Part shown: positions 1 to 42,525 of the stretch, in pieces
How the letters are laid out: each line of letters begins with the position of its first letter
Numbering within the stretch: position 1 is the first letter of the stretch
Origin: Eubacteriales bacterium
GTDB taxonomy: Bacteria; Bacillota; Clostridia; Oscillospirales; UBA644
NCBI GenBank assembly: GCA_045534395.1
Contig: JAZSJP010000111.1
Coordinates: 1 to 42,525 of the forward strand
DNA length: 42,525 nt
Reading direction: 5' to 3'
Program-made: the position numbers and the translations under genes
The notes under the pieces: model-generated
The model's input: the letters and a program-made list of their open reading frames with translations, nothing else
The model's database searches: none
Told to the model about the DNA's origin: nothing

Positions 1-448
1 GACAATACTAATGGCCCACTCCTTGGCTTACAGAACGACATGGCTACGATCCGACTTGCTTTTGACCTTCTTCTTCCGTTATATGAGACCTCTCATTGAA
101 AACGGTCACGTGTATTCCGCCGTTCCCCCTCTGTATAAGATTACCCGAGGGAAAACCGTGCGGGTGGCGTATTCCGACGAAGAACGGGATAGGGTTTCTT
201 CCGAAATGCGGGAAGACAACCCCAACGCAAAAATCGAAATTTCCCGCTTTAAGGGTCTCGGTGAAATGGACGCTCACGAATTGTGGGACACCACCATGGA
301 TCCCGAACAACGTTCTTTGAGACGCATCACCCTGGACGACGCCGTCCGTGCCGACGAAGTGTTCTCGGTACTCATGGGGGAACAGGTGGAACCCCGTAAG
401 GAATGGATTGAGAAAAACGCGCAGTATGCGGTAAATCTTGATTTTTAA
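1..448 (+). CDS. gyrB: DNA gyrase subunit B, C-terminal part (5' end lies outside the window)
   Basis: The frame is open from the window edge. The translation contains PPLYKI and [19 protein letters not shown], typical of the GyrB C-terminal region. gyrA follows directly. Confidence 0.93.
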
Positions 449-465
449 TCAAGATTTACACGCGG

Positions 466-535
466 AAATGCAAAATGCACAATGCACAATGCAAAATTAA
501 AACCATTCCCTCTCCTGTGAGGCGGGGGACGATAC
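466..535. repeat. Family B intergenic repeat, short variant in inverted orientation
   Basis: TGCAAAA-TGCACAA-TGCACAA-TGCAAAA heptad run followed by ...cctgtgaggcggggga. This is the reverse complement of the CCCCGCCTCA... module seen at 30.4 kb and 33.3 kb. Confidence 0.8.
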
Positions 536-606
536 CATTAGAAACATAAAAAACGGGAGAAAGAATCAAAACAGTTTGAATTTTTTCTCCGAAGGAGAAA
601 AGAGTT

Positions 607-3126
607 ATGGCTCATAACAGAAGTTATAATCCTGAGGATATTCGCTTTCCCGACCAGGTGATAACCGAATCCCATTTGGTTGAGGAAATGGAAAAATCCT
701 ATATTGAATACGCCATGTCGGTTATCGTCGGCCGTGCGTTGCCCGACGTTCGGGACGGTCTGAAACCCGTTCACCGCCGTATTTTGTACACCATGTACGA
801 AAGCGGGCTTACTTCGGACAAACCTTTTAAAAAATCCGCCACCTGGGTGGGTGACGTGTTGGGTAAATACCACCCCCACGGCGATACCTCGGTCTACGAC
901 GCCATGGTTCGCTTGGCGCAGGACTTTTCCATGCGCTATATGCTGGTGGACGGTCACGGGAACTTCGGTTCCGTGGACGGAGATCCCCCGGCGGCTTACC
1001 GTTATACGGAAGCGCGCCTTTCCAAAATGTCCAACGAAATGTTGCGGGACATTGATAAAGAAACGGTGAATTGGGATCCCAACTTTGACGAAAGCCGCAA
1101 GGAGCCTCGGGTGTTGCCTTCCCGCTTCCCCAACCTGTTGGTCAACGGTTCTTCGGGGATTGCCGTCGGCATGGCAACCAACATTCCCCCCCACAACCTG
1201 AAGGAAGTCATCAACGCCGCCGTGGCGGTTTTGGACGATCCCGAAATAGAAGTTTTGGATCTGTTGGATTATATTTCGGGGCCCGATTTCCCCACGGGCG
1301 GTATCATTATGGGACGCCGCGGAATCCGTGCCGCTTATGCCACGGGTCGCGGAAAAGTCGTGGTGCGCGCCAAGACGGAATTTGAAGAATTCAACAAAGA
1401 TCGGGTACGTATTATCGTTTCCGAACTTCCCTATCAGGTCAACAAGCGTCAGTTGATTAAATCCATTGCCGATCAAGTTAAGGATAAAAAGATCGACGGC
1501 ATTTCCGACTTGCGGGACGAAACCGACCGCAACGGGATGCGTATGGTCATCGAACTGAAGAAAGACGCCAACCCCCAAGTGGTTCTCAACACACTGTTTA
1601 AGCAGACGGCGTTGCAGTCTTCCTTCGGCGTGATATTGCTGGCGTTAGTGGACGATCAAAAGCAACCCAAGATTTTGTCTCTGAAGCAGATCTTGGAAGA
1701 ATATCTTACCTTCCAAAAGGAAGTCCTGACCCGCAGAACCCAGCACGATTTGAAGAAAGCAAGAGAACGCGCGCATCTCTTGGAAGGTCTCTTGATTGCT
1801 CAAGATAATATCGACGAAGTCATTCGTATTATCCGTACCGCTTACGACGATGCCAAGCAGCGCCTGATGGAACGGTTTAATTTGGACGACGTGCAGGCAC
1901 AAGCCATTTTGGATATGCGCCTGAAGGCTTTGCAGGGACTTGACCGTGAAAAATTGCAGGCGGAATTCGACGAACTGCAACAACGCATCGCCTATTTCTT
2001 GGGGCTGTTGGAAGATCCCGAAAAATTGAAGGCTCTTTTGAGAGACGAATTGTTGGAAATTCGCGATAAATTTGGTGACGATCGTAAGACCGAGATCGTG
2101 GACGTGGAAGATGAAATCGATATTGAAGATTTGATCGAAGAAAAGACCAGCGTCTTTACCATGTCTCACCGCGGTTACATTAAGCGTCAGCCCGAAGACG
2201 TGTACAAGGTTCAGAACCGCGGCGGCAGAGGCATCAACGCCATGTCCACCCGCGAGGAAGATTTCGTGGAAGAGTTGTTTATTGCCTCTACCCACGCCAC
2301 CATTCTCTTCTTTACCACCAAGGGGCGCGTGTTCCGTATTAAGGGATACGAAATTCCCGAGGCTTCCCGTCAGGCGAAGGGGTTGAATATCGTCAACCTG
2401 TTGCAGTTGGATCAGGGAGAAACGGTTTCCGCCATGATTCCTTTGTACGGCGAGATCGACGCAGAACATACCTACCTGAATATGATTACCAAGGCGGGAA
2501 TTACCAAGCGTTCTCTCTTGAGCGAATATAAGAATATCCGTAAGGGCGGTTTGATTGCCGTCAATCTGGACGAAGGCGACGAGTTGGTTTCGGTCAAACT
2601 CACCGACGGTACCAAGAACATTCTCATTATCACCCACAAGGGTATGGGTATCTGCTACGATGAAAATCAGGTTTCCGTGGTAGGCCGTACTGCCCGCGGG
2701 GTTAAGGCAATTAAGTTGGACGGAGGCGACGAAGTCATTTCTTCCATCATTGCCGACGATGAGCAAAAGGTTTTGATCGTTACCGAAAACGGTATGGGCA
2801 AACGTACCGACTTCTCTGAATTCAAGATCCAGCACCGCGGCGGACGGGGTGTACATTGTCACAACGTCACCGAAAAGACCGGACTGATTGCCGGGGCTAA
2901 GGCAGTTACCGAAAACGACGACGTGGTTATCATTTCTTCCGACGGCGTTTTAATTCGCATTCGCACCGAAGACGTTCCCGTATACCGCAGAACTTCCTCG
3001 GGCGTTAAGATCATGCGGGTGGGCGGAGAGACTAAGGTCATGAACATTGCGCCTCTTCCCAAATCGGAAGACGATGATGCCGTGGAAGAAACCGCTGAAG
3101 CAACGGTAGAAGAAACTCAGGAATAA
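607..3126 (+). CDS. gyrA: DNA gyrase subunit A
   Basis: 839 aa. The N-terminal region reads [31 protein letters not shown], with the [10 protein letters not shown] active-site Tyr region. There is a C-terminal beta-pinwheel region and an acidic tail. RBS is gaaggagaaaa. Confidence 0.97.
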
Positions 3127-3152
3127 TAATCCCATACGAGGTAGAATAGGAT

Positions 3153-4556
3153 ATGAAGAACACGGAAAAAACCATGGAAAAAATCGTAAATCTCTGTAAG
3201 AACCGCGGATTTATTTTCGCCGGCTCCGAGATTTACGGCGGACTTGCCAACACTTGGGACTACGGTCCCTTGGGGGTCGAGTTCAAAAACAACGTGAAAA
3301 AAGCGTGGTGGAAAAAATTCGTTCAGGAAAATCGCTATAACGTAGGTCTGGACGCCGCCATTCTTATGAATCCCCAAACTTGGGTGGCATCGGGACACGT
3401 GGGCGGATTTTCCGACCCCCTGATGGACTGTAAGGAATGTAAAGAACGCTTCCGAGCCGACAAGGTCATCGAAGATTGGTGTGCCGAAAACAATTTCGAT
3501 CTGGGCAAGGCGGTAGACGCTATGTCTCAGGCGGAAATGAAGGAATTCGTGGAAGAGCATAATATTGTTTGTCCCACCTGCGGAAAGCACAATTGGACGG
3601 ATATTCGTCAGTTCAACCTTATGTTTAAGACCTTCCAAGGGGTTACGGAAGATGCCAAGAACGTGGTGTATCTCCGTCCCGAAACGGCACAAGGCATCTT
3701 CGTAAACTTCAATAACGTTGCTCGCACCACGCGTCGTAAGTTGCCCTTCGGCGTTTGCCAGGTAGGAAAATCCTTCCGCAACGAAATCACCCCCGGAAAC
3801 TTCACCTTCCGTACCCGGGAATTTGAGCAGATGGAATTGGAATTCTTCTGCAAACCCGGTACCGAATTGGAATGGTTTGCTTATTGGAAGCAATTCTGCA
3901 AGGATTGGCTGTTGTCCTTGGGGATGAAGGAAGAAAATCTCCGCCTTCGCGACCACGATCCCGAAGAGTTGTCTCACTATTCCAACGCAACTACTGACTT
4001 TGAGTTCGTGTTCCCCTTCGGGTGGGGCGAATTGTGGGGCGTGGCTTCCCGTACCAACTTCGACTTGAATGCCCATCAGACCACGTCCGGTCAGGACATG
4101 ACGTATTTTGATCAGGAAGCCGGCGAGCATTATATCCCCTACGTTATCGAGCCTTCCTTGGGTGCCGACCGCGTCGCCTTGGCGTTCTTGGTAGACGCCT
4201 ACGACGAGGAAGTGGTTGACGCCGAGAAGAACGACACCCGTGTGGTGCTGCGTCTCCATCCCGCATTGGCTCCCTACAAAGCCGCCGTTCTGCCTCTGTC
4301 CAAGAAACTTTCGGAAAAGGCGGGCGAGGTCTATGAAATGCTTGCCAAATACTTTAACGTGGATTACGATGAAGCCGGTTCCATCGGCAAACGCTATCGC
4401 CGGGAAGATGAGATCGGAACGCCCTTCTGCATCACCGTGGATTTTGAGACCGAAACCGACGGCTGCGTCACCATTCGTGAACGGGATACCATGGAACAGG
4501 TTCGCCTGCCCATCGACCAAGTGGTTTCCTATTTGAACGAAAAACTGTATTTCTAA
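3153..4556 (+). CDS. glyQS: Glycine--tRNA ligase (single-chain alpha2 type)
   Basis: 467 aa with [37 protein letters not shown] at the N terminus and class II motifs ([25 protein letters not shown]). Confidence 0.95.
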
Positions 4557-4568
4557 GTGTTGCGAGTG

Positions 4569-4651
4569 TGTACTTTTCTTTCTTTTCAGGAGAAAAGAAA
4601 GAAAAGTACCAAAAGAAAGAAAAGCCAAGGCCGACGAATTACATTCGTCGG
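4569..4651. repeat. Family A repeat module (long polypurine/polypyrimidine palindrome + spacer + short GC hairpin)
   Basis: gtacttttctttcttttc-agga-gaaaagaaagaaaagtac, then caaaagaaagaaaagc, then hairpin ccgacgaat-tac-attcgtcgg. The same layout recurs at 9.3, 18.3 and 29.0 kb. Confidence 0.85.
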
Positions 4652-4678
4652 AAAGGGAAATTTAAATTTGAAATTTCC

Positions 4679-4880
4679 TCACGACAATGAAATTGTCGTG
4701 CCTACGCTTTTTCTTTGCTTCTTTCTTTTTCTCGTGAAAGGAATGGGCGAGGATTGTAAGTTTTATTGTTAAGGAAAAGGTTCAAATAATTACCGTTCCC
4801 CACGACAATGAAATTGTCGTGCCTACGCTTTTTTCTTTGCTTCTTTCTTTTTTCTCGTGAAAAAAGAAAGAAGACCAACT
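4679..4880. repeat. Family A repeat modules in inverted orientation, with a ~60-bp unit duplicated at a 121-bp period
   Basis: cacgacaatgaaattgtcgtg + cctacgcttttt(t)ctttgcttctttcttttt(t)ctcgtgaaa occurs from 4680 and again from 4801. Only the second copy completes the palindrome cttctttcttttttctcgtgaaaaaagaaagaag (4840-4873). Confidence 0.8.
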
Positions 4881-4901
4881 CCTTCCCGAAAGGAAAATTT
4901 T

Positions 4902-6014
4902 ATGATTATTTTAGACAACTACCGCGTAAAACTCATGGAGATCGAGGATCGCATCAAAGAATTGGCAAGCGCCATGCGTATTGACGCCGTCAAAGACACC
5001 TTGGCGGAGTATGAGAAGATTACCGCCGATCCCGATTTCTGGAACGATATGGAAAAATCCCAAAAAATTTTGGTGGAGCAAAAGCGCCAAAAGGATATTT
5101 TGGAAAATTATTCGTCAGTAGTCTCTCTCCACGAAGACGCCACCACCTTGGTGGAGCTTGCCATGGAAGAATGCGACGAAGACACGGAAACCGAGATTGT
5201 TTCCATGACGGAAAATTTGGAAAAAACCATCGAGCGTCTGACCATGGATACCTTGTTGGACGGCGAATACGATAAATCCAACGCCATTCTCACCTTCCAC
5301 GCCGGTGCCGGCGGAACCGAGGCGCAGGATTGGGCGCTGATGTTGTTCCGCATGTACTCCCGGTACGGGGAGCAGAACGGGTTTAAGGTCAAGTGCCTTG
5401 ATATGTTGGACGGCGATGAAGCGGGCATTAAATCCGCCGTGTTGATGCTGGAAGGCCCCAACGCTTACGGTTATATGAAGTCCGAGTCGGGAGTTCACCG
5501 TTTGGTGCGCGTGTCTCCCTTCGATGCATCGGGCCGCCGCCAAACGTCCTTTGCTTCCGTGGAAGTTATGCCCGAAATTGAAGACGATAAGTCCATTGAG
5601 ATTCGGGAAGAAGATCTGGAGATTGAATGTCACCGCGCTTCCGGTGCCGGCGGTCAGCACGTTAACAAGACCGACTCCGCCGTCCGCATCAAGCATATCC
5701 CCACGGGAATCGTTACCGGTTGTCAGACCGAGCGCTCCCAAAAGCAAAACCGGGAAATGGCTTTGAAGATGTTGAAGTCCAAACTGTTGGAAATCAAAGA
5801 GCGGGAACATTTGGAAAAGATCGAAGACATCAAGGGCGTTCAGATGGACTACGGATGGGGCTCTCAGATCCGTTCCTACGTATTTATGCCCTATACGTTG
5901 GTCAAAGACCACCGCACCAACTTTGAAATGGGAAACGTTAACGCCGTTATGGATGGCGACTTGGAAGGCTTTATCAACGCCTACCTCAAATATTTGAAAT
6001 CCGGAAATCAATAA
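4902..6014 (+). CDS. prfB: Peptide chain release factor 2 (single frame, no programmed frameshift)
   Basis: SPF motif (RVSPFD), GGQ motif (ASGAGGQHVNKTDSAVRI) and the RF2-type N-terminal region are all in one frame. The ATG at 4902 follows aaggaaaatttt. The upstream GTG at 4857 lies inside a repeat palindrome. Confidence 0.92.
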   Translation: MIILDNYRVKLMEIEDRIKELASAMRIDAVKDTLAEYEKITADPDFWNDMEKSQKILVEQKRQKDILENYSSVVSLHEDATTLVELAMEECDEDTETEIVSMTENLEKTIERLTMDTLLDGEYDKSNAILTFHAGAGGTEAQDWALMLFRMYSRYGEQNGFKVKCLDMLDGDEAGIKSAVLMLEGPNAYGYMKSESGVHRLVRVSPFDASGRRQTSFASVEVMPEIEDDKSIEIREEDLEIECHRASGAGGQHVNKTDSAVRIKHIPTGIVTGCQTERSQKQNREMALKMLKSKLLEIKEREHLEKIEDIKGVQMDYGWGSQIRSYVFMPYTLVKDHRTNFEMGNVNAVMDGDLEGFINAYLKYLKSGNQ

Positions 6015-6021
6015 AAGAAAA

Positions 6022-6056
6022 ACACGGGGAACGCGAAAGCGTTTCCCGTGTTTTTC
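6022..6056 (+). terminator. Rho-independent terminator after prfB
   Basis: cacggggaacgc-gaaa-gcgtttcccgtg followed by ttttt. Confidence 0.8.
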
Positions 6057-6579
6057 CGAAAGGAAATAAAAATGAAGAGGTAAAAAGAAAGGTTCATTTT
6101 CTTGATACTTCTATTTTACACCTTTCTGTGTCCTATAAACAGGACGTTTTGCAAAAAAATACAGGTGCCGCGAGGGAATACGGCACCTGTAAACGGCGGA
6201 GAGGGGGACCGCCGCGTCGTTTCATTTTCACCCCAAAGTCTCAGCAGGCATTGAGGTTTTCATGAAACAAAAAAGGAGGAGAACTTGTCTCTTTGGAATA
6301 AGCGTGCAAGTTGCAACTTTCTGCCGAGGAAGGGAGCCTCGGTGGGTTGCGAAAAACCTCGAAAAAACGGTTTTATTTAGGTAAATTATAACACAGGTTT
6401 TTTCAAAAGTCAAGCGATTTTTTATAAGTTTTTAAAATTCATCACCATTGGAAGATATTGCTAAATTATCGCAGTTAAAATTGTTTATTTTGCACAAATA
6501 AATAGTGAATAGTACCAAAACGCAAGAAGAATGTTTGGTAAGCGTTCGCATTTTTATTCATTTATACATTTTTTATACA

Positions 6580-6619
6580 ATACAAAAATTCCGCAAGAGC
6601 GAGTGTCTCTTGCGGAATT
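6580..6619 (-). terminator. Rho-independent terminator after the SulP gene
   Basis: aattccgcaagag-cgagtgt-ctcttgcggaatt. A T-run follows on the minus strand. Confidence 0.8.
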
Positions 6620-6624
6620 GTTTC

Positions 6625-7896
6625 TCAGGCGTTTTTGCGAATTTTTCGGAAGACCAGCGCCAACGCCAAACCCGCGGCAATGGCGACGACCAAATCGAAA
6701 ATGACCGTTAAAGCAAAGGTGGCAACTAAGATGATAATATCCTTCCAATCCTTTTCTTTGCAGATGGCGACAAATTCCCGCCATTCGCTCATGTTGTATG
6801 CCACCATGAAGAGGATCGCCGCAATGGCTGGCATGGGAATCAGCGCCGCGTAGGGCATGAGCACCAAGAGAACCAACAACAGAACCAAGGCGTGAACCAT
6901 GCCGGCGATGGGGGTTCTGCCGCCGTTTTTCACGTTGGCGGCGGTGCGGGCGATGGCGCCCGTGGCGGGGATTCCGCCAAACAGAACCGATGCAATGTTG
7001 CCCAATCCCTGTGCCATCAGTTCGGCGTTTGGATTATGCTTGTCTTTCACCATGCCGTCGGCAACCACGCAGGACAACAAGGATTCCACCCCTGCCAACA
7101 GCGCAATGGTGACGGCGTTGGGCAGAAGGGCGACGATTCGTTCAAAACTGAAGTTCAATCCCCCGAAGTCCACCTTGGGAAGTCCTGCGGGAATGGTGTA
7201 CAAATCTCCGATGGTGTACACCTTTTCCTGAAATCCCGGGAGAAACGCCACGGCAAGAGCGCCGACAACTACAGCAATGAGAGACGGCGGCACTCTCTTT
7301 TCTAATTTGGGGTAAAAAATCAAAATGGCAAGACAAAGAAGTCCTACCGCCAAGGCTTGCCAGGAAAGAGAGCCGATGGATTGCAGATTTGCTTCCACTT
7401 TTTCCATGGTTTCAATGGGTTTTACGCCGTCGGCGTAGGTCAATCCGAAAAAGTCTTTCACTTGACCCAACAGAATGGTGACGGCGATTCCCCCGGTGAA
7501 TCCTACGGTAATGGTTTTGGGGATATAGCGAATCAGACCACCGAGTTTGCAAATTCCCATTAAAATCAGCAAGATTCCCGCCATGACCGTGGCGAGGAAG
7601 AGACCGTCCATGCCTTGTGTCGCCACGATTCCCGCAACCACCGTTGCAAAGGCGGCGGTGGGACCGGCAATCTGCACGCGACTTCCCCCTAAGAGGGAAA
7701 CGACGAATCCGGCGGCAATGGCGGTGTAGATTCCGCATGCCGGTTCTACCCCCGAGGCCAACGCCAATGCAATGGAGAGGGGGAGCGCGATGATGGCAAC
7801 GATGAGCCCGGCAATCAAATCTTTGACCAATTGACTGCCGTTATAATTCTTCAGTGCCGAAATGATTTTCGGCTGTAAATAAAATTCCTTTTTCAT
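6625..7896 (-). CDS. SulP-family anion permease, transmembrane domain only (no STAS domain)
   Basis: 423 aa. The N terminus reads LVKDLIAGLIVAIIALPLSIALALASGV, continuing ...GIYTAIAAGFVVSLLGGSRVQIAGPTAAF, as in SulP/SLC26 permeases. The protein ends just after the last TM helix. Confidence 0.85.
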   Translation of the reverse strand: MKKEFYLQPKIISALKNYNGSQLVKDLIAGLIVAIIALPLSIALALASGVEPACGIYTAIAAGFVVSLLGGSRVQIAGPTAAFATVVAGIVATQGMDGLFLATVMAGILLILMGICKLGGLIRYIPKTITVGFTGGIAVTILLGQVKDFFGLTYADGVKPIETMEKVEANLQSIGSLSWQALAVGLLCLAILIFYPKLEKRVPPSLIAVVVGALAVAFLPGFQEKVYTIGDLYTIPAGLPKVDFGGLNFSFERIVALLPNAVTIALLAGVESLLSCVVADGMVKDKHNPNAELMAQGLGNIASVLFGGIPATGAIARTAANVKNGGRTPIAGMVHALVLLLVLLVLMPYAALIPMPAIAAILFMVAYNMSEWREFVAICKEKDWKDIIILVATFALTVIFDLVVAIAAGLALALVFRKIRKNA

Positions 7897-7975
7897 GATG
7901 CTTCCTTTTCAATTTTTCGGCAATGCCAAGGGATATTATACACCTTTTGTCGAGGTTTGTCAAGGAAAAATACAA

Positions 7976-9292
7976 TTATTTTTTATTTAATAAGGAAAGC
8001 AATGCAGATTTTTCGTTGGGAGCGGTGCCGTCCAGGACGGCGTCCAACAAAAATTGCAATTTTTCACCGATTTCCTTGCCTTCGTATCCCAATTTTATCA
8101 AATCGTTGCCCTTGACAGCCAAATCACGCAAGGAAAAGCATTGTTTTTCCGAAAGAATTTCCCGCGCCAAGGATTCCAAGGGGCCGTAGCTGTCTTGACG
8201 GAAATGAAATTCCGGCGCCAGCGCCAAATTGTCTGCCCGCATTAAGGAGATGAGGTCAAAAAATCCCGATTCTCCCAATTTGTTCAGCTTGCGTCGGACG
8301 GCGGCGGGGGTGAGGTCGATGGGTGCGTCATGGTGCCGAATCAGGTTGACGACGCGCTCCCGAAGGTCGTTGGACGCGCGGAGACGTTGCAATATGCCGT
8401 CTGCCGCTTCCGCCGAGCGTTTTGCGTGACCGAAAAAGTGTCCCACTCCGGCTTCGTCTAAGGAAAAGCAGTCGGGTTTCCCCACGTCGTGCAACAAAGC
8501 CGCCCAACGAAGATGAGGCGTTGGTGCAACTTGTTCCACGGCGTGTATCAAATGGGTGTAGAGGGGGTAGAGGTGGTGGAAATTTTTTTGGTCGAAGCCA
8601 ACGGTGGGCAAAAGTTCCGGTAAAAATACGCCGATGACGTCGGGAAATTCCAAAAGAACGTCTCCTGCGTGGGCGCCGCACAAAAGTTTTGTGAATTCTT
8701 CCAAAATTCGTTCCGCGCTGACGGATAAAAGGTTGTCTTTTAGATTTCGTAGTGCTGATTTTGTTTGAGATTCCAAGGGGAATCCCATGGTTGCGGAAAA
8801 TCGAAGGGCGCGCAAAATTCGTAGACCATCTTCGCGGAATCGCTCCGAGGGGTCTTCGACGCAGCGCAAAATCCCGGCGGAAAGGTCGTTTTGTCCGTCA
8901 AAAGGGTCGACGATGCCCGCGTCGGGTGCCCACGCCATGGCGTTGACGGTGAAATCCCGTCTCGCAAGGTCTTCGGTCAAAGACTGTGTGAAGCAAACTC
9001 CGTCGGGACGTCGACCGTCGGTGTAGGCTCCGTCCACCCGATAGGTGGTGACTTCCACGGAGAGTCCGTCCCAAAGAACGGTAACGGTGCCGTGTTGCAA
9101 TCCCGTGGTGACGGTTTTGACGTCAGAAAAAAGGTTCAACGTCTCTTCCGGAAGAGCTGACGTGGTAATGTCGTAATCGTGAGGAGCAACATTGCGCAAA
9201 AAATCGCGAACGCACCCGCCCACGAGAAAAGCCTCGTGGTTAAAGGATTTTAGTTTGTTCAATACTGCAATCGCTCGCGCGTCAAATTCCAC
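7976..9292 (-). CDS. cca: CCA-adding tRNA nucleotidyltransferase with HD domain
   Basis: 438 aa with FLVGGCVRDFLRNVAPHDYDITT (polymerase beta head), RDFTVNAMA, and the HD motif LLHDVGK. Confidence 0.88.
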   Translation of the reverse strand: MEFDARAIAVLNKLKSFNHEAFLVGGCVRDFLRNVAPHDYDITTSALPEETLNLFSDVKTVTTGLQHGTVTVLWDGLSVEVTTYRVDGAYTDGRRPDGVCFTQSLTEDLARRDFTVNAMAWAPDAGIVDPFDGQNDLSAGILRCVEDPSERFREDGLRILRALRFSATMGFPLESQTKSALRNLKDNLLSVSAERILEEFTKLLCGAHAGDVLLEFPDVIGVFLPELLPTVGFDQKNFHHLYPLYTHLIHAVEQVAPTPHLRWAALLHDVGKPDCFSLDEAGVGHFFGHAKRSAEAADGILQRLRASNDLRERVVNLIRHHDAPIDLTPAAVRRKLNKLGESGFFDLISLMRADNLALAPEFHFRQDSYGPLESLAREILSEKQCFSLRDLAVKGNDLIKLGYEGKEIGEKLQFLLDAVLDGTAPNEKSALLSLLNKK

Positions 9293-9319
9293 AAAATCAC
9301 AGCCTTAATGAGAGGTAGC

Positions 9320-9482
9320 GTTCTTTTTCTTTCGGAAGAAAGAAAAAGAACCAAAAAGAAAGTCAAGGCGCCGCAATCCTTGCGGCGGGGAAAGGAAAAG
9401 GGGTATTTTAATAATACCCCCTTCTTCGGCGAATGGAATTCGCCGTTTTGCTTTTTTCTTTTTTTGGTACTTTTCTTCTGAC
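9320..9482. repeat. Family A repeat element (inverted pair of modules; right end truncated at the serS stop)
   Basis: Left module is gttctttttctttc-ggaa-gaaagaaaaagaac + caaaaagaaagtcaagg + cgccgcaa-tcc-ttgcggcg. The central hairpin is ggggtatt-ttaa-taatacccc. The right module is inverted: cggcgaat-gga-attcgccg + ttttgcttttttctttttttg + gtacttttcttc. Confidence 0.85.
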
Positions 9483-10769
9483 TTACTTCCGTTCCAACTT
9501 GTCTTTGCCGCCCATGTAGGGTTTCAAGACTTCGGGAATGGTGACGGTGCCGTCTGCCTGCAGGTGGTTTTCCAAAAAGGCAATCAGCATTCTGGGGGGA
9601 GCCACCACGGTGTTGTTCAAGGTGTGCGCCAAATATTTCTTGCCGTCTTCTCCGTTGACGCGAATCTTCAGGCGGCGGGCTTGGGCATCTCCCAAATTGG
9701 AGCAAGAGCCCACTTCAAAGTACTTCTGCTGGCGGGGAGACCAGGCTTCCACGTCGATGGATTTCACCTTCAGGTCTGCCAAGTCTCCGGAGCAACATTC
9801 CAAGGTGCGAACGGGGATTTCCAAAGACCGGAACAGGTCTACGGTGTTTTGCCACAGCTTTTCAAACCACATGGGAGATTCTTCGGGCTTACAGATAACG
9901 ATCATTTCTTGTTTTTCAAACTGATGAATTCGATAAACGCCGCGCTCTTCGATGCCGTGCGCGCCTTTTTCCTTTCGGAAGCAGGGAGAATAGCTGGTCA
10001 GCGTCTGAGGAAGGGATGCTTCGGGCAAAATTTGATCAATAAATTTTCCGATCATGGAGTGTTCGCTGGTGCCGATCAAATACAGGTCTTCCCCTTCGAT
10101 CTTATACATCATGGCTTCCATTTCCGCAAAGGACATAACGCCGGTGACGACGTCGGAGCGAATCATGAAGGGGGGCACGCAATAGGTAAATCCGCGGTCG
10201 ATCATAAAGTCGCGCGCGTAGGAAATGACGGCGGAATGAAGGCGTGCAATGTCGCCCATGAGATAATAGAATCCGTTTCCGGCAACGCGGCGGGCGGCGT
10301 CTAAGTCGATTCCTTTGAACATTTCCATGATTTCCGTGTGGTAGGGAATTTCAAAATCGGGAACGACGGGATCTCCGTACCGCTGAACTTCCACGTTTTC
10401 GCTGTCGTCTTTTCCGATGGGAACGGTGGGGTCGATGATTTGGGGGATTACCATCATTTTCTTGGTCAATTCCTCGTTGACGGCGGCTTCCCGTTTGGAG
10501 AGTTCGTCGATTTTTGCTCCGTCGTTGGCGACTTCTGCCTTGACCGCTTCTGCCTCTTCTTTCTTTCCCTGCCCCATGAGCATGCCGATCTGCTTGGAGA
10601 TTTTATTGCGTTTTGCCCGCAAAACTTCCACTTCTTGCTTGATTTCCCGCAATTCTTTGTCCAGGGCAATAACTTCGTCCACTAAAACCAATTTGCCGTC
10701 TTGGAACTTTTTGCGGATATTTTCCTTTACCAAGTCGGGATTTTCCCGCACGAATTTAATGTCTAACAT
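9483..10769 (-). CDS. serS: Serine--tRNA ligase
   Basis: 428 aa with MLDIKFVRENPDLVKENIRKK, an N-terminal coiled-coil arm and a class II core (CFRKEKGAHG...RIHQFEKQE). Confidence 0.96.
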   Translation of the reverse strand: MLDIKFVRENPDLVKENIRKKFQDGKLVLVDEVIALDKELREIKQEVEVLRAKRNKISKQIGMLMGQGKKEEAEAVKAEVANDGAKIDELSKREAAVNEELTKKMMVIPQIIDPTVPIGKDDSENVEVQRYGDPVVPDFEIPYHTEIMEMFKGIDLDAARRVAGNGFYYLMGDIARLHSAVISYARDFMIDRGFTYCVPPFMIRSDVVTGVMSFAEMEAMMYKIEGEDLYLIGTSEHSMIGKFIDQILPEASLPQTLTSYSPCFRKEKGAHGIEERGVYRIHQFEKQEMIVICKPEESPMWFEKLWQNTVDLFRSLEIPVRTLECCSGDLADLKVKSIDVEAWSPRQQKYFEVGSCSNLGDAQARRLKIRVNGEDGKKYLAHTLNNTVVAPPRMLIAFLENHLQADGTVTIPEVLKPYMGGKDKLERK

Positions 10770-10772
10770 AGT

Positions 10773-11645
10773 TTATACTCCTTCTTCGGGAATGAGCCGA
10801 GCGATCAAGTCATTCAGGTCATCCGTGTTGTAAAATTCCAATTCGATTTTGCCCTTTGCTTTGCCTCTGGGAGCGGAAATTTTTACCTTGCGCCCAAAGG
10901 AGCGGGTCATAGACGTTTCCAATTCCGTCAGATAGACGTCCTTTTTCTTGACGGGGCGGGGCGCTTTTTTGCCCAACCTCGCCCGTACCAAGGCTTCGGT
11001 CTCCCGTACCGAAAGATTTTTTTCCGAAACCATCGTTGCAATTTTTAAGACTTCCTCTTCGCTCAATACTTCGCAAAGGGGGAGCAGGGTGCGGGCGTGT
11101 CCCGAGGAGAGATTTCCGCTTAATATCAAGGTTAAAACCTTTTGGGGTAAGGCTAAGATGCGCAGTGCGTTTGCTACGGCGGGACGGGATTTGCCCACCT
11201 TCGCGGCAACCTGTTCTTGGGTCATGGAATACTCGTTCATTAAAACGCGGTATCCTTCCGCTTCTTCCACGACGTTCAGGTCTTCCCGTTGCAGATTTTC
11301 AATCAATCCTAATTCTAAGGCGGAGCGGTCGTCTTCTTCCCGAATGACTACGGGAACTTCTTGCAATCCCGCCATGCGGCAAGCGCGCCAACGGCGTTCT
11401 CCCGAAATGATTTGATAGCGGCCGCCGTCAATGGCGCGAACCACTAAGGGTTGCAGCAGTCCGTTTGCGGCGATGGAATCCGCTAAAACTTGCAACGCTT
11501 CCTTATCAAAGTATTTGCGGGGTTGTTTTTTGTTGGGCTCCACCGCTTGTAAAGAAACGGTTCGAATAGGGCCTTCGGCGACGATATCGTCGGTGGCATT
11601 GTCAAACAACAGTGCGTCCAGACCCTTTCCTAATCCTTTTTTCAT
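10773..11645 (-). CDS. parB: Chromosome partitioning protein ParB/Spo0J
   Basis: Starts MKKGLGKGLDALL. Contains the ParB box GERRWRA and an HTH region. The ATG at 11645 follows aaaggacaacgct. The longer ORF start at 11690 would run across a parS site. Confidence 0.92.
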   Translation of the reverse strand: MKKGLGKGLDALLFDNATDDIVAEGPIRTVSLQAVEPNKKQPRKYFDKEALQVLADSIAANGLLQPLVVRAIDGGRYQIISGERRWRACRMAGLQEVPVVIREEDDRSALELGLIENLQREDLNVVEEAEGYRVLMNEYSMTQEQVAAKVGKSRPAVANALRILALPQKVLTLILSGNLSSGHARTLLPLCEVLSEEEVLKIATMVSEKNLSVRETEALVRARLGKKAPRPVKKKDVYLTELETSMTRSFGRKVKISAPRGKAKGKIELEFYNTDDLNDLIARLIPEEGV

Positions 11646-11660
11646 AGCGTTGTCCTTTCG

Positions 11661-11676
11661 TGTTTCACGTGAAACA
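11661..11676. promoter_or_regulatory. parS centromere-like site
   Basis: TGTTTCACGTGAAACA, a perfect 16-bp palindrome matching the Firmicutes parS consensus TGTTNCACGTGAAACA, located in the parA-parB gap. Confidence 0.9.
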
Positions 11677-11704
11677 TTTCTGTTTTTCATTGTATTTGCA
11701 ATGG

Positions 11705-12481
11705 TTACAGGAATTTCTTTTTCTGATTTTTAATGACTTCCTGTGCCAAGTCCCGGTAGGCAATGGCGCCTTTTGCGTGCTTGTCGTAGTAGTTGATGGG
11801 TTCGCCGTGGCTGGGGGCTTCGCTGATGCGGACGTTTCGGGGAATGACGGTTTTGAAAATCTTTCCCGCAAAATATTTTTTTACTTCCGCAAGAACTTGG
11901 GTCGTCAGATTCAGTCGCCCGTCGTACATGGTAATGAGGATTCCCTCAATGTCTAAGGTGGGGTTGTACAATCGGCGCACCTGACGAATGGTGTTGGTTA
12001 GTTGAGAAAGTCCTTCCAGGGCGTAAAATTCGCATTGAATGGGAATCAGCACCGTGTGGGCACAGACCAAGGCGTTCAGAGTCAGCAATCCCAAAGACGG
12101 CGGACAGTCAATAAGCACGAAAACAAAATCCACGGAAAAAGGCTGATTCAACGCGTTTTTCAAGCATTGCTCCCGCTTTTCCATTTCTACCAATTCTACT
12201 TCGGCGCCTGCGAGATCCATGTTGGAAGGAAGGATCCAAAGGCTCTTGAATTTGGTTTGGGCAACGGCGTCTCCCAACGTTGCATTGCCTACCATTACTT
12301 GATAGAGGGACGCTTTGATCTGTCGCTTGTTGATGCCACAGCCGGAAGTTGCGTTGCCTTGAGGGTCTAAGTCTACCAACAAGACTTTTTTCCCTGCCTC
12401 TGCCAAGCAAGAAGCCAAATTGACGACGCTGGTAGTCTTCCCCACGCCGCCCTTTTGATTTGCTACTGCAATGATCTTCAT
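11705..12481 (-). CDS. parA: Chromosome partitioning ATPase ParA/Soj
   Basis: 258 aa with the deviant Walker A KGGVGKTT, then LLVDLDPQGNATSG. Confidence 0.93.
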   Translation of the reverse strand: MKIIAVANQKGGVGKTTSVVNLASCLAEAGKKVLLVDLDPQGNATSGCGINKRQIKASLYQVMVGNATLGDAVAQTKFKSLWILPSNMDLAGAEVELVEMEKREQCLKNALNQPFSVDFVFVLIDCPPSLGLLTLNALVCAHTVLIPIQCEFYALEGLSQLTNTIRQVRRLYNPTLDIEGILITMYDGRLNLTTQVLAEVKKYFAGKIFKTVIPRNVRISEAPSHGEPINYYDKHAKGAIAYRDLAQEVIKNQKKKFL

Positions 12482-12552
12482 GTGTGTGTCTCCTTAGAGT
12501 AGTACGCTTATTTTACCATATTATAAAAAGAAAATCAAGAGGGGGAAAGGAA

Positions 12553-12568
12553 TGTTTCACGTGAAACA
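12553..12568. promoter_or_regulatory. parS centromere-like site
   Basis: A second perfect TGTTTCACGTGAAACA, about 70 bp upstream of parA. Confidence 0.9.
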
Positions 12569-12683
12569 TTGCAGAAAAATGTGATAAAATCAAGGGAAAT
12601 CAACGTTTTTAAACTATTTGCAAATTTTGCACGTTCACGCTTTTTCCGGTGGTGCCATAGGATAAAATGGAAGGAGCGGTTGC

Positions 12684-13031
12684 ATGGAGATTGTTTTTCA
12701 AGGATTGGTGGCGTTGTTTGCCTTAATCGGATTGTTTGGAGTTTTTTGGCGTTTGATTCTTCTTTGCGTGGGAGAAAAAATGAAGAGAGAATCCCTGCGG
12801 ATTTTGGTGAAAGTTCAGGACGAGACCGACCCCGTTGCCCTCATGGAAGATTTGCAAAAATTATCGTATTCTCTGATTTTTTGCCGGGATTTGCGCCTTT
12901 GGCTGGTTTGCCCCAAAGGAGGCAAACAAGAAAAACTTTGTCGCTATTTGGCACAACAAAATCCTTTGGTTCGGGTTCTTGCCCCGGAGCAACTAAAAGA
13001 CGAAACCAAGGCGTTTTGGGAAGAATTATGA
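12684..13031 (+). CDS. Hypothetical protein with an N-terminal transmembrane anchor
   Basis: 115 aa. The ATG follows ggaaggagcggttgc. The N-terminal segment VALFALIGLFGVFWRLILLCV is hydrophobic. No family recognised. Confidence 0.55.
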   Translation: MEIVFQGLVALFALIGLFGVFWRLILLCVGEKMKRESLRILVKVQDETDPVALMEDLQKLSYSLIFCRDLRLWLVCPKGGKQEKLCRYLAQQNPLVRVLAPEQLKDETKAFWEEL

Positions 13032-13053
13032 GCGCCTTTCGGCGCTCATTTGT
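13028..13053. terminator. Hairpin between convergent genes (likely bidirectional terminator)
   Basis: atgagcgcc-tttc-ggcgctcat followed by ttgt. Confidence 0.55.
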
Positions 13054-14606
13054 CATTCGGCTTTGACACGCTCTGCAAGAGCGGTTTTTAAATCCTCGTC
13101 CGGGGACGAGCCGTCCAAAAAGTCAAAGGAAATCTCTCCAATAATGACGGCGTTGGATTTGGAAAGTGTCTGTGCAAAAGATTTGGAAACAGAGACAAAA
13201 CCCTTGATATTCCCGGGATATAGGGTTGTGATGCCTTCCAAAGAAACCTTCCCCGCAGCAATCTGTTCTTCGGTCAAAAAGCGCACTCGGCGTGTTCCGT
13301 TTTCCGAAAGAGTTTTCCAAAGGTCTCCGTAAAGAGCATCGTAGGACTTGGGCGGTTCTTGTTCTCCTAAGGCGTTGGAAAAAATCAGAATTCCCCGAGT
13401 GGGATCTTGCTCCGCCAAAGGTTGTTGCTTGGCAAGAAGTTGGGGGTAGGTTTTTAGGGTTTCTTTATGGGCGTCCAACTGTTCTTTTGTAAAGTTTGCG
13501 GTAGACAAGGAAAAAACTTGATGCTTTCCGCAAATTTCCCCTTGTGCCGCAACGTTTCTCCCCTCTTCCAATGCCCACGCGCCGTCCAATTCCACGGCAA
13601 TCTTTTTGTCGGTCAGCGAGGTGAGTAGTGCGAGCATCATATCGGCGTCGGCACCGTCGCTAAGGGAAAGTCCCACGATGTCAAAATCGTGTTGCTCCAC
13701 GGCTTGCCAAAGGTCAACCACGCCGGAAAATGCCGTATTCATGCCGTTTCCGTAAGTTCCCAAGGAGAACAAGATGGGAACCGACGCATCAGCGCTGCGG
13801 TAGATATCCACCATAATTTCTAAGAAATCAAAAAGTTGTTTTTGCCGGAATCGGCGCCAATCAACTGCGCAGGCGTCGGTGACGTCTTTGGGATTCATGG
13901 CTTCTAATTCGGAGCGATTGGAAACGTTGATTTTTCTCGCGTTTGCAAGGTTTTGCCAAGAGCCGTAGGTGTCTTTCAATTGGTCGTAAAAGCCGCGGAG
14001 CGATCCTTCGGAATAATCCAGATCGGCATTGACCGAAAAGTCAAATTCTCCAAAGCACGAGAGGCGAACGCCCCATCGGGTCAAAACGCTTCCGTAGGTT
14101 TCGGCGGCGTGAAGGGCAAAGTTTTGCAGGGTATTCTCCACCGTCTTTCGGGTTTTGGGATCGGAAAAAGAAAGGAAGGAGCCGCGATCTTCTACGGTGT
14201 AAACTCCGCCGCTTTCGGTTTTTTGCAGAGCCAACTCGTCTGCCCAGGACAGGTCTTTCGTCCAAAGCAATGGCTGTAAGGAAATGTTTAACCCGGCGTC
14301 GGAAAAGATTTCAACGACTTTGTCCAAATACGCCCAATTAAAGTGCCCCTTGACGGGCTCGAACGCCGACCAAAGGACCCCGAAGTCAAGAGCGGTAAAT
14401 CCGCATTCTTTCGCCTTTTTTGCGTAATCTAACGCATCTTCTTCCGAGACGATCTGCCACGACCACACCGTCAGATACACGTGGTTGGAATTGCGAATTT
14501 CTGCGGCTTGCTCTTTCTCGTAATTTCCGCTGCTCGCGGGGGAGCAAGCGCTGGTGAAAAGCAATATCGGAATCAAAAGAAAAGTAAGAATGATTTTTAT
14601 TCTCAT
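13053..14606 (-). CDS. Putative secreted glycoside hydrolase lipoprotein (GH42-like TIM-barrel N-terminal region)
   Basis: The ATG at 14606 follows gaaaggagaaaaa. Signal peptide with lipobox LLFTSAC. WSWQ...AKECGFTALDFGVLWSAFEPVKGHFNWAYLDKVVEIF resembles the GH42 beta-galactosidase N-terminal pattern. Confidence 0.65.
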   Translation of the reverse strand: MRIKIILTFLLIPILLFTSACSPASSGNYEKEQAAEIRNSNHVYLTVWSWQIVSEEDALDYAKKAKECGFTALDFGVLWSAFEPVKGHFNWAYLDKVVEIFSDAGLNISLQPLLWTKDLSWADELALQKTESGGVYTVEDRGSFLSFSDPKTRKTVENTLQNFALHAAETYGSVLTRWGVRLSCFGEFDFSVNADLDYSEGSLRGFYDQLKDTYGSWQNLANARKINVSNRSELEAMNPKDVTDACAVDWRRFRQKQLFDFLEIMVDIYRSADASVPILFSLGTYGNGMNTAFSGVVDLWQAVEQHDFDIVGLSLSDGADADMMLALLTSLTDKKIAVELDGAWALEEGRNVAAQGEICGKHQVFSLSTANFTKEQLDAHKETLKTYPQLLAKQQPLAEQDPTRGILIFSNALGEQEPPKSYDALYGDLWKTLSENGTRRVRFLTEEQIAAGKVSLEGITTLYPGNIKGFVSVSKSFAQTLSKSNAVIIGEISFDFLDGSSPDEDLKTALAERVKAE

Positions 14607-14841
14607 TTTTTCTCCTTTCAAAAAAGCGGCGATGTCGGGATATATTTTTTTCAGTATAGCATATTTTGGGGGAATTGTCAAATTTTCCGCTTGCAAAAAA
14701 AATGCAAACTTATAAAGTTTTTTTTGGAAAATCATTGACAAATGCCCCCTTATCATGTATAATATAGTATTATAATATATATTGGGAAGTGTCGCCCAGA
14801 CGCTCCTCTCTCATATTTACCCAGGACAGGAGAAAAAAATC

Positions 14842-16761
14842 ATGGGAATGAACATCGTGCAAAAAATCATTAAGAACCATCTGGTTTCCGGGGAAATGAT
14901 TCCCGGCAAAGAGATTGCCATTCGCATCGACCAGACTTTGACCCAAGACGCAACGGGTACCATGGCATATCTGCAATTTGAAGCCATTGGGATTCCTCGG
15001 GTGCGCACCGAGTGTTCCGTGGCGTATATCGACCACAACACGCTGCAGACCGGCTTTGAAAACGCCGACGACCATCGTTATATTCAATCTTGCTGTGAAA
15101 AATACGGCTTGTACTATTCCCGTCCCGGCAACGGAATTTGCCACCAAGTGCATCTGGAACGCTTCGGCGCTCCCGGGAAGACCCTGTTGGGAAGCGATTC
15201 CCATACCCCCACCGGCGGCGGAATCGGTATGATGGCCATCGGTGCCGGCGGCTTGGACGTTGCCGTTGCCATGGGTGGCGGTGCGTTCCATTTGAATATG
15301 CCTGAGGTGATTCGGGTAAACTTACACGGAAAATTGCGTGCCGGCGTTGCGGCAAAGGATATTATCCTGAAACTTTTGGAGATCCTTTCGGTCAAGGGCG
15401 GCGTCGGAAAAGTGATTGAATACGGCGGAGATCTGTCTTCTCTCACCGTTCCCGAACGTGCTACGATTACGAATATGGGTGCCGAATTGGGCGCTACCAC
15501 TTCCATTTTCCCCGCCGATGACGTGACCCGCGCTTTCTTGGAAGCTCAAAAGCGGGGCGACGTGTTCGTTCCCTTGGCGGCGGACGAAGACGCGGAATAT
15601 TCCCGTGTCATCGACATTGACCTTTCGACTTTGGAACCCCTTGCCGCGTGTCCCCATTCTCCCGACAATATCAAGTCCATCAAGGAATTGGAAGGGAAGA
15701 AGGTCGATCAAGTCTGTATCGGTTCTTGTACCAACTCTTCTTATTTGGATCTGATGAAGGTTGCCAAAATTTTGAAGGGTAAGACCGTGGCAGAGCACGT
15801 TTCTTTGGTCATTGCTCCCGGTTCCAAGCAAGTTTTGGATATGCTTGCCAAAAACGGTGCGTTGAGTGATATTATTTCCGCCGGTGCCCGTATTTTGGAA
15901 TGTGCTTGCGGTCCTTGTATCGGTATGGGACAGGCTCCCAATTCTGCCGGGGTTTCTCTGCGTACCTTTAACCGTAATTTCGAAGGACGTTCCGGCACCG
16001 CGGACGGTCAGATCTATTTGGTCTCTCCCGAAACGGCCGCCGTATCCGCTCTGACGGGAGTCTTTACCGATCCCATGACGAAAGTTCCCGATCTGACGGT
16101 GGAAATGCCCAAGGAATTTGAAATTAACGATAATATGATCGTCAAGCCCTATCCCGTCGATCATGAATGCGAAGTGGTCTACGGCCCCAATATCAAGCCC
16201 TTCCCCCTGAACAAAGAATTGGCGGAAACCCTGTCTGCCAAGGCGGTTCTGAAGGTGGGTGATAACATTACCACCGACCACATTATGCCGGCGGGCGCCA
16301 AGATTTTGCCCTTCCGCTCCAACATTCCTTATTTGTCTCAGTTCTGCTTCGGCGTGTGCGACAAATCCTTCCCCGAGCGCGCTTTGGAATGGGGCGGCGG
16401 ATTCGTTATCGGCGGACAGAATTACGGACAGGGTTCTTCCCGTGAGCACGCCGCGCTGGTTCCCCTGTACTTAGGCGTCAAGGCTGTGGTGGCAAAATCC
16501 TTTGCCCGTATTCACGCCGCAAACCTCATTAACTCGGGGATTCTGCCCCTGACCTTTGAAAACGAGGCGGATTACGACCGCATTGACCAGGGGGACGAAT
16601 TGGAAATTCCCGCCATTCGTAAAAACGTGGAAGACGGCACTCCCATGGTGCTCGTCAACAAGACCAAGGGCATCGAAATTCCTCTGACCACCGTCTTTAC
16701 CGACCGTCAGAAGAAGATGATTTTGGCGGGCGGACTTCTCAACGCCACCAAGAACGGCTGA
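14842..16761 (+). CDS. acn: Aconitate hydratase
   Basis: About 640 aa starting from the ATG after caggagaaaaaaatc. Contains IDQTLTQDATG, GNGICHQVHLE, LLGSDSHTPTGGG, the Fe-S ligand region CIGSCTNSS...ACGPCIGMG, and a swivel domain with NYGQGSSREHAA. Confidence 0.92.
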   Translation: MGMNIVQKIIKNHLVSGEMIPGKEIAIRIDQTLTQDATGTMAYLQFEAIGIPRVRTECSVAYIDHNTLQTGFENADDHRYIQSCCEKYGLYYSRPGNGICHQVHLERFGAPGKTLLGSDSHTPTGGGIGMMAIGAGGLDVAVAMGGGAFHLNMPEVIRVNLHGKLRAGVAAKDIILKLLEILSVKGGVGKVIEYGGDLSSLTVPERATITNMGAELGATTSIFPADDVTRAFLEAQKRGDVFVPLAADEDAEYSRVIDIDLSTLEPLAACPHSPDNIKSIKELEGKKVDQVCIGSCTNSSYLDLMKVAKILKGKTVAEHVSLVIAPGSKQVLDMLAKNGALSDIISAGARILECACGPCIGMGQAPNSAGVSLRTFNRNFEGRSGTADGQIYLVSPETAAVSALTGVFTDPMTKVPDLTVEMPKEFEINDNMIVKPYPVDHECEVVYGPNIKPFPLNKELAETLSAKAVLKVGDNITTDHIMPAGAKILPFRSNIPYLSQFCFGVCDKSFPERALEWGGGFVIGGQNYGQGSSREHAALVPLYLGVKAVVAKSFARIHAANLINSGILPLTFENEADYDRIDQGDELEIPAIRKNVEDGTPMVLVNKTKGIEIPLTTVFTDRQKKMILAGGLLNATKNG

Positions 16762-16762
16762 T

Positions 16763-17131
16763 ATGAAAGCCTTGATTTCTGCAATCAACCGCTGGTTTGC
16801 CCCGGCACTGTATCTTTCTTACGCAGGGTTGTGCCTGATTCTCTTCGGCGTTACGCCCAACGGGAAATTAGGCTTGCTCTTTGCCCTTCTCTGGGCGGTG
16901 GTGACTGCCGTCGCCTTGCGATGGGGCGTTTGGGGAATTTTAAAATCGGCACGCAAGCACACCGACCCCACGGAATGGAAGATTCTTCTTCGCGTGACGG
17001 AAGGGTTGTTGCTTCTGCTGACGATAACGGCGTTGGTTTTTGCCGTTATATTGCGAGAAATTCCCGCCGTTTGGCTCTTTTTCCCCTTGCCTCTCTTCGG
17101 GTTGCGGGGAGCTTTTGCGTGGGAAGAATAG
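16763..17131 (+). CDS. Small integral membrane protein (about 4 hydrophobic helices)
   Basis: 122 aa. The start lies 1 nt after the aconitase stop, suggesting translational coupling. No family recognised. Confidence 0.5.
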   Translation: MKALISAINRWFAPALYLSYAGLCLILFGVTPNGKLGLLFALLWAVVTAVALRWGVWGILKSARKHTDPTEWKILLRVTEGLLLLLTITALVFAVILREIPAVWLFFPLPLFGLRGAFAWEE

Positions 17132-17173
17132 AACTTAGGTATTGAAAATTTTAACCAAATAGGAGATATAAGT

Positions 17174-18328
17174 ATGTACGAAGCACAAATTCAAGCGGCA
17201 ACCGAAAAATTTGCCGCGTTGTTGGAAGAACAGTTGAAACGCGTGGACGGTCTGAAGTCCCAAGGGGATTTTGTGGACTATTCCAAGCTGGATAAAATCA
17301 TCATCGGTGTTTGCGGCGGAGACGGCATCGGCCCCACCATTACCGCCCAATCTCGTCGGGTGTTGGAGTACCTTTTGGCGGATCAAGTTAAGGCAGGCAA
17401 GGTGGAATTCCGCAATATTGACGGCTTAACCATTGAAAATCGCGTCAAGGTTATGAAAGCCATTCCCGACGACGTTATGGAAGAATTGAAGGCTTGCCAC
17501 GTCATTCTGAAGGGACCCACCCATACGCCCAATGCCGGCGACGGATACCCCAACATTGAATCTGCAAACGTTGCCATGCGGAAGGCGCTTGACCTGTTTG
17601 CCAACGTCCGTCCCGTCAAGGTTCCCGACCAAGGCATTGATTGGACCTTCTTCCGAGAAAATACCGAGGGCGGATACGCCGTAGGCTCCAAGGGCGTCAA
17701 CGTGTCCGAGGATTTGGGCATCGACTTTACCGTGGCTACCACCCAAGGGTGCGACCGCATTGCGGAAATTGCCTTTGATTACGCCAAGAAAAACGGGAAA
17801 ACTCGCGTAGAAGTCGTCACCAAAGCAAACATTATCAAAACTACCGACGGCAAGTTCCTGGAACGGTGCCATAAGATTGCGGAACAGTATCCCGACATTC
17901 AGCTGAACGAATGGTTTATCGATATTATGACGGCAAAATTGATTGACGAAAAGCGCCGTCGCGACTTCCAGGTATTCGTTCTGCCCAATCTGTACGGCGA
18001 TATCATCACCGACGAAGCCGCCGAATTCCAAGGCGGCGTGGGGACGGCAGGCTCTGCCAACATCGGTAAAAAATACGCTATGTTCGAAGCTATTCACGGG
18101 GATGCTCCCCGTATGGTACGGGAAGGTCGTGCAAAATACGCCGACCCCTCTTCCATGCTCCGTGCCGCCGTATTGTTGCTCTCTCATATCGGTTATCAGG
18201 CGGAATCGGATAAACTTTCCGCGGCGTTGGACGAATGTATGTTCACCGAGCGCAAGTTGGTTGTCACCGGCAGAGATACCGGCTGCACCGGCGACGAATA
18301 CGCCGATTACGTGATGAGTAAACTGTAA
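17174..18328 (+). CDS. Isocitrate/isopropylmalate dehydrogenase family protein, probably isocitrate dehydrogenase
   Basis: 384 aa with family motifs ILKGPTHTP, FRENTEG and NLYGDIITDEAAEFQGGVGTAGSANIG. Its position downstream of aconitase favours IDH. Confidence 0.82.
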   Translation: MYEAQIQAATEKFAALLEEQLKRVDGLKSQGDFVDYSKLDKIIIGVCGGDGIGPTITAQSRRVLEYLLADQVKAGKVEFRNIDGLTIENRVKVMKAIPDDVMEELKACHVILKGPTHTPNAGDGYPNIESANVAMRKALDLFANVRPVKVPDQGIDWTFFRENTEGGYAVGSKGVNVSEDLGIDFTVATTQGCDRIAEIAFDYAKKNGKTRVEVVTKANIIKTTDGKFLERCHKIAEQYPDIQLNEWFIDIMTAKLIDEKRRRDFQVFVLPNLYGDIITDEAAEFQGGVGTAGSANIGKKYAMFEAIHGDAPRMVREGRAKYADPSSMLRAAVLLLSHIGYQAESDKLSAALDECMFTERKLVVTGRDTGCTGDEYADYVMSKL

Positions 18329-18340
18329 AAGCCATAGGGT

Positions 18341-18490
18341 GTTCCTTTCTTTCTTTTCCCGAGAAAAGAAAGAAAGGAACCGAAAGAAAGAAAAGCGAAA
18401 TTCGGCGAATTGCATTCGCCGAGGCAGAATCTTTTTTATACCTCTTCCCCCTGACGCAAGGATTGCGTCAGCCTTGGCTTTTCTTTTTAA
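18341..18490. repeat. Family A repeat element (left module, centre, inverted hairpin and spacer)
   Basis: gttcctttctttcttttc-ccga-gaaaagaaagaaaggaac + cgaaagaaagaaaagc + ttcggcgaat-tgc-attcgccgag, then later ctgacgcaa-gga-ttgcgtcag + ccttggcttttctttt. Confidence 0.85.
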
Positions 18491-18557
18491 GTGAGACCCA
18501 AAAAATTCAAGCCGAAGGCGCAGTATTTTTTGCCGGTCGACACTTATGCAGAGGCAG

Positions 18558-18591
18558 GTTCTTTTTCTTTTCTTCCGAAAAGAAAAAGAAC
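18558..18591. repeat. Isolated family A palindrome
   Basis: gttctttttcttttc-ttcc-gaaaagaaaaagaac, about 35 bp upstream of smpB. Confidence 0.8.
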
Positions 18592-18626
18592 ATCAATTCT
18601 CGTAAACTTTCAGAAAGGAGTCTCCC

Positions 18627-19088
18627 ATGAAACAGCCTTCGGTCAAGGTGATTGCCAACAACAAAAAGGCGTATCACGACTATTTTGTAGAAGAAAAATT
18701 GGAAGCGGGCATTTCTCTTGCGGGCACGGAAGTCAAGTCGGTCCGCATGGGGCGGGTGAATCTCAAGGATTCCTATTGTTCTGTCAAAAACGGGGAGATG
18801 CTCCTTTTGGGCGCTCATATTTCTCCCTACGAAAAGGGGAATATTTTCAACAAAGACCCTTTACGGGAGCGTAAGTTATTGTTGCACCGCAAGGAGATCG
18901 ACCGACTTTTCGGCAAAGTCAAGCAAGACGGGTATTCCTTGATTCCCTTGCAGATGTATCTCAAAGGTGCTTACGTCAAGGTGGAGCTTGGTCTTTGCAA
19001 AGGTAAAAAACTGTACGATAAGCGGGAAGCCGCCGCCAAACAATCGGCAAAACGAGACATGGAACGCTCCATGAAGATCGAACGATAG
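18627..19088 (+). CDS. smpB: SsrA-binding protein SmpB
   Basis: 153 aa with [32 protein letters not shown] and LLLHRKEI. Confidence 0.95.
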
Positions 19089-19098
19089 GAGAACGGAA

Positions 19099-20046
19099 AT
19101 GGAAAACACTATTTTATTTGAATCTGCTCCCGCTTTTTCCGTCCCCTGTGACGTGGTGGACAGGCATCTCAACGCTCCCGAAGTGGAATTGCGACTGATT
19201 TTGTTGTTGTTGCGCAATGCCAACGCCGCTTTTTTGAAGGAAGACTTGCTTCGTACTCTCTCCGTGGACGAGCCTCGGTTGGAAGAAGCTTTCGGATATT
19301 GGGTCAAGGCGGGCGTTCTCTTCCGCGTGGGTGGAAAATATACCCTGCAGAGACCTCAACTGAAGGCGTCGGACTTCATGACCTATCACCCCGATACCGT
19401 CGCACGGCGGTTGGAAGGGGATACAGCGTTGCAATTCCTTTACAAAGAAGCCGAAACCGCTCTGAAAAAGCCTCTTACTTCTGCCGATGCGTCTCTGATT
19501 TTGTCTTTGGTGGATTGGTGCGGACTTCCGGCGGAAGTGGTGGCGCTCTTGATTCGTTACGGGGGAGACAACGGAAAATCCTTGCGTCAAATGGCGCAGA
19601 CCGGTGTTAAATGGGCGGACGACGGTGTCAAGACTTTTGAACAGGCAGAAGAGTTGATCCGTCAGGAGACCGAACGGAAAAACACCGTCAACCGCATTGC
19701 CGCCCGCTTTGGGATTCTGGGCACTCGTGCCCTGTCCGAGGCGGAGTGCAAGACCTTCCTGAAATGGAAAAACGAGTTGGGTTACGATTTGGACATGATC
19801 GGACTCGCCTATGAAGAAACGGTGAAAAATACCGGAAAATACGCATATCCCTACATAGATAAAATCCTTGTTATGTGGCACGATGCCGGGTATCGTACCC
19901 CCGACGAGGTTGCCGCGGCTCCCAAGCCGGAACAAAAACCCCAAAAGCGCACCCCTGCCCGCCGCAGTACGGCAAACAATCCCCGAAAATCCGCCGTCGC
20001 CAACGACGCGCTGGATTTAGCGTGGGAAATTGTGGGAGGAGAATGA
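19099..20046 (+). CDS. DnaD-domain replication/primosome protein (DnaB/DnaD-like)
   Basis: 315 aa with two DnaD-like repeats (SLILSLVDWCGLPAEVVALLIRYG and YPYIDKILVMWHDAGYRTPDEV). A DnaI/DnaC-like loader follows immediately. Confidence 0.78.
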   Translation: MENTILFESAPAFSVPCDVVDRHLNAPEVELRLILLLLRNANAAFLKEDLLRTLSVDEPRLEEAFGYWVKAGVLFRVGGKYTLQRPQLKASDFMTYHPDTVARRLEGDTALQFLYKEAETALKKPLTSADASLILSLVDWCGLPAEVVALLIRYGGDNGKSLRQMAQTGVKWADDGVKTFEQAEELIRQETERKNTVNRIAARFGILGTRALSEAECKTFLKWKNELGYDLDMIGLAYEETVKNTGKYAYPYIDKILVMWHDAGYRTPDEVAAAPKPEQKPQKRTPARRSTANNPRKSAVANDALDLAWEIVGGE

Positions 20047-20047
20047 T

Positions 20048-21022
20048 ATGAACAAAAATAAATGTCTGGACGCGGTCAACCAGCTGATGGAAGACCGCCG
20101 CACTCAGGGAAAAATCGAGGAAAACCGCCGTCGGGAAGAAATTTCCGCCGCCGTTCCCGCCATTGCCGCAAAGGAACGGGAGTTGCAGGAAAATCACGCC
20201 GCTTTTTTCCGCTTCATTGCAGAACGGGACGACAGTGAAGAAAAATTCATGGAATTCCGCGAAAAGTCCTTGTCTCTTCAGGCGGAAATTCAATCCCTTT
20301 TGGTGCAAAACGGCTATCCCGCCGACTACCTCGACCCCGTGCATCATTGCAACTTGTGTTTTGACGAGGGCGTCGTGGACGGAGAACTGTGCGCTTGTTA
20401 CAAGCAAGCGTTGTCGGAACAATATCTCAAAGAATCGGGCATGAGTGCCCTGTTCCACGGTTCGTCCTTTGCCAAGTACGATTTGTCCCTCTATCCCGAA
20501 GAGGCGCGGGCAAAGATGAAAAAATTAGTGGACTTTTCCAAAAAATACGTAGAGACCTTCGGGGAAGAGTCTCAAAATCTCCTTTTTGTGGGAGAGCCCG
20601 GGTGCGGAAAGACCTTTTTGTCGGTCTGCATTGGTTGTGAGTTGATTCGCACGGGAAAATTCGTTCTCTACGCTCCCGTTCAGGAATTGTTGAACGATTT
20701 TGAGGCCGCTACCTTCCGCAACAAAGAGGCGGGACTGCCCACCGACGATTATTTGGAAGCCGACCTTTTGATTATTGACGATCTGGGTACGGAATTTTAT
20801 TCTTCCTTTGTGGAATCGACGCTGTATTCGGTCATCAACACCCGATTGACCCGCAAAAAGCCCACGTTAATCAGCACCAACCTTTCCATTGAAGACCGCG
20901 GGGAATGTTACGCTTCCCGTCTCAATTCCCGCCTGACCTATTCCTTCTTGAATTTGGATTTTCCCGACGCCGACCTGCGGGCGGAAAATCTTCGACGCAA
21001 AGTTGCCCGGAAAAGGAAATAA
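20048..21022 (+). CDS. dnaI: DnaI/DnaC-like helicase loader AAA+ ATPase
   Basis: The ATG follows ggaggagaatgat. N-terminal Cys pairs (HHCNLCFDEG...CACY), Walker A GEPGCGKTFL, Walker B LLIIDDLG. Confidence 0.85.
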   Translation: MNKNKCLDAVNQLMEDRRTQGKIEENRRREEISAAVPAIAAKERELQENHAAFFRFIAERDDSEEKFMEFREKSLSLQAEIQSLLVQNGYPADYLDPVHHCNLCFDEGVVDGELCACYKQALSEQYLKESGMSALFHGSSFAKYDLSLYPEEARAKMKKLVDFSKKYVETFGEESQNLLFVGEPGCGKTFLSVCIGCELIRTGKFVLYAPVQELLNDFEAATFRNKEAGLPTDDYLEADLLIIDDLGTEFYSSFVESTLYSVINTRLTRKKPTLISTNLSIEDRGECYASRLNSRLTYSFLNLDFPDADLRAENLRRKVARKRK

Positions 21023-21026
21023 CCCG

Positions 21027-21302
21027 ATGAAAAGAATGCTCTTTCTCCTTTGGGGATTGTTGCGTCGCCACGCCAGCTTCCTTTTTTGCGAGACCGATTC
21101 GGACGAATTCCTTTTGATTCGCGCTCTGCGCCCGCTGTTCGCCAAGGTCGTCGCGGAAGAGATTCCTGCGTCGGAACGTCAAGCCGTTGCTTGCGGAAAA
21201 AGCACCCTCTTTTCGGTACGCTTTCCCCAAATTCTGAAATTTTCCCAATTTGAACTTCCCTTTTACGGTTCCGCCGTTCGTGCGCCACCGCAGAATGCCT
21301 GA
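21027..21302 (+). CDS. Hypothetical small protein (weak call)
   Basis: 91 codons from the ATG after aaggaaataacccg, filling an otherwise empty 317-bp gap. Composition resembles neighbouring genes. No family recognised. Confidence 0.3.
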   Translation: MKRMLFLLWGLLRRHASFLFCETDSDEFLLIRALRPLFAKVVAEEIPASERQAVACGKSTLFSVRFPQILKFSQFELPFYGSAVRAPPQNA

Positions 21303-21339
21303 TTTCCACAAAATATAAAGAAAGAAATTAGGTGTTTTT

Positions 21340-22314
21340 ATGTCTTGGTTTATTTTTGCCATTTTGGCATTGTTCTGTTGGAGCGGTTCCGACCTGTTCT
21401 CCAAAATCGGTTGTTCCGAAGAAAAAGATAAGCACGCCCATCTGCGCATGGTAATTGCCGTGGGTGCCATCATGGGACTTCACGCCCTGTACGAAATCAT
21501 TTTCGGCGGCGTCGTTATTACTCCCCAAGTGCTTTTGGCGTATCTTCCCGTTTCCCTGTTGTACATATTCTCCATGATTTTGGGATACGTGGGACTTCGC
21601 TATATCGAGTTGTCCATTTCCTCTCCCATCTGTAACTGCAGCGGTGCCTTGGTTGCTGTTCTGTGCATCGTTATGGGCATGACGGAAATCTCCGCATTGC
21701 AAATTATTGCCGTTGCTTTGATTTGCGTGGGCGTCATTTCTTTGGGCGTGGTCGAAGCCACCGAAGACGAGGAATTGCGTGCCCGCCGTCAGGAGAAATC
21801 CAATCGGAAATATGCAAAATCTTGGCTGGCTCTCTGCTTGCCCATCGCCTACTGCCTGTTGGACGCTTTGGGTTCCTTTGCGGATTCCTTGGTGCTGGCA
21901 GACCCCACCGACCCCGAGACGATGGCGGGAATCCCCACCTTCCTGCAGGGCTTGGTTCAGGGATTGAACGAAGACAGCGCCAACGTTGCTTACGAGCTGA
22001 CCTTCTTGGCTGCCGGTTTGATTTGTTTGGTCTATTTGTGGGCCAAAAACGACCTGCAAAGACCCAAAAAAGCAGCGCCCCGCTTCTTGGGCGGTATCTT
22101 TGAAACCGCCGGACAGTTTGCCTACATTTACGCTTTGGCAGATACGGAACACGTTGCCATGGCAGCCCCCATTATTTCTGCGTACTGTGTTGCAAGCGTT
22201 CTTTGGAGCCGCATTTTCCTGAAAGAAAAATTGTCTTGGAAGCATTACCTTTCCGTAGGACTTGCCATCGCCGGCATTGTTGTTTTGGGCGTTTTGGAAG
22301 GGATGGAAGGTTAA
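21340..22314 (+). CDS. DMT-superfamily (EamA-like) transporter
   Basis: 324 aa, about 10 hydrophobic helices. N terminus FIFAILALFCWSGSDLFSKIG is typical of EamA-type permeases. Confidence 0.78.
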   Translation: MSWFIFAILALFCWSGSDLFSKIGCSEEKDKHAHLRMVIAVGAIMGLHALYEIIFGGVVITPQVLLAYLPVSLLYIFSMILGYVGLRYIELSISSPICNCSGALVAVLCIVMGMTEISALQIIAVALICVGVISLGVVEATEDEELRARRQEKSNRKYAKSWLALCLPIAYCLLDALGSFADSLVLADPTDPETMAGIPTFLQGLVQGLNEDSANVAYELTFLAAGLICLVYLWAKNDLQRPKKAAPRFLGGIFETAGQFAYIYALADTEHVAMAAPIISAYCVASVLWSRIFLKEKLSWKHYLSVGLAIAGIVVLGVLEGMEG

Positions 22315-22344
22315 AAAATTTGTGTTGGATAACGGAAGGCTATT

Positions 22345-22653
22345 ATGGCAGAAATCCTTGAAATCATAATGATTGTCAGCTTCGGAGTTTCCTGGCCCAT
22401 GAACGTGATCAAATCTTACCGAGCGCGAACGACCAAGGGCAAGAGTCTTGCGTTCATGTTGCTCATTTTGTTTGGCTACGTGGCGGGCATTACGTCCAAA
22501 TTCGTCAACGAGGCGTATATGGCAAGCTTTGCGCAAAAATGGTACGTTTTGGTGTTCTACATACTGAATTTCGTTATGGTTAGTGTGGATCTTGCCTTGT
22601 ACGTGCGCAACCGCAAGCTGGATCGGAAACGAGCCGCGGGGGAAGAGGTTTAA
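22345..22653 (+). CDS. Small three-helix membrane protein, PQ-loop/SemiSWEET-like
   Basis: 102 aa. The first helix ends in SWPMNVIKSYRARTTKGKS, resembling the SemiSWEET F-L-P-Q...K...S pattern with PM replacing PQ. Confidence 0.45.
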   Translation: MAEILEIIMIVSFGVSWPMNVIKSYRARTTKGKSLAFMLLILFGYVAGITSKFVNEAYMASFAQKWYVLVFYILNFVMVSVDLALYVRNRKLDRKRAAGEEV

Positions 22654-22791
22654 GGGAGGAATCCCGTCGGGTACACTTCTCAATTGCTTCCCCGATCTGA
22701 ATACGCCCGCCACCGAAGATAAAATCTCCATTGCCGGGGCGTGTGTGGCGTCTTTTGCGCCGATCTTCCCGACCGAACGGAACTTTGTATG

Positions 22792-22831
22792 AAAAAATAT
22801 CCCTTGCCGTATGGCAAGGGATATTCGTTTT
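22792..22831. terminator. Bidirectional terminator between convergent genes
   Basis: aaaaaatatcccttgcc-gtat-ggcaagggatatt-cgtttt. The stem is flanked by an A-run and a T-run. Confidence 0.8.
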
Positions 22832-22839
22832 CATATAAA

Positions 22840-23136
22840 TCAGTCGGCAGAGTAGGGAAGAAGTCCCAGCTGACGGGCACGTTTGATGGCCTCGGTCAGG
22901 GCTCTCTGATGGTACGCGCAGGTAGCGGTAACGCGACGGGGCAGAATCTTGCCTCTTTCGCTCATGAACTTGCGCAGTTTTGCAACGTCTTTATAATCGA
23001 TGGTGCAGTTGGGGTCGGCACAGAATTGGCAGACCTTTTTGCGGGGCTTTCTCTTGAAATCCCGAGGAGCTCTCTCAGCGCGTTCTGCGGGAGCAGCGGC
23101 AGGAGCCTGAACGGGAGCAACAGTATTATTCTCCAT
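22840..23136 (-). CDS. rpsR: 30S ribosomal protein S18
   Basis: KKVCQFC...[50 protein letters not shown]. Confidence 0.95.
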
Positions 23137-23167
23137 GTGGAAATCTCCTTTGTAAATTCATGCTTCC

Positions 23168-23626
23168 TTAGAAGGGCAGTTCCGCATCGTTTCCGTCTAC
23201 GTCCTTAATATCGGAGAAGAAATCGGAGTTAGATGCATTGGAAAATCCTTCCCGGTCGCCGGTTGCGGGAGCAACGGCGGAAGCGGAACCGGAATCGCGG
23301 TTTTTGGACTCTCCGAATTGCAACTCGTCTACAATAACCCGAGTCGTGCGCCGATTGTGGCCTTCCTTGTCCTTCCATTGATCGACCTGGATATTACCGA
23401 AGACGATGATGGAAGAGCCTTTGCGGAAGTATTTGCTCAAAAATTCGGCGTTGCGGTTGAAGGCGGTGCAGTCGATGAAATCCACCTGACGTTCGTTGGA
23501 TTCTTTACTGACGTAGCGGCGATTCACGGCAACGGTGAACTGCACGATGGAGACGTTGTTTGCAGAGGTTTTCAGTTCGGGGTCTGCGGTGAGTCGGCCC
23601 ATGAGGATCACTTTGTTAATGTTCAT
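23168..23626 (-). CDS. ssb: Single-stranded DNA-binding protein
   Basis: MNINKVILMGRLTADPELK OB fold and acidic tip ending DAELPF. Confidence 0.95.
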   Translation of the reverse strand: MNINKVILMGRLTADPELKTSANNVSIVQFTVAVNRRYVSKESNERQVDFIDCTAFNRNAEFLSKYFRKGSSIIVFGNIQVDQWKDKEGHNRRTTRVIVDELQFGESKNRDSGSASAVAPATGDREGFSNASNSDFFSDIKDVDGNDAELPF

Positions 23627-23664
23627 GCGGGAATCGCTCCTTTCGGATGTTAAGTTTTGTGTGC

Positions 23665-23961
23665 TTATTTATCGGTTCTCACGACGAGAGAACGAAGCAC
23701 GCCATCGGTAATGCGGTAATTACGTTCCAACTCAGCGGGGAAGGTCACGTCTGCGGTGAAGTTGATGAGAACGTAGTAGGCTTCGGTCTCGTAATTTACG
23801 GCGTAAGCCATTCTCTTCTTGCCCCAAACGTCGACGTTGTCGATGGTGGCACCGTTGTCGGTCATCAATTTCTTGAATTTTTCCACAACACCGTTGAGGG
23901 CTTCTTCATCAGCGTAGGTCTTGACACTGAGTGCGAATACGGTTTCGTACTTTGCAGTCAT
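23665..23961 (-). CDS. rpsF: 30S ribosomal protein S6
   Basis: 98 aa (YETVFAL...WGKKRMAY), at the head of the conserved rpsF-ssb-rpsR order. Confidence 0.93.
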   Translation of the reverse strand: MTAKYETVFALSVKTYADEEALNGVVEKFKKLMTDNGATIDNVDVWGKKRMAYAVNYETEAYYVLINFTADVTFPAELERNYRITDGVLRSLVVRTDK

Positions 23962-24062
23962 TTTTCATACCTCCTTATGGACTCGGCGAAATCGCCTGTA
24001 AGGCCCGCGAATGTTTCGCGAGCAAGGAAACAGCCGACGAACCTTTTCCGTCGGTATCGTAT

Positions 24063-24091
24063 ATTATACCTTATTTAAAAGAAAAAGTCAA
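24063..24091 (-). promoter_or_regulatory. Sigma-70-type promoter of rpsF-ssb-rpsR
   Basis: On the minus strand: TTGACT, 17 nt, TATAAT. This leaves a leader of about 95 nt before rpsF. Confidence 0.6.
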
Positions 24092-24146
24092 GATAGTTCA
24101 AAGAAAGTTCGATTTTCTCGCGATATCTCTAAGGAAGAAATTCTTT

Positions 24147-24806
24147 TTATAGCAATTTAAACTGATTTTTTTTGAATTCAAGGAGCCCTTCGTCACGCAT
24201 TTTGCAAAGCTCCTTTGACATGGCGCTTCGGTCCACCGACAGGAAATCCGCAAGTTGTTGACGGTTGAAAGGAATGGTAAAATTTGAACTGTTCTGTCGC
24301 TTGGCTTCCTCGGAAAAATAGGAGATGAGTTTTTCTCTCGTGGTGCGTTTGGAGATATGCCCCAACTTCTGCACCAACGTCCGATTCTTTTCTGAGATTG
24401 CAAAAAACAGATTTTGCACTACCATAGAATGAAACCTGCAAGCGGCGGAGCAGACGGTAAGGATTTTCTCCACGTCAAAAAAGATAACGGAACTGTCTTC
24501 AACGGCTACCACGTCGTTGAGCAACCCACCGCTTTCGGGCGTTGCGTAGGATTCTCCGAACATTTCGCCTACGGCAATACGGTTGACGATGGTTCGATTT
24601 CCCCAATAATCATCTTGCTGAACGTGAAGTTCGCCCTTCACAAGCACCGTAAGGTAATTCAGACGCTCCCCTTGGTGAAATACGTATACGTCCTTTTGGT
24701 AGGCGTGCAATTTTGCATCAAGACAGGACAACATAGCGCCGATTTCTTCCTCGGCAACCCCTGAAAATAGTTTGGTTCGTTTCAGTATGGGGATATATTT
24801 TTTCAT
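24147..24806 (-). CDS. Crp/Fnr-family transcriptional regulator
   Basis: Starts MKKYIPILKRTKLFSGV. Contains a cNMP-binding-like beta-roll and a C-terminal HTH (QQLADFLSVDRSAMSKELCKMRDEGL). The ORF-track start at 24941 is an upstream extension. Confidence 0.88.
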   Translation of the reverse strand: MKKYIPILKRTKLFSGVAEEEIGAMLSCLDAKLHAYQKDVYVFHQGERLNYLTVLVKGELHVQQDDYWGNRTIVNRIAVGEMFGESYATPESGGLLNDVVAVEDSSVIFFDVEKILTVCSAACRFHSMVVQNLFFAISEKNRTLVQKLGHISKRTTREKLISYFSEEAKRQNSSNFTIPFNRQQLADFLSVDRSAMSKELCKMRDEGLLEFKKNQFKLL

Positions 24807-24900
24807 AAAAATCTCTTTCCGTTGCAAAAACAACCGACTTGTTTCTTTTATTGTACTATAATAAGGGTGTAATGTCAAGAGCCTCGAAAGGAGATTTTCA

Positions 24901-25596
24901 ATGATTCGAAAAATTATCAAAATCGACGAAGAAAAATGCAACGGTTGCGGTGCTTGTGCCGCCGCTTGTCACGAAGGTGCCATCGAAATGGTAAACGGAA
25001 AGGCTCGTCTCACCCGGGAAGATTACTGTGACGGGCTCGGCGATTGTTTGCCCGCCTGCCCCGTGGACGCCATATCCTTTGAGGAGCGGGAAGCTCCTGC
25101 TTATGACGAGGTCGCCGTTCTCGCGTCCAAGTCCAAGAAAAAAGACACCTTGCCTTGCGGGTGCCCCGGGACGCAGTCGGGGTCCATTCAGCGTGAAGAA
25201 CGCTCTTGCTCTGCCGTAAGTACCCACGCAGACAGTCAACTGTCTCAATGGCCTGTTCAGATAAAACTTGTCCCCGTAAACGCTCCCTATTTTAACGAGG
25301 CAAAATTGCTTATCGCGGCGGACTGCACCGCCTACGCATACGGCAATTTCCATAAGGATTTCATTCGCGGCCGAGTCGCCCTGATCGGGTGCCCCAAACT
25401 CGACGAGGGAGACTACGCCGAAAAACTCTCGGCGATTCTCTCCAACAACGATATCAAAAGCGTGACCGTCGTCCGTATGGAAGTCCCTTGCTGCGGCGGA
25501 ATTGAGAACGCCGTCAAGCGCGCCCTTATGGCAAGCAAAAAAATGATTCCTTGGAACGTCGTCACCATCTCCACGGACGGAAGAATCTTGGATTAA
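24901..25596 (+). CDS. 4Fe-4S dicluster ferredoxin-domain protein
   Basis: CNGCGACAAACHEGA and CDGLGDCLPACPVDA cluster motifs at the N terminus. The C-terminal Cys-containing domain is of unknown function. Divergent from the Crp/Fnr gene. Confidence 0.85.
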   Translation: MIRKIIKIDEEKCNGCGACAAACHEGAIEMVNGKARLTREDYCDGLGDCLPACPVDAISFEEREAPAYDEVAVLASKSKKKDTLPCGCPGTQSGSIQREERSCSAVSTHADSQLSQWPVQIKLVPVNAPYFNEAKLLIAADCTAYAYGNFHKDFIRGRVALIGCPKLDEGDYAEKLSAILSNNDIKSVTVVRMEVPCCGGIENAVKRALMASKKMIPWNVVTISTDGRILD

Positions 25597-25598
25597 CG

Positions 25599-25634
25599 GC
25601 AAGAAGCGACACAATTGTGCCGCTTCTTTTTTAT
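25599..25634 (+). terminator. Rho-independent terminator
   Basis: aagaagcgacac-aatt-gtgccgcttctt followed by ttttt. Confidence 0.85.
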
Positions 25635-25664
25635 ACCCACAAGAATTCGGTTTATCTGCAAAAA

Positions 25665-26465
25665 TTATCCGATCTGCGTAATAACGAGATGCGCAGAAAC
25701 CGGCCGCGTCCCGCCGGCAAGGGGGGTAATGGTTAATGCGGCGGCAGTGCCTGCAGGATTTCGAACCGTCAGAATCGAGTTGATAGCGGTAGTTGTTACA
25801 ATTGCCATGCCTACGATTTGCGAAGCACCCGTAGCCCTGCCGACGACGGGGTATGCCAAATCCTCTCCGTTCAAAGTCAGTAGTAATTGACCCGCCTCAT
25901 CAACACTCACCTCAAACAGAATCTGATAGGTTCCGATCTGTGCCAAATTAAATGAATCCGGCCCGGTTCTGGAAATATCAGACCCGCTGTTCGGACCGTC
26001 TTGCGGGAAACTGACGTCAGTGCCCGGTGCCACGGTTGCCGCGTTATCGGGGGGCATCAGCGCATAGAAATCTGCATAGTTCAGCACGCCGCCGGCAGGG
26101 CCTTGAGGACCGGTCTCCCCAATAGGCCCTTGCGGACCAATAGGACCGGGTTCCCCTGCAGGCCCTTGCGGACCCGATATGCCGGGAAAACCTCTTGGAC
26201 CAATCGGACTTTGCGGGCCGGGAACTCCGGGCAATCCTCTTGGTCCCATAGGACCCGGCATTCCTCTTGGACCGACAGGTCCTTGCGGTCCGGGCGGACA
26301 TTTGAAACAATCACAGTCGCGGGGACCTTCCTCTCTACGGGAATCTTTTGGGAAACCGCAGTCACAAGCTCGTTTATCATCGTCACGATCTTTCTGACGG
26401 CGATTTCCATTATCGTTTTCTCGTCGGTTATTATTGTTATTATAAAAATTCCATTTGTTCATCAT
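25665..26465 (-). CDS. Collagen-like repeat protein with a BclA-type C-terminal globular domain
   Basis: The ATG follows aggaggtgagg. N-terminal region is rich in Asn/Arg/Asp and Cys (CDC...CDCFKC). It has 21 G-X-Y triplets with one S-P-I interruption (about 26091-26291). The C-terminal ~140 aa ([16 protein letters not shown]...LTLNG...TVRNP) resembles the exosporium BclA/C1q-like domain. Confidence 0.8.
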
Positions 26466-26854
26466 CCTCACCTCCTCAGTTCTATAATATTTTATGTCGT
26501 AACGGTATGGCGCTTAAACCGTTCAACAATGGAAAAAACGTTGATTTTGATTGTTTATTGATGATTTTTAAACAATCGACCCAACGAAAAAATGAAGGAA
26601 TTAGATACGTTGTCTCAGTTGGGCAGTACTATGGTAATGAACTTCCATTCCACGGAGGCAAAATAAAGACGATGGTAAAAAAGTGGGAACATGAAGAATA
26701 AGCAAATTGTATCTCCGAGCAATATTGAGGAAGATGATCAGAAAAATGTTACCAAACTTTTTTTAAGCCAATCTTCCGTTTTGACAAATGTTTGGTCCGA
26801 AAGAGGCGGAAAAGTAAGGGAAAAAGCGGAAAACATTTGTCAAGGTAAAAAATG

Positions 26855-26890
26855 AAAGGCGATAAAATCGTTGATTTCATCGCCTTTTTT
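26855..26890. terminator. Bidirectional terminator hairpin
   Basis: aaaggcgat-(15 nt)-atcgccttt, followed by tttttt on the plus strand and by cattttttt on the minus strand. Confidence 0.7.
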
Positions 26891-26987
26891 GCAGGGGCAC
26901 CAGGGATCGACCTGCTCTGCGGAGCAGGCCGGGGCGCGGCTCTGACAGTCCACCGGACTGTCATTCACTTCCTCGCCCGTTCGATCC
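26891..26987 (-). ncRNA. Unassigned structured RNA candidate whose 3' part resembles the 3' end of tRNA-Trp
   Basis: It lies between two minus-strand terminators. An outer helix (GGAUCGA/UCGAUCC) encloses a 9-bp hairpin (UGACAGUCC-GGU-GGACUGUCA) and a 7-bp hairpin (CCUGCUC-CGCA-GAGCAGG). The last ~25 nt, CAGGUCGAUCCCUGGUGCCCCUGCA, resemble GGGUUCGAUCCCUACGGCCCCUGCCA of the adjacent tRNA-Trp. Confidence 0.3.
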
Positions 26988-26997
26988 AATTTTTCTC

Positions 26998-27036
26998 TAT
27001 AAAGCAAAGAAATGACCTGCAGCGCAGGTCATTCTT
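26998..27036 (-). terminator. Terminator immediately downstream of tRNA-Trp
   Basis: aatgacctgc-agc-gcaggtcatt with extended flanks. On the minus strand it is followed by ttctttgcttt. Confidence 0.7.
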
Positions 27037-27040
27037 TGTT

Positions 27041-27116
27041 TGGCAGGGGCCGTAGGGATCGAACCCAGGACCCGCGGTTTTGGAGACCGCTGCTCTCCCG
27101 GCTGAGCTATACCCCT
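27041..27116 (-). tRNA. trnW: tRNA-Trp (anticodon CCA), 76 nt with encoded CCA end
   Basis: Minus-strand sequence is AGGGGTATAGCTCAGCCGGGAGAGCAGCGGTCTCCAAAACCGCGGGTCCTGGGTTCGATCCCTACGGCCCCTGCCA. It forms a cloverleaf with anticodon loop CU-CCA-AA. I see an A7:G66 and a C49:C65 mismatch. Confidence 0.88.
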
Positions 27117-27269
27117 GTACAGATTCGGTCTCTATTATAACACAAATTTTTGCTTTTTGCAAGAGGGGAATGTGAATTTTTTATTAAATAAACGTATTTT
27201 GAGCTTCTGTAACGATTTTGACTTATTTGTGTGATAATATAAAAAAAATAAAATTGACGGAGGTTCGTT

Positions 27270-28469
27270 ATGCTTCGAGCAGTTTGGTTAGATCAACAGA
27301 AAAAGATGGTGTCGGATCGGGATTTTCGGATCTTGGAAAAGGCATCGGGTATTTTATTGAATAATATAGCCCCCAACGATCCGGGGACGTTGTGGAATCC
27401 TTATCGCGCCATCGTGCCGTCCATGGCACGTCATCACGCGAAGCCGGACAAACTCCAATTTCCCGGGATTTGGAATTGGGACAGCGCATTCCATACCGTG
27501 GCGGTGGCTCGGTTTGACGGCGCTTTGGCGCAGGAACAGATGGAAGCATTTTTCCTGTTCCAAAAGGAAAACGGGTTGCTGCCCGACGTGATTTACATGC
27601 CCGTTGCCGACAACAGAATCATGGACCAATACGGCAAGCCGCCGGTTTGGGCGTGGGCGTTGGAACGGCTCGATCGTGTCTATCCCGACGACGTATTTCT
27701 GAAAAAAATGTATCCGAAATTGGTTCTCAACGAATCTTTTTGGCGCACCGAACGGTATTGCGCCGAGGACGGCTTGTTCTTCTATTCCACCTCGGAACAG
27801 GGCGAAAATCGGGAGAAATATATCCGTTGGGAATCGGGATTGGACGATTCCATTCGCTTTGACGATGACGTCGTTGAATATTTGTATCCCATCGATCTGA
27901 ACTGTTTTATGATTTCCTTCTATAAATCCATGCAGTATTTGGCATTGCGTCAAGGATTGACGGAAGACGCCGCGAAATGGTACGAGCGGGAGCAGGAATT
28001 GACCCGTCGGGTACAGAAAGTCCTTTGGAGCGAGGAAGATCAATGCTTCTGGGATTACAATTTCAAAGAGAAGGACTTCGTGCGGGTGTTGACGCCGGCA
28101 GCATTTATGCCTCTGTGGGTGGGAATTGCCACTCCTCTTCAGGCGGCGGCGCTGGAAAAACTTGCCGCAGATCCCAAAAAACTGTATCCCTGTATGCCCA
28201 CGGTTTCTTTTGATCATCCCAAGTTGGATCCGGTGGGCTATTGGAGAGGTTCCGTTTGGATGAACGTCGCGTATTTTGCCATTAAGGGACTGTACGATTA
28301 CGGGTTCCGTAAAACCTCCATGGAGATTCGCAACACCTTGTTGGATTGGATGGACAAGGGCGATACCATTTATGAAAATTACAATCCCATTACCGGGGAA
28401 GGGAAATGCGGCAGAGACTTCTCTTGGTCTTGCGTTTTCGCTATGGAAATGATTCTGGAGATGAAATAA
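27270..28469 (+). CDS. GH63/trehalase-like (alpha/alpha)6-barrel glycoside hydrolase
   Basis: 399 aa with WNWDSAFH, GKPPVWAWA, ESGLDDSIRFD, GYWRGSVWMNVAYF and ENYNPITGEG, as in MGH1-like/GH63/GH37-type enzymes. Confidence 0.78.
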   Translation: MLRAVWLDQQKKMVSDRDFRILEKASGILLNNIAPNDPGTLWNPYRAIVPSMARHHAKPDKLQFPGIWNWDSAFHTVAVARFDGALAQEQMEAFFLFQKENGLLPDVIYMPVADNRIMDQYGKPPVWAWALERLDRVYPDDVFLKKMYPKLVLNESFWRTERYCAEDGLFFYSTSEQGENREKYIRWESGLDDSIRFDDDVVEYLYPIDLNCFMISFYKSMQYLALRQGLTEDAAKWYEREQELTRRVQKVLWSEEDQCFWDYNFKEKDFVRVLTPAAFMPLWVGIATPLQAAALEKLAADPKKLYPCMPTVSFDHPKLDPVGYWRGSVWMNVAYFAIKGLYDYGFRKTSMEIRNTLLDWMDKGDTIYENYNPITGEGKCGRDFSWSCVFAMEMILEMK

Positions 28470-29011
28470 TGAAGTGGGTCATTGCTTCTGATATTCACGG
28501 CTCGGCAACCTATTGCGCCGAGTTGCTTGCCGCTTTTGATCGGGAAGGAGCCGACCGTCTGTTGCTGTTGGGGGATCTGTTGTATCACGGCCCCCGCAAC
28601 GATCTGCCTGACGGATACGCTCCGAAAACCGTCATTGAATTGCTTAACGCGCGCAAAGAGATTCTCTTCTGCGTTCGGGGAAATTGCGAGGCGGAAGTGG
28701 ATCAGATGGTCTTGGATTTCCCTGTTTTGGCGGATTATATGCTCCTGTACGAATCGGGCAGAATGATCTACGCCACCCACGGACACCATGCGGGAGAGCA
28801 AAATCCCCCACCCTTCGCCGAAGGAAGCGTGCTTTTGAACGGTCATACCCACGTGCCCGCTTGTAACGACCACGGGGATTGGTTGTATCTCAACCCCGGC
28901 TCGGTCTCCCTTCCCAAGGGAAATTCCCCCCGGGGGTACATGACCTTGGAAAACGGTCACCTGTCCTGGAAGACCCTCGACGGCGAGGTTTGGAGAGAAG
29001 AGAGTTTGTGA
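28469..29011 (+). CDS. yfcE: YfcE-type metallophosphoesterase (phosphodiesterase)
   Basis: Starts MKWVIASDIHGS. Contains LGDLLYHGPRN, GNCE and NGHTH motifs. The start overlaps the upstream stop (TAATG). Confidence 0.85.
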   Translation: MKWVIASDIHGSATYCAELLAAFDREGADRLLLLGDLLYHGPRNDLPDGYAPKTVIELLNARKEILFCVRGNCEAEVDQMVLDFPVLADYMLLYESGRMIYATHGHHAGEQNPPPFAEGSVLLNGHTHVPACNDHGDWLYLNPGSVSLPKGNSPRGYMTLENGHLSWKTLDGEVWREESL

Positions 29012-29020
29012 GGGAGTTAT

Positions 29021-29233
29021 TGTTCTTTTTCTTTTCATGAGAAAAGAAAAAGAACCAAAAAGAAAAGCAAAATTAAGGCGGAATCCTTCCGCCGGAGTAT
29101 TTTTTTAAGAAGATATAAGGTTAAATGCTCCCTTCAATTGACAAAACTTCCGGCGGATAAAATCCGCCGGAAACTCGGCTTTTCTTTCTTTTGGTACTTT
29201 TCTTTCTTTTCTCTTGAAAAGAAAGAAAAGTAC
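29021..29233. repeat. Complete family A repeat element (MITE-like; ~75-bp imperfect terminal inverted repeats)
   Basis: Left module is gttctttttcttttc-atga-gaaaagaaaaagaac + caaaaagaaaagc... + ggcgga-atcc-ttccgcc. An AT-rich centre follows. The right module is inverted: ccggcggat-aaa-atccgccgg + ggcttttctttcttttg + gtacttttctttcttttc-tctt-gaaaagaaagaaaagtac. Confidence 0.88.
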
Positions 29234-29246
29234 ACCCCGCCGCCCT

Positions 29247-30308
29247 CTATTTTCTCACCAAATACTTTCGCATATCAATGGCGCAGGCGATTAAGATAAT
29301 CAATCCTTTAATGACGTACTGAAGGTTGGAATCAATGCTTAAAAAGGTCAAGCCCACGAAGATGATGCGCAGAAGAACCACGCCCAAAATCACGCCTCGA
29401 ATTTTGCCGATGCCTCCGACGAAAGAGACTCCCCCGATGACGCAAGCGGCGATGGCGTCCAACTCGTAATTCAATCCCGTGGCGGCACTGTTGGAGCCAA
29501 TGCGCGCCGCCTCAATAAAGCCCGTGACACCATACAAAATTCCCGCCAGAGTAAAAACCCCCATGATGACGGCGGTGACGTTGACGCCGGAAACCCTTGC
29601 GGCTTCTTGATTGGAGCCGACGGCAAAGATATTTTTCCCGAAGGTCGTCTTGTTCCAAATGAACCACATAATTGCCGTGATTCCGATGGAATAGAAGACG
29701 TAATTGGGCACGGCGGTGGTGCCGATTTTGAAAAAACTACCCGTGATAAATCGGGTATACGCGGGGTCTAAACCCGAAAGAGACTGTCCGTTGTTGCTTC
29801 CGTTCATAAGGTACATGAGAAGCACGCCGAAAAGAATCAGCTGGGTGGCAAGGGTGACGATAAAGGGGTGCAATTTGAATTTTGCTACGCAAAATCCGTT
29901 CACCAACCCCACGATTCCCCCCATGGTAAGGACGATGAGAAGCACCGCCCAAAGGGGAAACGTGGGCAGATTTGGGAACATTTTGTTGGGGTATCCCGTC
30001 ATTTGCAACAGAGAGGCGGAAACGCAGGCGACCAACCCCACCACCCGCCCGGCCGACAGGTCGGTTCCCGTCAGGATAATGCATCCGGCGATGCCCAAAG
30101 CGATGGGCAGATTCGCTGCCGAAAGGGATAAAATGTTCACCAAAGACGGCACCGACAAAAAACGGGGGTCGTAGATGACGATACCCACGATGGCGGCAAC
30201 CAAGAAAACGTAGAGAGAATTGTCAATAATAAATTCGTTTCGTCTCCGACGGCGGTCGTCTTTGGACAACCCTTGCCAATTTCCGAGAGACTGCTTAATA
30301 CTTTTCAT
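29247..30308 (-). CDS. mglC: Sugar ABC transporter permease (MglC-like)
   Basis: 353 aa, about 10 TM helices. Belongs to the branched-chain/monosaccharide permease family (DLSAGRVVGL, GVNVTAVIM...). It is the last gene of the binding protein-ATPase-permease order. Confidence 0.86.
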   Translation of the reverse strand: MKSIKQSLGNWQGLSKDDRRRRRNEFIIDNSLYVFLVAAIVGIVIYDPRFLSVPSLVNILSLSAANLPIALGIAGCIILTGTDLSAGRVVGLVACVSASLLQMTGYPNKMFPNLPTFPLWAVLLIVLTMGGIVGLVNGFCVAKFKLHPFIVTLATQLILFGVLLMYLMNGSNNGQSLSGLDPAYTRFITGSFFKIGTTAVPNYVFYSIGITAIMWFIWNKTTFGKNIFAVGSNQEAARVSGVNVTAVIMGVFTLAGILYGVTGFIEAARIGSNSAATGLNYELDAIAACVIGGVSFVGGIGKIRGVILGVVLLRIIFVGLTFLSIDSNLQYVIKGLIILIACAIDMRKYLVRK

Positions 30309-30377
30309 AATTTACACCTGAATGGAGTGGAGAGTGAAGAGTGGAGAGAAAATATTGAAGAATTAACATTGCGTTTT

Positions 30378-30568
30378 GTCCCGGCGTCCCCCGCCTCGGG
30401 GCGAGGGGGAGGGCGCTTGCGGTGGTGGCGAATTTTGTACTTTGCATTTTTGCACTTTGTCCTGCCGTCCCCCGCCTCAGTGGCGAGGGGAAGGGGGACC
30501 GACGCGCGCGGTAGCGCGTGTTGGTGGAAGGGGCGAATTTTGCATTTTGCACTTTGCATTTTGCATTT
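30378..30568. repeat. Two tandem family B repeats between mglA and mglC
   Basis: Copy 1 spans about 30378-30458 and copy 2 about 30459-30568. Each has CCCCGCCTC(A)G(T/G)GGCGAGGGG..., and copy 2 adds GACCGACGCGCGCGGTAGCGCGTGTTGGTGGAAGGGGC. Both end in AATTT + TGCAYTT heptads that reach the mglA stop codon. Confidence 0.88.
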
Positions 30569-32057
30569 ATACAAACTTCGCTGCAAGGGTCAAAATTTGT
30601 TCCTGAGTGGCGGTTTTGCCGTCTACTTCTCCGGCGACGCGACCTGCAGACATGACTAAGATTCTGTCGCAGATGCCCAAAAGTTCCGGCATTTCTCCCG
30701 AAACCATCAACACCGAGCGCCCTTTGGCGGCAAGGTCGATAATCAACTGATAAATTTCAAATTTTGCCCCCACGTCAATGCCTCTCGTGGGTTCGTCCAA
30801 CAATAAAATTTTCGGGTCGGTGAGCAACCAGCGTCCCAAAATCACCTTTTGCTGATTTCCCCCCGACAAAGTCGCGATGGCAGTGCGGTGAGAGGGCGTT
30901 TTGACCCGTAGGGTGCGAATCATTTTCCGGGTGTCATCCTTCATTTTCCCTTGGTTCAGAATTCCGAAACGGCGATAGGCGGAAAGGTTGGAAATGACGG
31001 TGTTTTCCAAAATATCCCGCACGGAAAAAATTCCCGTGGCGCGGCGTTCTTCCGTCAGAAGGACGAAGCCGTTGGCAATGGCTTCTTTGGGGGTGCGGTT
31101 TTGGATTCGTTTCCCCAAAAGCCGTATCTCGCCGCTTTTTCGGGTAGATAATCCAAAGAGAGATTCCAACACTTCCGTTCGCCCGGCACCGTCCAATCCG
31201 GCAATGCCCAAAATTTCTCCTTCCCGCAGGTCGAAGGAAATATTTTTTAGATGGGAATACCGTCCCGTCAGTTCCCGTACCGACAAAATTGCCTTGCCCG
31301 GCACGTTGGTTTTGGGGGGAAAGCGTTGGGTCAAATCCCGTCCCACCATGAGGCGAATGATTTTTTCCACCGTCAAATTCTTTGCGTCGTGGGTGGCAAC
31401 GGTTTTGCCGTCCCGCATTACCGTCACCTCGTCGCAAATGCGCAAAATTTCTTCCATTTTGTGAGAGATATAGATAATGCCGCAACCTTGTTCTTTCAAG
31501 GATTTTATAATGCGAAACAGTTGCTCCGCTTCACTTTCGGTGAGAGAAGACGTGGGTTCGTCAAAGACGATGACCTTGGCATTATAACTAACGGCTTTTG
31601 CAATTTCCACCATCTGACGGCGGGAGACCGACAACGTCTCCATCACCGCGTTTCCCGGAAGGTCAATGCCCAATTTTTGAAACAATTCCCCGGTGTCTTT
31701 TTGCATTTTTTTCTCGTCTACCACGCCGAGGCGGGTAGGATAGCGACCCAGCCATAAATTGTCCGAAACCGTCCGTTTCAGCGCCTGGTTCAACTCTTGG
31801 TGAACCATGGCAACCCCCTGTTCCAAGGCTTCTTTGGAATTTTTGAATTCCACGGGCGTTCCGTTGAGACGAATCTCTCCCGAATCCTTGGTATAGATAC
31901 CGAAGAGACATTTCATTAAGGTGGATTTCCCCGCACCGTTCTCTCCCATCAGTGCGTGTACCGACCCTTTTTTCAGGGTGAATCGGGCGCGGTTCAGGGC
32001 GTTGACCCCGGGGAACGATTTGCAGATATCGGTCATGGAGAGGAGGATCTCACTCAT
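30567..32057 (-). CDS. mglA: Sugar ABC transporter ATP-binding protein with two ABC domains (MglA-like)
   Basis: 496 aa with Walker [10 protein letters not shown], signatures LSVSRRQ and LSGGNQQK, and duplicated ABC cassettes. Confidence 0.92.
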
Positions 32058-33133
32058 TGCTCCTCACCGGTGTAAATGCCGTAGGGAATCCGTACCTTTG
32101 CCGCCTTTTCGTCTACGGTGTATTCGGAAAGATTTTGCAGAAGGTCGCCTCCTTGCAACGCGTTTTTTATTACGGTTTCCATGCATTCCGCCATTTCCGC
32201 TCCGTCTTGAGTGATGGTTCCCGCCATTTTTCCCGCGCCGATGAGAGATTTTGCCGCATCAATGGCGTCCACGCCGAAGACGGGAATGGTGGTGCTTGAT
32301 TCTGCACCGGTATTGAAGCCCGCCGCTTGCAGGGCGGTAATGGCACCTTCCGCCATGTTGTCGTTGTTGCAGATTACTAACTCAATCATGTTTTTGTTGG
32401 CGGTATTATAGGTGGTCAAAGCGGTAGTCATATATTCGTTTGCCGCTTGGGCAGACCATTTTCCGTCTTTGTCCAAGAGGAATTTGTCTCCGTTGGACGG
32501 GTCGTAGAAGGTCAATTCCGGCTTGCCGGCGGCGGTGAGCTTTTTGTTAGCGTTTTCCACGGAATATCGGGTGCGATAAATGGCTTCGTTGTTCCCTTTT
32601 TCTCCCATAAACATGACGTAAGAGATTTTTCCGTCGCCGTTCAGGTCGGTCTTTTTATAATTTTTGACTAAATAATCCCCAATCATGTCTCCCTGTAATT
32701 CCCCCGCTTCCGTGGAGTTGGTTCCGATATAGACGCACTTGTCGTAACTGTTGACAACATCGTCGGAAACCTCGCGATTAAAGAAAATTACGGGAATCTG
32801 CGCCGAGCGGGCAAGGTTGATGATGCCCGTTGCCGCATCGTCGGAGCCGGTGGTAACGATATTGACCACCAACAGTTTTGCCCCCTTGGTGACAGCGGTC
32901 TGAACCTGTTCCGTCTGAGTGGTCTGACTGTTGTTGGAATCGTAATCCTGATAGGACACTCCCGCATCTTTTAAACGGCGATCCAAAGCGGAGCGGACGG
33001 TGGAGATATAGGTGTCACTGTAGGTGTAATAAAAAACGTGTACGTCGGCATTGCTTTTTCGGGAAGCACAACCCACCAACAGGGGCAGACAAAGGGTCAG
33101 GCACAAAGCAAAAACAATGATTTTTTTCTTCAT
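32054..33133 (-). CDS. mglB: Galactose/glucose-type ABC substrate-binding lipoprotein (MglB-like)
   Basis: The ATG at 33133 follows ggaggaatttgt. Signal peptide with lipobox LLVGCAS, and a periplasmic-binding-protein type I fold pattern. The longer ORF-track start only translates repeats. Confidence 0.88.
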
Positions 33134-33199
33134 ACAAATTCCTCCGAAAGTTGATTTGCCGTTAGTATATCCAATCCCAAAGGATTTACGCAAAAAAAG

Positions 33200-33418
33200 A
33201 AATGCAACCTTTATTTTGCACTTTGCACGTTGCATTCCCCCGTCCCCCGTCCTAATTTTGCATTTTGCACTTTGCACTCCCCCGCTCTCCCGTCCTAATT
33301 TTGCATTTTGCGCTGCCTTCCCCCGCCTCAGGGGCGAGGGGAAGGGGGACCGACGCGCGCGGAAGCGCGTGTTGGTGGAAGGGGCTAATTTTGCACTTTG
33401 CACTTTGCATTTTGCATT
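33200..33418. repeat. Cluster of family B repeats (four heptad blocks, one full GC-rich module)
   Basis: TGCAYTT-type heptad runs at about 33214-33235, 33254-33277, 33297-33311 and 33388-33417. The full module CCCCGCCTCAGGGGCGAGGGGAAGGGGGACCGACGCGCGCGGAAGCGCGTGTTGGTGGAAGGGGC spans 33320-33385. Confidence 0.88.
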
Positions 33419-34377
33419 CCATCAAACTCTTTCCAAAATTCCAACACTGCCTTTTCATAACCGGGGCGGTTGATATGATAACTCATGCCGTGTTGGGCGC
33501 CGGGAACGATAAAAAGTCGTTTTTCCGACGCACACGCTTGGTAATTTTCGTAAGTCATTTCCACGGGTACGAAGCGGTCTGCGGTTCCGTGGATAAAAAG
33601 GACGGGTACCGTGGCGTTTTTTAAAGCGTCGGGGGCGGTGCATTCTTTGGAGCCCACCTGAAGATTTCGTCGGCACCATAGGTTTGCGTAAACTCCTTGT
33701 AAAAGATAGGGGAGATGGAGATTTTTTTCCGTCACGTACTTCCAAATGGCGTGGGGCGAAGTAAATCCGCAGTCGGCAATGACGCCGCAGACCCGAGACG
33801 GCAGACGCAATCCCGTTGCCATAAGAACCGTGGTGGCTCCCATGGAAATTCCGCTGAGATAAATGGGATGTTTTCCCAAGGTGCGCGCTTGTGCCCACCT
33901 TGCCCATTCCACGCAGTCGTGACGCTCCAGCATGCCGAACCCCATATATTCGCCGCCGCTGTTGTTTTGTCCCCGCTGCTCGACGAAGAGAACGTTGCAC
34001 CGATTTTGAAACCAAAAATCGGCGATAAATCCGAAATCCCGGGACCAAGACGACCGCCAGCCGTGAAGGGCAACCACCGTCCGAAGCGGGGTGGGGTGGG
34101 GGTGCCAATGTCCCACAAGTCGCACGCCGTCTCTCCCGATGACGGAAACTTCTTCAAAGCCGCCGCGCCCTTCCAAATCCGCCGAGGCGGCGGCAATTTC
34201 TTCGGCGTATTCCGTAAACATGTCAGAGCCGGAGACCCACCGTGCGCCTTGTTCCATATGCTTTGGATTTTTACGTGCCAAAATCAAATTCATCATGCTT
34301 TTGGACGTCCCCAAATAAAGACAGCCCAACCCGACGGCGCCCGCCGCCGCACCTAAGCCAACCAAAAAAACGCTCAT
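33385..34377 (-). CDS. Membrane-anchored alpha/beta hydrolase
   Basis: 330 aa with an N-terminal TM helix, nucleophile elbow GISMG, HGTADRFV (Asp) and GAQHG (His). The last 11 codons ([11 protein letters not shown]) and the stop lie in a family B heptad run. Confidence 0.85.
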   Translation of the reverse strand: MSVFLVGLGAAAGAVGLGCLYLGTSKSMMNLILARKNPKHMEQGARWVSGSDMFTEYAEEIAAASADLEGRGGFEEVSVIGRDGVRLVGHWHPHPTPLRTVVALHGWRSSWSRDFGFIADFWFQNRCNVLFVEQRGQNNSGGEYMGFGMLERHDCVEWARWAQARTLGKHPIYLSGISMGATTVLMATGLRLPSRVCGVIADCGFTSPHAIWKYVTEKNLHLPYLLQGVYANLWCRRNLQVGSKECTAPDALKNATVPVLFIHGTADRFVPVEMTYENYQACASEKRLFIVPGAQHGMSYHINRPGYEKAVLEFWKEFDGMQNAKCKVQN

Positions 34378-34458
34378 ATAAAGTCCTCTCGTCGTTGATT
34401 TTTTTAGTTTGTTCCCGGAGAGGCAAAATATGCGAAAAAAATGAAAAATCTAAATAAT

Positions 34459-34486
34459 AATGATCCCCGCTATGAAGGGGATCACT
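34459..34486. terminator. Hairpin in a divergent intergenic region (function uncertain)
   Basis: gtgatcccc-(8 nt)-ggggatcac (written for the minus strand). Confidence 0.35.
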
Positions 34487-34599
34487 ATTGTTTGAAGGTT
34501 TTATTTTTTTATAAAAGAACATATAGTTTTCTACGGAAGTTATAACAAATTTTTAACGATTTATTAAAAAACTTGCTTTTTTGCGGAGAAAGTCTTATA

Positions 34600-35622
34600 A
34601 TGGTAAGGCAAGCCTTTCTCCGAAACTGTGATACGAGAACGGTGATTTGTGTGAGGGTAAAAAAGTCGGCGTATTCCTTGTTGTTTTTGGTCTGTTGTAT
34701 GGTGTCCTTGGTTTCCGTAACGGCGTGTGTCGGGTGGAATTTAAAAAAAACAAACAACGTCACCGTTGAAACGACTCAACCCCCTTCCTCTTCGCTTCCC
34801 AAACAACCTTCCGTAGACGAAAACGGGCTGACGGTAATTTCCGACACCCAAACGGTGCAGAATCTCCTTTTGATCGGGACCGATGCCGCCACCGATTCCG
34901 AACCGTGTCGCTCCGACGCTATGATATTGATTTCCATAAATCACCAAACGAAGCGCGTCGTTGTCTGTTCTTTACTGCGGGATATGCTGGTGGAGGTGGA
35001 AGGGTACGGAAAGACCCGATTGAATTCGGCGTATTCCTTTGGAGGCGCGCCCCTGCTTTTAAAAACCCTGCGGCAAGAATTGAATTTGGACGTTTCTCAT
35101 TACGTCACGGTGAATTTTTCTTCTTTTTCGGAGATTATTGACCGGTTGGGTGGTGTGGAACTTTTTGTGACGGCAGAGGAAGTTCGGGTGTTAAATGGGT
35201 TGATTGCCGAAGTTGATTCGAGCACCCCTCAACTGCCTTTGAAAGACGGAACCTATTGTCTCAACGGTGTGCAGGCGCTTTCTTATGCCCGAAATCGCAG
35301 TAGTTCCATGGGGGATTTTGACCGCACCGGCCGTCAGCGGAAGATTCTTGATTGCTTATTTCAAAAAATGAAACAGGCGTCTGTTTTTGAATTGATGAAT
35401 CTGGCACCGGTGATTTTAAATAACGTATCGACCAATATCCTGTTGCCGCAATGGAATTCCTATCTTTCCGTTATGCCTCAATGCTTGGACTACGAAAAAG
35501 TATATACTTCCATTCCCCAGGAAAAGACGTATTCTCTTGTCACTTATCGGGGAATGGCGGTGATCGACGTGGATTTTGAAACCAATATTCGCTATCTTTC
35601 TCAAGAAATTTATACGGAGTAA
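34600..35622 (+). CDS. LCP-family (LytR-CpsA-Psr) cell-envelope phosphotransferase
   Basis: The ATG follows ggagaaagtcttata. TM anchor present. LLIGTDA...RSDAMILISIN, TRLNSAYSFGG and ALSYARNR...GDFDRTGRQRKIL are LCP hallmarks. Confidence 0.85.
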   Translation: MVRQAFLRNCDTRTVICVRVKKSAYSLLFLVCCMVSLVSVTACVGWNLKKTNNVTVETTQPPSSSLPKQPSVDENGLTVISDTQTVQNLLLIGTDAATDSEPCRSDAMILISINHQTKRVVVCSLLRDMLVEVEGYGKTRLNSAYSFGGAPLLLKTLRQELNLDVSHYVTVNFSSFSEIIDRLGGVELFVTAEEVRVLNGLIAEVDSSTPQLPLKDGTYCLNGVQALSYARNRSSSMGDFDRTGRQRKILDCLFQKMKQASVFELMNLAPVILNNVSTNILLPQWNSYLSVMPQCLDYEKVYTSIPQEKTYSLVTYRGMAVIDVDFETNIRYLSQEIYTE

Positions 35623-35627
35623 TTGTC

Positions 35628-36197
35628 ATGGATCTGATTTACTTGCGCCACGGTCAGACGCAATGGAACCTGGAGCGAAAATTACAGGGAAGAACCGATG
35701 TTCCCTTAAACGACACGGGAATCGAAGGCGCAAAAAAAGCCTTCAAAATCCTGAAAAATTATACCTTTGACGCAATCTATTGCTCCCCCTTGCAACGTGC
35801 CCGTCAAACGTTGCAATACGCCTATCCCGACGCTGACCCGATTTTGGACGAGCGCCTTGCGGAATGGAGCTTCGGTCCCTTGGAAGGACAACCCATGCCG
35901 GCGGATTTTTTCGCCTGTCGGTGGATTTACGGACAACCACCCATTGAAGGTATGGAGCAAATAGAAGATTTGGTTGCCCGCGTGTCTGATTTTTATAAAG
36001 AGGCAAAGGGAAAACACCCCGACGGCACGATTTTGGTAGTTTCCCACGGGGGAATCTCCGGAGCGTTGCACGGTGCCCTTTACGGTGTGAAAGACGGCGA
36101 AAGTTTAAGTCAATACTGCCTTCCCAACTCGGTTCCGGTGCTTTTTCGGGAAGGACAAGCCCCCGTCATATTGCAGGAGGACGAATATGAAGGATAA
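35628..36197 (+). CDS. Histidine phosphatase family protein (phosphoglycerate mutase-like)
   Basis: 189 aa with the LRHGQTQWN catalytic motif, plus SPLQRARQT and VSHGG. Confidence 0.88.
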   Translation: MDLIYLRHGQTQWNLERKLQGRTDVPLNDTGIEGAKKAFKILKNYTFDAIYCSPLQRARQTLQYAYPDADPILDERLAEWSFGPLEGQPMPADFFACRWIYGQPPIEGMEQIEDLVARVSDFYKEAKGKHPDGTILVVSHGGISGALHGALYGVKDGESLSQYCLPNSVPVLFREGQAPVILQEDEYEG

Positions 36198-37017
36198 TAT
36201 CAGCGCTTTTTGTTGTCCTGTCTGCGGAAGCGAAATGCAAAAAGAAGGGAAGACCTTGCGATGCTCTTCCGGGCATTGCTATGATTACGCCAAAAGCGGA
36301 TACGTCAATCTTTTTATGTCCCAACAGGGAGGACTTCACGGCGACGACCGCCCCATGGTTCGGGCGCGCACGGCGTTTTTGACGGCGGGATATTACCGTC
36401 CGTTGTTGGAGACTGTTGCAGCTGCGGTGCTTCCCTATCTTCCCAAAGACCCCAAAATCTTCGATGCCGGGTGCGGGGAAGGGTGGTACACGGAAGCATT
36501 GCACACCCATTTGGAGCAAAATGAATTTTGTCCTCAAAGCGTAGGCGTGGATATTTCCAGAGATGCCTTAACCGCCGCCGCCAAGCGGAATTTTGGCGGA
36601 GAATTTGCCGTGGCAAGTTTGTATCACGTTCCTCTGAAAGACCAATGGGCAGATTTGATTATGAACGTTTTTGCTCCCGATTGTATCGAAGAATTTTCAA
36701 GAATTTTGAAACCCGGCGGAATTTACGTAAAGGCGATTCCTCTGGAAGACCATTTGTTGGAATTAAAGCAAGCCGTGTACGATTCCGTTTACGAAAACGA
36801 GGTAAAGATTTTTAAGCACGACGGATTCACGCTTCTTTCTCAAAAGGAACTTCGGTATACCTTGCATCTTCCTGATGGGGAAACCGTAAAAAATCTCTTT
36901 TCCATGACTCCTTACGCCCGAAAAACCTCTCCCAAGGACATGGAAAAATTGAACCGGCTGGACACTTTGGATACCACCGCGGCATTTTCCGTCTTGCTCT
37001 ATCAAAAGGTATTGTAA
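36187..37017 (+). CDS. rlmA: 23S rRNA (guanine-N1)-methyltransferase RlmA-like
   Basis: N-terminal zinc ribbon FCCPVCGSEM...LRCSSGHCYDYAKSGYVNL, followed by a SAM-methyltransferase fold (FDAGCGEGWY). Confidence 0.78.
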   Translation: MKDNISAFCCPVCGSEMQKEGKTLRCSSGHCYDYAKSGYVNLFMSQQGGLHGDDRPMVRARTAFLTAGYYRPLLETVAAAVLPYLPKDPKIFDAGCGEGWYTEALHTHLEQNEFCPQSVGVDISRDALTAAAKRNFGGEFAVASLYHVPLKDQWADLIMNVFAPDCIEEFSRILKPGGIYVKAIPLEDHLLELKQAVYDSVYENEVKIFKHDGFTLLSQKELRYTLHLPDGETVKNLFSMTPYARKTSPKDMEKLNRLDTLDTTAAFSVLLYQKVL

Positions 37018-38378
37018 TGGAACGAAATTTGAACATGACACGGGGAAATCCCCTGAAATTGCTGATTCTGTTTGCCCTGCCCCTGATGTTCGGCAACGCT
37101 TTTCAGCAGTTGTATACCGTCGTCGACGTGGCTATTGTGGGGCGCGGCGTCGGAATGGACGCTCTTGCGGCTTTGGGCACGGTGGATTGGCTTAATTGGA
37201 TGTTTTTGGGCATTGCCCAAGGATACACCCAAGGATTTTCCGTTCGGGTCGCTCAAAAATTCGGGGAACAAGATTTTGGAGAACTGAAACGCGCCGTGGC
37301 GCAATCGGCTTGGCTCTCGTTGTTGATTTCCGTGGTGGGCACCGTGATTGCTCAGTTGGGATTACCTTTGTTTTTGTTTCTTCTTCGGGTTCCTTCCGAA
37401 TTAGTAGGCATGGCAACCTTGTATTCCCGTATTTTAATGGCAGGCTTTGTCGCCGTTATGTTTTTTAACTATTGTTCTTCGATTTTGCGAGGCGTCGGAG
37501 ACAGCAAAACGCCTTTGATTGCCATGGTAATTGCCGCTTTAACCAACATTTTGTTGGACGTGATTACCGTATTTTTCTTAGGTTGGGGGATTGCCGGTGC
37601 CGCCTTTGCAACGGTTTTTTCTCAATGCCTTTCGGGGATCATCTGCCTTATCAAATTGTGTAAAACTCCTGAGTTGCGCTTTTCCAAATCGGATTTCAAG
37701 CAATCCTTTTCTTTGGGCAAGCCTTTGATGAATTTGGGGACTCCCATCGCCGCAAAAAACGTCATTATCGCTTTGGGCGGAATGGGGGTTCAAACGGTGG
37801 TCAACGGATTCTCCCTGAGCTTTATCGCCGGATATACCGCAACCAACAAAATGTACGGCGTTTTGGAAATTGCCGCCCTTTCTTACGGTTATGCCGTTAC
37901 CACCTACGTGGGGCAAAATTACGGTGCCGCTTTGTACGACCGGATTCGAAAAGGCGTCCGTGCCGCAATTCTCTTGTCCCTGATCACCTCAACGGTTATT
38001 TCGGTTCTTATGTTCCTGTTCGGGCGTCAAATTACCGGTTTGTTCCTTGCCTCGGAAGACCCCGTTTTGGCGCAGGCGGCAGGAGATATTGCCTATCTTT
38101 ACCTTTGCTTTATGGCGGCGTGCTTGCCGATTTTGTATCTGTTGTATGCGTATCAATCTGCATTGCAAGGCATGGGAAAGACGGTTCCGTCTATGGTCTC
38201 GGGAATTTTGGAATTCGTGCTTCGGGTCGGAATCTCCGTGGTAGTGGGATTTACCGGTTACGAAATCGGAGTTTTCGGTGCCGAGGTCGCTGCGTGGATT
38301 GTTGCCGCCGGATTTTTGGCAACTTGTTATTACGGACAGTTAAGAAAACAAAAAACGTCGGAATCTCTCCCGACGTAA
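37017..38378 (+). CDS. MATE-family efflux transporter
   Basis: 453 aa, 12 TM helices. N terminus GNPLKLLILFALPLMFGNAFQQLYTVVD is typical of MATE transporters. Confidence 0.9.
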   Translation: MERNLNMTRGNPLKLLILFALPLMFGNAFQQLYTVVDVAIVGRGVGMDALAALGTVDWLNWMFLGIAQGYTQGFSVRVAQKFGEQDFGELKRAVAQSAWLSLLISVVGTVIAQLGLPLFLFLLRVPSELVGMATLYSRILMAGFVAVMFFNYCSSILRGVGDSKTPLIAMVIAALTNILLDVITVFFLGWGIAGAAFATVFSQCLSGIICLIKLCKTPELRFSKSDFKQSFSLGKPLMNLGTPIAAKNVIIALGGMGVQTVVNGFSLSFIAGYTATNKMYGVLEIAALSYGYAVTTYVGQNYGAALYDRIRKGVRAAILLSLITSTVISVLMFLFGRQITGLFLASEDPVLAQAAGDIAYLYLCFMAACLPILYLLYAYQSALQGMGKTVPSMVSGILEFVLRVGISVVVGFTGYEIGVFGAEVAAWIVAAGFLATCYYGQLRKQKTSESLPT

Positions 38379-38382
38379 TACG

Positions 38383-38410
38383 AAAAAAGCCTCCGCAGGG
38401 AGGCTTTTCT
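38383..38410. terminator. Bidirectional terminator
   Basis: aaaaaa-gcctcc-gcag-ggaggc-tttt. Confidence 0.8.
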
Positions 38411-38649
38411 CAAAAGATAATTCTTATGTTTAAAAAGTTGACCATTACGATAATGAGAATCAAGAATCCCCACGCGACGCTTTGGCAGATTGTCGCCGCA
38501 ATGAAGGAGGCTAATTTTTTGCCCCAATTATCACGCCGCTTTGCCGCCGCAATGATGAATTGAATCAAACTGATGATAAACCAAACGTTCAGTCCCACAA
38601 AGATCGACAAAATCATCAGCAAAAACAATAAAAGAAGAATGGATCTCAT
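38410..38649 (-). CDS. Small hydrophobic membrane protein
   Basis: 79 aa. The ATG follows ggggtgattgt. Two to three hydrophobic helices. No family recognised. Confidence 0.45.
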   Translation of the reverse strand: MRSILLLLFLLMILSIFVGLNVWFIISLIQFIIAAAKRRDNWGKKLASFIAATICQSVAWGFLILIIVMVNFLNIRIIF

Positions 38650-38712
38650 ACAATCACCCCACCGTTTTCTTTCATTCTACCACATTCCGCCCCAAATGTC
38701 AAGATTATTTCA

Positions 38713-38741
38713 TTGACAATCCCCTAAAAATCTGTTATAAT
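38713..38741 (+). promoter_or_regulatory. Near-consensus sigma-70 promoter with an extended -10
   Basis: TTGACA (38713-38718), 17-nt spacer ending in TGT, TATAAT (38736-38741). It points toward the tRNA-Pro-like fragment and tRNA-Pro. Confidence 0.65.
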
Positions 38742-38785
38742 AACACCGGACTGTTTCTTGCAAGCCAAGGAAACAAACATATTTC

Positions 38786-38822
38786 GAGGCGCAGCTCCCC
38801 CGGTAGAGCGCCTGGTTTGGGA
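38786..38822 (+). pseudogene. tRNA-Pro-like 5' fragment (D arm to anticodon loop only)
   Basis: GCGC-AGCTCCCCCGGTAGA-GCGC-CTGG-TTTGGGA matches the D arm and the UGG anticodon loop of bacterial tRNA-Pro. There is no acceptor stem, no 3' anticodon-stem strand and no T arm. Confidence 0.4.
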
Positions 38823-39025
38823 GCGTGCCTAGGCGGGGAGCCCCCGCGGGCAAAACGGTGCTTCGCACCAAAAGCAAATCCTTCAAACCCCTTGCAAACA
38901 CGGAAGAAAAGCCTTTAACAGTGCGGACTTTCGGCACTTTGCAAAAACTCTAAAAAGCGTAAAAATCGGGTTTGACTACAGTTTGTCCCACTTCTACGCA
39001 AAAACTTAAAAATTCAATACAAAAT

Positions 39026-39101
39026 CGGGGTGTGGCGCAGTTGATAGCGCGGGTGGTTTGGGACCATCAGGCCGCGGGTTTGAGCCCCGCCACTCCGACC
39101 A
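39026..39101 (+). tRNA. trnP: tRNA-Pro (anticodon UGG), 76 nt with encoded CCA and an atypical elbow
   Basis: CGGGGTG-TG-GCGC-AGTTGATA-GCGC-G-GGTGG-TTTGGGA-CCATC-AGGCC-GCGGG-TTTGAGC-CCCGC-CACTCCG-A-CCA. All four stems pair and G37 is present. The D loop has GA instead of GG, and the T loop has UUU instead of UUC. Confidence 0.86.
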
Positions 39102-39137
39102 AAAGCCTCTGGAATCAAATGATTCCAGAGGCTTTTT
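39102..39137. terminator. Bidirectional terminator between tRNA-Pro and the FRG gene
   Basis: aaagcctctggaatc-aaat-gattccagaggcttt, a 15-bp stem flanked by an A-run and a T-run. Confidence 0.85.
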
Positions 39138-40273
39138 CATTCAAAATCTGTGATCATATTTTCAGGTAGAATTTTAGGATTATCCGACTCTAACCGGGAA
39201 CTTTCTTGTCTCATCAGTAAAATCCTATAACCTTGATCAATCTTTTCATTCGGGAAAAAGTTTTCTTGACTTAATAAGACTCCGTTTCCCAACATTTCTT
39301 TGACTAATGATACACTTATTTGCAAAACGCATGCAATTTTCGAATTAAAATCGTATGAGCATTCTTTCCCTCTTACGATCCAACCATGTTGAGAACATGG
39401 ACGCAAAAAGGTCGAAGGCAATGCCTTTCTAAGATCTATCGTATATGTATTTTCTCCCAAATACACACCATGAATATTAGACGTGTTCGTTTCCGCAACA
39501 TATAAAAACATGTATAAATGCTCCGCATTTATTATTTCGTCAATCTCTTGATTATATTGTTTAATTTTTTTGCATTCAGCTTCCCAACTTCTACATTGTG
39601 CTTCATATTTAGTACGGGTATTCCGTTTAATCAATTCGTCTAGAGTTATACTCCCATGTGAAGCACATTCTTTTAATATTTGAATTTTCTCCTCACTTAA
39701 AACAACACTTTCTAAACAAGGCTTTAGGGGAAACTCTTGTTTTGCAATCCTATCACTTTTTGTTATATAAGGACTAAGTTTTGCTTTTCCTTTATGTTCT
39801 CTGCATTTATATTTTTTCTTTTTTGCATCCCATTCATATAATCCAAACCATAATGCCGTCCAATGATTATCCACAAAATCAACACAGTATGTTTTCGCTC
39901 CATAATGTTGAAAAACCGCTTCTACTATTAGTTTTTCATATAGCTTCCACCCATCAATATCACTATTTCTTAACCCCAAGAATTTTCTAAATGGATCATC
40001 TTCAATGGATGCACTAATCGCATCTTTCAATCGTCCTTCGTGATATTCAATTTCAGACATACAATGCTTAATGCTTGGAATAACGGATTCATACAGCTCA
40101 CATTGTCCCCTATACAACACTGTTCCATTTCCTGCATTAATATGCTTTATATAACCGACAACCTGATTTAATGCGTGCATGCTTGGAATTTCATAAACAG
40201 GAATATCGGTTTCTCCCCATGTCCCTATCATTGGAGATTGTTGAAGATCTGTAGCTTTTGGATACGCAACCAT
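39137..40273 (-). CDS. FRG-domain protein with a ~120-aa internal insertion
   Basis: 378 aa. The ATG follows aaaggagaagtaaa. Motifs are LYRGQ...IPSI, then FQHYGAKTYCVDFVDNHWTALWFGL, then late FLRPCSQHGWIV. These match my recollection of the Pfam FRG pattern (F/Y)RGQ...QHYG.pT..lD.t.....AL.FA...R...Q.G.f. The sequence is AT-rich. Confidence 0.7.
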   Translation of the reverse strand: MVAYPKATDLQQSPMIGTWGETDIPVYEIPSMHALNQVVGYIKHINAGNGTVLYRGQCELYESVIPSIKHCMSEIEYHEGRLKDAISASIEDDPFRKFLGLRNSDIDGWKLYEKLIVEAVFQHYGAKTYCVDFVDNHWTALWFGLYEWDAKKKKYKCREHKGKAKLSPYITKSDRIAKQEFPLKPCLESVVLSEEKIQILKECASHGSITLDELIKRNTRTKYEAQCRSWEAECKKIKQYNQEIDEIINAEHLYMFLYVAETNTSNIHGVYLGENTYTIDLRKALPSTFLRPCSQHGWIVRGKECSYDFNSKIACVLQISVSLVKEMLGNGVLLSQENFFPNEKIDQGYRILLMRQESSRLESDNPKILPENMITDFE

Positions 40274-40346
40274 TTTACTTCTCCTTTTATTTTAATTTGC
40301 CTTTCTTTGTTTACTGCGAGTCAAATTTGTTATCGGTTTTAACGCA

Positions 40347-41114
40347 TCAGTCTTTCTCCCATCTATTTGCATCTGTCCATCGAAATCTCGGAGTTGTCTC
40401 CTTTCTGTCGCACCCCGAATAACAACCGTCTCTTCCCCAAATATTACACACTTCGTGAGTTTTTCCATCAATAGGATATACTGCATGATGAATACATCCT
40501 TGACAGTATTCTGTTTCTATTATTCCGTCTACATTATTGTGAAATGTATCCACAACTGCTTCTCCTTCCTTATTGTCGTCTGCATCAGAGAGAGGCGTAT
40601 AGTCTGTGATTTCATCACTGTCATTTGCTTGAGCCGCCAGATATGCAACGCCAGCTACAGCAGCCACCGCTCCTACAACCTTGCCTGCTGTTATGAGCCA
40701 TTGCTTTGCTTTTTCAAGACGAGCTTGTCTGCAATCCGCACAAAGAGTCGCATCTGGGTTAGGTAGCACCTTTCCACAGTCTGAGCAAACACCTTTTATA
40801 TTGTTGAACGTGGTATCGTTCTCATATCCACAATTACGACAAATGTGTTTTACTGATTTTTTATTAAAACCTTCTTGGTTGTTGAGGTAAGCTTCACACT
40901 CATCGCAAAACCAAAAGACACAGTCGTTCAGAAAATACTGTTCAGAAAAATGATAACCACAATCCTCGCAAGTCCACAACGACTTCTTTTTATTGAAGGT
41001 CATTTTACCGTTTTTACAGGCAGGGCAGAACATCCACTTCTTAATTTTTCGGATATACGCATAGGTGAGAGTCTCAACTATATTCTTATGTGTTTTGGTT
41101 TTCACTTTCTTCAT
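40347..41114 (-). CDS. Membrane protein with three N-terminal zinc ribbons, one TM helix and a Cys/His-rich C-terminal domain
   Basis: The ATG at 41114 lies 8 nt after gaaggagg. CxxC pairs are CPAC...CEDC, CDEC...CRNC and CSDC...CADC. The TM helix is ITAGKVVGAVAAVAGVAYLAAQA. An acidic linker leads to CQGCIHH...C...C...C. Confidence 0.8.
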   Translation of the reverse strand: MKKVKTKTHKNIVETLTYAYIRKIKKWMFCPACKNGKMTFNKKKSLWTCEDCGYHFSEQYFLNDCVFWFCDECEAYLNNQEGFNKKSVKHICRNCGYENDTTFNNIKGVCSDCGKVLPNPDATLCADCRQARLEKAKQWLITAGKVVGAVAAVAGVAYLAAQANDSDEITDYTPLSDADDNKEGEAVVDTFHNNVDGIIETEYCQGCIHHAVYPIDGKTHEVCNIWGRDGCYSGCDRKETTPRFRWTDANRWEKD

Positions 41115-41478
41115 CGACTGCGCCTCCTTCATTGCTACTGTCAGTTAACTCTTCGCTAAAAGCAGTATATATTTTTTCGCCCATCTCATCGTGGGCTTTT
41201 TTCTCAGAGATTTTCTTTTTGACAAATTTTACCCCTTTCGGGACAAGGCACAAAACGCCACATACGCCAAGAGTGATGACACTACCTTTTGCTAAACCAA
41301 TTTTTTTACCCTTAGCAAGACCCGTCTTTTCACCTTCGGTCAACGCGTAGTTAAAAATGTTTTTTACGCCTTCTAACATATTTCCATCTCCGATGGATTT
41401 AAGAGGCTTTGTTACATCAGGTGCTGCTGCGGATGCTGTTTTCAGCAGTTCTCCAATTTGATTTCCCTTGTTACTCAT
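41086..41478 (-). CDS. Small single-pass membrane protein with an acidic C-terminal tail
   Basis: 130 aa. The ATG follows ggaggacaaaga and overlaps the upstream stop (ATGA). The TM helix is SVITLGVCGVLCLVP. No family recognised. Confidence 0.7.
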   Translation of the reverse strand: MSNKGNQIGELLKTASAAAPDVTKPLKSIGDGNMLEGVKNIFNYALTEGEKTGLAKGKKIGLAKGSVITLGVCGVLCLVPKGVKFVKKKISEKKAHDEMGEKIYTAFSEELTDSSNEGGAVDEESENQNT

Positions 41479-41924
41479 TCTTTGTCCTCCATTTCAACAG
41501 ACAGACTATCAATCAGTCTTTGGAACTCGGTGATTTGTAACTGGTCGGCTTCAATCTGCTTTTGAAGCTGGCGAATGGTATCTTCCTTAGCTTTGATGAA
41601 TTCATTGTGCTTTTTGATTTCACTGCGAAGGAACTTGATGATATCAGTATCGGAAATGCGTGCTTTCTTCAACTGTTCAACATCGATAATTTTTTGAGCT
41701 ATCAAACCTCCGATCATCGCTGTTGAAATTAGTGCCGTACTCGCTATCGATGCATATTTTGGAGACGATTTCAAAAAAGTATGGAGAGCAGACTCATATA
41801 CTATATGACCTCCTTTTTTTGACTCAATTGTAGCTTCCAGTTTCTTATCACGGATCCATCTACGAACTGTTTCCGGATTCGTGTTAAGCAGATCTGCAAT
41901 TTCTTTTACACTGTACGTTTTCAA
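41475..41924 (-). CDS. Excisionase/MerR-type HTH protein fused to a hydrophobic segment and a coiled coil
   Basis: 149 aa with a TTG start after ggcggtgaag. YSVKEIADLLNTNPETVRRWIRDKKLEA...GGHIVYESALHTFL resembles the HTH_17 pattern. Then come the segment IASTALISTAMIGGLIA and a heptad-rich tail. Confidence 0.75.
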   Translation of the reverse strand: MKTYSVKEIADLLNTNPETVRRWIRDKKLEATIESKKGGHIVYESALHTFLKSSPKYASIASTALISTAMIGGLIAQKIIDVEQLKKARISDTDIIKFLRSEIKKHNEFIKAKEDTIRQLQKQIEADQLQITEFQRLIDSLSVEMEDKE

Positions 41925-41947
41925 AACTTCACCGCCTTTGCACCCTA

Positions 41948-41976
41948 ATTATACCACACTTCCGCTCAATTGTCAA
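41948..41976 (-). promoter_or_regulatory. Near-consensus sigma-70 promoter with an extended -10, driving the four-gene cassette
   Basis: On the minus strand: TTGACA, 17 nt ending in TGG, TATAAT. It lies about 25 nt upstream of the TTG start at 41924. Confidence 0.65.
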
Positions 41977-42010
41977 TACATTTGTAGTATTAATTCGATT
42001 TAATGCCACA

Positions 42011-42041
42011 AAAGAGGGCGCCTTAATCGGCGCCCTCTTTT
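42011..42041. terminator. Bidirectional terminator at the right edge of the AT-rich cassette
   Basis: aaagagggcgcc-ttaatc-ggcgccctctttt. Confidence 0.7.
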
Positions 42042-42259
42042 CGTTTTGCTTTCTCTTCCGCAATCTCCGCTTTGACTCTTTCGATCATCTCGGCGAGTTT
42101 GATTTCGCACTGTTCTTTCGTTTCGGCGTAGACGTTGAACTTCTTTCGCTTGCCGTTCGGCAGTGTTGGGAAGAAGCGGTCATCACAGACGTTGCCATTG
42201 ATCTGATTCCGGCAATCCGTATCTCATCCTTCATCCATACCGGCTTTTCTTATATCCAT
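42023..42259 (-). pseudogene. Remnant of a site-specific integrase N terminus (arm-type DNA-binding region), interrupted and truncated
   Basis: The minus-strand frame reads MDIRKAGMDEG*DTDCRNQINGNVCDDRFFPTLPNGKRKKFNVYAETKEQCEIKLAEMIERVKAEIAEEKAKRKEGAD*. The PNGKRKKFNVYAETKEQCEIKLAEMI stretch resembles the N-terminal arm-binding segment of tyrosine integrases. It carries an in-frame TGA and no catalytic domain follows. Confidence 0.4.
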
Positions 42260-42261
42260 AT

Positions 42262-42525
42262 TTATTTGCAGTCTTTACAAGAGTATTCGGGGACGGTGCG
42301 CTCGTTGATGACCGATTCATAGAGCCGCCAACCGCCTGCCAGGTTATAGCAGTCGTAGCCGTTGCCTATGAGAATACGGCAAGCAAGGTAGGAACGAAGT
42401 CCCGAATGGCAATGAACGTAGATAGGCCTGTCTTTCGGAATTTCATTTATTCTTTGGCGCAGGGAGTCCAGCGGAATGTTGACAAAGCCGTCAATCTTGC
42501 CCTGCATCACCTCAAACGGTGTACG
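42262..42525 (-). CDS. Rhodanese-domain C-terminal end of a larger protein (5' end outside window), e.g. CoA-disulfide reductase/NADH oxidase type
   Basis: The frame is open to the window edge. FVNIPLDSLRQRINEIPKDRPIYVHCHSGLRSYLACRIL contains the rhodanese active-site loop CHSGLRS. Confidence 0.8.
   Translation of the reverse strand, partial: RTPFEVMQGKIDGFVNIPLDSLRQRINEIPKDRPIYVHCHSGLRSYLACRILIGNGYDCYNLAGGWRLYESVINERTVPEYSCKDCK

Follow-up and report, generated by a model that had tools for sequence, protein, structure and literature searches.

The AT-rich stretch from 39102 to 42041 of the window (the whole 42,525-nucleotide stretch of a Eubacteriales genome that was analysed) is probably the fossil remnant of an integrative defence island, namely its tRNA-proximal end, and a mosaic of two independently moving modules rather than one four-gene system. 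The first module (ORF1 to ORF3) would be an accessory triad of mobile elements and the second (ORF4) a single-gene FRG cassette with a conserved leader of its own. The island would be associated with tRNA-Pro in gut Clostridia, its mobility having ended with the loss of the integrase. The FRG protein, for which the literature and a weak fold signal suggest an enzyme of the ADP-ribosyltransferase superfamily, would lie dormant in uninfected cells and, once a phage infects, abort its growth by consuming NAD+ or by ADP-ribosylating a target.

The region 39102-42041 is AT-rich and foreign, and belongs to an island linked to tRNA-Pro in which the integrase has decayed. Its G+C content is 0.380, against 0.495 ± 0.013 in 358 windows of the same size elsewhere in the window (minimum 0.464), that is ~9 standard deviations under the rest, so that the AT-richness first noted from a few counted lines is confirmed by a sliding-window calculation. 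The composition is uneven within the stretch, the FRG gene having a G+C content of 0.345 and a GC3 of 0.26, compared with a GC3 of 0.35-0.38 in ORF1-3 and 0.56 in one flanking host gene. An adjoining tRNA, atypical G+C, a tyrosine integrase and defence cargo are all shared with tRNA-targeted genomic islands and integrative elements, although the integrase is only a remnant in the window and intact in sister islands. The initial annotation had described a tRNA-targeted islet, and the foreign DNA, the link to tRNA-Pro and the decayed integrase all agree with it, while its exact left edge is doubtful (see below).

The four ORFs are all on the minus strand and form a tight operon as previously described: ORF1 (41475-41924, 149 aa, TTG start), ORF2 (41086-41478, 130 aa), ORF3 (40347-41132, 261 aa when counted from the first ATG at 41132, the likely start being the ATG at 41114) and ORF4, the FRG gene (39137-40273, 378 aa). 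ORF1 and ORF2 share an ATGA stop/start overlap (41475-41478 reads tcat on the plus strand). The 29-nt overlap reported for ORF2 and ORF3 is valid with the start at 41114, which has an AAGGAGG 8 nt upstream, and becomes 47 nt from the first ATG; ORF3 and ORF4 are separated by 73 nt. The promoter scan recovered the extended -10 promoter of the transcription unit (41976..41948, minus strand) as a perfect TTGACA-17-TATAAT with the TG, 12/12 matches. Since the scan found 9 promoter-like sites across the region against 8.6 expected, only perfect matches stand out. Terminator hairpins are present at both ends of the cassette as originally proposed. At 39101-39136 there is a perfect 17-bp stem with A and T runs on either side, a terminator shared by tRNA-Pro and the FRG gene, and at 42010-42041 a perfect 13-bp stem that terminates the integrase remnant, the stop codon of which lies in the loop.

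The FRG leader (40274..40346, minus strand) might contain a weak internal promoter. Some 55 nt of it, including a TTGACT, are kept among FRG genes with differing upstream neighbours, and at loci with unlike upstream genes the homology begins ~55 nt upstream of FRG, at the TTGAC motif. In the window the -10 region of this internal promoter is poor (GGCAAA or GCAAAT) and no terminator is predicted between ORF3 and FRG in 40274..40346; expression of FRG therefore probably depends on the ORF1 promoter, and all four genes are probably transcribed in the window from one strong promoter. A common promoter is evidence of shared transcription and not of a four-part machine.

Linkage of the genes was surveyed in 25 FRG-anchored and 30 zinc-ribbon-anchored loci. 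The zinc-ribbon gene (ORF3 in the window) was upstream of FRG in 3 of the 25, and FRG was downstream of the zinc-ribbon gene in 4 of the 30. Among the neighbourhoods of FRG homologues, all four genes were found together outside the window only in L003, its closest relative. The claim of a self-contained four-gene cassette fails on these counts, as the triad is found without FRG on prophages and FRG without the triad. Even in the comparison with L003 the segments behave differently. The DNA of ORF2-ORF3 is 96-100% identical (98% for the ORF2 protein and 100% for the ORF3 protein), against 67-85% for the DNA of ORF1 and the integrase remnant and 58% for the FRG protein; the segments of the cassette differ in history as well as in composition.

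That the four genes constitute one dedicated defence system, with ORF1-3 as a membrane sensor/regulator complex and FRG as the effector, appears to us very improbable. The tight operon, the single perfect promoter and the lack of a predicted terminator before FRG would fit such a system, and a variable C-terminal domain in the zinc-ribbon protein would suit a sensor. Furthermore, one tRNA-Pro island lineage repeatedly combines the zinc-ribbon gene with FRG, in two variants, one comprising the window and L003 and the other L004, L006, L029, L034, L052 and L078, and because the pair recurs in both variants a functional link between these two genes is possible within that lineage. However, the genes between the regulator and FRG vary, with ORF2 in one variant and ORFs of 82 and 86 aa in the other, and FRG is missing from the island L031, where the zinc-ribbon gene, the 86-aa ORF and tRNA-Pro are present. 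The low co-occurrence, the triads intact on prophages that have no FRG, the FRG genes that are the sole cargo of minimal islets or stand alone on plasmids, and the discordant identity and composition of the segments also speak against it, leaving the proposed membrane sensor plus FRG effector without comparative support.

The products of the triad look like membrane proteins. Each of ORF1-3 has one hydrophobic 19-mer (counted at a Kyte-Doolittle value of at least 1.6) and FRG has none, in agreement with the single helix predicted before for three of the four products. The excisionase/MerR-type HTH of ORF1 is supported by Pfam HTH_17 (E=6e-11) and by TIGR01764 (excisionase-family DNA-binding domain, 31.1 bits against a cut-off of 28.8). 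After it come the hydrophobic segment (Kyte-Doolittle 1.68) and ~70 C-terminal aa that probably form a coiled coil, judging from weak Pfam matches, and with its 149 aa and long tail ORF1 is unlike a small soluble excisionase or recombination directionality factor. ORF2 is inherited together with the zinc-ribbon gene and codes for a small membrane protein with a single pass, for which a search found no family match. From the start at 41114, ORF3 (40347..41114) codes for a single-pass membrane protein in which the three zinc ribbons of the initial annotation can be recognised as CxxC...CxxC motifs, all Pfam matches being sub-threshold; conservation is seen in the cytoplasmic zinc ribbons, and the C-terminal domain varies.

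Complete ORF1-2-3 triads with 57-87% identity were found, without FRG, at the ends of IMG/VR prophages together with an endolysin, a minor tail protein and two serine integrases. Zinc-ribbon genes also adjoin AbiEii, McrBC and serine recombinases. This draws attention to a membrane module of three genes, abundant yet unannotated in Clostridial prophages and islands, and our guess is that it is expressed in the lysogen and is exclusion-like or regulatory. Prophages of Gram-positive bacteria code for membrane proteins expressed by the lysogen beside their integrases, for example superinfection exclusion proteins such as the lactococcal Sie2009. Like these, ORF1-3 would be small membrane proteins encoded beside integrases at the ends of elements, with a promoter that is strong and looks constitutive, but nothing in Sie2009-type proteins corresponds to the triple zinc ribbon in the cytoplasm or to the HTH partner, and the likeness is one of analogy only. 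A more far-reaching possibility, weighed below with another about the tRNA, is that the triad would be a general element-borne membrane module that controls or licenses whatever defence cargo adjoins it (FRG here; AbiE, McrBC or restriction-modification genes elsewhere), with the zinc-ribbon protein sensing through its variable outer domain.

ORF4 scores above the gathering threshold of Pfam FRG (PF08867, 31.6 bits against 25, aa 52-148), as do most of its homologues, so the domain was correctly recognised. Its core consists of two conserved blocks (~aa 14-157 and 250-355) parted by an insertion of ~100 aa, mostly helical (~aa 160-250), that is found in a small subgroup only; most relatives (280-330 aa) do not have it and other close relatives carry a C-terminal YunG domain. 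Eight positions (R55, G56, Q122, H123, Y124, G125, T128 and D132) are invariant in 32 aligned sequences, and ORF4 retains both the (Y/F)-R-G-Q motif and the QHYG…T…DFVDN block. R55, S67 and E118, conserved in the alignment, are candidates for the catalytic triad (R-S-E or H-Y-E) of the ADP-ribosyltransferase superfamily. The Pfam threshold, the motif blocks and the mobile and defence contexts are all common to ORF4 and the PF08867 'Frg' clade, the insertion being what sets it apart from most members.

FRG had been called a family with no assigned function, which is at variance with the literature. The 'Frg' clade has been placed in the ADP-ribosyltransferase superfamily as a predicted NADase-type antiviral effector (PMC9503650, Aravind group), a work that cites Burroughs & Aravind 2020. 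In the literature we found no FRG member with demonstrated enzymatic activity. Our models lean, if faintly, in the same direction. The full-length AlphaFold2 model of ORF4 (pLDDT 91) had no Foldseek match with E below 0.5 in the PDB or BFVD, and the sequence matched no PDB chain. With P0113, a relative that lacks the insertion (pLDDT 92.9), the two highest-ranked PDB fold matches were both ADP-ribosyltransferases at E ~0.4, the best being the TreTu toxin (8s2n_B, probability 0.75, TM 0.58 on the target) and the second pierisin-1 (5h6j_A), which lends weak support to a predicted ADP-ribosyltransferase fold in ORF4. The logic proposed for FRG is that of SIR2, TIR and other NADase effectors of abortive infection, latent enzymes that are triggered by infection and destroy NAD+ or make ADP-ribose products, but the fold is different, the NADase activity of FRG is predicted only and no sensor partner was found.

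It had also been stated that the gene set matched no named defence system. Actually, ORF4 matches 9 PADLOC profiles of PDC-S15, the best (E=2.5e-8) being confined to the part with the FRG domain (aa 34-150 against positions 44-152 of a 276-position profile) and two weaker ones spanning aa 31-261. PDC-S15 is a single-gene phage defence candidate obtained from guilt-by-embedding, and all 145 PDC systems are candidates only (bioRxiv 10.1101/2024.01.29.577857). Both are single-gene FRG-type candidates, and FRG genes on either side of a type I HsdR in L017 are the kind of embedding that defined the PDC candidates; ORF4 differs in lying at a tRNA site in gut Clostridia and not inside BREX, DISARM or restriction-modification loci. 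The FRG gene is of an already known candidate type and the window adds another member to it. FRG proteins being a predicted class of NAD+-linked conflict enzymes, the locus supplies an FRG gene of a gut Clostridium that is compact and intact and has its native promoter, and for which islands with FRG, with a truncated FRG or without it are natural comparators. None of these findings on the tRNA-Pro islet, FRG or the triad overturns current views.

The contexts of FRG relatives make a conflict or defence role plausible for the gene. FRG directly adjoins Thoeris ThsA/ThsB in L007, is found beside the type I restriction-modification gene HsdR, has an AbiEii gene ~4.5 kb away in L011 and shares the L078 island with Hachiman genes. 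Of the suggestion of an undescribed conflict or defence locus, the FRG gene itself holds up by its neighbours, and the undescribed four-gene system does not. FRG also occurs as an independent unit: in L016 and L019 no other gene lies between the tRNA and the recombinase, in L017 and L023 FRG immediately adjoins a serine recombinase, and on Klebsiella plasmids it is the one annotated gene with partition genes of the plasmid on one side and a convergent antitoxin gene on the other.

A rival reading is that FRG is not anti-phage at all and is either a toxin-like or competition gene that helps its mobile element (e.g. by killing cells from which the element has been lost, or by acting on rival elements) or a modifier of a host target for regulation. 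We regard this as unlikely. FRG genes are invariably carried by mobile DNA or adjoin it (recombinases, tRNA sites, or conjugative Klebsiella plasmids, where they lie amid maintenance genes), the highest-probability Foldseek match is an interbacterial Rhs ADP-ribosyltransferase toxin, and phage collections yielded no FRG relative. But the surveyed loci share no cognate antitoxin or immunity gene beside FRG, no secretion or Rhs/polymorphic-toxin context was seen, hydropathy detects neither a signal nor a transmembrane segment, and the neighbours are mostly anti-phage systems. The anatomy, the mosaic structure, the absence of an obligate link between the genes and the defence-island contexts were observed directly; the anti-phage role and enzymatic activity of FRG, like the role of the triad, are inferred.

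On the other side of the cassette, the fragment described as an integrase-like N-terminus turned out to be the C-terminal tail of a tyrosine integrase (42023..42223, minus strand), homologous to the 486-aa enzyme of L006 (2638-4098, with Phage_integrase and Phage_int_SAM_3 domains). In the window a deletion has removed the catalytic part, and with ~66 codons of the C-terminal extension left the island should no longer be mobile. L006, L027 and L078 retain an intact copy of the integrase gene. Sister islands L006, L027, L052 and L078 have the order two intact tyrosine integrases, MerR, zinc-ribbon gene, small ORF, FRG and tRNA-Pro; L078 also contains HamA and a helicase (Hachiman), borders uvrBA and, upstream of its integrases, encodes an HTH_17 protein of 69 aa in a separate gene. 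The islet could also be decaying junk, genes that persist after the loss of the integrase with no current function, in keeping with the 66-codon integrase, the FRG genes lost (L031) or 5'-truncated (L027 and L028) in sister islands and the decayed tRNA 5'-half remnant of the window itself. We find this scarcely probable, given that none of the four ORFs is disrupted, that they have ribosome-binding sites, a perfect promoter and terminators, that the near-identity of ORF2 and ORF3 to L003 implies recent exchange or constraint, and that a 99%-identical FRG was found in another sample (P0001).

The intact tRNA-Pro (anticodon TGG; 39026..39101, plus strand) was detected by ARAGORN and Rfam (57.8 bits). 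The left edge of the cassette had been set exactly at its 3' end, which is probably not correct because homology with sister islands runs through the tRNA and ~120 nt further upstream, to 38906, toward a decayed tRNA-Pro 5' half. This 5' half (~38786..38826, plus strand, approximate coordinates) is a direct repeat (D6) of the intact tRNA that ends in the anticodon loop/stem (…GGTAGAGCGCCTGGTTTGGGAGC), aligns with remnants in L003, L004, L006, L015, L027, L029, L034 and L052 and is probably an old insertion junction. Between them lies a spacer/leader (38827..39025, plus strand), of which 38906-39025 is common to sister islands. No direct repeat flanking the island was found in the window. Islands targeted to tRNA genes usually have a 3' tRNA fragment at the far end, but neither the window nor any fetched locus contained a 3'-half copy; in the window and its sisters it is 5' halves that lie upstream of an intact tRNA, and this tRNA co-varies with the island. 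This unusual footprint may reflect a non-standard mode of integration. The island family might carry its own tRNA-Pro and use the anticodon loop of the resident copy as its insertion site, with one unit of spacer plus tRNA 5' half staying behind each time, a footprint of which we know of no description. That at least one of the two readings is true, this one or the triad licensing its adjoining cargo, seems to us unlikely.

Upstream of the remnant there is a second perfect sigma-70-type promoter (38713..38741, plus strand; TTGACA-17-TATAAT with TG, promoter scan), probably the original host promoter of tRNA-Pro that now faces the decayed 5' half. A similar layout of promoter and tRNA remnant is seen in L003 and L078, and in L078 the counterpart of 38906-39025 is repeated in tandem with tRNA 5' halves.

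The region at 39102-42041 is best described as the decayed end of a tRNA-Pro island carrying a mobile-element membrane triad (ORF1-ORF2-ORF3) and an independently exchanged FRG cassette. All four minus-strand ORFs of the initial annotation were recovered: an HTH_17 protein (ORF1, 41475-41924, with a TTG start), a small membrane protein (ORF2, 41086-41478), a zinc-ribbon membrane protein (ORF3) and the FRG protein (ORF4, PF08867, 39137-40273). The ORF1 stop and the ORF2 start do share an ATGA, and the gap between ORF3 and ORF4 is 73 nt as described. The proposed 29-nt overlap of ORF2 and ORF3 holds for a start at ATG 41114, which has an AAGGAGG 8 nt upstream, and becomes 47 nt if the first ATG (41132) is used. 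The extended -10 promoter assigned to the operon (41976..41948) has 12/12 matches plus the TG extension; promoter-like sites are no commoner across the region than in shuffled sequence (9 vs 8.6), so only perfect promoters are meaningful. Hairpins with perfect stems of 17 and 13 bp were found at the two ends of the cassette, and the low G+C was confirmed, with 0.380 for 39102-42041 vs 0.495 ± 0.013 (minimum 0.464) in 358 equal-sized windows elsewhere. The expected domains are present (HTH_17, E=6e-11; FRG, 31.6 bits for a cut-off of 25; three CxxC…CxxC ribbons), and ORF1, ORF2 and ORF3 each have, as predicted, one hydrophobic 19-mer (Kyte-Doolittle >=1.6), of which there is none in the FRG protein at this threshold. 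Further low-G+C patches (0.43) are located at 24001-25000 and 26501-27500, the second surrounding tRNA-Trp (27041-27116).

The islet is therefore real and a defence candidate was a reasonable proposal, but the idea of a self-contained, undescribed four-gene system is unsupported. In a genome scan anchored on FRG (25 loci), all four genes were found together only in L003, the closest relative of the window. The zinc-ribbon gene was located 5' of FRG in L004 and L006, and neither arrangement appeared in the other 22. From the opposite side, 51 loci came from a metagenome scan with the zinc-ribbon protein as anchor. The count uses the 30 in which downstream sequence extends for 1.6 kb or more; FRG was present downstream in four, one of them truncated. 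Where FRG was missing, the zinc-ribbon neighbours were AbiEi/AbiEii with a methyltransferase, McrBC, serine recombinases or mobile-element replication genes, and one locus (L031) combines the zinc-ribbon gene with an 86-aa ORF and tRNA-Pro. The complete triad (57-87% identity) was found on IMG/VR contigs without FRG, and in L083 it adjoins two serine integrases, an endolysin and a minor tail protein, again without FRG. FRG also travels by itself. It is the sole gene between tRNA-Leu and serine recombinases in L016 and between tRNA-Arg and a tyrosine integrase in L019, directly adjoins serine recombinases in two more loci (L017 and L023), and is a lone annotated gene on Klebsiella plasmids. Elsewhere it is found beside Thoeris ThsA/ThsB (L007) or ~4.5 kb from an AbiEii gene (L011), while in the Faecalibacterium prausnitzii UT1 chromosome (L017, 4439-11239) a type I HsdR stands between two distinct FRG-domain genes, with a serine recombinase after them. 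FRG is reduced to its 3' third in L027 and L028.

Comparison with L003, a contig of a different MAG, showed a mosaic. The ORF2-ORF3 segment (41536-40337, ~1.2 kb) has 96-100% DNA identity to L003 1200-2400, vs 67-85% for the integrase remnant and ORF1 and 51-84% for FRG (58% at the protein level). This indicates a probable recent recombination or transfer limited to ORF2-ORF3, with flanks at 50-85% identity. The FRG of L003 is instead closer to that of the other island variant (L004, L006, L029, L034, L052 and L078), with 83% identity. Furthermore, FRG loci with different upstream genes become alignable ~55 nt 5' of the FRG start, at a TTGAC motif, and the GC3 of FRG is 0.26 vs 0.35-0.38 in ORF1-3. 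FRG with its leader therefore behaves like an exchangeable cassette, and ORF2-ORF3 like another unit.

The right flank contains the remains of an integrase, although not the part that had been proposed. The fragment at 42023-42223 (minus strand), reading …NGKRKKFNVYAETKEQCEIKLAEMIERVKAEIAEEKAKRKEGAD*, resembles an integrase N-terminal arm-binding region and had been taken for an N-terminal fragment, but its alignment is to the extreme C-terminus of a 486-aa tyrosine integrase of the sister islands (L006 2638-4098). The N-terminal and catalytic domains of this integrase are upstream of the aligned part, and therefore the window retains the gene's 3' end alone; the catalytic part has been deleted. 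The junction lies directly against a rhodanese-type ORF, at its 3' end (42262). In the sister islands two tyrosine integrases are in tandem, and the second (483-486 aa; L006 2638-4098, L027 3577-5037, L078 6459-7910) has a ~100-aa C-terminal extension similar in sequence to an N-terminal arm-binding region; hence the N-terminal look of the remnant. The intact sister island L078 (also L079 and L080) is inserted beside uvrB-uvrA and carries, upstream of its integrases (1-3477), HamA and a DEAD/ResIII helicase, a Hachiman-type pair.

In ORF1 the HTH belongs to the excisionase family (TIGR01764, score above the cut-off); a hydrophobic segment and then a long tail come after it. The HTH could make it the island excisionase; this was rejected as the default on that architecture and because a separate HTH_17 gene of 69 aa is found close to the L078 integrases, so that ORF1 is probably not the excisionase. 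Weak PADLOC matches of ORF1 to mad1 and of ORF3 to PDC-S64 (E=3e-4) were taken as generic HTH and zinc-ribbon similarity and not as membership. The ORF3 family is abundant (293 clusters) and always unannotated, "hypothetical" where any source names a member. Its ~150-aa triple-ribbon region and hydrophobic segment are strongly conserved and are followed by an acidic linker and then by one of at least four unrelated C-terminal modules. The gene 5' of ORF3 homologues is usually a small ORF, and in L026, L033, L037 and L053 it codes for a short protein that contains a hydrophobic stretch and whose family varies. The zinc-ribbon protein was not found in INPHARED or in PLSDB plasmids. The triad lies next to integrases behind a strong promoter, and its products are predicted to be in the membrane; it may therefore be an accessory module expressed by the lysogen, exclusion-like or regulatory. 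PHROGs gave nothing useful for ORF2-4, NCBIfam had no model for FRG, ORF2 or ORF3, and exact-sequence look-ups returned no identical record for the FRG, zinc-ribbon and MATE efflux proteins of the window.

With its insertion, the window FRG adds a new member to a known family of candidate function. The family has 486 relatives at 50% clustering (E up to 1e-3), and its invariant polar residues include R55, E118, Q122, H123, Y124, T128, D132, D135, N136, D280, R282, R291 and Q295. Most relatives are 280-330 aa long and match the window protein in two blocks, so the latter has a ~100-aa insertion, modelled mostly as helix and including a long helix at 211-249. Close relatives (P0100-P0119) have FRG cores without the helical insertion and with a C-terminal YunG domain (PF24585), some also with an N-terminal DUF1016_N; these fusions build the same core into alternative architectures. 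The initial annotation matched the genes to no named defence system; in a PADLOC check, ORF4 was hit by profiles of PDC-S15, a single-gene phage defence candidate, with the best hits over its FRG-domain part. PDC systems are candidates picked out because their genes lie embedded in loci for BREX, DISARM or type I restriction-modification (bioRxiv 10.1101/2024.01.29.577857). A study of the Aravind group places Frg within the ADP-ribosyltransferase superfamily, as a predicted NADase or antiviral effector (PMC9503650). A PDB sequence search with the FRG profile gave no match with E up to 10. With the full-length model (pLDDT 91.3), Foldseek retrieved only spurious coiled-coil matches in PDB, e.g. 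the LSD1 tower domain, and only non-significant uncharacterised viral proteins in BFVD (E >=0.59). Since none of these was meaningful, the natural insertion-free relative P0113 was modelled (pLDDT 92.9), and its top two structural matches were ADP-ribosyltransferases, the TreTu toxin and pierisin-1 (E ~0.4). These matches between predicted and known folds are consistent with the published assignment and fall short of proof. Two conserved peptide patterns detected no FRG in IMG/VR, nor did tblastn in INPHARED.

On the left, the island had been thought to end exactly at the 3' end of tRNA-Pro(TGG) (39026-39101). Actually, similarity to the sister islands continues through the tRNA and ~120 nt of upstream leader, to 38906. 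Rfam had no match in the leader (38745-39025). Further upstream, a decayed 5' half of tRNA-Pro (~38786-38826), ending in the anticodon loop/stem, is located behind a perfect promoter (38713-38741, plus strand, 12/12), a layout found also in L003, L004, L006, L015, L027, L029, L034 and L052. A second, near-perfect promoter (38702..38674, minus strand, 11/12) is placed back to back with it, both within 38674-38741, and points toward a 79-aa hydrophobic ORF (38410-38649) without family match. No att-type direct repeats were found at the integrase-distal boundary of L027 and L052 within the stretches examined, beyond which the islands extend, and no copy of the tRNA-Pro 3' half was found in the window or the fetched loci. 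The 5' halves precede the intact tRNA-Pro in the window (38713-39025), L078 (11140-11920), L027 (7500-7900) and L029 (3800-4060), with homologous spacers of ~150-190 nt. L078 has two homologous units of ~150-nt spacer plus 5' half in tandem 5' of the intact tRNA, and two tandem units are also found in L027 and L029. The simplest reading is that the island carries its own tRNA-Pro and would insert into the resident tRNA-Pro, at its anticodon loop.

Follow-up and report, generated by a model that had tools for sequence, protein, structure and literature searches.

Proteins of the FRG family (Pfam PF08867) have been assigned to the ADP-ribosyltransferase (ART) superfamily and proposed as possible NADase effectors in prokaryotic immunity (PMC9503650, from Aravind's group, citing Burroughs and Aravind 2020), and the ART assignment is repeated in PMC12522546. 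Stand-alone FRG proteins are catalogued by PADLOC as PDC-S15, which has the status of a candidate defence system only; a literature search returned no experimental report on any FRG protein, and the link of PDC-S15 to phages in the literature is an association drawn by machine learning, in a preprint on P. aeruginosa. The Pfam FRG model is matched in 28 of 401 sampled Bacillota genomes (approximately 7%), from which 28 canonical FRG proteins were extracted for comparison. These share a signature that runs in the order [FY]RG, QH[YH]G-x-PTRLLDWT..P..ALFFA, a variable middle region, P....R-x3-Q-x-G-x-F and finally 'IIP...K..I...L...GI...LYP'. The DNA analysed here, a 42,525-nucleotide Oscillospirales contig referred to as the window, encodes a lineage-specific variant of this known family rather than a new kind of system, with a folded insertion predicted in its middle region (Table 1).

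The FRG gene is a minus-strand ORF without internal stops that encodes 378 amino acids and is preceded by an AAGGAG ribosome-binding site 7 nt 5' of its ATG. The first-pass annotation of this sequence had named it an FRG-domain protein on the basis of the motifs YRGQ, QHYG, D, ALWFG and FLRPCSQHGW, all of which lie in the ORF where they were reported: Y54-R55-G56-Q57, Q122-H-Y-G125, D132 and D135, A140-L-W-F-G144 and F289-L-R-P-C-S-Q-H-G-W298. Family membership is borne out by alignment to the Pfam FRG model (94 positions, curated gathering cut-off of 25 bits), which matches residues 52 to 148 over profile positions 3 to 89 with 31.6 bits (E 3.2e-7); the match was reproduced in the genome search (33.4 bits, window 39830-40120). 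Nine PADLOC PDC-S15 models also match the protein, the best of them (E 2.5e-8) over residues 34 to 150 and HMM positions 44 to 152 of 276, which is the N-terminal half and not the full length. By comparison, the canonical FRG protein L039 is matched over positions 45 to 271 of 276 (E 1.6e-47), and canonical Bacillota FRG proteins score 47 to 96 bits with the Pfam model against 33 for the window protein. NCBIfam holds no model that matches the protein, and PHROGs gave a weak match only, to a family of unknown function.

Table 1. Features of the FRG locus and its surroundings in the window
Feature	Position	Strand	Basis
tRNA-Pro(UGG), integration site bounding the islet	39026..39101	+	ARAGORN; same tRNA flanks other cargo in G409 and G411
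Hairpin (inverted repeat) separating tRNA-Pro from the FRG stop codon	39102..39135	.	Read from sequence
FRG-family gene, 378 aa	39137..40273	-	ORF; Pfam FRG E 3.2e-7; PDC-S15 E 2.5e-8; 277 homologues
C-terminal core block, residues 252-360	39194..39520	-	Invariant columns in alignments A1/A2
Lineage-specific insertion, residues 160-251, 92 aa	39521..39796	-	Missing in P0083, L038 and FRG-YunG fusions
N-terminal core block, residues 1-159	39797..40273	-	Alignments A1/A2; hhalign against canonical FRG
Protein of 261 aa, several zinc ribbons plus a membrane segment, upstream neighbour of FRG	40347..41132	-	Weak zinc-ribbon Pfam hits
130-aa orphan gene	41086..41478	-	Conserved in L015
149-aa HTH_17/excisionase-like gene	41475..41924	-	Pfam HTH_17 6e-11; TIGR01764 excisionase domain; conserved in L015
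Perfect sigma-70 consensus promoter (TTGACA, 17 nt, TG, TATAAT)	41948..41976	-	Consensus match only
Tyrosine-integrase 3' remnant, distal edge of decayed element	42014..42221	-	81-85% DNA identity

At the level of motifs, the protein follows the canonical signature throughout and in the same order. Its N-terminal block reads Y54-R55-G56 followed by Q122-HYG-AKT-YCVDFVDNHWTALWFG, a variant of the QH[YH]G-x-PT-x-L-D-x-T...ALFFA element, and its C-terminal part carries R291-PCS-Q295-H-G297-W298 and a 'CVLQISVSLVKEMLGNGVLLSQENFFP' tail, corresponding to R-x3-Q-x-G-x-[FW] and 'I.I....L..G....FP', respectively. The R-x3-Q-x-G-x-[FW] element falls outside the Pfam FRG model; a form of it, R-x3-Q-x-[GSA]-x-[FW], is present in all 28 canonical proteins sampled. 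Because the element is kept in the same order in canonical proteins, the earlier reading of FLRPCSQHGW as the C-terminal FRG element holds at the motif level. Profile comparison by hhalign of the subfamily N-terminal block with 23 to 28 canonical FRG proteins gave a probability of 96% (E about 1e-8), and comparison of the C-terminal motif alone was marginal (P = 0.048). The same annotation described the FRG domain as split, which is correct for the larger FRG core, interrupted between its motifs, and incorrect for the Pfam-defined domain, since the HMM match is one continuous stretch. Judged on sequence, the gene product belongs to the stand-alone FRG proteins listed under PDC-S15, as a divergent member.

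A total of 277 homologues were collected, most of which are 375 to 390 aa long and share 40 to 62% identity with the window protein over their full length. Two alignments of these proteins (A1 and A2) show a poorly conserved middle flanked by a conserved N-terminal and a highly conserved C-terminal block; the enzyme-like core consists of two conserved halves, residues 1 to 159 and 252 to 360. The N-terminal block holds YRGQ (54-57), QHYG (122-125) and D132/D135/N136/W138, and the C-terminal block holds D280-L-R282, R291-P-x-x-Q295-H-G-W298 (window 39380-39403) and G329/G331/F339-P341; a Pfam scan of the C-terminal block alone gave no match. Residues 252 to 288, between the insertion and the FLRP motif, are conserved core strands and lie outside the insertion. 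Invariant residues of these alignments include R55, G56, Q122-H-Y, T128, D132, D135, N136 and W138 in the N-terminal half, and D280-L-R282, R291, Q295, G297, W298, G329, G331, F339, P341, D346 and G348 in the C-terminal half. A candidate set of active-site residues can be drawn from this list, comprising R55-G56, Q122-H-Y, T128, D132, D135-N136, W138, D280, R282, R291, Q295 and G297-W298.

The boundaries of the insertion, residues 160 to 251, are fixed by natural relatives that lack it. The clearest case is P0083, a complete 287-aa gene on its contig, which aligns with the window protein over residues 1 to 159 (52% identity) and 252 to 368 (62% identity), with 10 residues in place of 92; L038 and the FRG-YunG (PF24585) fusion proteins share this junction. 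Across these insert-less members the core blocks are 42 to 62% identical to those of the window protein, the invariant residues and the predicted secondary structure of the core are shared, and a loop of approximately 10 residues stands where the window protein carries 92. The insert had previously been estimated at about 120 residues; the quoted segment DAKKKK...NAEH in fact spans residues 149 to 252 (104 aa), of which the true insertion is 92. It is charged, as described (35% charged residues: 13 K, 4 R, 3 D and 12 E). Unlike the window protein, many insert-less members carry a C-terminal YunG domain, which is the usual state of such proteins (P0100, P0103, P0113, P0117 and similar; L032 to L035); some of the YunG type also have an N-terminal DUF1016_N domain, and a long insert and YunG together occur in none of the proteins seen.

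The length of this region varies widely. Within the subfamily, the spacing from QHYG to RPxxQHGW takes values of 78-81, 87, 100, 129, 138, 154-178 (169 in the window protein), 187, 197 and 203-204, identifying the hairpin-loop site as an indel hot-spot, at which between zero and about 124 residues are added. The equivalent spacing in canonical FRG proteins is 67 to 198 with a median of 100, which places the window protein in the upper tail of the family-wide range. The earlier proposal of a non-standard insertion is thus right in that close relatives and most canonical FRG proteins lack the segment, although a long middle region is unusual and not unique. In a tree built from the core only, insert-less forms fall in two places, one being the YunG clade with L038 and L033 and the other P0083; two separate placements imply at least two gain or loss events, a count that holds whatever root is given to this unrooted tree. 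Such a pattern could be read as neutral or structural decoration of a tolerant surface loop, in a protein that works like compact FRG proteins: inter-motif length varies from 67 to 198 residues across the family, insert-less forms in at least two places in the core tree imply that the core works without the insert, and the insert has no recognisable domain or relatives elsewhere. This reading is possible, though we consider it rather doubtful in light of the predicted fold, conservation and selection on the segment.

AlphaFold2 modelled the window protein from an 84-sequence alignment with a pLDDT of 93.2 and a pTM of 0.87. In this model the insert sits between the strands 154-157 and 252-260 and comprises a strand (170-172), a helix (194-206) and a 39-residue helix (211-249), consistent with the helical character first proposed for it, and its pLDDT over 10-residue blocks is 80 to 96. 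The model of insert-less P0083 (pLDDT 93.2, pTM 0.91) has the same core, with the equivalent hairpin loop as its lowest-confidence block. According to these models, a surface beta-hairpin loop is expanded into a 92-residue, mostly helical, folded module. A defined fold of this confidence argues against mere decoration, as does the retention of a version of approximately 90 residues in more than 60 diverged sequences. Among 66 sequences of this insert class, mean identity to the window protein is 56% in the N-terminal block, 25% in the insert and 66% in the C-terminal block, and W230 and P185 of the insert are conserved in at least 90%. The insert does contain the several cysteines pointed out in the first-pass annotation (186, 203, 227 and 234), however they are not a conserved feature: C234 is moderately conserved (47/66), the other three are not, and a CxxC pattern is absent. 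A metal-binding or redox role of these cysteines was rejected on the same grounds, and a weak zinc-ribbon Pfam match in the insert (E 0.04-0.05) was dismissed because the cysteines are unconserved.

Selection on the insert was estimated from L001 and L015, the one pair at usable divergence (83% amino-acid identity), in which dN/dS is 0.08 in the N-terminal block, 0.15 in the insert and 0.04 in the C-terminal block; the dN of the insert is 2 to 3.5 times that of the core in all pairs. The insert is thus kept by purifying selection (dN/dS about 0.15), while being less constrained and faster-evolving than the core. Maintenance of its sequence at this level, together with the conservation of W230, P185 and in part C234, speaks against a purely decorative loop. 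Diversifying selection in the insert left no direct signal, its average dN/dS being well below 1, and the near-identical allele P0001 differs by five substitutions, one of them in the insert, too few to inform. Repeat-templated or diversity-generating variation of the insert was rejected, with only trivial repeats of 12 to 16 nt found. A Pfam scan of the insert alone gave no match, and an insert-only search of 1.84 billion representative proteins found no relatives outside the subfamily; two non-family matches (P0122 and P0123) are spurious translations of tandem repeats, matched nine and six times over. A folded, constrained and fast-evolving insert fits a functional surface module, without pointing to which function. 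A sensor or regulatory role had been suggested for it in the first-pass annotation; the insert may be a surface that sets specificity or regulates the protein, for instance by recognising a trigger, by autoinhibition or through oligomerisation.

With respect to enzymatic chemistry, the literature hypothesis is that the core is an ART-superfamily fold that consumes, or transfers from, NAD+, which the searches made here do not confirm. In the AlphaFold2 secondary structure, R55 lies at a strand end and T128 and Q295 each lie just before a strand, a layout compatible with an R-S/T-E/Q type of active site of the ART superfamily, to which RES-domain NADase toxins, for example, belong. The predicted core differs from a minimal ART fold in having more strands between the second and third motif, and from canonical FRG proteins in having extra beta-strands (252-280). 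The first-pass annotation had looked to structure searches for a catalytic fold; Foldseek with the AlphaFold2 models (window protein against PDB and BFVD, P0083 against PDB) gave nothing better than E 0.2, and the only ART structure among the matches is a meaningless one at E 7.7. The top matches, to LSD1 (E about 0.6), reflect the long helix only. Sequence and profile searches of the PDB, for which the protein itself, alignment A3 and alignment A4 of the canonical proteins served as queries, gave only spurious low-complexity matches. The comparison by hhalign of FRG profiles with RES (8 sequences) and AbiGi (2 sequences) gave probabilities of at most 0.2%, but had no power, since the RES-versus-AbiGi positive control also failed (1.2%). 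A more specific proposal builds on this chemistry: the protein would be an NAD+-dependent, ART-like defence effector that works as a single protein and recognises its trigger or target through the insert. Its loop would act as a built-in cassette site at which modules of 0 to 124 residues are exchanged, so as to retarget or regulate the enzyme, in a role comparable to the specificity loops of ADP-ribosylating enzymes, and the FRG allele would be swapped by recombination inside a mobile-element cassette that is conserved in other respects. Taken as a whole, this proposal is unlikely.

The genomic setting of the FRG gene suggests a mobile origin. Over 39-42 kb of the window the GC content drops from about 50% to 36-40%, and this islet is bounded by a tRNA-Pro gene. 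Between the tRNA and the FRG stop codon lies an inverted-repeat hairpin that is likely a terminator for both directions. At the other edge, a remnant matches the 3' (C-terminal) ends of intact integrase genes located at the same tRNA-Pro site in two genomes of the same genus, G409 and G411; a direct repeat of the tRNA 3' end that would mark the far element boundary was not found. The same site carries different cargo in these genomes. In G409 it holds two integrases, a SoFic-type Fic gene, and HTH and zinc-ribbon genes without FRG, and in G411 a 299-aa orphan and an integrase. The G409 gene is a SoFic-type Fic/DOC defence gene (L088, G409:C52, 3747-4793; PADLOC 2e-37), and the G411 orphan (L089, G411:C66, 1625-2524) has no Pfam or PADLOC match. 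From this context, the islet would be a decayed integrative element whose tRNA-Pro end carries the FRG gene as exchangeable cargo. A putative promoter lies upstream of the HTH gene, and the genes follow on the same strand in the order HTH, 130-aa orphan, zinc-ribbon and FRG, so placed that FRG may be transcribed together with the other three genes of the element from this one consensus promoter.

A MAG contig, L015, carries the same cassette with another FRG allele. Its 130-aa and zinc-ribbon genes share 96 to 100% DNA identity with the window (40337-41536), and its zinc-ribbon protein is 100% identical to that of the window; the FRG genes share only 52 to 84% DNA identity, lowest in the insert, with a sharp break at the gene start, and the FRG proteins are 58% identical. 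Because the L015 allele is instead 83% identical in amino-acid sequence to that of L001, FRG alleles appear to have been exchanged within a conserved cassette. The HTH genes of L015 and the window share about 80 to 85% identity, in a mosaic with sharp recombination breakpoints.

The four genes on one strand, overlapping or close together behind one consensus promoter, raise the question of whether FRG is the effector of a multi-gene system. Its partner would be the zinc-ribbon membrane protein, perhaps joined by the products of the 130-aa and HTH genes, and the insert would be the docking surface. In the window and L015, the gene immediately upstream of FRG encodes a zinc-ribbon homologue, and in L001 to L006, L016 and L018 an upstream homologue is separated from FRG by a single small gene of 80 to 86 aa; the zinc-ribbon neighbours of L001, L016 and L018 are 69 to 75% identical to that of the window. 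This recurrence could mean that the FRG gene does not act alone, and counts against a single-gene reading. However, the association is seen only within a single FRG sub-clade, whose members have the mobile element in common, and HTH and zinc-ribbon genes also occur without FRG, in G409. Among other homologues with the insert, neighbours are unrelated (STAND NTPases, HsdR, helicases) or absent, and the pairing in L015 of an identical zinc-ribbon gene with an FRG allele of 58% identity argues against tight co-adaptation, making a multi-gene system improbable.

Beyond this cassette, most of the homologous loci belong to gut Oscillospirales, among them Faecalibacterium prausnitzii UT1, and a few belong to Olsenella, Bacteroidales and Faecalimonas. 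Neighbours of the FRG homologues include STAND NTPases, type I HsdR, a PLD-helicase-DUF3427 protein, an SNF2 helicase, patatin and subtilase, along with AbiH, HepT/MNT, transposases and recombinases. Upstream and downstream genes differ across at least 30 loci, with no conserved partner, as expected for the single-gene PDC-S15. Such surroundings agree with a gene that is carried singly, as cargo, in defence islands, and a stand-alone gene in variable, mobile and defence-rich surroundings is a further likeness of the window protein to PDC-S15. In one metagenome contig (L007, 2760-8500), the FRG gene and a gene for a 1107-aa STAND-like NTPase form an island that is apparently inserted into a spoVA operon, with pieces of a SpoVAD-like gene on both sides.

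The FRG gene is most likely a single-gene conflict or defence effector, which in this setting would act against phages or mobile elements. The location of the gene in what is left of a mobile element, the excisionase-like HTH gene nearby, and the failure to find experimental defence evidence for any FRG protein, would also suit a toxin, addiction factor or maintenance function of the tRNA-Pro integrative element rather than defence. Homologues in many unrelated defence-island contexts (AbiH, HepT/MNT, R-M, STAND), a SoFic gene at the same site and the lack of a conserved antitoxin-like partner make such a role very unlikely. With a single-gene defence effector preferred, the match to PDC-S15 HMMs by the N-terminal half only must still be counted against it, and the window protein departs from canonical FRG proteins in its low Pfam score and in a 92-aa helical insertion that raises the motif spacing to 169 from a canonical median of 100. 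On balance, we lean modestly towards the combined interpretation of a divergent PDC-S15-type FRG protein with a helical insert in a hairpin loop, acting as a mobile single-gene effector whose core would have the ART fold assigned in the literature.

FRG proteins are catalogued defence candidates in approximately 7% of the sampled Bacillota genomes, with no relative in the PDB found by sequence or fold search. The family itself is known and the window protein does not found a new class of system; what is new here is the architecture of the insertion and the existence of natural pairs with and without it. With such pairs at 50 to 60% identity, a list of invariant residues and confident AlphaFold2 models, the subfamily is well suited to studies of the function of the FRG core and of a possible part of the variable loop in specificity or regulation.

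Two further observations concern variation around these genes. In the MAG contig L031 (5968-7097), an FRG homologue is split into ORFs of 232 and 128 aa, probably by a frameshift or as a pseudogene; a subtilase gene and a 494-aa orphan are found upstream of it. In the window, a MATE-type efflux gene (37017-38378) is followed by a small minus-strand membrane ORF (together window 37008-38693), and both are missing between the methyltransferase gene and tRNA-Pro in L082, L083, L084, L086 and L087 of the same genus, identifying 37008-38693 as a second variable segment that adjoins the islet.
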